From Sphyrna mokarran (lineage: Eukaryota): a stretch of 64,000 nt of DNA. Below, piece by piece: positions 1 through 64,000 of this stretch. The notes under the pieces are model-generated. The model was not told the DNA's origin. It worked only from the letters and a program-made list of their open reading frames with translations, and made no database searches. The stretch's first letter is position 1. Each line of letters starts with the position of its first letter. Where the stretch lies: NCBI GenBank assembly GCA_024679065.1, contig JAGIQG010000043.1, positions 1,798,001-1,862,000 of the forward strand, in the 5' to 3' direction. The position numbers and the translations under genes are program-made.

Positions 1-29
1 TTAGTTCATTGACTAAGTTCATTTATTAG

Positions 30-255
30 TCACAGGAAGGCTCACATTAACACTGCAATGAAGTTAAAGCAAAAATCCCCGAGTTGCCACACTCCTGTCG
101 GCTGCACTAAAGGAAAAATTGGCATGGCCAATACATCTCATAGATACGCCCTTCGGATTGTGGGAGGGGAGCGGAGCTCCCCGAGAAAACCCACGCAGAC
201 ATGGGGAGAACGTACACAGGTAGTGACAAAAACTGGGAATCAAACCCGACCCCAG
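30..255 (-). mobile_element. HE1/V-SINE-like SINE fragment
   Basis: Reverse complement contains the recurrent SINE core (...ttctccccatgtctgcgtgggttttctc...cccacaatcc...ggccatgc) seen dozens of times in the window. Confidence 0.7.
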
Positions 256-1479
256 ATTAAGCGGCCAAGTGGTATTCACTTGGGTGTAGTTTGGCATAAT
301 TCTTGACAAGAGAGAAACTGGTGGTGAGGCATCGGAGGGTGCGTTCGGAGATAAGTATTAATTCTCAAGCGAATTGGCTTGCTTGGGGACGTATCTGACT
401 AAACGGGGCCAGCTGTGGCTGGCATTGGAGTGAAAAGGGTGACCTCGGGTTTTTCCTTGTGATTGAGAAGCCTTCCTTTTGCACCTCCATCGTCTCCTTG
501 GAATGTTGCAGGGAACTTGTTCCACATCATTTGCCAGATGTCAAAAGTGGTGGTTCCTCTCTGTGTCTGATCTGAATTCTGAACTTCTGGCACTATGGAA
601 ACCACGAAGGACATCTGGACTACTGCATGCCTGGACCTGTTAACTTCTCACAACATGGCGTAATCCTGTCCTCTTTCCAACGTACCAGGCCAGCTCACTC
701 TCAAATTCTCTCACATGCAACGAGTGCAATTAAGGGTTATGGGGAGTCCGGTAAGTGGAACTGATCCACCTCAGATCAGCCATGCTCTTATTGAATGGCG
801 GGGCAGGATCGAAGGGCTAGATGGCCTACTCCTGCTCCTGTTTTTTATGTTGTTATGAGTGTCGCTGACCCAGCATCCTTCTGCCTTCAAACCAGTGTTG
901 GAAGTTGGCACAGCTTAGAGCAACCAGTGCAGCGCAACTTCCCACAAAGATTCACATGCCCTTCTGTCAGGAACCTTCAGTCATCATCACTTTCGTCACA
1001 TCCAGTTACTTATGAGGAGACGATGGCCCCCTAGTGTTACTGCAATGCCAATAATCCACAAACTCAGTTCATGTTCTGGGGGCCCAGGTTAATCCCGTCA
1101 TGGGCACTTAGTAAAATTTGAATTCAATAAAAAATGACTGGAATTAATTCACTAATGATCATGATACAATTGTCAGGAAAATCTCAGTTGATTCATTTAC
1201 AGTTGTTCGGGAAGTTGGTGACCTGGACACATAAAAGTTAAAAACTCGGCTATTTCTACTTTGTAGCCATTGATGCAAAGAAGGGCAAATCTTTATTACG
1301 TTTCCTGAAATCGATGTCTGTCTCTTTTGTTCGGTTGACATTGAGGGACAGATTATTGTTAACGCAACAGTTCATCATATTCTCCTTCTTGTTCCCGCAC
1401 TCCGTCCCATCATTGTTTGAGACTGTGTGAGGGTGTGTCAAACAACTTGCAAACCACGAGGTCTTTACTGCATCACGAT

Positions 1480-1559
1480 GTTATGCAATTTTCATCTTCA
1501 CTGGTGACGCTGACCGAACGAGATAATTACCATTTCTTTGGAAATGTCTCCATCTAAAG
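1480..1559 (+). other. possible 3' remnant of a C1 exon of paralog A
   Basis: Ends ...ATG TCT CCA TCT AAA G|gtgagt (strong phase-1 donor, EMSPSK-G, resembling the gene C C1 end NSFSSQK-G) upstream of the paralog A TM exon; the upstream part is not open. Confidence 0.2.
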
Positions 1560-2034
1560 GTGAGTAAATGTATTACAAAACTGCAAAGGTACATTACAAG
1601 TTTGTATACTTATGTAGTAAACTTATAATCAGAATCTAACTTTGTTTTTTTTTTGGGGGGGGGCGGGGTGGTGGGGGATGTGGCGGTGATGGTGGTGAGT
1701 GGAGAACATGTATCACAGTCGTATGTTGGAGCATAATAAGTTACATCTCAAAACAGTTCGCCTCTTGATTTGACGTGCCATTCTCTTAGAGAAAGTGCTG
1801 ATTGAAAGAAATATTGGTACAAAAGCAAACTACTGCAGATGCTAGAAATCTGAAATAAAATCTGAAAATCCTGAATAAACTCAATACGCCTGGAGCATCT
1901 ATGCAGAGAACAGAGTTAACGTTTTGGGATCCAAATGATCCTTCTATGCAGCTCTATATGGTAGAGACTGATGCTGGCTGCTCGGGGAGAACATCCATCA
2001 AGTCAGCCTCATTCGGACCCACCGTTGAAATTAT

Positions 2035-2345
2035 TCATAGATCATGGAATCCTAAAGTGCAGAAAGAGGCCTTACGGCCTATCGAGTCTGCACCGAATAC
2101 AATCTCACCCAGGCCCTACCCCCATATAATTGACCCACTAATCTCTCTAACCTATGCATCTCAGGGCACTAAAGGACATTTTTTTAGCATGGCCAATCAG
2201 CCTAACTTGCACATCTTTGGATGTGGGAGGAAACCGGAGCACCCGGAGGAAACCCACGTAGACACGAGGAGAATGTGCAAACTTCATTCACGAGCCGGGA
2301 ATCTAATCCAGGTTTCTAGTGTTGTGAAGCAGCATTGCTAACCAC
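2035..2345 (-). mobile_element. HE1/V-SINE-like SINE
   Basis: ggaaaccggagcacccggaggaaacccacg core, ggccaatcagcctaacttgcacatctttgg, and tail with cggcctatcgagtctgcaccg. Confidence 0.75.
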
Positions 2346-3418
2346 TTTCCTACTGTTCCGGCCAATTCTGAAGTATTCATCAATAGTGACAAAGACTGAA
2401 ATGTGAATTTCAAAGTTAACGTTTATTTCTTAGCCATCGGCAGGCTTGCGTGTGAAGTGCAATAAAGTTACTACGAAAGATCCCGCAGTAGACACACTCC
2501 GGCTCCTGTTCGGGTACACAGACGGGGAATTTAGAATGGCCTTCTTTCAGGCCGTGCGAGGAAACCGAAGTATCCCGGGAAGGCACAGACAGTGAGCCAA
2601 GCTACGAATAGAACCCGAATCCCTGGCAAGGCAGCCATGCTAACCAACGTGTCACTCCAATTTAGTTTAATTTACCTCAGAATAACGCATTTGAAATACT
2701 GATGGATTAAGGGGCTATTAAATCTGCTTAGTTATCAATGATTTTGTCAATATCTGTATTTTTTTACACAAGTATGTCTGGGGAACTGTTTTTTTTTTCG
2801 TAATATTCATTGCAATGAAGTTAAACATAGCACAAGTTCAGGTTTCACTCTGGGTTACAGTGTGTTCCTGTGTCCGTACCGATCTCTCAACATTCCAAAA
2901 TGTATTAGATTTTGTGTTAAAATAGCTCCATTTTGTCACGTATGAAATTATTACAGCTGCTTTGTCAATAGCTAAATTCCACACACAAAAATAGTCTAGT
3001 TTTTTTCGAATCTATCAAAAGATGTTAATAACTGAGGGTTTCAGAATTGAAACTGTCACCTGTGCTGCGATAGAACATCCACACGGGAGCTTCAACGGGG
3101 CTGATTTTAGTGAAAATCCACGCTGCAGCTGCGCACGTTAGTGTTCTACACCCAAACTTTATACAGGTGATCTGAGACTTGGTCAAAATTGAGGACCGCG
3201 GAAGGACAACGATCGCCAGGACAATTAAGAAGAAAACGCAATTGCGACGTTGAGGAAATTAGTCGTTAATATATTAGTAAACATGAGTACAAATCCCGCC
3301 GTTCCTGGGATTTAACGGGTTCTCTGACCAACAACCAAACTCGGCCTTGCTTAAATGAGCAGCAGAGCTCACGGGAGAGACAGGAATGCAACCGATTCTT
3401 CCGAAGAATAGCGAACAG

Positions 3419-3636
3419 CAATCATCGAAATTTCCCACTGAGCGTGGGAAATAAAATCGGTTATAAAATCCGAGTGTGGATCCTTTCCAATTGTTGTTAA
3501 AACCGAGGCCTCTCGTTCCATTTACTCAATCATCGAAATTTTCCCACTGAGCGTGGGAAATAAAATCGGTTATAAAATCCGAGTGTGGATCCTTTCCAAT
3601 TGTTGTTAAAACCGAGGCCTCTCGTTCCATTTACTC
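3419..3636. repeat. near-perfect direct tandem duplication, ~108-bp unit x2
   Basis: caatcatcgaaatttcccactgagcgtggg...ccatttactc starts at 3419 and again at 3527; copies differ by one T. Confidence 0.9.
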
Positions 3637-4315
3637 GTTGGAATGCAACCAGAAGGTGGAAAAAAGTGCAGACGAATTTATGTTTAGGATTTTGCTGCTC
3701 AATAAACTGATTAAGTTATTGTTAATACCCTATCCCTTGGTTTACACAGAGAATAAGTGTAGAAAGGGATCATTCAGCCCATTGAGGAGGCACCAACACT
3801 CTGGCAAAGAATCTTACCCAGGCCCTATCCCCCTGACGCCACATATTGACCCGGTTAATCCGACTAACTACACATTTTGGACACCAAAAAGCAATTTAGC
3901 ATGACTAGTCCACCGGAGCTGCGCATCTTTGGGCACTAAGGGTCATGTAGCATGGTTAATACACCTAACCTGAACATCTTTAGACACAGTGTTAACAACT
4001 GTGCCATCGTGCCATCCCAGTGGTGGTAATGAATGCTAATCTTGTTCTTGTCACCAACATTACCAGGGACAATTCAAAAGTGGACAAACCTTACATAAGG
4101 GAAGTGAATTTACCAAGTAAAAACAGATAGACGCATGGAGGAAGAGAGACCCCAAGGCCGGAAATCCCCGCCCAAGATCAATGTCTGCCTCCACCCACTA
4201 CAATTCCGGTGGCTGTCTGGACGGGAAAATTCCGTCTCATTAAATCCCGATATGAGACAAAGAGCTTGATCTACGGATTTCTTTTCTTAAATACAATGTT
4301 GATTTTACTCTGCAG

Positions 4316-4435
4316 ATTCGCTGTCACTTCCACTTTGGACTATTCCACTTACTGGGTACTCGTCAGTGGTGATGCTTCTCCTTCTTGGAAGGATCCTTCT
4401 TTCCCGGAGAAGGATCTACACGAATTGGCAGAAAG
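4316..4435 (+). CDS. TM exon of VJ-C1 receptor paralog A (DSLSLPLWTIPLTGYSSVVMLLLLGRILLSRRRIYTNWQK-G)
   Basis: tgcag|AT...AAAG|gtatag; 120 nt, phase 1/1; same length and colinear with the gene C TM exon (41544-41663). Confidence 0.8.
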
Positions 4436-4556
4436 GTATAGATTGCAGGGAGACTTTGCATACGCATGGGACTCCCAATCAATTTACTTTGACTTTCAGA
4501 CAGTTCAGTGTAAAATGGGACAATTTGTAATCAGTTGTAATTGTTTTTTTTTACAG

Positions 4557-4614
4557 GTAACAGGAACACTGATGGTGAATAGAGATCTACAGAACACGTC
4601 CAGAAGAAATGGCG
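4557..4614 (+). CDS. first cytoplasmic exon of paralog A, with in-frame TAG at 4580-4582
   Basis: ttttttacag|GT AAC AGG AAC ACT GAT GGT GAA TAG...GGCG|gtgagt; aligns with the gene C exon GTANSDEELTESRERKQNKE. Confidence 0.65.
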
Positions 4615-4689
4615 GTGAGTATAGAATTGCTTCATATCATGTGTAGTTAGAGATTCCGGATTTTCTGTTTAATTCGGACGAATCTTGTT

Positions 4690-7460
4690 GTAAATGCGAG
4701 GAGTGTGACTGGCAAAACAGATGAACTGAAGGCAATAATGTTCGAGAGGAAGTTAGAAGTGGTGGCGGTGACTGAGACGTGGCTAAAGGAAGGGCAGGAC
4801 TGGCAATTGAATATTCCGGGGTATAAGTGTTTTAGGCATGATAGAGGTGGTTTGAGGAGAGGAGGGGGAGTGGCGTTATTAGTTAAGGATCACATCATAG
4901 CAGTGCAGAAGGAGGGTGGTATGGTTGAGTTAGGAATTGAGTCGCTATGGGTGGAGTTGAGGAATAGGAAGGGAGAGGTTACTGTGTTGGGTGTGTACTA
5001 CAGACCGCCCAACAGTCCGCGGGCCGTGGAAGAAGGGATATGTAAGGAATTTTTAGATAAGTGTAGGAAGAATAGGGTAGTTGTAATGGGATTTTTCAAT
5101 TTCCCTGGGGTAGATTGGAAGGTGCCGAGAGCGGAAGGTGCGGACGGGGAGGAATTTGTACAGTGTGTTTTAGAAGGGTCCTTGGAGCAGTATGTGGATA
5201 GCCCGACTAGAGAGGGGGCTATACTGGATCTGGTTCTGGGGAATGAGCCAGGGCAGGTGGTTGACGTTGTAGTAGGACAGCATGTGTCTAATAGTGACCA
5301 CAACTCTGTCTGCTTTAGGGTATTAATGGAAAAAGATGAAGCCTGTCCTAAGGGGAGGTTGTTAAACTGGGGGAGGGCTAGATATAGCCAGATTAGGCAG
5401 GATCTTAAGGATACCGACTGGGATAAGCTGTTCGAGGGTAGGTCGACGCTGCACATATGGGAATCTTTCAAGGGAAAACTAAAATTTTTGCAGGATAGAC
5501 ACGTGCCGGTAAGGAGAAAGGATGGGAAGGGTAGGATTAGAGAACTGTGGGTTACTAGGGATGTTGAGGACTTGGTCAGGAAGAAGCGGGAGGCATACGT
5601 TAGATCCAGGCAATTGGGGACAGTGGCAGCGCTGGAAAAATATAGAGTGTAGACAGGATCTTAAAAGGGGCGTCAGAAAGGCAAAAAAGGGCCACGAAAT
5701 GGCTTTGGCAGGTAGGATTAAGGAAAATCCTAAGGCATTTTACTCCTACGTAAGGAGCAAAAGGATGGTTAGAGGCAAAATTGGACCTCTCAGGGACAGA
5801 GGAGGGGATCTATGCTTAGACTCTGAGGGGATGGTGGAGATCCTGAATGAGTACTTTGCGTCGGTATTCACGCGGGAGAGGGGCCTCATATCTGATGCTG
5901 GCTTTGAGGATTTTGAGGACCCGTTAAAGGAAATAATCATTACGAGGGAAGAAGTGTTGGGGCTTTTAGGTAGCATAAAGACTTATAAAGCTCCGGGAAC
6001 TGATGGCATTTATCCCAGGCTGCTAAGGGAGGTGAGGGATGACATTGCTGGGCCTCTGACGCAAATCTTTGTCTCTTCTTTGGACACAGGTAAGGTCCCA
6101 GAGGACTGGAGGATTGCAAATGTAGTACCGTTGTTTAAAAAGGGTCAGAGGGATAACCCAGGGAACTATAGGCCGGTGAGCTTGACATCAGTTATAGGTA
6201 ACCTAATGGAGGAGATCCTCAGGGACAGGATGTGTGAGCATCTGGAGCGCTGCGATCTGTTCAGGAATATGCAGCATGGCTTCGTTAAGGGGAGGTCGTG
6301 CCTTACGAATCTAGTGGAATTTTTTGAAGAGGTGCCAAAAACGGCTGATGAAGGACAAGCCGTTGATGTCATCTACATGGATTTCAGTAAGGCGTTTGAC
6401 AAGGTTCCCCATGGCAGGCTGATAAAAAAGGTGAAGGCGCATGGGATACAGGGCCAGGTATGTGGATGGGTTGAGAACTGGCTTGGGAGGAGGAGACAGC
6501 GGGTATTAGTGGAAGGCTCTTTTTCCAACTGGAGGTCAGTCACTAGTGGTGTGCCACAGGGCTCAGAACTAGGACCTCTTCTATTTGTGATTTATATAAA
6601 TGACTTGGAAGAGGGGGTAGGTGGTGTGATCAGCAAATTTGCTGATGACACTAAGATACTTGGATTGGCGGGGACTGAGGAGCAGTGCCAGGCAATACAA
6701 CAGGACATTGATAGGCTGGTAGATTGGGAAGATAGATGGCAAATGGAATTTAATCCGATAAATGCGAGGTGATGCATTTTGGCCGGAATAATGTAGAGGG
6801 GAGTTATAGGGTAAAAGGTAAAACTATCCGGAGTATAGAGACGCAGAGTGACCTGGGGGTGCAGGTTCACAAGTCTCTGAAGGTGTCAGTACAGGTGGAA
6901 AAGGTGATAAAGAAAGCTTATGGTATGTTAGCCTTCGTAGGAAGGGGTATAGAATACAAGAGTAGGAGTTTGATATTGCAAGTGTATAGAACGATGGTTA
7001 GGCCTCACTTGGAGTACTGCATCCAGTTCTGGTCGCCGTACTACCGGAAGGATGTGGAGTCCCTGGAGAGAGTGCAGAGGAGATTTACCAGGATGCTGCC
7101 TGGTATGGAAGGGCTGTCTTATGAGGAAAGGTTGAACGCACTGGGGTTGTTTTCCCTTGAAAGACGTCGGCTGAGAGGGGATCAATTAGAGGTATATAAG
7201 ATTATGAGGGGTATAAATAGAGGAAATGGTGGTAAGCTTTTTCCACCATTAGATTCGGATAGAACGAGGGGTCACGGCCTTAGGGTGAGGGGGGCTATGT
7301 AGAAGACTAATATTAGGGGGCATTTTTTTCACACAAAGGGTAGTGGGGGTGTGGAATGCATTACCGAGTAAGGTGGTGGGAGCAGGCACGGTGGGTTGTT
7401 TAAGGGTCTCTTGGACAGCCACATGAGCGCTCTGCAGAAAGAGGGATATATGAGGACTTT
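4690..7460 (+). mobile_element. CR1 LINE ORF2 (APE endonuclease + RT), frameshifted, 5'-truncated
   Basis: ORFs 4705-5652 (VTETWL, YRPP, ILDLVL, SDHN), 5522-6772 (GPD-like, [31 protein letters not shown]) and 6769-7302 (LEYCIQFWSP, ERVQRR). Confidence 0.95.
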
Positions 7461-7619
7461 TTAAATTCTTTAATTGTTTCCACAGGCTATTCGGTCCACC
7501 TTATTGACCAACAAGGTGCATGCATTCGGCAAGTCGTGTGAGGGCTGCTCCTGGAGGTTACTTCAGGAGTGGCCTAGTGCTTCACGTCGTTAGTGTATGC
7601 TTAAACTGGACCATCAGAT

Positions 7620-7900
7620 GGGCAACATGACAGCTCAGAGACTATCGCTGTTGCTGTGCAGACACATGGATTTGGGTCTGTGTCTGCGGGAGTTTGCATG
7701 TTCTCCCCGTGGTTGCGTGGGTTTTCTCCAGGTGCTCCGGTTTCCACCCACATCCCAAAAATGTGCTCTTAGGCTGATTGGGTAACAAACTGTCCCTATA
7801 TTGGTCTCTATATGTCATTAAGACGTTAAGATGACTGCGCGGGCTCGTTGGGCCGAAGGGCCTGTTTCCCGTGCTGTGTTGTTCTTTGTTCTTTGTTCTA
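7620..7900 (+). mobile_element. HE1/V-SINE-like SINE with CR1-type tail
   Basis: gagtttgcatgttctccccgtggttgcgtgggttttctccaggtgctccggtttcc core; ends ggccgaagggcctgtttcc...tgttct. Confidence 0.75.
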
Positions 7901-9950
7901 AAATGAGCGTATGGAAGTTTGCATGGTGCTTAATCACTCATAACAATATAATCCTTTCATATAACATTGCAGCAATAAATTACATTGTGAATGGGACACC
8001 AAGTGAAAATATCGAAACTCAGTTACCGTTTGTGGAAGTGACATTGTTAGATGGGGTTGAGATGCAGTTCGAAATTAACTATCTAACTGCCGGGAACGAC
8101 ACGAAAGGATGAATTACACCTTTCGGTCGCCTGGAAGATGTGTTTCCATTCTATGACAGACTCTTTCTGTCCGGCTGGCGTTCAACGCAGAACCCAGAAT
8201 TTAACGATAAATGGAACTCAGAGCTCACATTCTGCTTCCGGGATATGATGCAGTTATGAACGTTTTCTTTGTTTTCTCGTCATTGGAAGAAAGCCTGGAT
8301 GTTTGATTCGGTTTAGTTTTTTTATTGTCACACCTATTAAGAAATATTTATTTCTTGCGTGCATACCACTCATAAAGAAGGAAAGAAGAGTACATATTAA
8401 AATACTTGCAGTGTTGAGAAAGATTACTTAATGCCAGGTAGGTTCACTCAAGAGTTTGACATCAGCAGAGAATGAACTATTTTTGCTCGATGGGTACGTC
8501 ACCTCAGAGCTTTTAAATCGTTTTCCTATGAAAGAAAGTGGAAGAGAATATGTCCAGAGTGTGCAGGATCTTTGATTGTGCTGGTTGCTTTCGTGATGTA
8601 GCGGGGACTGTAGACACTATCAATGGATGGGAAGCTGTTTCGAATGATCGACTTGGCTTTCTTCATAACCCTTCATAATGTTTTGATTTTGGTTGGAGCA
8701 GGAGCCATACCAAGCTGCGACACATCGAACCATGCCCCATCGATAAAATTGGCGAGTAGCGGATATGTTGAATTTTCTTCACCTCCTGCGAAAGATAAAA
8801 TGTCGGTTGAGTCTGTTCAAGCGACTGCCACCTCCCATTTTTCTTCTGGCCGAATTATCACTAATAAAGAACAAAGGACAACTGTTTATCACCCACTAAA
8901 TATTCTTAAGGCCTAATGGAACATACACCATGTCAACAGCATGCTGACATTTGAGCCTATCTGCTTACTACACAGGATCACCATATTTCCCTTTCTTGTG
9001 TGAATGTTATTTTTAAAACTTTGTGTATTTCCATTTGGTCTTGAGCAGAAAGGAGAGCATCCAAAGAACCATCACTTAGCAATATGCTTCCAAACTCAAG
9101 TATTGTTTCTGTGAGTTCAACCTATCTGATGCATCAATCCAAATGTGTTCAGTGATCCTGGATTGTCAGGTAACAGAACATTTGCATAGAACTGATGGGT
9201 GAAGTTTAACTGTGGGCAATAATTTTAGTAGATGGATGCATATAATAAAATTGAACAGGCTCTTTACAGTACACAATATTGGACTGTGCGATGACCTATC
9301 ATAGGTCTTGGAAGTTATGAAAGACTCAATTAGATAGAGGTACACAAAATGAGTGGAGACAAGAACATTGGACCACCAGCAACAGATATTCCCTACTATG
9401 TCCAATGGTGAGATCGGGAGAAAGGTTTTTCCGCGACATAGCGTCGAGTTTGGAAGTCAATATGACAGGGCTTGGTTGAGGTGAATATCAGATACTAATT
9501 TAGGATCAAATTTCATTCAATTACCAATAATAGCGCATGTTTGCGGTGTCGGGGGGTGGGGAGGCGGTGTGCGTCGTAGAAAGTAGGGAGGAGGAGTCTG
9601 GTGTAGATTACAAACACTGTGACAGTGGCCTGTTATTCTGGAAATAATGGTACATTTCATAATGAAGAAAACATGGGCAACGTTTGAACATTGTTTGTTG
9701 GAGAAGTTTGATTTGATTTGATGTGATTTATTACTGTCACATGGATTGGGATGCAATGAAAACTATTGATACTTGCCGACAAAACATAGATTTCAGAGAA
9801 CACATACGGGGGAAGGGAAAGAAAGGGCACAGAATGCACTGTCACCGTCACAGCAAGAATGTAGTGAAAGATCAGCTTAACGTATGATAGGTCCATTCAA
9901 AAGTCTGACGGCAGCAGGGGAAAAAAAACTGTTCTTCATTCGGTTGGTTC

Positions 9951-10256
9951 ATGATCTCAGACTTTTGTATATTCTCTTCTGACGAAAGAAGGTAAAAGAG
10001 AGTGTGTCCGGGTATATGGGGTCCCTGGTTATGCTGGCAAATCTTCTGAGGCAGCGGGAAGCATAGACAAAATCAGTCGATGTATTGATACATCAATGGA
10101 TCATGATCTCAGACTTTTGTGTATTTTCTTCTGATGAAAGAAGGTGAAAGAGAATATGTCCGGCTATGTGGGGTCACTGGATATGCTGGCAACTTTTCTG
10201 AGGCAGCGGGAAGCATAGACAAAATCAGTCTATGCATTGACACATCAATGGATCCT
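9951..10256. repeat. direct tandem duplication, ~153-bp unit x2, within a LINE 3' fragment
   Basis: atgatctcagacttttgt...catcaatggatc starts at 9951 and again at 10104. Confidence 0.85.
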
Positions 10257-11094
10257 TCAAAGATATAAATGGCACTGGTCTTCAGAATAAAATAAGTATA
10301 TTTTATAGGTATGAAAATGTTATTCAAACGGCGTTCCATTGAGGTGTTGATATATTTCCATCTCAACTTCGATATTGCAAACATTGGAAGCTTGAGACCG
10401 TTTCTTTTAAAGAGATAAACTTCACCGTTGCTTCAATTAGTTAATTCATGGGATGTGGGCGTCACTGGCTGGCAATCGTGTATCCGCCATTCGAATTTAT
10501 CCTTAAACTGTGTGGCATGTCAGGCCATTTCTTTAACACATCTTTTTACAAAAACGGCTTTTACTTATGCATTGGAATTTAATTCCAAATGTTTAGTGCT
10601 GTATTTATCTTTTTACGATATGCTGTGTTGGAGCTTGAACACGGGACCCTGTAGCAATACCGAACAAAATGACAATGAGCCTTGCATCGACAGCTTTCTG
10701 GAAGACAGTGATTCAGAGTACCAGTCCACACTGGGAAAGTACATCCTGGCATCACCCCTAAAAATCTGGCGGTAAGTTAATAGTTCTGGCCCCATGTTAT
10801 GAACTGCCCAATCAGCCCCCATTAGAGGAAATAGTTTCCTTCCATCGACCCAACCAATTATTTTTCAAACTTAAACACGACAATTAGGCCATCTCATAAT
10901 CTTGTCCACTGCAAGGAATAACACTACTCTGTATAACCTGTTCTTGTAATATTTTCCTTTTAACTACAGTACATTCATACGAAACTGAAATCTGTTTTAT
11001 ATAATGCAACACTGCAGTCCAAGTACTGGACAAGATTCGCGTTTTTTATTCGTTCATGGGATGTAGACGTTGCTGCCTGGTCAGAGTTTATTTG

Positions 11095-11480
11095 CGAAGT
11101 TCCCCATGCATGATGATGGCCTCAACAGGGATCTTGGGTTCACGTCAAACTATATGTAACTCTAAAATGTCGCCTGGGTTGGCAAAATCCTACTAACCGT
11201 CCTGGCTTGATACAATCTCACCTCTTTTACCGGTGATAATCTCTCTCTCCACTGGAATTGTCTGCATCTATAAAGACTTGATTACCTATAAAGATCACAG
11301 TCCAAACTTTATATTGAAATTATGCCTGCCTATATAGACTGTGCTTGTGAACCTAGCTCTATATTCATCTAAGGAAGGAACAGCGATTTGAACGCTAGTG
11401 ATTCCAAATAAACCTGTTGGAACTTATCCTGAAAGACTTCTTATTGTGACCACGTCAGTCCAACGACAACATCTCCATCC
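11095..11480 (+). mobile_element. Penelope-like element 3' fragment (related copy at ~54545-54890)
   Basis: Shared motifs gggatcttgggtt and gtgattccaaataaacctgttgg; family assignment is from recollection of shark repeats, not tested. Confidence 0.35.
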
Positions 11481-11704
11481 ACATCATGCTTATGAGAGAA
11501 AGTGGCACAGTGGAATGATCACTGTATGATTAATCCAGAGGCCCAGAGAAATGATCTGGGGACATGGGCTCGAATACTACCAAGGCAGATAGAGAAATGT
11601 GAAGTCAATAAAAATCTGTTGTTCAATTTCTAATAAGTATTAAATGATTGCAGATTGTCGTAAAATACAACTGGTTTTGGGAAAGAAATGTGCGTCCTTA
11701 CTTA

Positions 11705-12525
11705 GAACATAGAACATATAACACTAGAGGACAAAGAGGCCCTTTGGCCCACAAGTTGTGCCGATCATGTCTATACCTAACAGGCCATAGAACTATCTGT
11801 AACTCCCAATCCGATTAAATCCCATGTACTCATCCAGAAGTATCTTAAAAGGCCCCAGCGAGTTCGCCTCTACCACCACTGACAGCAACCGATTCCATTC
11901 ACTCACCACCCTCTGAGTGAAAAAAACTTATCTCTAACATCTCCACTGTATTTGCCCCCCAGCACCTTAAACCTGTATCCTCTCGTTTCAGCCCTGGGGA
12001 ATAGCCACCGAGAATCCATCCTATTTATTCCTCTCAACATCTTATAAACCTCTATCAGGTCGCCTGTCAACCTTCATCTCTCCAGAGGGAAGATACCTAG
12101 CTCTCTCAACCTATCTTCATAAGGCATGCCCCCCAATCCAGACAACATCCTTGTAAATCTCCTCTGCACCCTCTCAATAACTTCCAAATTCTTCCTATAG
12201 TGAGATGACCAGAACTGCACACAATACTCCAATTGGGGTCTGGCAAGGGTCTTATAAAGTTGCAGCATTACCTCCGAATCCTAAACTCAATCCCTCTATT
12301 AATGAAGGCCAGTACACCATATGGCTTCTTGACCATATCCTCCACTTGCAGGGCAGATTTAAGAGTCCTATGGACCTGGACCCCAAGATCCTTCTGCTCC
12401 TCAACACTGCCAAGACTCCTACTCTTGATATTATACTCCTTCATCCCACTGGTCCTGCCAAAATGGACCACCGCACATTTATCCACGTTGAAGTCCATCT
12501 GCTACTTCTCCGCCCAGTCTTGCAT
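11705..12525 (-). mobile_element. CR1 LINE 3' fragment
   Basis: ORFs 12268-12498 and 12074-12268 (MDFNVDKC...LEYCVQFWS...ERVQRR); (atgttct)n tail at ~11705. Confidence 0.9.
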
Positions 12526-13097
12526 TATTTTAGTAAATTCAAATCGATTCACTGCCGTTCCCCTTTTCAAACGCAGGTCACCAGAATATTAATGCAATTT
12601 CTGGATTAACAGTTCATCGATAATGCAACTGGGCCATCGACATACTTACATTCCTGCATCCATACCGTGGGCTGAATAACGTATTTCATCGTATTCTGGC
12701 TGGGTCCCCCCCCCCCGCCAAACTACAAACCCACCTCACCCTACCCATCTATCTCCCCCCTCTCTTTCGTACAAGAATAATAAGACCTAGAAGCAGAGAA
12801 AACAAATTAGCCTTTCTAATCTGTTCTGCCATTCACTACGATCACAGCTGATCTGATCTGAACCTCCGCTACTCTGTCCTGCCTATCCATCATAGCCTTT
12901 CAAACTGTTCCTAATTAAAATATCGTCCACCTAATCATTAAATTTACTCAAATTCCCGACATCCAGCGCAGTGGAGGAAAGTAACTTCCAGAAACTCATC
13001 GTTCTTTGGCAGATGTTTAATTTCCGCATCTCAGCTTTAAATATGCCACCTCCTTCTAGATTACCCTTTAAGAGGGAACTTTATCTTTCTGTCTCTC

Positions 13098-13274
13098 TTA
13101 GATAGATAGATAGGTAGGTAGGTGAAAGATCGACAGATAGATANNNNNNNNNNNNNNNNNNNNNNNNNNNNNNNNNNNNNNNNNNNNNNNNNNNNNNNNN
13201 NNNNNNNNNNNNNNNNNNNNNNNNNNNNNNNNNNNNNNNNNNNNNNNNNNNNNNNNNNNNNNNNNNNNNNNNNN
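13098..13274. other. (GATA)n/(GGTA)n microsatellite followed by an assembly gap (N 13144-13274)
   Basis: Directly visible; 131 Ns. Confidence 0.95.
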
Positions 13275-14289
13275 GATTTCCACTGGGTACTCCAATTTCC
13301 TCGTAAAGCCCGAACGACAAGCTGGTTGCTTGCATTGACGATGCTAAATTCTCCCTCAATGTGCCCGAACAAGTACTGGAGCGTAGCGACTAGGGAATTT
13401 TCACAGTTACAACATTGCAGTCTTCATGCAACCTATTTTTAACGCTAATAAATGAACTTTAACTTTATTTTTTTTATTGCCCATCCCTAGTTGCCTGAGG
13501 GTAGTTGAACATCAGCAATGTTGTTGCGGCTCTGGAGTCACATGCCACCCAAGGACGTCAGATTTCCTTCCCTAAAGCGTGTCAGTGAACATTTACTGAA
13601 CATTTATGTGAGGAAAATGAAACAATCTATCATGAGGAGGGTATTTTCTTTCGCCTGAATATCGGGCCTCAGTTTCTACAATGCAAACACCGATTTTTGC
13701 TGACTGCAATGTATAAGAACAAAGGATAAAACAGCACGGGTAACAAGGCCCTTCTGCCCAACGAGCCCGCGCCGCCACCTCGATGTTCCCGTGTCTATCT
13801 ATGATCCTTGTAATCCTGTCTATGTTTAGAACCAAATTTGAATCAATCTTACCCTCTTTTATTCACCATAAACCTGCCAAGACAAAAATATAAATCTTGC
13901 AGATAAGTATTCTTTGGATATCTTTACACGTTATTTCATCATGTTATGTGACCAGTTTGTTTATGTTGGGTTAATGGCCGCTGGGTGACCTGAGCTCAGT
14001 CCCAGAGAATTATGCCCCTGACAGATACAGTGGAAATTATGACGAGCAATGCAATGGAAAGTGTTACATCATATTGGTTCGGTGTGCAGATGAATTCCGC
14101 ATTCATTTGACACAATGTGGTGATCAACTGTGCGTCACAGCGATGAAGCGATAGCACCTATTCCGGGACCGTTATAGTACAGTAATTGATATGTTTCCAA
14201 CTTCAGCTAAATTTCAATTCATTCTTGGGATGAAAACTTCCTTGGCAAGGGCAGGGTGTATTGTTCTTTCGAAGATGTTGATGTCCAAA

Positions 14290-15060
14290 GAATGGGGTGG
14301 CACAGTGGTCAGCAGGGCTGGATCCCAACGCCAGGGTTCAATTCACATCTTGAGCCACCGTCTGTTTGGAATTTGTACGTTCTCCCCGTCTCTGCGTGGA
14401 TTTCCTCCGGGTGCTCTGGTTTCCAACGATAGTCCAAACATGTGCAGGTTAGATGGATTGGCCATGCTAAATTTCCCCTTAGTGTCAAGGTAGTGTAAAT
14501 GCATGGGGTTAAGGGGATAAAGCTGACGGAGATTGTGTTTGATGCAGACTCGATGGGCCGAATAGCCTCCTTCGGCACTGTAGGGGCTGCATGAATATAA
14601 AATTTGCCAGTTAAGTAGATTTACCATGTCAAATTGCCACTTAGTGCTCAAAAATGTGCAGGATGGGTGGATTGGTCATGCTAAATTGCCCCTTAGTGTC
14701 CAAAGATGCGCAGATTAAGTGGATTGGTCGTGCTAAATTGCCCCTCAGTGTCCAAAAATGTCCAGGTTAAGTGGATTGGCCATGCTAAATTGTCCCATGG
14801 TGTCCAAAAATGTGCATGTCAGGTGGATTGGCCATGTTAAATTGCACTTAGTGTCCAAAGATGTGCGTGTTAGGTGGATTGACCATGCTAAATTGCCTCA
14901 TAATGTCCAAAGATGTGCGGGCTCGATGGATTAACTGTGTTAAATTGCCCTTCAATGTAAGAGAGGCTAGCTAGGGTAAATGCATGGGGTCATGCGGATA
15001 GTTCTGGCGTGGATTTGTGCTCAGTGCAGACACAATGGGAATCCTTCTGCTTTGTAGTGT
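14290..15060 (+). repeat. SINE plus tandem array of a ~52-bp SINE-internal unit
   Basis: Unit ~tgtccaaagatgtgcaggttaggtggattggccatgctaaattgccccttag; starts at 14697 and 14749 are 52 bp apart; ~7 copies. Confidence 0.85.
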
Positions 15061-15619
15061 TCAATGATTGTATGACGTCCGTCCCTTTTAGCCCCTGGCG
15101 TATAAATTGTGTTCGCTTACGTTCATGTTAGGGAGGAAGTGAAGGAACGGTGATATATTTCCAAGTCAGAATGTTCTACAGCTTCGAGGGGCACTTTGAC
15201 ATTTTGGTGTTCCTGTTAATGTGTCCCTGTCACCTGCTGGTAAACTCTCGGTGTTAGAATGTGAACTGGCAGGAATTCAGAAAATATACATTTTCTCCAT
15301 AACTGCGTCGTGTTACCGTGGCTAATCCACCTAACCTACACATTTTTGGACACTAAAGTGCAATTTAGGACGGCCAATCCACCTAACCTGCACATCTTTG
15401 AAAACAAAGGGATAATTTCCCATGGCCAATCCACCTAGCTTGCACATCCCCGGACTGAGGGAGGTAACTGGAGCACGTAGAGGCAACCCACGCAGACAAG
15501 GGGAGAACGTTTAAACTCCACAACGGCATGTCACCCGAGGATAGAACTGAAGCCGGGTCCCAGGCGCTGTGAGACAGCTCTGCTACCTACTGTTCCAGTA
15601 TGCCGTAATGTAATTGTGC

Positions 15620-16546
15620 TCAATCTAATTCATTCTGTAAACAGTTAACACATGGTACCTGATGCAAGCTGCTGAAAATAGAACTGAAAATATAGTGTGA
15701 ATTGCATTGAAATTGTGTCGAAAGTGAATTGCTGCTTTGAGTACAGACAGTACAAACTGCGGTTTCTCTGAGCTGCAGATGAAACGTGTGCGTCTGCTGT
15801 GAATCAGAGGAGGTTCTGCAAATTGTACTCAGCCCTCGGAATGCTTGCAAATAGTTGCCTTTTGAAAAGAATTCTGTAATATGGCTTAATTGTAAACAAA
15901 CATATTGTTTGTTCAGCTAAATCTATCTCGAATGTCCAACTGTCTTGTCGCTGCGGTTTAACTTTGTGTCTCAGCTTCTGATCTCTGGAGGCAGTTGGGT
16001 AGGTGTAGCATCTCAACTGTAAACAAACGAAAAACCACAAAGAGCTGCTGCCTCGGACAATTTTCCATCCTAAGCGTAATGTGATCAGAATCTCGACCAG
16101 CGATTCCTGCTTTGATGTGCTTTGCACACTCCATGAAATGGCTGTGAACGAGGCGACTTTCTTAAGGTCATACCATGCAAGCGTGGCCACAGCCAACGCC
16201 TCTCTGTCTTTCTCTATCTGCTGCCAAGCCTTGCTCTCTGCTGCAAAATCTCATGACTACTTTCCTTGACTTTAACGGTCACAGCTTTTTGCAGAACACT
16301 TCAATCACTCAGGTAGGAGCAACCTCTCTGTTCACTTCCGAACCTGTTGTGACAATAAATTCATCTACTAGAGTCTTCACATTAAGGTGTTTGTATTTCA
16401 CTCTGGTCTCCCAGCTCCGTTCCTCCTCTTATTTTTTAATGTTCCCTGACGGAATAATTGCTACCGACGCTTGCAGAGAAGCTGAGACGTTGAATTTGCG
16501 GTGTCAATTTTTTCATTGAATCCACTGTTTAATGAGTCTCCCAAAA
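15620..16546 (+). promoter_or_regulatory. putative promoter/enhancer upstream of the paralog B leader
   Basis: Non-repetitive and conserved with 49698-50630; E-box CAGATG 15776, RUNX TGCGGTT 15952 and AACCACA 16033, forkhead GTAAACA 16019. Confidence 0.5.
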
Positions 16547-16618
16547 ATGAATGGTTTGATCCACTGGTAGGTTCTAAGTGTTTTCGTTCGGTTAGCGTGG
16601 TGCCTATTGACCTTTGCA
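16547..16618 (+). pseudogene. leader exon of paralog B, inactivated (MNGLIHW*VLSVFVRLAWCLLTFA)
   Basis: Homologous to the gene C leader; TAG at 16568; 72 nt vs 73 nt; gtaagt donor retained. Confidence 0.8.
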
Positions 16619-19479
16619 GTAAGTATCACGAAAAACCATGTTCTAAACTTGATCCGAATTAGGGCTGTGTTTCTCTGAGGCGGCTGATCCTAATGGGATG
16701 GCTAATTGGAACATCAGAATTAATGTTCCTTTAAAAGGCATGATTTTAAGATGTCAACTGATTTCCTGTTTCATAACAAAGTGAATGGCTCTTACTCAAA
16801 ATGCTTCTTACACAACGGGTTTGGATTTTTAACATTTGAACTTTAAGCTCAGTTGTTTGATCCGTAGTTTGAGAATCCAAAAGAGAAAATGCTGGAAAAT
16901 CTCAGAGGTCTTTCAGCATCTGTAAGGAGAGACAGAGAAAAAAGCTGACATTTCGTGCCCAGATGAGCCTTTCTCAAAGGCAAAAGGCATAGAAGGCTTT
17001 GGCAAAGCTAAAAGACATGCCCTATAACTTATACACAGGGTCATCTAGACTCGAAACGTCAGCTCTTTTCTCTCCTCACAATGCTGCCAGACTTGCTGAG
17101 ATTTTTTTCCAGATATTTCTCATTTGGTTTCAGATTCCAGTATCCATATTGACTTCCTTTCATCCGTAGTTCGGGAAAGGTGTGTTTTGGAGGAAAAAAT
17201 GCCTTAAGATTTATTGCTCCAACGGACCCCGTGACAGTCCGGTGGCACAGTGCTTAGCACTACTGCCTCACAGTGCCAGGGACCCGGGTTCAACCTGCGG
17301 CTTGGATGAGTGAAATCTGCACGTTCTCCATGTGTCAGCGGTGTTTCCACCGGCTGCTCCAGTTTCTTCCCACAGTCCAAAAGACATGCTGCCTAGCTGC
17401 ATTGGCCATGCTAACTTCTCCCTCAGTGTACACAAACTGGCGACTCGAAGATTTTCACATTAACTTCATTGCAATGTAAGTCTACTCGTGGCACTAATAA
17501 TAATTTAATCTAACCAAAGAGAATACAGTAATTAAAAGCCTTAAACGCATTTCACAATTAACTGTCTCACTACATTTAACATCGTATCAAAATAAGTTCA
17601 TCCACAATACCCATTCCCGTGGCGGGCATTGGTGTAGTGATATTGTCAGTGGACTAGTAAACCAGAGACCCAGGGGAATGTTCTGGGGGATAAAAGCAAC
17701 ATACTGCGGATGCAGGAATTTGAAACAAAAAAACACAAAATACTGCAAAATCTCAACAGGTCTGATAGCAACTTTGGTCATAGAACAGAGCGAAAGTTTT
17801 GGGTCTCGATGTCCCTTCATCGGAGCTAAGAGCAAGAAGAATTAGCAGAGGTTGATGCGCTTGGGGTAAGGAGGAGGGAGTGTGGAACTGGACAAAGGAA
17901 ATGTGCATGAGGATACAGAAGGCTGGTATCGTGCAAACAGTGTCCATTAAATGATCAAAATGAGAGAATGGCAGAACACAGGTACACATTGCGTGATGAT
18001 TGTGGCAGTTGCACTGAAGGCCGAGGGTGAAGTGGAGGGGGGGAGGTGGGGCTGTGGACAAAAGGAGAATTGGAATAGAGAAGTGGAAACACAGATGTGA
18101 AAAAGAATGACGATGAAATGGATGAATGAGTTTAGATGAAATAGAACAAATTAAATGGAAGTGTTCTGGGGAGCGGGGTTCGAATCACACCATGGTGAAT
18201 TTTGCATTCAATGAAAGATCTGGAATTAAAAGCCTAATGATGATTGTGAAATTGTTGTTGTAAACAGTTGTTGTTTAAAAAAAATGTTGTTGTAACAGTT
18301 TACAACTGTTGTTGTAAAACCCCATCTCGTTCAGTAATTCTCTTTAGAGACGGGAATCTGTCTTTCTTATACGATTTGCCCTGCATGTGACTCCAGATCC
18401 ACAGCAATGTAATTAACTCTTAAATAGCCGATCAACTGAAGAGTGCTTAGGATAAACAGTAAATGCTGGTCCTGTCACTGATGCTCACATCCTGTGAATA
18501 ATAAACAAAAAAAAAAGCCTACAGTCTTTTAAGGTTCACCTGTTACCCATCAACACTGTCCATCACGATATTACTTTCACGAGCACAAAGAAAGAGTAGG
18601 CCTTTTGGCTGTTCAAGCCTGCGCCGTTCAATAATACTACAGCTCATGGCCATACTAAATTCCTCCCTAGTCTCCAGACATGATCAGAACACTTGCTGGG
18701 GGGCAAGTACAGAAGAGATGTTAGAGGTAAGATTTTCACTCAGAGGGTGGTGAGTGAATGGAATCGGTTGCCGTCAGTAGCAGTAGAGGTGAACTAGCTG
18801 GGGTCGTTTAAGAGACTTCTGGATGAGTACATGGGATTTAATAGGATTGGGAGTTACAGATACTTCTATGGCCTGGTAGGTATAGATATGATCGGCACAA
18901 CTTGTGGGCCGAAGGGCCTGTTTGTGCTGTAGTGTTCTATGTTCTATGTTCTAACATTTGTTGCTGGCTTGGAAAAGCAGCCAGCATAATCAGGGACCCC
19001 ACTTATCCCAGATAATATCTCTTTCACTTTCTTCCATCCAGAAGAATATGCAAAAGTCAGAAGACAGGCACCAACCAACACAAAAATCACTTCATCCCTG
19101 CTACCAGTAGACTTTTAATTGGACCTACCTTACATTAAGTTAATCTTTCTCTACACCATCGCTGTCACTCTAACATTATATTCTGCACCCTCTCCTTTCC
19201 TTTCCTACGTACGGTTGCTTTGTCTGCATAGCTTCCAAAAAAAAATTCACTTTACACCCAAAAAAGTGACGACAATAAAACACATCAAATTCCAATTAAC
19301 TTATGTCAGTGAATTGTTCCATTGTAGAAAATATTGACCTCGACCAGCAGGGGACGGCTAGCTCACTAAAATCTGTTCTACAGGAGACCATATTGTCACT
19401 ACTTTCTTTACCCTAACAGAAACAAAGACCGAAAAAATCGTTTTCCATTAGGCTGGCTAATTGACAATAACTTATGTAT

Positions 19480-20150
19480 CAGCCGCATATTAAATGTAAT
19501 TAATTCGTAAGCTTGCCTTGAAGGATTTTTCTGTTGAGTCAGGAAATTTGTAGTGTAATGACAGACTTCAGATCGCAGAAAGCTCCAGATTTTTTGGAGA
19601 ACTTATTAAATTATAGTTACTACAGTGATACAGGAATAAATGTCAAATTCTGACAGCAAGTTCCAAACAAGGCAATGTGTTAACTCCCTCATGATCTCAC
19701 ATAGGCAAGTAGATTCCTTTCCACCGAGATATAATAAACGGCTTTAATTACTACTAACATGTTGTAGAAGCCTACAAGGTTATGAGGGACAGACTGGATA
19801 TTCAGAAACTTCTTTTTTTCCAACCTGCAAGAGTCAATTATGAGGGACACAGGTTTCAGCTGCGAGGGGTAAGGTTTGATGGACATGTACAAGGCAGGTT
19901 TTTTACACAGAGGCTGTTGGGTTCTTTGAACTCGCTGCTTGGAAATAGAGACTATAGCGTCTTTTAAGGGTCCTGTGGACAAGTATATAATAGGATGGAA
20001 ATAGTGGGGTATGGTCTCCTGAATGATAGAGACATTTTGTTCAGAAAGGCAGCATGGTCGGTGCAGGATTGGGCCTGTTCCTGTGCGGTATTTGTTTTTT
20101 GTTCATTGTTCTTTATTCTTTGTAAGTGGGCCCAGCGTGCATTAGAGTAC
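19480..20150 (+). pseudogene. decayed joined-VJ exon of paralog B, interrupted by a CR1 fragment (~19770-20095)
   Basis: Broken frames give VSLP*RI (cf. VNLSCRI), QKAPDFL...YSYYSDTGINVKF and NSLMISHRQVDS (cf. YSLMITDSRINDS); J-like FVSGPSV at 20119 lies at a spacing before the C1 remnant comparable to gene C. Confidence 0.55.
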
Positions 20151-20256
20151 TCTGTCAGCATTCAGTTGTCACTCTGTTCTCTGCTACCAATCCTCTGGAC
20201 TGAGTTATGACGATACCCTCCTCTTAAAAATGCATGTTAATCATGTTTCTTTTTAG

Positions 20257-20615
20257 ATTTTTTCAGGCTGCTCCTATCGTTTTATTGGCACCGTTTTCTC
20301 TGAAGTCAAGGTCTCCAATTGTTACTGAACCAATATATTGGAGATTATGTTATCTGACCTAATGCAGTGTCCTGGGGTTTAATGATCCTTTTGGAATTGC
20401 TGGGTGAAGCATGACTGGCAAGTAGGAGATGTCTGGGGTCAGATTTTTTTTAACCACGGTAAAGCTCAAGTTTTTAGCGTTGCTTTTGCATCTTCCAGGA
20501 TCTGGTGGGAGAAGGCAGTGTGATTCTCTATCTCTCTGCAGAGGCATTTGGAAAGCTCCAGGACTGGAGAGCCTCAGAGATTTAATCCAACATCTACATG
20601 ACCAATACACAACAG
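20257..20615 (+). pseudogene. decayed C1 exon of paralog B
   Basis: GCS-IVLLAP (cf. GSSTIFLLTP) and CSVLGFNDPFGIAG*SMTGK (C1 B-C strand pattern); polypyrimidine acceptor; acag|gttaag donor. Confidence 0.5.
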
Positions 20616-21719
20616 GTTAAGAGGCTGAAAACCCAACATCACGTGGGCACAGTTACTCTTTTTGCCTTGTCTAGGACGGGGTGTATGTTTGTGGGATGAT
20701 GTTTGTTTTGGAATATCACAGATAGCTAGCAATTAACTTTTATATTTTATCACATAAGAACATAAGAAATAGGAACAGGAGTAGGCTATCCAGCCCCTCT
20801 AGCCTGCCCCGCCACTCAATATTATGGCTGATTTGTAGTGGTTCAGTACCACTTTCCCACTTTTCCCCCGTACCCCTTAATTCCCTTGTCAATCAAAAAC
20901 CTATCCACTCTTGACTTTAATATATTCAGCGAGGAAGCCTCCACCACCTTTTCAGGCAGAGAATTCCAAAGATTCACAACCCTTTGCGTGAAGAAACTCC
21001 TCCACAACTATGATCTAAATCACATTTGAATATAATCCATAAAATGTTTATATATATATGTATATATATTGTAACTGTGTTCTTAAATAAAGTTTATTTG
21101 ATAAAATCTTTCGAGTGGGCTGTGTTAATCATTCCTGGACTGAAACATTTAATGCGCGAAATTCAAATGTGAAAACATTGGATTTAGGTTATCTTCACAA
21201 AACTCAGGAGACTCTGGCCTGTGGCATAGCAGATTCTTGACTCCAGAAAATTCTTACTTATTTTCAGCCCCAGAATCATCTTACGCACCATGTGAAGAAA
21301 ATGTTGCCTACACAGCATGTACGGTGGAGCATTGGTTAGGACTGCTTCCTCACAGCGCCAAGGACCTGAGTTCAATTGCCAGCTTGAGTCACTGTCACTG
21401 TCTGTGCAGTTTGCACATTCTCTCTGTGTCTGTCCGGCGTTCCTCTGGGTGCTCCAGTTTCCTCACACATTCCAAATATGAGGGGATTAAGTGGACTGGC
21501 CATTGCTAAATTGCCCCTTAGTGTAAGGGGACTATCTTCGGTCAATGCGTGGGGTAATGGGGATCGAACCTGGGTGCGATTGTTGTCGCTGCAGACTCGA
21601 TGGCACTGTAGGATATTGTAATCTGTAATTTCTCAACTCAAAAGTCCAAGACTTGACTAATCAAACACAGTTCTATTTTAGGGCGTACGATCTGACTCTC
21701 GCATGACACACAGCCTAAT

Positions 21720-22690
21720 TAGAACATAGAACAATACAGCACAAACAGGCTCTTCGGCTCCTGAGTTGCACCGATCACATCTACCAATCCACAGAACTAA
21801 CTATCTATAACCCCCTATCCCATTCGTTTCCATATACTCATCCAGAAGTCTTTTAAAAGACCCCAGCGATTTTGCCTCTACCACCTTCGATAGCAGCCGA
21901 TTCCATTCACTCACCACCCTCTTAGTGAAAAACTTACCCCTAACATCCCCTCTGTATTTGCTTCCCCGCACCTTAAATCTGTGTCCTCTCTTAGTGACCA
22001 TTTCAGCTCGGGGAAATAGTCTCTGAGAGTCCACCCTATCTATTCCTCTCAACATTTTATAAACCTCTATCAGGTCGCCTCTCAACCTACGTCTCTCCAG
22101 TGAGAAGATCCCAGCTCCCTCAACCTATCTTCATAAGGCCTGCCTCCCAATCCAGGCAGCATCCTTGTAAATCTCCTCTGAACCTCTCAATAGCCTCTAC
22201 ATCCTTCCTATAATGAGGCGACCAGAACTGCGCACAATACTCCAACTGGGGTCTGACAAGAGTCTTATAGAGCTGCATCATTACCTCCTGACTCCTAAAC
22301 TCTATTCCTCGATTAATGAAGGCCAGTATACCATACGCCTTCTTGACCACTTCCTCCACCTGCGAGGCCGATTTAAGAGTCCTATGGACCCCGACCCCGA
22401 GATCCTTCTGCTCTACAACACAGCCAAGACTCCTACCCCTTATATTGTACTCCATCATCCCATTATTCCTGTCAAAATGGACCACTACACATTTATCCGC
22501 GTTGAAGTCCATCTGCCACTTCTCCGCCCAGTCTTGCATTTGTCTATGTCCCGCTGCACCTTTTGGCATCCCTCCAGACTGGCCACAGCACCACCGACCT
22601 TTGTATTGTCGGCGAACTTGCTAACCCATCCCTCCACTTCCTCATCCAGGTCATTTGTGAAAATGACAAACAGCAGGGGTCCCAGAACAG
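21720..22690 (-). mobile_element. CR1 LINE 3' fragment (RT C-terminus)
   Basis: ORFs 22485-22787, 22120-22569 and 21801-22085 (SVLGPLLF, KFADN, LEYCAQFWSP). Confidence 0.92.
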
Positions 22691-23027
22691 ATAATTGAAA
22701 CGTTAATACTCTGGCGAGTTTTTTTTTATCATTTTGTTCAAACACAACGTTGATATTACAAAACAGAAGGAATCTGCTCTCTTCCACAATAAAGCAAACT
22801 CTATTATCGAGTCACAGAGTAATAGAGGTTTACAGCATGGAAACAGGCCCTTCGGCCAAACCTGTCATGCCACTTTTTTAACCTCTAAACTAGCCCCAAT
22901 TGCCCGCATTTGGCCTATATCCCTCTATGCCCACCTTACCTATCTAACTATTTAAATGTTAATTTGAAAGACGCAGTTGCACCCACGTCTGGACCCTCTC
23001 CCCTCTCACCTTAAGCCTCTGCCCTTT

Positions 23028-23890
23028 AGAACATAGAACATAGAACATTACAGCACAGAACAGGCCCTTCGGCCTTCGATGTTGCGCCGACCAATATAAA
23101 AAGCAATGCGCCTCCCAACTAAACCATTCTCTTCTCTTCCATATACTTATCAACTAACCTCTTAAACGCCACCAAACTTGGCACATCTACAACTGCTGTA
23201 GGCAGGGCATTCCACTCCAGAACCACCCTTTGGGTAAAGAACCTACCTCTGATATCCGTCCTATAACTATCACCCCTTAATTTAAAGCTGTGTCCCCCTC
23301 GTGCTAGCTTTCTCCATCCTAGGAAAAAGGCTATCACTGTCCACCCTATCTAAACCTCTAATCATCTTATATGTCTCAATTAGGTCCCCTCTTAGTCGCC
23401 TCCTTTCTAACGAAAACAACCTCAAATCCCTCAGCCTCTCCTCATAAGACCTGCCATCCATACCAGGCAACATCCTGGTAAACCTCCTCTGTACCCTCTC
23501 CAATGCCTCCACATCTTTCTTATAATGTGGGGACCAGAACTGCACACAATACTCCAAGTGCGCCGCACTAGAGTTTTGTACAGTTGCAACATGACGTTGC
23601 GGCTCTGAAATTCAATCCCCCTACCAATAAAAGCCAAGACTCCATATGCCTTCTTAACAACTTTATCCACTTGACTGCCTACTTTCAGGGATCTATTGAC
23701 ACATACACCAAGATCCTTCTGTTCCTCAACACTATTAAGAGCCCTACCATTAGCCCGATACTCTACACATTTATTGTTCCTGCCAAAGTGCATTACCTCA
23801 CACTTTTCCACATTAAACTCCATTTGCCACCTCTCGGCCCAGCTCTGCAACTTTTCCAAGTCTGTCTGCAAACTATAACACCCCTCTTCA
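23028..23890 (-). mobile_element. CR1 LINE 3' fragment, same young subfamily as 52455-54230
   Basis: ORFs 23431-23871 and 23282-23557; near-identical 3' UTR/tail to the 52455 copy. Confidence 0.92.
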
Positions 23891-23894
23891 CTAT

Positions 23895-24137
23895 CTCCCC
23901 TACCTTTGGGAAAAGGTATTGACTATCTAGCTTATCTATGCCCCTCATTACTTTGTAGACCTCTATAAGATCACCCCTCAGCCTTCTACGCTCCAGAGAA
24001 GAAAGTCCCAGTTTATCTAGCCTTTCCTTATAATTCAATCCATCAAGTCCCGGTAGCATCCTAGTAAATCTTTTCTGCACTCTTTCTAATTGTAATATCC
24101 TTTCTGTAAAAGAATGATCAGAACTGTGCATGGTATT
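23895..24137 (-). mobile_element. CR1 fragment abutting the paralog B cytoplasmic exon
   Basis: LERVQKRFTRMLPGLDGLNYKERLDKLGL in ORF 23793-24227. Confidence 0.85.
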
Positions 24138-24193
24138 CCGTGAACAGTGATGAGGAACTGACAGAATCCAGAGAACACAAACAGGATATAGAG
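24138..24193 (+). pseudogene. cytoplasmic exon remnant of paralog B (..VNSDEELTESREHKQDIE), acceptor lost
   Basis: ccgtgaacagtgatgaggaactgacagaatccagagaacacaaacaggatatagag|gtgaatga closely matches gene C exon 41346-41404. Confidence 0.85.
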
Positions 24194-24839
24194 GTGAATG
24201 AATAGAATTATTGTGGCTATACCACACGGATACTTTTCATTTTTTTACAAAATCCAAGTTTTAAAATTCAACTAGAACACAGAAAATTCTGGGAAATCTC
24301 AGCAATCCTGGTGGTGTTCGCGGACAGAGAAAGTTTCGAGACCGAATTATATTTCATTAGAGCTACTTTTGCTTTAGTTCATTCGTGGGACATTTGATTT
24401 GATTGGATTTATTATTATCGTATATGTTAGCATGTAGTAAAAATTATTACTTCTTGAGCACAAGACAGACACAGCATACAGTTCATAGAGAAGGGAAGAA
24501 GAGACTACAGAATTCAATATTACAGCTCTAGTTTGGCTGTGGAGAAACATCAACCTAATGCGAGGTAGGTCCATTCAAAAGTCTGATGGCAGCAGGGAGG
24601 AAACTGTTCTTGATACATGACCTAAGACGTTTGTACCTTCTTCCCTAACAGAAGAAGTTGGAAAAGAGTATGTCCAGGGGGCGTGGAGTCCATGATTATG
24701 CTGGCTGCTTTTCCGAGGCGGTGGGAAGTGTAGACCGTATCAATGGATAGGAGGCTGGTTTGCGTGACAGACTGGGCTTTGTTCACAAAGCTTTGTTGTT
24801 TCTTGCGGTCTTGGACAGAGCAGGAGCCATACCGAGCTT

Positions 24840-25580
24840 ACTCATTTTGAAAGCAAAAATGAGAAGGCAGATCACTACATGAATAGTTCTATTTTGGGAG
24901 AGAGGAGTGTTCAGCGGGACGTGGGTGCCTTTGTGCGCTAGTTCCTGAAGTTATTATAGATACAGCACACGATAAAGACGACGAGAGATTTCGATAACAG
25001 GAGCAGGGATGTGTTGTTCGAATCATACGGGGCTTTGGTGAGGCCACCTCTAGCGTACTATGTGCACTTTTAATCTCGTTTTCTGAGGAAGGATGTTCTT
25101 GCTCTCGAGGAAGTGCAGCAGCTGATTCCAGGGATGGTACGGCTGATGTATAAGGAGATATTCACTAGGTTAGGATTGTTTTCGCTGGAGTTCAGACGAA
25201 TGGAATGTCTCATTGAGATTTATAACATTCAAATAAGACTAGACGTAATAGATGCAAAGAGGATATTCCCGATAGTGGGCGAGTTCAGAAGTAGGGACCA
25301 CAGTCTGATGACTCAGGATAGACCATTTAGGACGGAGATGAGGAGATATTTCTTCACTCAAAGAGTAGTGAGCCTGCGGAATTCATTGCCACAAGAAGTA
25401 GTTGATGCCAAAATATTGAATGTATTCAAGATTTTCTTAGATATGGGACAAAGGTTAATGGGAGAAAGCACGATTTAGCGATTGAAGTTGATGATTAGAC
25501 ATGACCGCGATCAATAGTTGAACAGGTTTGAAGGGCTAAATGGCTTTCTCCATGTTCCTAACTTATGTGTTCCTATGTTA
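24840..25580 (+). mobile_element. old CR1 3' fragment
   Basis: ORF 25113-25478 (LGLFSLEFRR, FFTQRVV, NSLP). Confidence 0.8.
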
Positions 25581-26111
25581 TGTGTAAAAGCAGTCAGCAT
25601 AATCAAGGACCCACATATTCGAGAAATACTCTCTTCTTCCATCGAAAAAAAATGTACATAAGACTGAGATTACGTACCAACTGACCCAAGAACTGTTTCT
25701 TCCCTGCTTCCATCAGACTTGGGTGGAACCTATATTTAATTAAGCTGACCTTCCTCTACATCTCTAGCTATGATTGTACCACTGTAATCTAGATCTATTG
25801 CATCCCTTCTCTATGAACAAATGTTTGTCTTTGTAACAATCAAGAAACAAAACTTGTCACTGCAATACATGTGAAAGTAATAAATCAAATCGAAACATTT
25901 CACACAAAGCGGGGCTGAATTCTGGAATACTCGCCACCAAAAAGCGATACAGAGCAATGGGCAATTGAACTGAGACCGATGCATTTGTTGTGGAATGGGT
26001 TAAGGAATTTTCAATGTTGGTGGATTATATGAGTTGAGTTAATAGTCAGCCATGAACAGATGGAAAAGAATAGAGGGACTCAATGCCCTCACCTATTCCT
26101 AAAATGCTGGT

Positions 26112-26620
26112 TTGGATTACACTAACAGATCACTTTTCATTAACAGACACTTTACGCTCGCCTGGCCTTCAACGAGGTTCCAAAACTGTAACTTGAGAGA
26201 AACGAGAGAGAGAGAGAGACAACTCACCGCGTGTTTCCTGCATGTCCTGTGTTACAGAAGCAAGCATCTTGTAGCACGGGGAATTCGGAAAACGCAATGG
26301 GTGCTAATTCAGGCGGACTGGTGACTCAATTTCCGCCCAAAGAAAACATGAATTTTCTCTTCATGACCGCCAGTCTAAGACAGAATAGCCCCTCCAGTGC
26401 AATTTCACCTTTTCATGCTTCTAATTTCTCATGTAATTTTTAGAGTTCTACTCTGCATTTTTTTACTGTAATTATGCAAAGAATAGTTCAAAATATATCT
26501 GTGTCTGAATTATCAAAATATTGAAACAGAACTTCAATACCAATGTAAGGTATTACCAATGCTTCAGAACAAATATGTTTCCATGGGCTTTTCAGCTAAT
26601 TCACAGAGACATTTTTTAGA
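26112..26620. other. non-repeat block conserved with 38640-39160 (possible terminal exon/3' region of genes B and C)
   Basis: Colinear in inverted orientation; shared frame CSTGNSENAMGANSGGLVTQF vs FCKENSESAAGANSDGLGAQY. Confidence 0.5.
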
Positions 26621-26979
26621 GTGAGTGTGTGTGCGTTGCATATGTGATTAAGGACTGACAAGGGATAGGCAATAACTGCTGGCCAAGGAAATTCAATGAA
26701 AACTTTAAGAATTCAGATTTTGTTCAGTAATGCGATGGAGGTTTATTGTATGGAACAGCGTGGGTGGAGTTAAGATACAAATCAGTCAAGACAGGTCTAA
26801 CTTGTCGAATGTCTGAAAGGGCTCCACTTGTCCCAGTGTTCTTGTGGATACAAGAGTGTAAAATATCCCAAGGCAAATTCAGGAATAATGTCACTAGCTT
26901 ATGTCCCCTCGTGACTGATCTTTGAAGTGAGAGGAAAGATTGTTGTTTACCCGTTCTGTCTCTGCTCCCCGTAATAGCA

Positions 26980-27620
26980 AATAGAACATAGAACACTGCA
27001 GCACAAACAGGCCCTTCGGTCCACAAGCTGTGCCGAACACATCAAAACCTACCCAGCCATAGACCTATCTATAACCCCCAATCCCATTGGATCCCATATA
27101 CTCATCCAGAAGTCTTTTAAAAGACCCCAGCGAGTTCGCCTCGACCACCACCGACGGCAGCCGATTCCATTCCCTCACCACCCTCTGAGTGAAAAACTTT
27201 CCCCTAGCATCCCCTCTGTACTTGCTTCCCTGCACCTTAAATCTGTGCCATCTCGTCGCGACCATTTCAGCCCTGGGAAATAGTCTCTGAGAGTCCACCC
27301 TATCTATTCCTCTCAACATCTTGTAAACCTCTGTCAGGTCGCCTCTCAACCTTCGTCTCTCCAGGGAGAACAGTCCCAGCTCCCTCAACCTGTCTTCATT
27401 AGGCATGCCTCCCAGTCCCGGCAACATCCTTGTAAATCTCCTCTGCACCCTTTCAATAGCTTCCACGTCCTTCCTATAGTAATCTGGTACACCTCTATCA
27501 GGTCACCGCTCAGTCTTCTCTGATCCATCGAAAATGACTCAATCCTATCCAATTCTATAGCTTGAGTTTTCCATCCTAGCAGAATCCTGGTGAATCTCCT
27601 TTGCATCTCTTCCAGTGCAA
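26980..27620 (-). mobile_element. CR1 3' fragments
   Basis: ORF 27065-27466 (EAIERVQRRFTRMLP...FFTQRVV); tail. Confidence 0.9.
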
Positions 27621-28632
27621 TCAGGAAATGATTGGCGTTGAGAATGGATGTCTGAGTAAAGTGAATTGAGGGATGATTTAATGAAATCCTTGCATTCCTA
27701 TAGACAGAGTTATTCTGATGGATGAGAAGTTGAAAACTTCATGGAACGGGCGAACTGTCTTGAGCATGATAACTTTTCCCATCTCTTCCCTTCCCTTCAA
27801 AAGCAGGGAAGACATGATGATATCCGATAGAAATTTGCTGAGGCCACAGCTGGACTGCAGTGTGCAATTCTGGTTACCGAATTATCAGGAGGACGTGACT
27901 GTAGTTAGAGAACATGTTTTCATGGAAGTATTTAAATGAGAATGGGAAAGTAGATTACATGAACGGATTAAAAAAATGCCAGCAAACATGTTAATATAAA
28001 GTGATTTTGGGAATATAATCAGACGTTTTAGTTGGCATATCTCCAAATTAGCCGCTGATGATCAACTATGTCAATATTGCCTAGTCAGACGGAAGAACAC
28101 AAGCAATAGAAGCATCAGAAGGCCACTCCGCCCCTGTCGGCCGCTCCGCCATGCAAAAACATCATGGCTAATGTTCTATGAAGCATCCAGTTTTCCGCTC
28201 ATTATCCAACCCCATTAATCCACCAATGCCCTCAGCGCCATCTCACAGACTGATCATCTCTCTGGGGTACAAAAAAAGGAAGTAGAAATTTCAGAAAGCA
28301 AAACAGAAAACGTTTGGGAGGCCTGCCATAGATGAGTGATTAATTCGGTTTATAGAATCATAGAATCCTTATAGTACAGAAGGAGGTCATTCTGCTATTG
28401 CCCATGCTCCAACAAAAATCCCACCCAGACACTGCAATACCATAATTCCATCAATTTACCCTGATAATCCCTCTGACACTAGAAGAAATTTAGCACTGCC
28501 AATCCACCGAGTTTACACAACTTAGGAAACTAAGGGACAATATACACAACTAATCCAACTAACCTGCACATCCTTGGATGCCATGAGGCAAGTTAGCATG
28601 GCCAATCTATCTAACCTGCACATCGTCGCAAA

Positions 28633-31600
28633 TTGGAAGGAAGCTGGTGTTCTTGGAGAGTCATCAAAAGGAGTTATAGAGAACTGGGTAGGAAGCTGAG
28701 GAGGAGAAAAGCGAAGGCAGTAATTTCAGGATTGCTGCCTGCGCCTCGGGAGAATGACAGCAGGAATCAAATGAGGTGGAGGATGAATGCGTGGCTGAGG
28801 GACTGGAGCAGGGGGCAAGGATTCAGGTTGATAGATCATTGGGGCCTCTTTAAGGGCAGGTGTGACCTGTACAGTAAGAACGGGTGGCACTTGAACCCTC
28901 GGGGGACTAATATCTTGGCAGGTAGGCTAGCTAGGGCTACTGGGGAGTCTTTAAACTAGAAAAGCTCGGGGGTGGGAATACTGATGGGGTGGTGAATAAG
29001 GAGGTTAGTTCCCAGGTAGGGAAGGACTGTAGGCACCCTGAGAGGGGGGTTAGGCAGGTGGTGGAAAAGGGAAATATCCTGACTGAGGGCTGAGGTGTGT
29101 CTATTGTAATGTCAGGAGTCTAGTAAATAAGGTAAATGAGTTTAGGGCGTGGATTGCTGCTTGGGAGTGTGTTGCGGTGGCCATTACAGAGACTTGGTTG
29201 TCTCAGGGACAGGACTGGGTACTTCAGATGCCGGGACTCTGGTGCCTCAGGAGGGACAGGGTTGGAGGCAAAAGAGGAGGTGGTGTGACACTGTTGATCA
29301 GGGACAGTGTCATGGCTGTAGAGAAGGTGGAAGACGGGGAGGGGTTGTCTACGGAGTCTCTGTGGGTGCAAGTTAGGAACAGCAAAGGCTCAATAACTTT
29401 GCTGGGTGTATTCTACAGGCCGCCCAACAGCGGCAGGGACCTTGAGGTGCAGACAGGGAAACGGATCCTAGACAGATGTAGAAATAACAGGTTGCCATGA
29501 TGGGAGATTTCAATTTCCGAAACATCGACTGGAATATCCCAACGGTAAGAGGTTTGGATGGAGTGGAGTTTGATAGGTGTGTTCAGGAAGGTTTCCTGAC
29601 ACAGTACGTGGAACAGCCTACGAGAGGAGAGGGTGTACTTGACCTGGTGCTTGCTAATGAGCTCGGGCAGGTTTCGGATCTCACGGTAGGTGAGCATCTT
29701 GGGAATGGAGATCATAATTCTATTTCTTTCACGATAGCGATGGAAAGAGATAGGATCAGGCAGGCTAGGAAGGTGTATGTCTGGAGTAAGGGGAAATATG
29801 AAAACACTAGGCAGGTAATTGGACGCATAAACTGGAAGGGGGTATTCCTGGGGAAGAGTACAGAAGGAAAGTGGCGGTTTTTCAAGGAATGTTTGTCTAG
29901 GACACTGCAAGGCAACGTTCCGTGGAGTCATGGAGGTTCTGGTAGGACGCAGGAACCGTGGTGCACGAAGGTAGTGGCGAACCTAGTTACGAAGAAAAAA
30001 ATGGTATATAAAAGGTTCAGAGAGCTAGGGGATGTTAGGGATCTGGATGAGTATAAGGTGTGCAGAAGGGAACTTAGAAAGGAAATTAGGAGAGCCAGAA
30101 GGGGTCATGAGAAGGCTTGGCAGGTAAGATGAAGGAGAATCCCAAGGCCTTCTACAAATATGTGAAAAGTAAAAGGATGAGAAGAGAAGGGATAGGGCCT
30201 ATAAAAGGTGAAGGGGGAAAAGTCTGTGTGAATCCCGAAGAAATGGTAGAGTTGCTTAACAAGTATTTTGCCTCGGTATTCACGGTGGAAAGTGAACTGG
30301 GAGATTGCACTGCAGGTTTGCGGCATACCGAAAAGATTGAGTATGTGGATATTTTGAAAGACGATGTCTTAGACCTGTTAAATTCTATCAAGATAGACAA
30401 GTCGCCGGGACCGGATGACCCCAGGTTATTGTGGGAGTTGAGGGAAGCGGTTGCAGAGCCCCTGGCGATGATCTTTGCGTCGTCCATGGAAACGGGAGAG
30501 GTCCTGGAGAATTGGAGGATTGCAGATGTGGTTCCTATCTTTAAGAAAAGGAACAGGGATAGTCCAGGAAATTACCGACCAGTGAGTTTGACTTCAGTGG
30601 TTGGTAAGCTGATGGAGAGGCTTCTAAGGGATAAAATATATGAACATTTGGAGAAGTTTGGACTGATTAGAAATAGTCAGCATGGTTTTGTCAAGGGCAG
30701 GTCATGCCTTACGAGCCTAGTTGAGTTCTTCGAAAATGTGACTGAACACATTGACGAAGGAAGGGCGGTGGACGTAGTGTACATGGACTTTAGTAAGGCG
30801 TTTGATAAGGTCCCCCATGCAAGGCTTCTGGAGAAGGTGAGAGGGCATGGGATCCAAGGGGTTTTGGCCTCATGGATCCAGAACTGGCTTGCCGGCAGAA
30901 GGCAGAGAGTGGTTGTGGATGGGTCTTGTTCTGCATGGAGGTTGGTAACCAGTGGAGTGTCCCAGGGATCTGTTCTGGTACCCCTGCTGTTTGTCATTTT
31001 CATAAATGACCTGGATGAGGAGGTGGAGGGATGGGTTAGCAAGTTCGCCGATGATACAAAGATTGGTGGTGTTGTGGATGGTCTGTAGCGACGCCAAAAG
31101 TTGCAGCGGGGCATAGACAAGATGCAAGACTGGGCAGAGAAGTGGCAGATGGACTTCAACGCAGATAAATGTGTAGTGGTCCATTTTGGCTGGAATAATG
31201 GGATGAAGAAGTACTATATGAGGGTTCTTAGCTGTATTGTCGAGCAGAAGGATCTCCGGGTCCGGGACCATAGGACTCTTAAATCGGCCTCGCAGGTGGA
31301 GGAAGTGGTCAAGCAAGCGTACGATGTACTGGCCTTCATTAATCGAGGAATAGAACTTAGGAGTCAGGAGGTAATGATGCAGCTGTATAAGACTCTTGTC
31401 AGACCCCAGTTGGAGTATTGTGCGCAGTTCTGGTCGCCTCATTATACGAAGGATGTAGAGGCTATTGAGAGGGTTCAGAGGAGATTTACAAGGATGCTGC
31501 CTGGATTGGGAGGCAGGCCTTATGAAGATAGGTTGAGGGAGCTGGGACTCTTCTCACTGGAGAGACGTAGGTTGAGAGGCGACCTGATAGAGGTTTATAA

Positions 31601-31935
31601 AATGTTGAGAGGAATAGATAGGGTGGACTCTCAGAGACTATTTCCCGAGCTGAAATGATCACGACGAGAGGACGCAGATTTAAGGTGCAGGGAAGCAAAT
31701 ACAAAGGAAATGTCAGAGGTAGGTTTTTCACTCAGAGCGTGGTGAGTGAATGGAACCGAATGCCGTCCCATGTTGTTGAGGCAAACTCACTGGGGTCTTT
31801 TAAGAGACTTCTGGATGAGTGTATGGAAAAGAATAGGATAGGGGGTTATAGATAGGTTTGTGGATTGGTAGATGTGATCGGCACAACTCGTGGGCCGAAG
31901 GGCCTGTTTGTGCTGTATTGCTCTAGGTTCTATTT
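28633..31935 (+). mobile_element. CR1 LINE with the C-terminal part of ORF1 (SGNH esterase-like) and a frameshifted ORF2
   Basis: 28633-28959 (VISGLLP...WHLNPRGTNILA, CR1 ORF1 esterase); 29177-30132 APE; 30117-31088 RT; 31101-31855 C-terminus; tail. Confidence 0.95.
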
Positions 31936-33820
31936 AAAAGAATGGTTGGAATGCGAGTCTTTACAGGTAATCAAGTCTTAAAGGTACAGACAATGTGAGT
32001 GGTGAGAGGGTTAAGCACAGGTTAAAGAGATGTGTATTGTCTCCAGCCAGGTCTTTTTGTGAGATTTTACATGTCTCGTTGTAAATGCGGGATCACTTTT
32101 AACATTTAAGAGAAACTTGGACGGCTTCATGGATGAGAGGAGTGTGGAGGGATATGATCCAATTGCAGGTCAGTGAAACTAGGCAAAAAATGGTTCAGCA
32201 CAGACAAGAAGGGCCAAAAGGTCTGCTCCTGAGCTGTAAATTTTCTATGCTTTAAATGGTTTCTAAGTCCAGACAAGGCGTGGGAATTACGAATGATGCA
32301 GGCTCAATTTTGTATGAAACAGTCTTCCCACTAACAGATCCGCTGGAACAACACTTGTTGGTGTGTCCCTTGTTCACCCGCAATCGAGCATAAAACGTGC
32401 CATCCAGTCTCCTAAGTATGCAACCAGTTGCTTTGTCATACAATCATTGAAGTCTTGAACCATACGTTCCACCAGCCTTTGATCGAAAATTGATCATGTG
32501 CTGCTAAAATATGTTGGTAATCTTTGGAAAGCATGCATTGCTAGGAATCATTGCTAGTAAAGTTCTAGCCGTTTGTGGGAACCACCATCCTGGTATTCCA
32601 TATACACTGGCACCTTGACATTAAACCTAGATCACAGCCTGGGAAGTAGTGTAGTCCTCTCGGGGCACTTGCAACACCTTAAAGCAGGAGTGCACCATGA
32701 TTAAATCCAAGGAGCTCATAAATGTCCACAGGTACTCATGGCCCTTCCAGAGCACTCCCAGGTGTGTAGGAAAGCTAAGGGGAGGCGTATTTGATTTTCT
32801 TGCTACCGACCACCAACGGTGATAACAACATCACGAAGATATACCGGACGTAGCTTCAAACCAACATGTCATTTCAAATAATCTCAGGGTGACCCTTATT
32901 TCGTTGCGTTAATTTGGAGGCCGTGCTGGGGGCGGAAAAATAATCGCATGCCCGAGGAGTAATCCCGTCCTCAGCTTCCTTAATGATGTACAGTTTCATT
33001 TCTTCAGAGGGTGGTCCTTCCGATCCGCCGTGCAGGATCACTGACTAATTTTATATAAGATAGAATCATTAATTCTATTAGAGGCGTTAATTTGTACTCC
33101 TACCACTGGAAAGGTCCCCACAATATTTAGACTCTTCATTATCCCCTCCCAATGCTGGTAAGTGGGCCAGGCTTATGGCAACCAGAGATGTTGCAATGCA
33201 TCAACATTAACTATCTGGATTCTAGATCGCTGTTCCTGATGATGTTTGTAGGCTGACAATAAAGTAGAGCCATATCAGGACAGAGACTCTGGGGAGAAAG
33301 GGCGGTGGGACTGGTGGTCGGTGGAGAAGGAGTGTGGAAGTACGTTATCAACTTGTAGAGGCCTAATAGGTGTTAGAAAGAACAAACAGCAACACCGCAC
33401 GGGAAAGAGTCCCTTCTGCAGAATGAACCCACGCCACCATTTTAACATTGTGAGTGCCATCTTCTACTCATGACATTCTTCTACGTCTATTGGGGAAGAT
33501 TTAGGGAAGGTTAATTTAGGGACAATGTGATAACACCAATTAAATAAATCATCTGAAACTGTTGATGGAAGCTCTGGACACCAAATACAGCCCCAGCTCC
33601 GACAAATGTTTACCCAGAACCGTGAGCACAGAAACGTTGCTCGTATTCTCCCTCCACTGATGCTGTCAGACCTGCTTTTATTTCAGATTCCAGCCAATTT
33701 ATTAGAACTGGCTTAACAACTCTCCTCGACTCTCGCAATCTGTGGGGTTGGCTTATTTTCCCATCACCTTTTGAAAATTCATTCTGTTGGCTATTTATAG
33801 CAGAAATCACAACCGCAGCC

Positions 33821-33871
33821 ATTTTCTCAACTGTAGAATTACTAATTTCCTCAGTCTGCTCAGATGCAGAC
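33821..33871 (+). pseudogene. possible decayed leader exon (paralog D)
   Basis: TATA-like ctatttatag, gccATT (possibly a mutated ATG), LLI/FLSLLRCR with one indel, c|gtaagt donor; lies upstream of the V remnant at 36.5 kb. Confidence 0.25.
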
Positions 33872-33884
33872 GTAAGTCACAAAG

Positions 33885-35115
33885 CCCTATCATAGCAGAT
33901 GTCACCATGGTAGATGCCAGATCAGCCTTCTCGAAGGTGAACCTACGGAAAGCAATAGACCGGGATGGGGTACCAGGATGAGCACTTAGATCCTATGCCA
34001 ATCAACAGGCGGGAACATTCGCAGACATCTTCAGTCTCCCTTTCCAACAGCCTGAGATCCCTATCTGCTTCAAGAAGACAATCATCAACCCACTACCAAA
34101 GTAAAGCCTTAATAAAGCGTGAGGACCCTATCTGCTTCTAGAAGACAATCACCAACCCACTACCAAAGTAAAGCCTTAATAAAGCGTGAGGTCCCTGTCT
34201 GCTTCTAGAGGACAATCACTACCAAAGCGTGTCTTAATAGCGATCCTCAGGTTGCTCTGACATCCATCACTATGAAGATCTTTGAAAGGCTAGTCATGAC
34301 ATAATCAATTCCAGCTTCCCAGACTGCCAGGATGCACGACCGTTTGCCTACAGTCGCATGAGATCCGCACAGAAGCCATCTCCCTGACCCTGTACTCAAC
34401 TCTGGAACTTCGAGATAACAAAGGGACCTATGGCAGGTTCATTTTCATTGACTACCGCTCAGCCTCAACACCATTATTCCTACAGAGCACATCTCCAAGC
34501 TCAATGGCCTGGGCCACGCCCCCTCCCTCTGTAACTGAACTCCCTAACCCATAGAGCACAATAAGTAAAAATAGGCAACAACACTTGCTCCGATGATGCT
34601 CAGCATCGGTGCCCTGCGAGACTGTGTTCTCAGCCCCCTACTATACTCCTTATGTATCTATGACTATGTGGCCAAATTCCCCTCAAACCCCATTTTCAAG
34701 TTTGTTGATGACATCACGGTCATGAGTCGGATCTCAAATAATGATGAGACAGAATACAGGAATGAGATAAAGAATCTCGTGGACTGATGCGGCAATAACT
34801 ATCTCTCCCTCACTGTCAACAAAACGAAGAAGATTGTCAGTGACTTCAGGAAGTGTAGCAGAGAACTTGCCCCAGTCTATATAAGTGGGTACGAATTTAA
34901 ACGAGACAAGACCATTCCTGACATAGCTTTTCTGCTATCATCAGATTTTGAATAGACCATCCTTGCATCCAGTTGTACTTTCCCTACACTCTAGCTCTGA
35001 CTGTAACACTGCTATCTCACCCTCTCCTTTCATTCTCTAGTGCTTTGTCCGTAGAGCGCATTTGAAACAATATTTTTCACTATATGCTCATACATGTGAC
35101 AATAATAAATCCAAT
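33885..35115 (+). mobile_element. decayed non-CR1 LINE RT fragment (Rex1/Babar-like) with an internal short tandem duplication
   Basis: RKAIDRDGVPG, CFKKTII, CVLSPLLYSL..D..AK, KFVDDITV, LSLTVNKTK; 3' tail tgtgacaataataaatc. Confidence 0.6.
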
Positions 35116-35119
35116 CAAC

Positions 35120-36010
35120 ACATAGACCCGCACACAGCTAGAATCTCTCTGCCTCTCTTACTCATACACAGGCTCGCACAGCCGAAATCTCTCTGCCTCC
35201 CTCACATACACACGCACAGACCCACACACAAGCAGAATTTCTCTCGCACACAGGCATAACCAGGGTCATTCTCGCTGTCTGAATCACAAGCACACACGTG
35301 TAAACAGGCGAATGCACACACCTTTGCCAATGTACTTTCTGTTAGATACTGTCAGAATAACACAACCAAGTATACGCGTCCGTGCGCGCACACACACACA
35401 GACACACACGCACACACACACACACACATACACACACACACAGCCATAATCTTTATCGTTCTCTCTCCCCATCACGCAAACATAGTGTTATCAATCTACC
35501 CTTTGCTTGATAATGTTAGAATTACACACCCCCGCAGACACAGAGACAGCCACAATTTATCTGTCTATCTGCCTGTCTTTTTCTTTCACAGACACATGTA
35601 CACACAAAGAAACACACAGGCCTTTACCAATCTACCCTTTGCTGGAAAATGTCAGAATAACACACAAATACATACACAAAATATGCACACACATAGCAAC
35701 ATCTCTCTCTCTCTCATTCTCTGTCACAGACACACACAGACACAGATACAGACACACACACACACAAAACATAAACACGCATGCACCAATTCAGCCTTTC
35801 CTGATAATATCAGAATCACATGCCCACGCAGACACACAGATAGCCAGAATTCCTCTCAACCTTTCTCTCTGTTTCTCTTACCCTCTCGTACACAGAAGTA
35901 CAGACACCTTAACCAATCTACCCTCTGCTGGGTAACGTCAGAAACACACACACACACACACGCACACACGCACACACACACACACATACCCACACACACA
36001 CACACACCTT
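35120..36010. repeat. (CA)n/(CT)n low-complexity region with degenerate longer repeats
   Basis: Directly visible CA tracts; recurring ccctttgctg...gtcagaat. Confidence 0.9.
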
Positions 36011-36489
36011 TAACGCTCTTCCCACTACTGGATGATGTCAGGAATGGACATTTACAAATTCACAATCTCTGCTAGGACTGTCAGAATTTCATTGGACGCG
36101 ATATTACCGGAAACAACTTTGCTTAACGTTATTTTGTTGTGTGTTGAGAGTATCACACGCGTTTCACATCACATTGAAAGTAAGATTTCAGTCTCCACTA
36201 GCAGTGGTTCCATTCTTATCGAATCCATTTGTGATTCGCCTATCTTGAATTAGCAGCGTTTTCAATACAGCAACACCCACCTCTCAGTAAAGAGTCCGGT
36301 GCTGCCACCCCGCCCTCAACCTGTAAAACATTTCGTATTAGGGAAATACATAAATATAGAAATTAGATTCGTATCAGTTTATTCATTGGGCATCAAACAC
36401 ATATCTGTTCTCACTGGGGATGATGATTAATGAGAAAATAATTAAAATTGGATTAAATAAGATTACTTTTCAAATTAAAATATCTAGTC

Positions 36490-36700
36490 AGAAAACGGGA
36501 CTGTTTGACTGTTAGACTGGACCAATCAATCCAAGTAGACAGTTCTTCTGTTTATCTGTCTTCTGTTTATCTCTGCCGTCCCATGTTGAAAGGGAAATGT
36601 TCTCAATTCCTCACAGATCATTACTTCAAAAAAAGTGGAAACCGGTTTTCTGGCTCCCCTAGTGGTGAGAAAAGTTGCTCTGTCTGGGTATTACTGAAAA
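36490..36700 (+). pseudogene. decayed Ig V-set exon (paralog D)
   Basis: ENGTV/RLDQSIQVDSSSVYL...KGKCSQFL...GNRFSGSPSG...then shifted tct ggg tat tac tga (SGYY*); first Cys and Trp lost; small internal duplications. Confidence 0.45.
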
Positions 36701-36769
36701 AAAAACTTCTTGCGGGTTAGGAGGGTCAAGCTAACTTCTTGTTGTTTTGAATAACAGCGTCTCCTAATG

Positions 36770-37570
36770 ACACACACAAACACACACATACAAATTCATA
36801 CACTGACTCATGGTCTCTCTCTCTTGTAGTGACACGCACACATACACACATATACACACACACATACACATTCTCTCTGGCTCTCACACACACACACCCA
36901 CAGACACTCACAAACACTTGCACATTCACTTATACATTCACACACACGCATTCATACAGACAGACACACACACACACACACAAATATACATACACAAATA
37001 CATACACATATGATGTCTTTCTCTCTCCCTCTCTTTCTCTCTGTCTTTGTCTCTCTCTCTCTCTGTCTCCCACACACACACACACAGAAACATACTGATA
37101 AGAAAATATTAGATGAGAGAGGCATCAGTGTCGGCACAGACTTGGTGGGCCAAATGGTTTGTTTCTGTACTGTAATATTCTTTGTTCTTTGTTCACACTC
37201 ATGCACACAAATACACTGATACACACATGTTCACATACGCACACACACACTCTCTCTCTCACTGTTAAACATATATAAACGCATACATACACACTCATGC
37301 ACTTAAACACACTCTCAAACGCACTCACATTCTGACACACAGACACACACTCATACATTTATACACACTAATGCCCACATTTATAGACCCTCAGACAAAA
37401 AAACAGACATACACTCGCGCATATACACACAGACAAATTCATACACTTTAACACACACACACGCACACACACTTACATATTAAGCTGATTCACTGACACA
37501 CACGCTTACTCACACTTTCTCACCTATAAACACACTCTCTCATACACTGACACACACTCGAACACTTACA
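36770..37570. repeat. (CA)n-rich low-complexity tract
   Basis: Directly visible. Confidence 0.9.
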
Positions 37571-40500
37571 CTTAATGTTTGCGAAATGTCACATAGAATC
37601 CCTCAGTTTATTAATTGAGGCATTTAGTCTTTCATCCATCAATTGGGATAAGCACATATGAAACATTACTTGCATATATTTTCCACGTTCCCTTCAGTTC
37701 CCAACACCAAACTTCTGGAATGATATTAGCATTTTCAGAAAATTCCTGAACATATTAGAGGAGAGCAATGCCAGTCAAAGTAGAACGTTTGGGGAAGTCG
37801 ATACTGAGTTGACATTGCTCTCCTGAGAACAGAGAAACTTGGGTGGAGATATGGAAGAGATGTGGAACACCATGGAAGCGGTGTCTGAGGGAGGGAACAT
37901 TTAATCGTAAAATACTCAGCATAAGGATATTGAGCAGCTAATATTTTAATATAAGTTATAAGGACGAAATGGGCATTTAAATAATGTAGTAAAGATATTT
38001 TCAAGTTGAATGGCTAATAAGCCTGCTAGTATTAAATTGCATAACTTAAGGTCTGATTGTGTCAGTAAGTTAGCTAAAACAAATAGAACCAGAATGATAG
38101 TGGGATAGCTTGATCTTGAGTTTGGACACCGCTCGGCACAACATCGAAGGGCCGAAGCACTTATGTAGACTGTTCTATAGTCTACATAACTTAAACTTGG
38201 GATGATTACGAAATCGGGCATTGATTAAATGGACAAATAATGTAATTTTGTATTGGGTACAGAGACTTCAACCTGGGAATTCTGCCGGATGATCGAGCCC
38301 TCCTCCAGCAGATCATTTAGATTTGATTTCCCCACAGAACGCGGAGTATTGAAATTATTGTTAGGTATTGCTAAAGAACAAGGAAGCCATTTCGTTTAAG
38401 GAGTGAACCCACTTAGCAGTGTTATCAGACGGGAATATGGATTTCAGATAATGTTCTTTCAGGGTTAATTACCAATATCCAATTGAATGTCCAAAACTAG
38501 GGTAGATCCAGTTAAGTATGGGGCACGTGCGTCACATTTAATCTTGCAGATTGCATATTCAGGAAGCAGAAATCCCAAACCAGTTGCTCACATTAATCTT
38601 CTACCTTTAATACCATCTCCAACGCAAACAAACACACACTAAAAATGCTTCTGTAAATTAGCCGAAGAGCCGCTGGAAACATATTTGTTCCAAATCTTCA
38701 CAGCAGCGGAATCACACAGGTAACATTTCGTATTGAAAACCTTCTTCTATATTTAGTTAACACGGATATTGATACACTTTTAACTATTTCTTGCACAATT
38801 ACAATAGTAAATGCAGAATAGAATTTTAAAACCCGCTATCAGAAATTAGAAGCATTGTGAGGTGAAATTACACTGCCGGCGATATTCCATCTTGGAATGG
38901 TGGACATTAACAGAAAGTTCATTTTCGCTTTGGTCGCCATCATAATATTGAGCCCCCAGTCCGTCCGAATTCGCACCGGCCGCACTTTCGGAATTCTCCT
39001 TGCAAAAATAAGAATGTTTCCACGACACTATAAATCTAGGAAACACGCGGTGAGTTCTCTCTGTCCCTCTCTTTTCTCTGTGGTTAAAATTTTGGGTGCT
39101 CGTTAAAGACCAGGCGAGCGTAAAGTGTCTGTGGATGAAAAGTGATCTGTTCGCGTGATACACACCATTATTATAGTGACAGGTGAGATCATTGAGTCCC
39201 CCCAATCCTCCGCCTCCCCCCACTCCGTTCAATCGGTTCATGGCTGCAAGGTAACTCAACTCACAGTCACCCACTAATATTGAATAATCCTTAATCCCTC
39301 GCGAATATAAATCTAACTGTCGCATCTCTGGTGTTCCAATTGCCCAATGCTTTATACAGCTTTTTATTGACCAGAATTCCGCCTCGCGTTCTGTGAAGAT
39401 TTATTATTGTCACATATGTGAGTATGCATTGAAATGTAATGATTCTTGCCCAGTGGACAGACAAAGTGTACCGTGTAAGGAGAATGAAAGGAGAAGGTGC
39501 AGATTATAGTGTTACAGTGATAGCTAGGCTGTAGAGCAAGTTCAACTTAATATGAGTCAAGTCCATTATAATGTCTGATGGCAGCAGGGAAGAAGCTATC
39601 ATTGCGTGACCTCAGAGTTACACATACTTTTCCCGAAGGAAGAAGGTGAAGAAATAAAACCTATCCAGGGTGCGTGGGGTCCTTGATGATGGTGATTGTT
39701 TATATAGAAACATAGAAGATACCAGCAGGGAGAGCTTATTTGGCCCTTCGAGTCTGCTCCAGCATTCGTTATGATAATGAATGATCGTCCAGCCCAATCG
39801 TCTAATCCTACTTTCTTCCCATAACCTTCGCTCTCAAGTGCTGTATCCAGCCGCCTGTTAAGTACATTCAATGTTTTGTCATCAACAACTTCCTGTGGTA
39901 ATGAATTCCACAGGCTTACCGAGTGAAGAAATGTCTCCTCACCTCTGTCCTAAATGGTCTATCCCAAAACCTCAAACAGTGATCTCTGTTTCTGGACTCC
40001 CCCAACTATCAGGAACATCCTTCCTGTATTTACTCTGTTTAGCCCTGATACAATTTTATAAGTCTCTGTGAAATCACCCCCCCCCCATTCGTCTGAACTC
40101 CAGTGAAAACAATTTTAACCTATCTCTCCTCATACATCTATCCCGCCAATCCTAGAGTGAGCCTGGTAAACCTTCGCTGCACTCCCTCCAGAGCCAGAAT
40201 ATCCTTCTAAAGTGAATGCATTTGGTATGTCTCCTGCTCTGTCCAAGACTACAAGAACTGGTCTAGTCCCATTATTCAAACCAGCCTCCCCTCCATTGAC
40301 TCTGTCTACACGTCCTGTTGCCTCTGGGAAAAGCAGCCAACAGAATCAAGGGCCCCGCCCCCCCTCCCACACGCAGCCCGGACATTCTGTCTTCCACCTT
40401 CTTCCATCGGGAATAAGATACAAAAGTCTGAGGTCAAGTACCAAACGACTCAAGAACAGGTTCTTCCGTGCTGCTGTCAGGCTTCTGAAAGGTCCTACCT

Positions 40501-40579
40501 CGCACTAAGTTGATCTTTCTGTCTTTCTCTGCACCCTGGATATGATTGTAGCACTATATTCTCCACTCTCTCCTTTACT

Positions 40580-41150
40580 TCTCAATGAACGGTATGCTTT
40601 CTCTATGTAGTGCGCAAGAAGCAATACTTTTCACTGTATTCCATACATGTGACAATAATAATCCAACATTATGTACTCAATGAACGGTGTGCTTTGTATA
40701 GCGAACAAGAAACAATAGTTTTCACTGTACTGCAATGCATGTGACAATAATAAACCAAACCTATGTACTCAATGAACGGTATGCTTTGTCTGTGTAGCGC
40801 ACAACAACAATGCTTTTCACTGAATCCCAACACATGTGCCAATAATAAATCCAATCTATGTACTCTGTGAATGGTATGCTTTGGCTGTGTAGTGTGCAAA
40901 AAACAGTACTTTTCACTGTCTCCCAATGTATGTGCCAATAAAAAAATCAAATATACGTACTCTATAAACGCTTTGTCGCTACAGCGCCTAAGAAAGAATA
41001 CTTTTCACTGTATCCCAATACATGTGACAATAACAAACCAAATCTATGTACTCTATGAATGGTATGCTTTGTCTGTATAGTAGACAAGAATCAATTCTTT
41101 TCACTGTATCCCAATACACGTGACAATAATAAATCAAATCAAATCAAATA
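40580..41150 (+). repeat. ~95-bp tandem array derived from a LINE 3' tail
   Basis: tatgtactc starts at 40670, 40762 and 40857; unit contains tactttcactgtatcccaatacatgtgacaataataaatc. Confidence 0.85.
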
Positions 41151-41345
41151 TTCCATGAATGAATTAAACAAAAAAGCTAACTTGACAGAAGTTATTCGGC
41201 CTCGAAGCTTTCTCTGTCTATGGAAGCCGCCAGGCTTGTTGACGTTTTCTAGAATTTTCTGTGTTCATTGTCAATTCTAAACCGCGGATTAATAATTAAT
41301 TAAAAGTATCCGTGCGGTATGTAAAAAAAAATTCCATTCATTCAC

Positions 41346-41404
41346 CTCTTTATTCTGTTTGCGTTCTCTGGATTCTGTCAGTTCCTCATCGCTGTTCGCG
41401 GTTC
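41346..41404 (-). CDS. cytoplasmic exon 1 of gene C (GTANSDEELTESRERKQNKE)
   Basis: ctttctatcag|GA ACC...GAG|gtgaat; 59 nt; paralogous copies at 4557 and 24138. Confidence 0.75.
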
Positions 41405-41543
41405 CTGATAGAAAGGGGGATTTAAACTGAAATTTAAAATGGATTAATTTCACACCAAACCCGCTCAGAATTATCAATAACTCGGTGATAAATGTGTGGA
41501 TTGACAGCGCCGCGGAGTAACAGATTCCCCCCAAAATGTCTAC

Positions 41544-41663
41544 CTCTCTGCCGGTTCCCGCAGATCCTTCTTCTGGCCACAAGGACCAATCCCAGAAGGA
41601 GAATTGCTGCGACCAACAAACCCCCGGAAAACACTAAATCACAGATGAGTGAGAACAGAGAAT
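41544..41663 (-). CDS. TM exon of gene C (DSLFSLICDLVFSGGLLVAAILLLGLVLVARRRICGNRQR-G)
   Basis: ttttttgcag|AT...AGAG|gtagac; 120 nt; hydrophobic run followed by an RRR stop-transfer. Confidence 0.88.
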
Positions 41664-41929
41664 CTGCAAAAAAAAATAAAACTTTCAGTCAACAGAAATC
41701 AAGTGTGGAAACAATGAAACAGGCAAGGATCTTGTTCAACTTAACTGTCCAATTTGAGGGAAAAATGAGAAAAAATTTGCACACTTTCCCTTCATGTAAT
41801 ACACTTTTACAATCGAACACTAGGCGCGGCAGAAAGAGATAGTGGCAGAAAGACTGAACACTTTTTGAAGAGGGCATACTGAGAGATGGAGGGACAAAGT
41901 GAAAGAGTCAGGCAGGGTATAATCATATA

Positions 41930-42570
41930 ATCCTATGATGCAGAAGAAGACCATTCGGGCCATCGAGTCTGCACCACCCTATCCCAGGCACCTCACCTAT
42001 TTAATCTGCTAATCCTCTTGACTCTCGGCTCAATTTAGCATGGCTAATCCACTTATCCCGCACATTTTGGGCAGTAAGGGGCAATTTAGCATGGTCAATC
42101 CATGCAACCCACGTATCTTTGGAAACTAAAGGGCAATTTGTTATATCTAATCTAACTAACCCACATATCTTCGATACTAAGGGGCAATTTACCATGGCTT
42201 ATCCACGTAAATTACACATCCTTTGACACTAAGGGCAATTCACCATGGTTGACCCACCGAGCCTTCACATCGTTTGACAATAAGGAGCAGTTTACCATAG
42301 CTGGTCCACTTAACCAACACACCCGTTGATACTAAGGGGCATGTACCATGTCTGATCCATCTAACCGACACATCTTTTGGCACAAAGAGACAATTTAGCA
42401 TGGCCAATCCACCTAACCCGCACATCTTTGGGCACAAAGGGTCAATTTAGCATGGGCAATCCACTTATCCCGTTCATCTTTGGACACTAAGGGCAATGTA
42501 GCATGACCAATCCACCTAACCTACTCATGTTTGGAATTTGTGCGAAAACAGGAGCACCCGCGGGAAGGCC
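41930..42570 (-). repeat. SINE with a tandem ~52-bp core array (~10 copies)
   Basis: Repeated caatttagcatggccaatccacctaacccgcacatctttggacactaagggg. Confidence 0.85.
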
Positions 42571-43091
42571 CATATAATTGAATGGGATTGAAGTACTGGG
42601 AGGTGAAGGGATGAATAAATGGTTCACTGCTGTGCTGAGATAGAGAGCGACACTCGGAATATAATCACACATTTCAATTTAACACACTGACAGATTGGTC
42701 CCTGACCTTCGGATGCTTCATGTTGTCTTAGCCAGATACAAGAAGGGGAAGAGGAGAAGAGGCCATTCGGCCTATATCGTCTATTCTGCCATCCAACATC
42801 ACCATCCCTCACCATATTTACAAACTTCATTCTTCCGCTCTTTCTCTTACTCATTAATCTATCCGCTCTCACAAATGTGTTTCAGTGATTGAACACCCAC
42901 GGTTCATAACGGTAGCGATGAAGAGGCAAAATATCAGAAAATGAAACTGGGAGGATTATGATAGGATAGTGCTGATTTAGATATTCATAGATGCCCGCAG
43001 AGACATTTGTAATTTACAAAGTTAGGCTGCTTTTAGTAAAGTGTCCCGTTTTTATTAAATGGATTGAAAAATAGTCATTGGGAATAGCTAC

Positions 43092-43398
43092 CTTTCTGAG
43101 ATGAGAAACTGTTACTGAGAATACTGTCACTGGAGTTGATCCCGAACGGCGCAGGTACAGCGAGCACCGCCTCTCCAAGTTTCCGCCGAGAGACTGATGT
43201 AAATCCTGACGGTGTAGGTCCCGTCCGGCTCCAGTGTCCCCGAATCGGTCCGTCCCTCTGTATCTCTCCCCGAAACATTCCAGCGGACAGGAAAAGAATC
43301 GGGAGACACACCTCTGACCAGGCATATCAATGGGACCCTTTCCATGGCGGGAATCTCATCCAGCGGCGGGGTAAGGAGGAATATGGTGGAAGAACCCG
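43092..43398 (-). CDS. C1-set Ig domain exon of gene C (307 nt, +1 frameshift near the 3' end)
   Basis: GSSTIFLLTPP...LICLVRG...VRWNVSG...EPDGTYTV.....LSAETWRGGARCTCAV; deleting one G of GGG (43141-43143) gives ..CAVRINSSDSILSNSFSSQK-G|gtagct. Confidence 0.88.
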
Positions 43399-43500
43399 CT
43401 AAATCCAGCAAATGAAACAGAGAACACTCATTAATTGGTGGAAAAAAACACTTTAATTGCTCTGAGATACCCACTGCAATAGAGTATTAATGACATTTAC

Positions 43501-43839
43501 CTGTAATCACTAATTTGGAGCCATTTCCGAATATTTGGGTCGTGTTCTGATAAATGCGCTTTGCACAGTAATACATCCCAGAGTCATTTATTCGGGAATC
43601 CGTAATCATTAGTGAATAAAGACGCCCATTTTCAGAAATCTGGCTGGAAAATCTCCCGTCAGCTTGGCTGTTCTTGTATGCTCTGTAAACGAAATCCATG
43701 CCGTTTTTCCCCCTTTGTCTGTGCCAGTAGTCATCGCCAACAGCTTGAGCCTGTATGCGGCAGCTGAGATTAACAGGACTCCCCACAGGGAGCGTCTGAA
43801 CCGGCGGAAACTGGGACACGGTGACCTGAGACACAGTAA
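43501..43839 (-). CDS. germline-joined VJ Ig V-set exon of gene C
   Basis: tttcccag|TT ACT GTG...ATT ACA G|gtaaat; LSC, YWHRQ, GRFS, DSGMYYC and FGNGSKLVIT (J motif FGxG) in one exon; no RSS between V and J. Confidence 0.93.
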
Positions 43840-45542
43840 CTGGGAAAGAGAAACGGAGAGCACAACAGTCACCACAGGTAATGGAGCATTCTCTGAATCC
43901 CTACAGTGCAGAAAGAGGCCAGTTGGTCCATCGAGTTTGCACTGATCACAATCCCTCCTATCCCGATTCCGGCAATATTTTCATTGCTAATCCCTGTTAC
44001 CAAGGGGCAATATAGAACAAAGATCAAAGAACAAAACAACATGGGAAACACGCCCTTCGGCCCAACGAGCCGGCGCCGCCACCCCGATGTTTCCACTTCT
44101 ACCCGTGTTCCCTGTCTTCGTTTATAGATATATGGATTAAAAACCAAATTTGAGACAATTTAGAGAGAATTTGTTTTGCCAATCCCTTGTTAGACAACAA
44201 GATGGACCAAAGCACCCGTAGGATAAAAACAAGTACATCGATATCATCATCTATTTACACACTTCCCAGGGACTCCCAAGGCTCATGATTCCTATTTTAA
44301 ATCAGTTTTCTATACCCCTACATTCCCATTCTGTTCATGTGCCCATGTAAGGTTCTCTTAAATAACTCCAGACTGTCTGCCTCCACCACTTTACTTGGCA
44401 GCACATTCCATACTCCCATCACCCTCTGTGTGAAAAAAGCTCCCTATAGCATCGAAATTATACCTTACCCCACTCACCCTTATCCTGTGACCCCTCGTGC
44501 TATTCGAGTCCATCCTAGGAAAAAGCTTAACCCTGTTTACTGTATCTATACCTCTCATAATCTTGTACACCTCTATTAGATCTCCTCTAAGTCTATAGCG
44601 TGGCCATTCAAATTAACTCGCGCATCTTTGGACTTTTGGGGGAAGAGGAGCATTCGGAGGAAACCCACGCAGACACGGGGTGAACGTACAACCTCTGCTC
44701 GTGAATCCAAGCCTGGCGCTGTAATGTGACAATATTAATCCACCGCTGAGATGTTCCAGCACTTTCTAATTTTGCTTCGATTCTGCTCCTCCTCAGTTGA
44801 CTTTGGGAGCTAAAGTCTGTTCAGAAATGTATAACTTTCTGTGAAGTTCTACTTGAAAGTCTTTCTCTTCCAAGTCGCCAATATTATTAAGGGAGACCAT
44901 TCACACAGCATAGCTCATGAGAAATGGGAAATCAGACTAATTCCGTTCTAATCATTGTTATGAATCGACGTTGCATTTTCTCAGCAACATTTGATTCATT
45001 GTTAAATTAAACTTGCACGCTAAATCACAACTTAGAGCACTGCTGTAGCGCGGGGTGAGGGGACCTTCAGCCCTTCAAATTTGAGTTGAATCTGTGAAAG
45101 ATTTCACTAATATTACTGAATTTCACCCCTTTATATTTGTATCCAGTTCACCCATTTTGAAAGTTCCATTTCCCCGTTTGAAAGTTCCTGGTGGGTTTGC
45201 TTCCTCCGCCCTTTGAGACAAAACCTTCCAGATCACAACAGCTCAGATGGGTTAAAAAATCCTCTAATCTCCCTCTCTACTTTTACCAAATTCATATTCC
45301 CTTGGTTCCAGAAACTCCTGCCAACAGAATCAATTTCTGCCTCTTCGCTCTATCCAAATCCTTCTCCACTCTATCTGAATATAATGAGGATATCTCACCC
45401 TGGAAGAGATGGAACAATGCACAGATACCGAGGAAACCCATTGTCCTTGAACGAGACCGTGAGATTCTGAGCCCTCGGTCTAAATTTCACTGAGAACTCG
45501 CTCTTGTTCTCTCTGTGTGGGGGAGGAGTGAAATACCCGCAC

Positions 45543-45842
45543 CTTGTATATGAATGAAAACTCGACAGGGGTTTGAAAATAGAACCGAGGTAGAGAGCTC
45601 TCTGCGGTTTTCCTGTTTACTGCAGGTCCAGTGCTGGCGAGCATTCGGCATGTTCTCCAAAATGCCTCAAATGTCTCACTTACATCAGTTACATCAGACA
45701 TGGGGTGCAGAGCACTGCTCTTCCAAATCTGATAAGTATTCCCATGTGGTGGAAAAGATGCAGTTAACATTTCACAACGAATGATACCAGAAATGAGAGC
45801 GTGCCACTGTCAGTGAGTCTTGAAGAGGTTGGAGCTCTTTAT
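45543..45842 (-). other. possible decayed 300-nt Ig-like exon in intron 1 of gene C
   Basis: Strong acceptor ttttctttcacag|AT and aag|gtgcgg donor exactly 300 nt apart; a C...FPP...W...C pattern in a shifted frame; not open in the expected phase. Confidence 0.2.
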
Positions 45843-46039
45843 CTGTGAAAGAAAAATTGAAAATTGAGAGCTGATCCACTGAAATATTTGCAGTTATGAA
45901 ATGGTTCAACAAGGTAGCAGTAGGATTCCAAAGCATTGCAGGATGAGTTTGTCGCTAAGCAGAAATTCAGGACCAAAATGTCAGTTGGAAGAATGGGGGA
46001 AATATAGAACTCGATTTCATAGAGAATGCTTTTGATTTA

Positions 46040-46610
46040 ATTTGATTTGATTTATTATTGTCACATGTATTGGGTTGCTGTGAAAAGTATTGTTTCTTGC
46101 GCTCTGCACAGACAAAGCCTACCGTTCATAGAGTGCATAGATTTGATTTATTGTTGTCACATGTATTGGGATATAGTGAAAAGCTTTGTTTCTTGTGCGT
46201 TGCACAGACAAAGCGTATCATTCATAGAGTGTATAGATTTGATTTATTATTGTCACATATATTGGGGTACAGTAAAAAGTGTACCTTCGTGCACGCGTAC
46301 ACAAACAAAACATACCGTTCATACAGTATATAGATTTGATTTATTACTGTCATATCTAATGGGATACTGTGAAAACTATTGCTTCTTGCGCACTATACAG
46401 ATAAAGTATACCATTCATAGAGTGAATAGATTTGAGTGTTTTTTGTCACATATATTGGCATACAGTGAAAAGTATTGTTCTTTGCGCAGTATGCAGACAA
46501 AGCACACGATTCATAGAGTACATTGATTTAATGTATTATTGTGACATGTACTGGGATACAGTGAAAAGTATTATATCTTGCGCTATGCAAACAAAGCATA
46601 CCTTTCATAG
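46040..46610 (-). repeat. ~95-bp tandem array (same unit as 40580-41150, opposite orientation)
   Basis: Repeated gatttgatttattattgtcacatgtattgggatacagtgaaaagtattgtttcttgcgc. Confidence 0.85.
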
Positions 46611-49600
46611 AGAAGGAAAAGTGATGGTGATGTCAGAATCATCGCCAGGCTTAGAGAAAGTTCAATTTAATGCAATGTGGGCCCATTTTCCTTGGATAAT
46701 AATTCACGTGACAATAATAAATCAAACCAAATCAAATTAAAATATGCGAATTAATTAAAAATCGCACTATTGAAGTCGTTCTGATTGTGGCGTTAGTTGC
46801 CCCATTTTCCTCCTCACGTCCACTTGAGACGAATGACAAAGATATATTTTAACTGGGCAGCTGGATAGACACCAATGAGAGAAAGGAGTAGAAGGACATG
46901 TTGATGAAATGATAGAAAGAAGGAAGGGGCACCTCTGGAACATTAACAGCAGCTGATAGGCCGAATGGTGCAAAACTGTTCTGTGTATTTTATGTAATTG
47001 TGTTAGAAAAACATGAAATCAAAGCCACGCTTTGACACTCTGATAAGTGAACGGTTATTGCTGCCTCTTTGCTTTACCTGGGTTGCAAAAGGGCCTGGTC
47101 CGCATTATTTCAGATAGATTACAGTCGCCTAGCTTAATGTCAAGCCTGGCACGAAAACAAGATGCCCCCAGGTTCTTGGTAGTCGATGATATGTGTTTAC
47201 TAGTGCACTTACTATTAGAATATAGAAGATTCAGTCAGGTTCATGCAAAACGGGATGCTGAAAATTGACAATTGATAAAGCTTGGATAAATTAACTTATA
47301 GAACCATAAAACTCCTATAATACATAGGAGGCCATTCATCCCATTGAGCCTGCACAACTAGCAAACCCATCCCGGCGCTATCGCCGTGACCCCACATAGT
47401 TAGCCTGCTAATTCCCCTCACACTAAAAGACAATTTAGCATGGCCAATCTACCAAACCTGCACATCTTTATCCACTAAGGCGCAATGTAGCATGGTCAAT
47501 CTGGCATCCTGAACATTTTTGGAAAGTTAGGGCCAATAAAGTTATAGGACGGATATCAGAGGTAGGTTCTTTACCCAAAGGGTGGTTCGGGAGTGGAATG
47601 CCCTGCCTGCAGCAGTTTTAGATGCGCCAAGTTTGGTGGCGTTTAAGAGGTTACTTTATAAGTATATGGAAGAGAAGGGAATGGTTGAGTTTGGAGGGGC
47701 ATTGCTTTTTATATTGGTCGGCGCAACATCGAAGGCCGAAGGGCCTGTTCTGTGCTGTAATGTTCTATGTTCTATGTTCTAATTTAGCGTGGCGAATCAA
47801 CTGAGCATGGCCAATCAGACAACCGGCACATATTTGGCCACTTAAGGGGCAATTTTGCACGACCAATCCAGAATATCTGTACATCTTTGGACACTAGGCC
47901 TAATAGAGGCGTTTAAAATTATGAAGGGCATTGATAGGATGAACTGTGGAAAGGTTTTTCCCAAGTCGGAGGTGACGAGCACAAGCGGGTCACAAGTTCA
48001 AGCTGAGGGGAAGGGGGACGGCAAGGTTCAGCACAGATGTCAAGGGGACGAATTTTACACAGGGTGTGGTGGGGGCCTGGAATGCACTGCCAAGCAAGGT
48101 GGCTGAAGTGGACACGCTGGGATCATTTAACACTTGTCTAGATAGCCACATGACCAGACTGGGAATTGAGGGATACCAACAAATTGTCTAATTGGGCGCA
48201 CGAACAGCGTAGGTTTGGATGGCCGAAGGGCCTGTTCCTGTGCTGTACTGTTCTTTGTACTAAGGGGCAATTATGCATGGTCAATCCACCTAACCAGCAC
48301 ATTGTTGGACGTTGGCATTTAAAATTACAGTATTCTAATTTACAGATCCTGTCCCAGGTGCCCCAATCACCATTTCTATTAATTTGTGTTGCTTCATTTG
48401 ACAAATCCTCTTAAATCAATGCCATGCAACTTTCGGTATTTTGCCTTTTCATAAATATGGTATTCGTTCTTTTTTTTTACAGAAATGACAAATGCTGATA
48501 GAACACAGAAAAAGACAAGGCTCTAAACTCAAAACCAAATAAAAGTAACAGGATTTGATCTATTTAAGCTAATCTACGTCCTTTATCTGAATATAGGCTT
48601 TCTTAATATAGCGAGAGTAATATTGTTTATTTATTATTGTGCTTCTAGAAAGCCAGCATACCCTATACTGTGGAAAAAAAAAACTTTCTTTACATGACAA
48701 ACAAGCCTATTTAAATAGCAGCTGCCTTGTTACTTGTTCTCTACACAGCTTAGTAGTGGCGCTTGCTTTCGACTGTATGATGATCAGTTGACATTCTTGA
48801 TTAACCATTTACCAAGTGGTGGTAGTTATAGGACGGATGTCAGAGGTAGATTCTCTACTCACAGGGTAGTAAGGACGTGGAATGCCCTGCCTGCAGCAGT
48901 TGTGGACTCGCCAACTTTAAGGGCGTTCAAATGGCCAGTGGACAGACATATGAATAACATTGGAATAGTTTAGGTTAGAGGGTCATTAGATGGTTGCATT
49001 GGTTTGCACAACATCGAGGGCCGAAGGGCCTGTACTACACTGTAATGTTCACATTCTATGTTCTATGTACTACGTTATATTACTGATTAATCTGTGTACT
49101 TGGGCACAGTACATTTGGTCCCCAACTCCTAATAATCTACCATTGATTCCTTGAACGATAAAGTTGCCCTGTGATGAGAGACTGGAAAAAATATGTCAAA
49201 TTCTCTGTAGAACAGGAAAATGAGACTTCAGTGCATTGAAACACAATATTTTGAAGGATGGGTGATATGCCAGATCCGAAAGACATTGATTCCCTCTTGG
49301 CTGGAAAATATGTCACATAACCTCAGGGTAAAGAAATTGCCATTTCAGAATGAGAGAAGAATTTTCTGCGCCTAGAGGATAATGGATCTTACACCTAGGC
49401 TCAAAATTCAGATGTGTAAAAAGTATTTTGTGTAAAAAGTATTTTGAGTCGGAGCTATTCGCTCTGTTATGAAACAAGAAACTAGTTTGTATTTTAAAGT
49501 CACGAATATTAGAGGAACATTTATTCAAATGTTCCAATTAGACATCCCAGTAGAATCAGCCGCTTTCGTGAAACAAAACATTAACTCGGATAGAGTTTAG

Positions 49601-49624
49601 AGCCCCGTTTTCTGTGATACTTAC

Positions 49625-49697
49625 AGTAAAGCGTCAACATGCACCACTCCAACAGAACCAAAACAATCAGAAACTGACGGTGGATCAAATCTTTCAT
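49625..49697 (-). CDS. leader exon of gene C (MKDLIHRQFLIVLVLLEWCMLTLY-F)
   Basis: aaaATG...TAC T|gtaagt; 73 nt, phase 1, matching the phase of the VJ exon; hydrophobic core; homolog at 16547. Confidence 0.78.
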
Positions 49698-50630
49698 TTT
49701 TGGGAGTTCGATAGTTGATCCAATGACAATATTAAAGCAGTAAATTCAATGTTCTAGTTTCCCTACAAGACTCTAGCAATTATTCCAACAGGGAAAGTTC
49801 AAAAAATGAGGGGGAACAGAGCTGGTTGACTAGAGCTAGCTCCGTATGTCTTAAGGTGAAGGCCTTGGTAGAACGAATTAGTGCCACAACAGGTTGGGAG
49901 ATGAACAGAGAGGGCTCTTCTTCCGGAATGGTTGAAATGCTCTGCAAAAAAAAAGCTATGACCTTTAAAGTCAAGGAAAATAGTGAGATTTTCAGCAGAG
50001 AGCGGGGCTTGGCAGCAGATAGAGAAATGCAGAGAGGCATTGTCTGTGGCCACGCTTGCATGGTGTGACCTTAAGAAAGACGCCTCGCTCACAGTCCTTT
50101 CGGGGACTGTGCAAAAGCAGCAATCGCTGGTCGAGATTCTGACCACGTTGACACAGAAAGTTGTCCGAGACTACAGCTCAATGTGGTTTTTCGTTTGTTT
50201 ACAGTTGAGATGCTACACCTACCCAACTGCCTCCAGAGATCAGAAGCTGAGACACAATGTAAAACCGCAGACAGTTGGGCATTCGAGATAGATTTAGCTG
50301 CACAGAGAACCTGCTGGTTTACAATTAAGCCATATTACAGGAACCTATTCAAAAGAATATCTGTCACAATTTGGAAGCATTGCTCGTGTTGATCACAATT
50401 TGCAGAAACCCCCTTCTGATTCACAACAGATGCACTCATTTCATCTGCAGGTCAGATTAACTGCAGTTTGTACATTCTACACTCAAGCAGTAATTAACTG
50501 AGATTTCCAACATAATTTCAATCAAGTCACATATAATTCATAGAATATTTTCACTTCTCTTTCTTCGACAGCTTGCATCAGGAATCATGTGCAATCTCTT
50601 TACAGAATGAATCAGATTGAACACAATTAC
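49698..50630 (-). promoter_or_regulatory. putative promoter/enhancer of gene C
   Basis: Conserved with 15620-16546; RUNX TGTGGTT 50182 and AACCGCA 50263, forkhead TGTTTAC 50196 and E-box CATCTG 50442 are retained in both copies. Confidence 0.5.
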
Positions 50631-51254
50631 ATTACAACCTGCTGGCACAGCTGTTAGCAGTGTTGCCTCACAGCCCCTGGGACCTGGCTCGATTCCTGCC
50701 TTGGGTCACTGTCTGCCTGGAGCCTGAATGTTCTCCTTATGTCTGCGCACGTTTCCTCTGGGTGCTCGGTTTTCCTCTCACAGTCTGAAAATGTGCAGTC
50801 CCGGTGGATTGGTCCTGCTAAATTGCCTCTTCGTGTCTAAAGATGCATCGTTTAGCCTGATTAGTCATGTAAATTTTCCCTTAGTGTTCAAACATGTGCA
50901 GGACAGGTGGATTGATCATACCCAACTGCCCTTTAGTGCTTTTCGATGTGCCGGATAGAAAGATTAGTAATGCTAAATTCATAGGATTGGATCATAGAAC
51001 ACGTGCGATGTAGATTTCCCCCTTAGTGTCCCGAGGTGCGTAGGCCAAGTGGATGTTCCGCAGCTTCTAAGGGCACTTTATTATTCCTGTATTCCAGTTA
51101 ATCTGTCTCTGTCGTCTGGAGGTAGAACTCTCAGTGTTTGGATATGAACTGGCAGGAATACTGAATATGATCAGAGACTGCCCACAGTGCAGAAGGAAGC
51201 ACTCATTTACCCAGATCCACATCATCCACCTTATCCCCATAACAACGCACAATA

Positions 51255-51660
51255 AACACGACTAATCCACCTAACCTATACATCGTTGGCACGAAGGGAC
51301 AATTTAGCACAGCCAATCTACTTAACCTACACATCTTTGGTCACTAAGGAGCAATTTAAAATTGCCGATCCGCCTAACCCGCACGTCTTCAGACATTAAG
51401 GGGCAATTTACTACGGCCAATCCACCTATCCTATGCATGTTTGTACATTAAGGGGCAATTTAACATGGCTAATCCAGCTAACCTGCACATCTTTGGACAC
51501 TAATGTGCAATTTAGCATGGCCAATCCACCTAACTTGCACATCTTTAGGCAGTAAGGGAAAATTTAGCACGGCCACTCCACCTAATCTACACACATTTAG
51601 ACAATAAGGGGCAATTTAGCACGGCCAATCCAACGAATCTACACATCTTTGGACATCATC
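51255..51660 (-). repeat. tandem ~52-bp SINE-core array
   Basis: Same unit as the 14.7-kb array, ~8 copies, at the mirrored position. Confidence 0.85.
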
Positions 51661-52454
51661 ATTTTCGAAAGAACAATGCACTTCACCCTTGCTAAGGAAT
51701 TCACATCCCGCGAATGAGTTGAAATTTAGCTGCAATAGAAAACATATCACCGCAGAATTACTGTACTGTAACACTTCCTGAAAACCGCTGCCTGTTCATC
51801 GCTATGACGCACAGTCGATGACCACACGGCGTCAAGTGAATGTGGAATTCACCAGCACACCGCACCAAACTTGTGTCAGACTTTCCATTGCACAGCCCGT
51901 CATAATTTCCATTGCGTCTGAAAGGGACAAAACTCTCTGGGTTTGACCTCAGGTCAACCTGCGGCCACTAACCCTACAAAACAAACAGGTCGACAAAACA
52001 TGTAGAAATGGCACGTAAAGATATCCAAAGAATTATTATGTGCAAGACTCATTTTCTTGCTGTTGCAGGTTTATGGTGAGTAAAAGCGGATAAGAACTAA
52101 CTGCTAGAATAAGTGAAATAAATAAAAATAATAATTATTATTATTATGTATAATAATAATAAGTAAAAACTGTGACCCCATGTTCAGATGAAAGGAACTA
52201 CCCTGTTCATGCGAGTTTGTATTGTTTTTCTCGCATAAATGTTCAGTAAAGGTTTACTAATGCCCTTTAGGGAAGGAAATTTCCCTTCATAATCTGGTTT
52301 GCCCGATATTTGAATCCTGAGCCACAGTAATGTGGTTGATTTTTAACTGTCCTCCAAAAGCAGGGATGGGCAATTAATGGTGGCCCAGCCAGCAACACCG
52401 CGTCCCCAAAATGAACACACACACAAAAAAAAACTTGTGATGGTTTCATTTTAC

Positions 52455-54230
52455 TTAGAACATAGAACATAGAACATTACAGCACAGAACAGGCCCTTCG
52501 GCTTTCGATGTTGTGCCGACCAAAATAAAAAGCAATGCCCCTCCAAACTAAACCATTCCCTTCTCTTCCATATACTTATCAATTAACCTCTTAAACGCCA
52601 CCAAACTTGGCGCATCTACAACAGCTGCAGGCAGGGCATTCCACTCCCTAATCACTCTTTGAGTAAAGAACCTACCTCTGATATCCGTCCTATAACTCAT
52701 ACCCCTTAATTTAAAGCTGTGTCCCCTCGTGCTAGCTTTCTCCATCCTAGGAAAAAGGCTATCACTGTCCACCCTATCTAAACCTCTAATCATCTTATAT
52801 GCTTCAATAAGATCCCTCTTAGCCGCCTCCTTTCTAACGAAAACAACCTCAAATCCTTCAACCTCTCTTCATAGGACCTGCCCTCCATACCAGGCAACAT
52901 CCTGGTAAACCTCCTCTGTACCCTCTCCAATGCCTCCACATCTTTCTTATAATGTGGGGACCAGAACTGCACACAATACTCCAAGTGCGGCCGCACTAGA
53001 GTTTTGTACAGTTGCAACATGATGCTGCGGCTCCTAAATTCAATCCCCCTACCAATAAAAGCTAAGACTCCATATGCCTTCTTAACAACTTTATCCACTT
53101 GACTGCCTACTTTCAGGGATCTATTGACACATACACCAAGATCCTTCTGTTCCTCAACACTATTAAGAGCCCTACCATTAGCCCTATACTCTACACATTT
53201 ATTGTTCCTGCCAAAGTGCATTACCTCACACTTTTCCACATTAAACTCCATTTGCCACCTCTCGGCCCAGCTCTGCAACTTGTCCAAGTCCCTCTGCAAA
53301 CTATAACACCCCTCTTCACTATCTACCACTCCACCGACTTTAGTGTCATCTGCAAATTTACTAATCCATCCTTCAATACCCTCATCCAGATCATTTATAA
53401 AAATTACAAACAGCAGGGGCCCCAAAACAGACCCCTGAGGTACACCACTTGTCACCGAACTCCACGATGAATATCTCCCATCAACCACCACCCTCTGTCT
53501 TCTATCTGCTAGCCAATTCCTAATCCAATTAGCTAAATCACCCTCTATCCCATACATCTGCATTTTCTGCAGAAGTCTTCCATGGGCCACCTTATCAAAC
53601 GCCTTACTAAAGTCCATATATACCACATCAACCGCCTTACCCCCATCCACCTCTTTAGTCACTTTTTCAAAAAACTCAATGAGGTTAGTAAGGCACGACC
53701 TACCCTTCACAAAACCATGCTGACTATCCCAATCAATTCATTTCTCTCTAAATAACTATAAATCCTATCCCTAATAATTCTCTCCAATACTTTGCCCACA
53801 ACAGAAGTAAGACTCACTGGCCTATAATTCCCTGGAAGGTCTCTCTTCCCCTTCTTAAACAATGGGACCACATTCGCTATCCTCCAGTCCTCCGGAACCA
53901 CACCCGTAACCAACGACGACCTGAAGATCAGAGCCAGAGGCTCTGCAATCTCCTCTCTTGCCTCCCAGAGAATCCTAGGGTAAATCCCGTCCGGCCCAGG
54001 GGACTTATCCAACTTCAAACCCTCGAGAATTTCTAACACATCCTCCCTATCTACTACAATACTTCCCAATTTGCAACCCTGTACCTCAGTGTTCTCCATA
54101 GCTACATTTCCAGCACTCTGCGTGAATACCGAAGAGAAATATTTATTCAGTGCCTCACCAATCTCTTCAGGCTCCACGCACAACTTCCCACTGCTGTCTA
54201 TGACTGGCCCTAATCTTGCCCTAACCAACT
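52455..54230 (-). mobile_element. young 5'-truncated CR1 LINE (RT), few lesions
   Basis: ORFs 53707-54228, 52790-53710 (PQGSVLGP, KFADD) and 52548-52793; (atgttct)n tail. Confidence 0.95.
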
Positions 54231-56669
54231 TCTACATAATAAAATTTGTCTTAATTTGAACTCTACATGTCAAAGCCATTGGTTCACTGCACTGTGTTTT
54301 CGAAGGCGTCATATTTTTGAACAACCAGTTTTTTTGTAAATCCTTTGCTCCTTTTCTTAATTTTCCTCCATAACTTCTCTTTATTTCAGAAGGTATTCGA
54401 TAGTAAACTACGTGGCTGTGGGAATAGAGACACATGCCGGCCAGACCAAGTGAGAACGATAGATTTCCTTCCCGAAACCAGTTGGATTTTACGACAATCC
54501 ACAGTGGTTTAATGGTCATCATTAGACTTTTAAACCCTGATTTGTATTCAACCCAAGATCCCGGTTGAGGCCGTCCTCATGCATGGGGAACTTGGCTATG
54601 ATTTTTTGTTTGGCGAGTATGCGTTTTCTTGTATCTTGAACACCGTCTTGGAGAACGCTTACCCGTCACTATACCTCTCTCCACACGCATTGTCTGCACC
54701 TGTAAAGACTTGATTACCTGTAAAGACTCTCATTCCAACCATTATTTTGCAATTGTCTCTGTCTATATAGGCCGTGCTTGTGAACCCACCTTCTCGTTCA
54801 CCTGAGAAAGGAGCAGTGTTTCAAAAGCTCGTGATTCCAAATGAAACTGCTGGACTTTAACCTGGTGTTGTGAGATTTCTCACTGCCCCCCCATACAATA
54901 ATGAAGATTCATTTCCATGACAACGTTGTTATCATTATATTATGCAACTACTAGAATGATCGGATGCAATCATTATGGAGTTTTGCAATTTTTTTCTGTT
55001 TTATAATTCAGATATCCAAAGATGTATGGGTTTGATTGATTGACCATGCTAAGAAATTGCTCTTTAGTGTCCAGGGATGCGTAGGTTAAAGGATTAGTGG
55101 GTATGACATGTAGGCATATCGGGGTAGGGCCTGGGTGGGATTGTGTTCGCTGCAGACTCGATGGGCCGAAGGGCCTCTTTCTGCACTGTAGGGTTCTATG
55201 GTTCAATGTTACTAATTCTCAGTTTGTGAAGTTTTGCAAGAAAGTTTCCAGTTAGCGATAATGGATTTCTCTGCACCTGGTTACAAAGCATAGGACTCAC
55301 GTCTGTCTAATTGTTTAGTCTTCAATCAAGAGAAGCAATCAAATTTGGTTCAAGTAGAACACGTGTAGTTTCATCTATTATGTAAGTTCCATCTCCTAGA
55401 CAAAACGTGTTGCCAATTTAATAGGTCTCGTATTTGATTGTCCCATTCTTGTTAATATGAACTTTGATTATATTATAAATATAAATGCTGGATAAACTCA
55501 GCGGCTTTGGCAGATCCGTGGAGACAGAAACGCAGTTTCACAGACATTCTCGACCTCCACCATGACGCTCAGGGTACACCAATAATTGACCAAAGATCCT
55601 TCGACAGCACCTTCTGAACTCACGACCACTGCCTTGCAGAAGGACAAGATTAGCTTATGTATGAGAACACCATCATCTGCAAGTTCCCCTTCAAGCCACT
55701 CACCATCCTGACTTCGAAATATATTCGCCGTCATTCGGCCAACATCCTGGAATTCTTTCCCTAACGGCTTTTTTGACAATCCATAGCAGGTGGACTGAAG
55801 TCTTTCAAGAAGTGAATTCGCTTCATTAGGGCAATTAAGGATGGGGAATGAATTCTGACCACCCAGCAACTCCCATATCCCGGGAATGATAAAAAAAAAT
55901 GTAAATATATCGGGTTCCTAAAACTCGTGCTGAATTTGAACTGCTGTGTTGGGTTCTCTGAAACACATCTCAGTTTAGCATGAAGATAATGGGGTTAAAA
56001 GGAGCACATTGCGAGAACACGTTACACAGAGTAATCTTATTTCTTCCAGCGGATAAGATTATGAGATGGTCGAATCGTCGTGCTTAAGTTTGAAAAATAA
56101 TTCGATGGTTTGATGGAGGGAAACGGTCTCCTCTGACGGGAGCGGAGTGGGGGTGTCCATAACATGGGGTCAAAGCTTTTAAATTAGTGCCAGACTGTTT
56201 AGGGGTGATGTCAGGGTGCATTTTCCCAGTGTGGACTGGTACTCTGGATCAATGTCCACAGAAAGCTCTTGATGCAGGCATAAAAGTCATTTTGTTCGGT
56301 TATATTAAGGGGCCCTATGTTCAATTCCGACTCCAACACAAGGCAAAAGGTAAACAAAACACAAAACATTTGGAATTAAATTCCAATGTATAATTAAAAG
56401 CCGTTGGTGTAAAAAAGCCCGTGTTGAAAAATGACTTGGCAACTCAGTCAGTTAGTTCAAGGGTAAATAAGGATGGCCAATACATCTGGCAAGCCGGTGG
56501 CGCCCCCGTCCCATGAATGAATTAATTGAAGTAATAGTGAAGTTTTTCCCTTGAAAGAAAAAAAACTTGTCTGAAGCTTCCAATGTTTGCAATTTCAAAA
56601 TTGCAACGGCAATACATCACTTCAATGAAACATTCTTTGAATTTCACTTTCATAATGAACTATTTCATT

Positions 56670-57584
56670 ATGCCAGGGCAGGTGGTTGTTGTTGTAGTAG
56701 GGGAACATGTGGCTAACAGTGACCACAATTCTGTCTACTTTAGGATTCAGATGGAAAAGGATGTTTGTTGCCCTAGGGGCAGGGTGCTGAATTGGGCGAA
56801 GGCTAACTATGGTCGAATTAGGCAGGCACTTAGGGAAACTGATTGGGAAAGGTTGTTTGAGGGTAAGTCCACGCTAGGCATGTGTGACTCTTTCAAGGGA
56901 ATACTGAAAATGTTGCAAGATAAGTATGTGGCAGCCAGGAGGAAAGATGGGAAAGGTAGGATGAGAGCCTTGGATTTCTAGGGATATTGAGGACTTGGTT
57001 AGGGAGAAAAGAGAAGCATATGATAGGTCGAAGCAGCTGGGAACCGAGACTGCATTGAAGGAATATAGAAAGAGTAGGAGGGAGCTCAAACAGGGAGTTA
57101 GAAGGGCAAAAAGGGGGCATGAAATGATTTTGGCGAATAGGATTAAGGAAAACCCAAAGGCTTTTTATTCCTACGTTAGGAATAAAAGGTGGTTAGAGGA
57201 AAAATCGCACCTCTTAGGGACAGAGGAAGGGAACTGTGCTTAGAGCCTGAGGGAATGGCGGAGATCCTGAATGAATACTTTGCGTCGGTATTCACGAAGG
57301 AGAGGGACTTGTTGACAACTCTTGTCCCTGAGGGAGCTGTGGACCAGTTGAGGGAAATATCCATACCGAGGAAGGAAGTGTTAGAGCTTCTAGGTAGCAT
57401 TAAAACTGATAAATCTCCTGAGCCTAATGGCATTTATCCCAGGTTGCTTAGGGAGGTGCGAGGTGAAATTGCTGGACCTCTGACGCAAAACTTTGTCTCT
57501 TCCTTGGACACAGGTGAGGTCCCAGAGGACTGGAGAATAGCTTTTGCTGTACCGTTGTTTAAAAAGGGTAGTAAGCATAACCCT
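56670..57584 (+). mobile_element. CR1 LINE, 5' portion, interrupted by R2
   Basis: [18 protein letters not shown] and VPEDWRIA...PLFKKGSKHNPG, stopping at aac cct gg. Confidence 0.92.
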
Positions 57585-57760
57585 GGCGGGAGTAACTATG
57601 ACTCTTCATTTGCGGTGCACTCCCACTGGGGAGTGATCCGGCATAGTTACTAGCTGTGATCAATATTTGCGTGCTTTGCCCATCACAGACGTTGGTGCTG
57701 CCTCCTCGTTGGCCCCACCGGTAACCTTGATCGCTTTGGATCAAGGGCTAAACGACCAGT
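57585..57760 (+). ncRNA. HDV-like self-cleaving ribozyme at the R2 5' end
   Basis: P1 5' GGCGGG (57585) pairing with cccacc (57714-57719, one mismatch); P3/L3 gcc-tcctcgtt-ggc (57700-57713); P1.1 gg; P4 ccttgatc/gatcaagg (57725-57746); J4/2 gctaa; P2 ttggt/accag. Confidence 0.82.
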
Positions 57761-57792
57761 TTCCGCGACTTGAGTGGAAACAAAACCACGTA

Positions 57793-60700
57793 ATGGGTGA
57801 TCCGGATGCGGCTGCAGATGGATCGGCGAAAAGAAATGAATGGCTGCCAGGAAGGCAGGTTTCCGGTTGGATTGCGAACTGGAGAAACAACAACCCCACA
57901 GACGAGTCTGTAACTGCTCTCTGTGAAAAGTTGCAAAGGCTAGGTTACGTGGTAACTAACTCTAAAGAGTTAGTGACAAGATCAGTCTCGACCCAAACGG
58001 AAGAGCTGGTCTTGAGACAGAGACAAATTGCTGGGCACTGTTGGAGGGTAGACTCGGGTCCCAGGCCTGAGGACCCAGTCACTCCAATATGTGATGACGA
58101 AACAACTGTTGTAGAGGAGTCGGTCTGGACGGCCCATCCAGCCGAGGAAGTAGAGATAATCTCCTGTACCTCCTACAACAAGGCATATTTAGCCCTGAAT
58201 AAGGGCTTGGGAGACAATGGTAACATCAGAAATACCGCAAGCGATGGAGGTGCTCAGGATGAAGGCACCTTCATCGAGACAGTTACAATAACACCTACGG
58301 AAGACCGCTCAGAGGTTAAGGAAGTGGTGATCCATTATCCTACTGAGGCGTTGTATTGCAAGCCCTGCAATTCCATACTCTCCACGGTTGGGGCTTTCAG
58401 AGAGCATTTTAAGACAGTGCACAGGACCAAAAACATCGTGACCAAGTGTGCTCGATGCGGTAAGCCCGGTGAGTTCCACTCGATTGCCTGCCTCTACCCA
58501 AAATGTCAGGGCGAGAAGCCTCTGGCAGTGGGACAGTATAAGTGCAGTGCATGTGAATTGGCCTTCACCACAGAGAGTGGACTCAGCCAGCATGAGTGAC
58601 ACCGTCACCCGGACCTCCGCAATGAAAAACGTGCGGAAAAGGCACTGCCTAAGCCCTCAGCCAAACGGGGTAGAAGAAAGAGCGTATGGTCCGAGGAGGA
58701 GGAATCGCTCCTTGAGGAACTTGAAAAGAGATTTGCTGGTACGCATTATATCAATAAAGAGATTGGGAGTATCCTAACAACCAAAACGGCCAAACAAATC
58801 TCTGACAAGCGCAGGTTGCTGGCAAATGCGCGCAAAACAGCGAACAACGCACTCCCAGTTGTTGCTGAGAACCCAGACTCCGAGCAAGAGCAGGAGCCTG
58901 AGGAGGCAGATGTCGGAGATCCGGTACCGCAGGTGAGTTCCATCAGTCAGCCCAAGGTTCACGTTCCTAAGCATAGGGAAGTGGAGGAACACCTCAGGCA
59001 AGCCGAGAGGCTATTAACTGTGAGGAACGACCCTGACAATCAAGCCCTGGCAGTGGGTATAATTGAGAGCATCACCGACCTTCTGATGAGCGGTGTGACA
59101 AAAGGGCAAAGGAAGTCTGGTCCTAAAGAGAAGGTACATCAGAAAGTTAACCAAAGGCCTCGGCATGCGGTTAATAGTGGAGCAAAGAAACGATGGGCAA
59201 AGGAGAAATCCGTCTTTACAGCGACACAGCTGCTCTATAAGAACAATAGGCGTCAGCTTGCCCGACAGATCATGGGCGCGCCTACACAAATGAAATGTCC
59301 ACTTACAATTGAGGAACTGGAGGCAAGCTTTCGGGAGAAACTCTCCAGCCAGAACAATAAAGCAAATATCAATAAGTTCCAAGCATACAGTGGGAAAACC
59401 GACAACGGTGAGTTAATGAAGCTGATCACCGAAGAGGAGGTTACCCAGGCCATCAAGGGCGTTAATGAGGATAGCGTGCCTGGACCGGATGGTCAGAAAT
59501 TGGACGACATCCGGGGTATTCATGAGACCTATGAAACCCGCATACCTCGCCTCTTCTCCTTGTGGTTGGCTTCAAAGACGATCCCAAACTGTATGAAACA
59601 GAGCCGAACGGTCCTGATCCCCAAATGTGAGGACAGGGAACGCCTGAAAAACATTGACAACTGGCGACCAATTACCATCGGTCCATTGCTGCTGCGCCTA
59701 TTCACAAAGATCATGGCGAAGAGGCTGAGTGAGACAGTCGACATAAACCCGAGACAGAAAGGGTTTTTGGCAGCTACTCCCGGATGCAACCAAAATATCG
59801 CAGTGTTGCAGAACATCATGAAGGGAGCCAAGAAAAATCACAAGGACCTCGCAGTTGTCTTTGTTGATTTGGCGAAAGCGTTTGACTCTGTTGGTCACAA
59901 ACGACTCGTAAAAGCACTACAGAGAGTCAAGCTACCAAACGCCTTTGTGGAGCTCATCCAGAACCTCTACACTGGCAACACAACGGTGGTGGAAGGCGAG
60001 AAGTCTAAAGCCACCCCAATAATGATTGAGAGGGGTGTCAAGCAAGGAGACCTGCTCTCACCGGTACTATTCAATATTGCCTTGGATCCGCTGCTATGCA
60101 GTCTTGAAGCGGCTAAGTCTGGTGTCAGCATGACGCTAGATGGAGCAAGAGTCAACTGCTCGGCCCTTGCGTTCGCAGATGACATTGCCCTGCTCAGCGA
60201 CTCGCACACTGGGATGGCACAAAACCTGAAGATCCTCCAGACTTTTTGCGAGATGACTGGTCTTACTGTCAACACCAGTAAGACCAAGGGTTTCCACTTC
60301 ACCTGTAAGAGGAAGACCTTCATTTACAACCAATGCAAGAACTGGAGGATTCAGAAGGAGGACATTGCATACATCCCCCCAGGAGAGACAGAGAAATACC
60401 TGGGAGCCTGGATAGACCCGTGGGCTGGTATGGAGGAAGGAGCATGGGAGGATAGGCTGAAGACTTGGATCTCCAGTCTATAGGCATCAGCTCCTCGCCC
60501 ACGACAACGCGTGGAGCTACTCACTGTTCATGTCATACCGAGGCTGTACTACCACCTGATCCTAACTGAAGCGTCTCAAAACACGCTAGTAAAACTGGAC
60601 CAATTGATCCGCAATGCTGTCAAGCAGTTCCTGCACCTTCCACCTCATACAACAGATGGCATCCTCTCTTTGCGGGCTCGGAATGGAGGTCTGGGAATTC

Positions 60701-61711
60701 CCAAACTCGAGATCCAGATACCATCTGGGGTGATCCGAAAGTGGGAAGCACTGTCTGCCTCTACAGATCAAGTCATTCGCGCCTCGTTCCAGTTCTGCGA
60801 GCAGAACGTTGGCAGAAACATCGAAGATCTGAGATCTCTCAAGGCACTGAGAGAAATCGAAGACTTCATGCCAACAACGGAAGACGGTGGCAGTGACGAA
60901 ACAGCGATGATCAGAGCCGCATTGCCAACACTGGCGGCGGAGGAGGCAGGGCCCAGCAAGCCATTGAATAGATATGCTGGGTGGAGGGAATGGGAATTCC
61001 AGAAATGGAGACAGCTCACATCACAAGGTGTGGGAGTTCACTACTACCACAATGACAAAATCTCAAACAGTTGGATGAAGGCTGCATATCAGCTGAAATC
61101 CCATCGCCTGGTAAACAACATGCTACTTCGGTGTAACCTATATCCGACGAGGGTGACCCTGTCAAGAGGGAACCCCTCTGCCACAAAGACCTGCCGAAGG
61201 TGTGAGGCAGGTCTAGAAACACTCGGTCATATTTCAGGCTTTTGCCCATTTGTGGAAAAACTGCCGGATCAAACGCCACAATAAGATCTTGGACCAACTG
61301 CGTAAGTATGTCGGAAAATACGGCTGGACATCCTACCTCGAGCCAAAGCTCATTGCCAAGGACGGCAGCCTCTGGAAGCCTGACATCGTCTTCAAGAGGG
61401 AAAAGGATCAGCAGGTAGCGGTGGTGGATGTGACAGTCCGGTTCGAGGACAACTACGACAGTCTGGAGAAGGCGTGGCAGGAAAAGTGCCAGAAATATCA
61501 GCATCTGGGACCAGAAATTGAAAAATTGACGGGATGCCCGAACCCCAAATACTTTGGATTTGTTCTCGGCGCCAGGGGCAAGTGGTTGGAAAAGAATAAC
61601 AGCCTCATGGCCTTCCTGGGAAGAAAGAGATTCCGTTCATTCGCCCAACAAATTTCAAGGCTCACCCTGTCACTCACGTTGGAGATACTGGGGATCTTCA
61701 ACGACAGGTGA
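57793..61711 (+). pseudogene. R2 protein ORF disrupted by 2 stops (58597-58599, 60481-60483) and 1 frameshift (~61255)
   Basis: CKPC..H..H, CARC..C and CSAC..HE*HRH; Myb WSEEEE..TKTAKQISDKR; RT PGPDG, WRPI, DLAKAFD, GVKQGD, AFADD; CRRC..H..C; RHN, KPDIV, VVDVTV, KCQKY. Confidence 0.92.
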
Positions 61712-62454
61712 GAGACGATCAAAACCGGAGGACAAGCCGGCCACTTGTCAGAGATCACGGCATAATGCCCTCAACGGAGCCCATATATTAATATGGCGGA
61801 CTCTTTGGTGTTGGTCGGACTGTTTGTGTGTGTGTGTTGTACAGTGTGTTATGTGTTAAATGTAAATAATGACACCTATTCCTCCTACAAGTGCCACAGT
61901 CCGCCTTGTCTACGACAAGGGGCATGCACTCGGTGGGTGGTACTTGGATGGCTCTTGGGTGTTGATCCAAGAGTTGTCCAGTACTTCACTGCCGTTAGTG
62001 CGGGCTGACATGGACTGACATTTGGGCAGCACATCAGCCCGGTGATTAACACCGTTGGCTGGGCAGCTACGGAGACTTAGGGCGGATTACCGGCCACGGT
62101 CAATGTCTGCGGGAGTTTGCACATTCTCCCTGTGCTGCGTGGGTTTTTCCCGGGCACTCCGGTTTCCTCCCACATCCCCACAAACGTGCCATTATAGGCA
62201 AATTGGCGAAATCAAAGTGTCACTCAATTGGATCCCCTTAATTCGGCATAAATGTCCCCTAAATTTCCACCCCTCACGCGAGAGAGCAGCCCGAGCACAC
62301 AGGACCGACAAAATGGCTCACCAGTAGGCCCATAGACATCTGGGATGACAATAAAAGACCTAGCTATAACACCTTAGCTGTGAACCCAACTCACGTTCCT
62401 GAGCTAATAACACGACGTAAAGACTCGAACTAGGCACTCAGCCGAGTGTATTTA

Positions 62455-63995
62455 AATTATAGGCCGGTGAGTTTGACGTCAGTGCTAGGGAAGCTGTTGG
62501 AGGGGATTCTTAGAGATAGGATGGATGGGCACTTAGAATGTTGCATTCTGATTAGGGATACGCAGCATGGGTTTGTTAAGGAGAGGTCGTGCCTAACAAA
62601 CCTGGTAGAATTTTTTGAGGAGGTGATGAAATCAGTGGACGAAGGGCGAGCCGTTGATGTTGTCTATTTGGATTTTAGTAAGGCGTTTGACAAAGTCCCT
62701 CATGGGAGGTTAGTCGAGAAGGTCAAGGCAAATGGGATACAAAGACAGGTAGCTAGATGGATAAGTAACTGGCTTGGTAATAGGAGACAGAGAGTAATAG
62801 TGGAAGGGTGTTTCTCTAGCTGGAGGTCAGTCACTAGTGGTGTGCCGCAGGGCTCGGTACTGGGACCTCTTCTATTTGTAATATATATAAATGACTTGGA
62901 AGAGGGAGTAAGTGGAGTGATCAGCAAGTTTGCAGACGATACAAAGATGGCTGGACTTGCGGATAGCGAGGAGCATTGTCAGGCGATGCAGCAGGACATA
63001 GATAGGCTGGTAGCTTGGGCAGACAGATGGCAGATGGAATTCAATCCTGATAAATGTGAGGTGATGCATTTCGGGAGAAAGAATGTAGGGGGGAGGTATA
63101 TGATAAAGGGTAGACCTATTAAGAGTATGGAAACGCAGAGGGACCTGGGGGTGCAGGTGAACAAGTCTCTGAAGGTGGCAGAGCAAGTGGAGAAGGTTGT
63201 GAAGAAAGCATATAGTATGTTAGCCTTTATAGGAAGGGGTATAGAGTACAAGAGCTGGCCTTTAATGTTGCAGTTGTATAAAACGCTGGTTAGACCTCAT
63301 TTGGAATACTGCGTCCAGTTCTGGTCACCTTACTACCGGAAGGAAGTGGAGACTCCGGAGAGAGTGCAGAGGAAGTTTACCAGAATGCTGCCTGGTGTGG
63401 AAGATCTGAGTTATGAGGAGAGATTAGGCAAATTGGGACTGTTTTCTTTCGAAAGACGTAGACTTAGAGGAGATCTAATAGAGGTGTACAAGATTTTGAA
63501 GGCGATTGATAGAGTAGCGTTCTCCCCGTAGTTGCGTGGGTTTTCTCCGGGCGCTCCGGTTTCCTCCCACAACCCAAAAATTCGCTCTTAGGCTGATTGG
63601 GAAACAAATTGTCCCTATAGTGAGAGTCCTCCATATTAGGAATAACCTAATTTTATATTATGATAATGGAATTGCTACTATATAGTTATGATGGCAGTGC
63701 GGGCTCGTTGGGCCAAAGGGCCTGTTTCCCATGCTGTGTTGCTCTTAAAAAAAAGTAAACAGGGTTAAGCTTTTTCCTAGGATGGACTCAAATAGCACGA
63801 GAGGTCACGGGCTTAGGGTGAGGGGGGTAAGGTATAATTTGGATGCTGGAGGTTGTTTTTTCACACAGTGGGTGGTGGGAGTATGGAATGCGCTGCCAAG
63901 TAAAGTTGTGGAGGCAGGTAGTCTGGAGTTATTTAAGACATACTTAGATGGGCACATGAACGGAATAGGAATGGAGGGGTATAGAAAACTGATTT
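62455..63995 (+). mobile_element. CR1 LINE, 3' portion (continuation of 56670-57584)
   Basis: ORF 62446-63531 resumes at NYRPVSLTS; the remainder continues after the SINE at ~63755. Confidence 0.93.
63516..63755 (+). mobile_element. 5'-truncated SINE inserted in the CR1 3' portion
   Basis: ttctccccgtagttgcgtggg...ggccaaagggcctgtttcc, A-tail; CR1 ...IDRV resumes as gtaaacaggg. Confidence 0.75.
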
Positions 63996-64000
63996 AAATA

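What the first reader, a model, noticed from the sequence alone, without database searches (positions are those of the whole stretch)
57585..62455. Near full-length R2 retrotransposon inserted outside rDNA, still carrying a 28S-derived leader
Seen: the element splits a CR1 RT at NPG|NYRP and there is no rDNA nearby. Its first 21 nt (GGCGGGAGTAACTATGACTCT, 57585-57605) match 28S rRNA immediately upstream of the canonical R2 site, then diverge (tcatttgcgg instead of CTTAAGG). Established: R2 is normally 28S-specific and co-transcribed with rRNA; many R2 ribozymes cleave within upstream 28S sequence, and GGCGGG starts 28 nt before the insertion site. Some non-specific R2 families are known. Inference: either a rare off-target insertion of a full-length ribozyme-processed transcript, or a shark R2 lineage that has relaxed specificity and internalised the 28S leader. 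Either case is relevant to R2-based gene-insertion tools.
Basis: partly seen in the sequence, partly recalled or inferred. Interest (0 to 1): 0.82.

Follow-up and report, generated by a model that had tools for sequence, protein, structure and literature searches.

The report
Stray shark R2 inside a CR1
A full-length but now broken copy of the ribosomal-gene-specific jumping gene R2 sits inside another jumping gene far from any ribosomal gene, and still carries the short piece of ribosomal RNA that its own self-cutting RNA leaves on its front end.

Summary
The insert is 57587-62453 (4867 bp). It splits a CR1-like RT ORF inside a Gly codon, with no target duplication or loss. The GG at 57585-86 belongs to both CR1 and the leader, so 19 leader letters are certain and 21 are possible.

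The protein is a lineage-A, vertebrate-type R2 with three zinc fingers, Myb, RT and a C-terminal endonuclease part. It nests in a shark clade. Two stops and one frameshift break it.

The leader is the 5' strand of P1 of an HDV-like ribozyme, which would cut 5' of G57585. That is position -28, the commonest R2 cleavage site (PMC3774820). The missing CTTAAGG fits a heritable 7-bp junction deletion. Springtail R2 shows the same, and non-28S R1 copies in Drosophila carry 28S leaders ending at -9 (PMC2718515).

Best reading: R2's own machinery inserted a ribozyme-processed R2 RNA outside 28S.

Whether this is a one-off or a habit of shark R2 is open. Unchecked notes from this scan list at least five more non-rDNA R2 copies in this genome. 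The bamboo shark has R2 fragments on 13 contigs.

The parts
57189..57586 (+). Left half of the host CR1-like LINE ORF (ends ...KHNPG, Gly codon cut after GG)
   Evidence: ORF list. Aligns to the intact copy at 5861-6159, 78.6%. Alignment A1. CR1 consensus from loose ends.
57585..57605 (+). 28S-identical leader (-28 to -8). 57585-86 is shared with the CR1 GG, and 57587-57605 is certainly inserted.
   Evidence: Identical to the 28S string printed in PMC3774820. Unique in the window; 0 of 100 shuffles match.
57587..62453 (+). The inserted R2 element (4867 bp)
   Evidence: Joint 57586->62454 in 8/1/3/4 contigs of X1-X4 and the loose-end consensus. Alignment to intact CR1 copies.
57585..57760 (+). 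HDV-like ribozyme. P1 57585-90/57714-19 (one C.A mismatch at 57587/57717). J1/2 57591-57690. P2 57691-96/57755-60. P3 57700-02/57711-13. L3 57703-10. P1.1 57704-05/57720-21. P4 57725-32/57739-46. Candidate catalytic C at 57748.
   Evidence: Pair list by script. HDV_ribozyme is the best of 4227 Rfam families on 57560-57800, at 19.3 bits, E 0.95, below its gathering score of 50. The topology is recalled from the HDV-like ribozyme literature.
57591..57651 (+). Hairpin in which leader letters 57591-57600 pair 10 of 10 with R2-encoded 57642-57651
   Evidence: MFE fold of 57591-57691, -35.2 kcal/mol.
57793..61711 (+). R2 ORF, about 1306 codons. In-frame stops at 58597-58599 and 60481-60483, and a frameshift near 61254.
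   Evidence: At 61254 most other contigs differ by a one-letter indel (table 4).
58315..58836 (+). Three zinc fingers (CCHH, CCHC, CCHH) and Myb
   Evidence: Aligns to R2Tg residues 218-314, E 4e-12. Aligns to the Myb stretch 97-171 of 9nl3.
59653..60354 (+). Reverse transcriptase domain
   Evidence: Pfam RVT_1, E 1.2e-35. Solved R2 proteins 9nl3, 9dou and 9nl2, E 2e-115 to 2e-113.
60484..61711 (+). Thumb/linker, CCHC motif and restriction-like endonuclease part
   Evidence: Aligns to residues 763-1012 and 1012-1160 of 9nl3, E 1.5e-38 and 1.9e-25.
61712..62453 (+). R2 3' UTR, ending ...GTGTATTT directly on the CR1 letter A62454
62098..62231 (+). Segment of the 3' UTR shared with CR1 3' UTRs and SINE-like repeats
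   Evidence: blastn finds 75-80% matches at 7675-7804, 2192-2283, 63520-63616 and 21390-21473. Depth rises about 25- to 50-fold. The CR1 copy B tail was read.
62454..63531 (+). Right half of the host CR1-like ORF (NYRPVSL...)
   Evidence: ORF of 361 aa with RVT_1, E 9.5e-32. Aligns to 6167-6460.

Best explanation
This is a real retrotransposition of a full-length lineage-A R2 of a cartilaginous fish into a non-28S site, which has since decayed.

Shown: the element has every R2 protein domain. Its first letter is where its own HDV-like ribozyme would cut. Its last letter abuts the target with nothing gained or lost.

Inferred mechanism: an R2 copy sitting in 28S was co-transcribed with rRNA. 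The ribozyme's P1 helix uses 28S letters -28 to -23, and it cut 5' of -28. The RNA therefore began with 21 letters of 28S (-28 to -8) joined directly to the R2 5' end, because this family's rDNA junction lacks the last 7 letters. That variant is inherited through the RNA. R2 protein bound to its own 3' UTR nicked a CR1 copy instead of 28S and reverse-transcribed the whole RNA.

The copy then picked up two stops, a frameshift and probably a P1 mismatch. It is probably one of several such strays in this genome.
For: - R2 identity: solved R2 proteins match at E 2e-115 (RT), 1.5e-38, 1.9e-25 and 4e-12.
- Phylogeny: the window row sits in a 10-row shark clade with support 100.
- Exact insertion: no TSD and no deletion against the CR1 consensus and against intact copies in the window.
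- Leader: identical to 28S over 21 letters and unique in the window.
- Ribozyme: the core is present, the leader serves as the P1 5' strand, and the predicted cut is 5' of 57585.
- Co-adaptation: R2-encoded letters pair 10 of 10 with leader letters 57591-57600. This means the 5' UTR evolved together with 28S sequence.
- Literature (passages read): -28 is the most frequent R2 cleavage site, zebra finch included. Upstream cleavage lets junction variants be propagated, and springtail R2 has a uniform 7-bp deletion (PMC3774820). Non-28S R1 copies in Drosophila carry 7-28 bp of 28S ending at -9, and five Drosophila species have R2 copies outside 28S (PMC2718515).
- Family trait: all 8 contigs covering 57608 (5, 1, 1 and 1 in X1-X4) share the TCA..TTTGCGG start, each with one extra C. 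A contig of organism C runs from 57592 across the 28S/R2 boundary.
- Nature of the breaks: the frameshift differs from most other contigs. At least that break therefore looks private to this copy.
Against: - No copy of this family sitting in 28S was seen. Two metagenome scans found nothing. The rDNA donor and its 7-bp deletion are therefore inferred.
- The target does not look like 28S in register. Upstream, 5 of 28 letters match, with G rather than T at -20. At +1..+5 it reads AAATT. R2Tg off-targets in human cells match 28S at -19..-25 and at +1..+5 (PMC12222951).
- P1 has a C.A mismatch, and Rfam scores the ribozyme far below its gathering score.
- None of the 32 listed pieces (of 17,216) bridges either junction in an independent run. 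The junctions therefore rest on this assembly alone.
- The many diverged R2 contigs (about 10% different, 6-19 contigs per position in X1) fit a dispersed family better than a homogenised rDNA family.
Confidence: 0.7

Rival explanations
1. The shark R2-A family has lost or strongly relaxed 28S specificity and spreads genome-wide from non-rDNA copies. The leader is now simply the element's first 21 letters. Because P1 lies in the leader, every full-length copy carries a complete ribozyme. It can be cut out of any read-through transcript, here the sense-oriented CR1.
For: - Unchecked first-reader notes list at least five other R2 or R2-derived stretches outside rDNA among 350 windows of this genome.
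- Bamboo shark proteins related to this R2 lie on 13 different contigs, 11 of them at least 176 kb long. Catshark adds 3 contigs and zebra shark 1. One model is fused to GPCR domains.
- Run X1 holds 6-19 different contigs per R2 position, many about 10% diverged.
- The target is not 28S-like in register.
- Non-specific R2 families are known in flatworms (PMC5035012) and sponges (PMC13188248).
Against: - The leader is still 21 of 21 identical to 28S.
- The 5' UTR keeps a 10-bp complement to 28S letters.
- R2 in Chondrichthyes was defined by 28S flanks in PMC13188248.
- Bird, turtle and salamander R2 hits also lie on Mb-size contigs, so contig length is weak evidence.
- I read no flank of any other copy.
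Confidence: 0.2
2. The R2 RNA was inserted by something other than R2 protein: a CR1/L2-type enzyme acting in trans, or endonuclease-independent capture at an existing break.
For: - The R2 3' UTR holds a 134-bp segment shared with CR1 3' UTRs.
- The target shows none of the 28S-like features reported for R2Tg off-targets.
- Lack of a TSD also fits break capture.
Against: - The shared segment is internal. The last 222 bp of the element do not match the CR1 tail, which ends in a short TTCTTTG repeat.
- Depth there is at R2 level, 264-1939 in X1, against about 100,000 in the shared segment.
- The target lost no letter, which is unusual for break capture.
- AP-endonuclease LINE insertions usually leave duplications (recalled).
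Confidence: 0.07
3. Assembly chimera joining CR1 and rDNA-borne R2 reads.
For: No independent contig bridging the junctions was listed. R2 and CR1 are both repeats.
Against: A chimera would not restore the CR1 reading frame to the letter on the far side. It would not start exactly at the ribozyme cut, and it would not lack every 28S letter beyond the leader and after the 3' end.
Confidence: 0.03

Closest known systems
Lineage-A (three zinc finger) vertebrate R2, e.g. R2Tg of zebra finch and the R2 proteins of PDB 9nl2/9nl3
   Same: Same domain order: ZnF3-ZnF2-ZnF1, Myb, RT, CCHC, restriction-like endonuclease. RT piece matches at E 2e-115. Ribozyme cleavage at -28 is reported for zebra finch (PMC3774820) and medaka R2Ol (PMC6795142, passage).
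   Different: This copy is not in 28S. The family's 5' junction lacks the last 7 letters of 28S. The 3' UTR carries a CR1-like segment. Protein identity to bird R2 is only 34-36% over the RT piece.
Non-28S copies of R1 (melanogaster type) and R2 in Drosophila (Stage and Eickbush 2009, PMC2718515)
   Same: Strays of rDNA-specific elements. Full-length R1 strays carry 7-28 bp of upstream 28S ending at the family's deletion point (-9). That is the same logic as the -28 to -8 leader here. R2 strays were found in five species, 1-2% diverged and often incomplete.
   Different: Those are insects, and the leader there is on R1 rather than R2, because Drosophila R2 ribozymes cut at the junction. Here the leader starts at a ribozyme cut.
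Springtail R2 with a uniform 7-bp 28S deletion at the 5' junction (PMC3774820)
   Same: A deletion of the same size, inherited because upstream cleavage keeps the junction in the RNA.
   Different: Springtail copies are in 28S. For the shark family, the rDNA junction itself was not seen.
Non-site-specific R2: R2NS-1_SMed, R2NS-1_CSi (PMC5035012) and sponge R2-homologous elements (PMC13188248)
   Same: R2-type proteins with varied flanks.
   Different: Those families were shown by many young copies with different flanks. Here one copy was examined. No 28S leader is mentioned for them in the passages I read.

Membership tests
R2 non-LTR retrotransposon (lineage A) | Single ORF with an R2-type reverse transcriptase | tested here: met
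   RVT_1, E 1.2e-35. Solved R2 proteins, E 2e-115. In the tree it sits inside the vertebrate R2 clade, 16 rows, support 100. The ORF is broken at three places.
R2 non-LTR retrotransposon (lineage A) | Three N-terminal zinc fingers plus Myb | tested here: met
   Aligns to R2Tg 218-314 and to Myb residues 97-171 of 9nl3. CCHH, CCHC and CCHH were read in the translation. One stop lies in the third finger.
R2 non-LTR retrotransposon (lineage A) | C-terminal CCHC and restriction-like endonuclease | tested here: met
   Aligns to 9nl3 763-1012 and 1012-1160. Catalytic residues were not checked one by one.
R2 non-LTR retrotransposon (lineage A) | Insertion at the conserved 28S site | tested here: not met
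   The flanks are a CR1-like ORF. No rRNA gene is in the window. This holds for this copy only. The family's usual site was not testable.
R2 non-LTR retrotransposon (lineage A) | 5' HDV-like ribozyme that processes a co-transcript | tested here: inconclusive
   All helices can be drawn, and HDV_ribozyme is the top Rfam family. But the score is 19.3 bits against a gathering score of 50, and P1 has a C.A mismatch. Cleavage was not assayed.
Non-site-specific R2 (R2NS type) | Many young copies with unrelated flanks | not testable with these tools
Only indirect hints are available.
HDV-like self-cleaving ribozyme | Nested double pseudoknot P1/P1.1/P2/P3/P4 with a C in J4/2 | tested here: inconclusive
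   Pairs are listed. L3 reads TCCTCGTT and P3 is 3 bp, as in the Rfam HDV consensus alignment. No covariation test was possible with a single sequence.

The most novel reading that the evidence does not exclude
Shark lineage-A R2 habitually lands outside 28S. That would make it the first vertebrate R2 with genome-wide spread. It can do so because a ribozyme that cuts at -28 is self-contained. The leader travels with the RNA, so every full-length stray rebuilds a complete ribozyme. Such a stray can be released from any host transcript that reads through it, such as the sense-oriented CR1 here, without Pol I or rDNA.
Probability: 0.35. Interest if true: 0.7.

Novelty: new member of a known kind. 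Interest (0 to 1): 0.5.

Why it matters
R2 is the model for site-specific RNA-templated DNA insertion and is being engineered for gene insertion. Natural off-target events show what the enzyme does when it misses.

- This copy shows a blunt, loss-free insertion with a microhomology join at the 5' end.
- The site does not resemble 28S in register. That differs from the off-target logo reported for the finch enzyme in human cells.
- It gives indirect evidence that the shark R2 ribozyme cuts at -28 in vivo, and that its rDNA junction carries an inherited 7-bp deletion.

If strays are common in sharks, they would be a natural data set on how a lineage-A R2 loosens its targeting.

Tried and rejected
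- Rfam on 57300-62800 at E up to 1 gave only a weak SNORD110 match on the minus strand inside the ORF (25.9 bits against a gathering score of 64). I take it for chance.
- CR1 mobilised the R2 through a shared 3' tail: rejected as the main reading. The shared segment (62098-62231) is internal, and the last 222 bp are R2-specific at R2-level depth.
- The target resembles 28S: in register, 5 of 28 upstream letters and 6 of 12 downstream letters match. Out of register, the host has GGGTAGTAAGCAT where 28S has GGGAGTAACTAT, 5-6 bp nearer the cut. The host differs from the CR1 consensus (GGGTAGTAGGGAT) at two letters, both towards 28S. I compared these by hand and ran no statistics, so I treat it as a hint only.
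- Copy number from depth: dropped. No single-copy stretch was laid, so depth cannot be calibrated.
- Two metagenome scans, one with the junction motif and one with the N-terminal protein, found nothing.
- A look-up of earlier findings by sequence was blank, which means nothing.
- The careful tree search did not finish. The tree cited is the quick one. It used 22 of the 46 hits, chosen by me: the top shark hits plus a sample of the others.
- Paper searches found no report of non-rDNA R2 in vertebrates. Supplements were closed and I did not ask for them. Tables S1-S7 of PMC13188248, S1 Fig of PMC5035012 and Supplementary Data 3 of PMC12222951 may hold shark R2 flanks or off-target lists that bear on this.
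- I built no consensus and no mended frame.


Full report
**What is there.** Window 57189-63531 is one CR1-like LINE ORF cut in two.
- The left half ends ...KHNPG and the right half starts NYRPVSL.
- Both halves align to an uninterrupted copy at 5861-6460 (78.6% and 76.9%; alignment A1).
- I laid the contigs of four public runs (three coded organisms) on 57385-62655. They gave the family's empty site: ...GGGATAACCCTGG|AAATTATAGGCCGG.
- That consensus rests on 43 contigs with the loose end behind 57586 and 46 with the loose end before 62454 in X1. The joint 57586->62454 appears in 8, 1, 3 and 4 contigs of X1-X4.
- The insert is therefore 57587-62453, 4867 bp. It lies inside the Gly codon, and no target letter is duplicated or lost.
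- These joints come from other CR1 copies, not from an empty allele of this locus.

**What the insert is.**
- The pieces between the breaks match solved R2 proteins: the RT piece at E 2e-115 (9nl3, 9dou R2Tg, 9nl2), the next piece at 1.5e-38, the last at 1.9e-25, and the zinc-finger piece at 4e-12.
- Bombyx R2 matches much more weakly (E 1.6e-43 for the RT piece).
- Pfam sees RVT_1 (E 1.2e-35). Its zinc-finger models score below their cut-offs.
- Three fingers (CCHH, CCHC, CCHH) and Myb mark lineage A.
- A quick tree of 23 rows puts the window inside a 10-row clade (support 100) of shark-named proteins plus one JGI and one Logan protein. That clade sits within a 16-row vertebrate clade with bird and turtle R2. 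The careful search did not finish, and the rows were chosen by me.
- The nearest proteins are only 59-64% identical. The source species itself is therefore not in that database.
- The ORF (57793-61711) has stops at 58597 and 60481 and a frameshift near 61254. At the frameshift, most other contigs differ by a one-letter indel: 1150 of 1749 depth in X1, all depth in X2 and X4, and 55.6 of 67.5 in X3.

**The leader and the ribozyme.**
- 57585-57605 is identical to the first 21 letters of the 28S string printed in PMC3774820. It is unique in the window, with 0 of 100 shuffles matching. The first GG is shared with the CR1.
- Downstream lies an HDV-like core. P3, L3 and the P1 3' strand lie at 57700-57719, P1.1 at 57720-21, an 8-bp P4 at 57725-46, the J4/2 region with C57748, and P2 at 57691-96/57755-60.
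- On 57560-57800 the Rfam HDV_ribozyme model is the best of 4227 families, but only at 19.3 bits, E 0.95. The model cannot span the 100-nt J1/2.
- The P1 3' strand (57714-19) pairs with 57585-90, with one C.A mismatch. The predicted cut is therefore 5' of G57585.
- Leader letters 57591-57600 pair 10 of 10 with 57642-57651. The R2 5' UTR is thus built to pair with 28S sequence.
- This agrees with the scan's separate note s1-887125.

**Why the sequence leaves 28S after 21 letters.**
- PMC3774820 (passages) reports that -28 is the most frequent R2 cleavage site. With upstream cleavage, junction variants are copied into the RNA and propagated. All springtail junctions have a 7-bp deletion.
- PMC2718515 (passages) reports full-length non-28S R1 copies carrying 7-28 bp of 28S ending at -9, which is their family's deletion point.
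- Here all 8 contigs covering 57608 share the same R2 start, each with one extra C that this copy lacks. A 416-letter contig of organism C runs from 57592 across the boundary.
- The -8/R2 junction is therefore a family trait shared by three organisms.

**Mechanism.**
- Shown: the 5' end lies at the predicted cut, the 3' end is exact, the junctions are blunt, and no other 28S letters are present.
- Inferred: an rDNA donor, self-cleavage, target-primed reverse transcription (TPRT) by R2 protein at a wrong site, and a 5' join at GG.
- Blunt or near-blunt junctions fit what is described for lineage-A enzymes: a 2-nt offset in vitro, with joins mostly opposite the first nick (PMC11331408).

**Evidence against the mechanism.**
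- The site shows none of the features of R2Tg off-targets (PMC12222951). It has G rather than T at -20, 2 of 7 matches at -25..-19, and AAATT at +1..+5.
- No rDNA copy of the family was seen.
- None of the 32 pieces that one search lists, of 17,216 laid, bridges a junction.

**One-off or habit?**
- Hints for many strays: first-reader notes, unchecked, name at least five more R2 or R2-derived stretches outside rDNA in 350 windows of this genome.
- In one search, 12 of 46 hits are shark proteins, and 11 of those lie on contigs of at least 200 kb. One search adds 5 more on other contigs. Together the bamboo shark has 13 contigs with R2 fragments. One model is fused to GPCR domains.
- X1 holds 6-19 different contigs per R2 position, and many of the listed pieces are about 10% diverged.
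- Cautions: bird, turtle and salamander R2 hits also sit on Mb contigs. Depth could not be calibrated.

**In print.** I found no report of non-rDNA R2 in vertebrates. PMC13188248 reports R2 in Chondrichthyes, defined by 28S flanks (passages). Supplements were not seen.

**Verdict.** This is an ordinary kind of event, a stray of an rDNA-specific element that carries its 28S leader. It has insect precedents and is here seen in a shark lineage-A R2. The open and more interesting question is how common such strays are.

Noticed in passing
window 62098-62231; also 7675-7804, 2192-2283 (-), 21390-21473, 63520-63616: The R2 3' UTR holds a 134-bp segment 75-80% like an internal part of CR1 3' UTRs and SINE-like repeats. 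Depth jumps from about 2,000-4,500 to about 100,000 there. All 4 listed R2 3' UTR contigs (organisms A and C) stop at 62127-62130, where they run into it. It is therefore old in the R2 family and not a nested insertion. This agrees with notes s1-886675 and s1-887730.
   Followed up: partly
window 63520-63768: A 5'-truncated CR1-tail or SINE-like piece ending in an A run interrupts the host CR1 ORF at about 63531. The CR1 frame seems to go on after it.
   Followed up: no
window 57566-57578: The host CR1 copy differs from its family consensus at two letters. Both make it more like the 28S stretch bound by R2 upstream domains, but 5-6 bp out of register with the cut.
   Followed up: partly
run X2 on window 57978-62127: A run of the same organism, guessed to be RNA, holds R2 contigs of 367-806 letters about 10% unlike this copy. 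Relative to the CR1 flanks, R2 is roughly five times better represented there than in DNA run X1. If the run is RNA, some R2 copies are transcribed.
   Followed up: no
window 7840-7900: The intact CR1 copy B ends in a short TTCTTTG repeat. This tail form is different from the R2 end.
   Followed up: partly
window 57587 / 57717: The single P1 mismatch (C.A) lies at a CpG-type position of the P1 3' strand. It may be decay after insertion. Other copies could not be checked.
   Followed up: no
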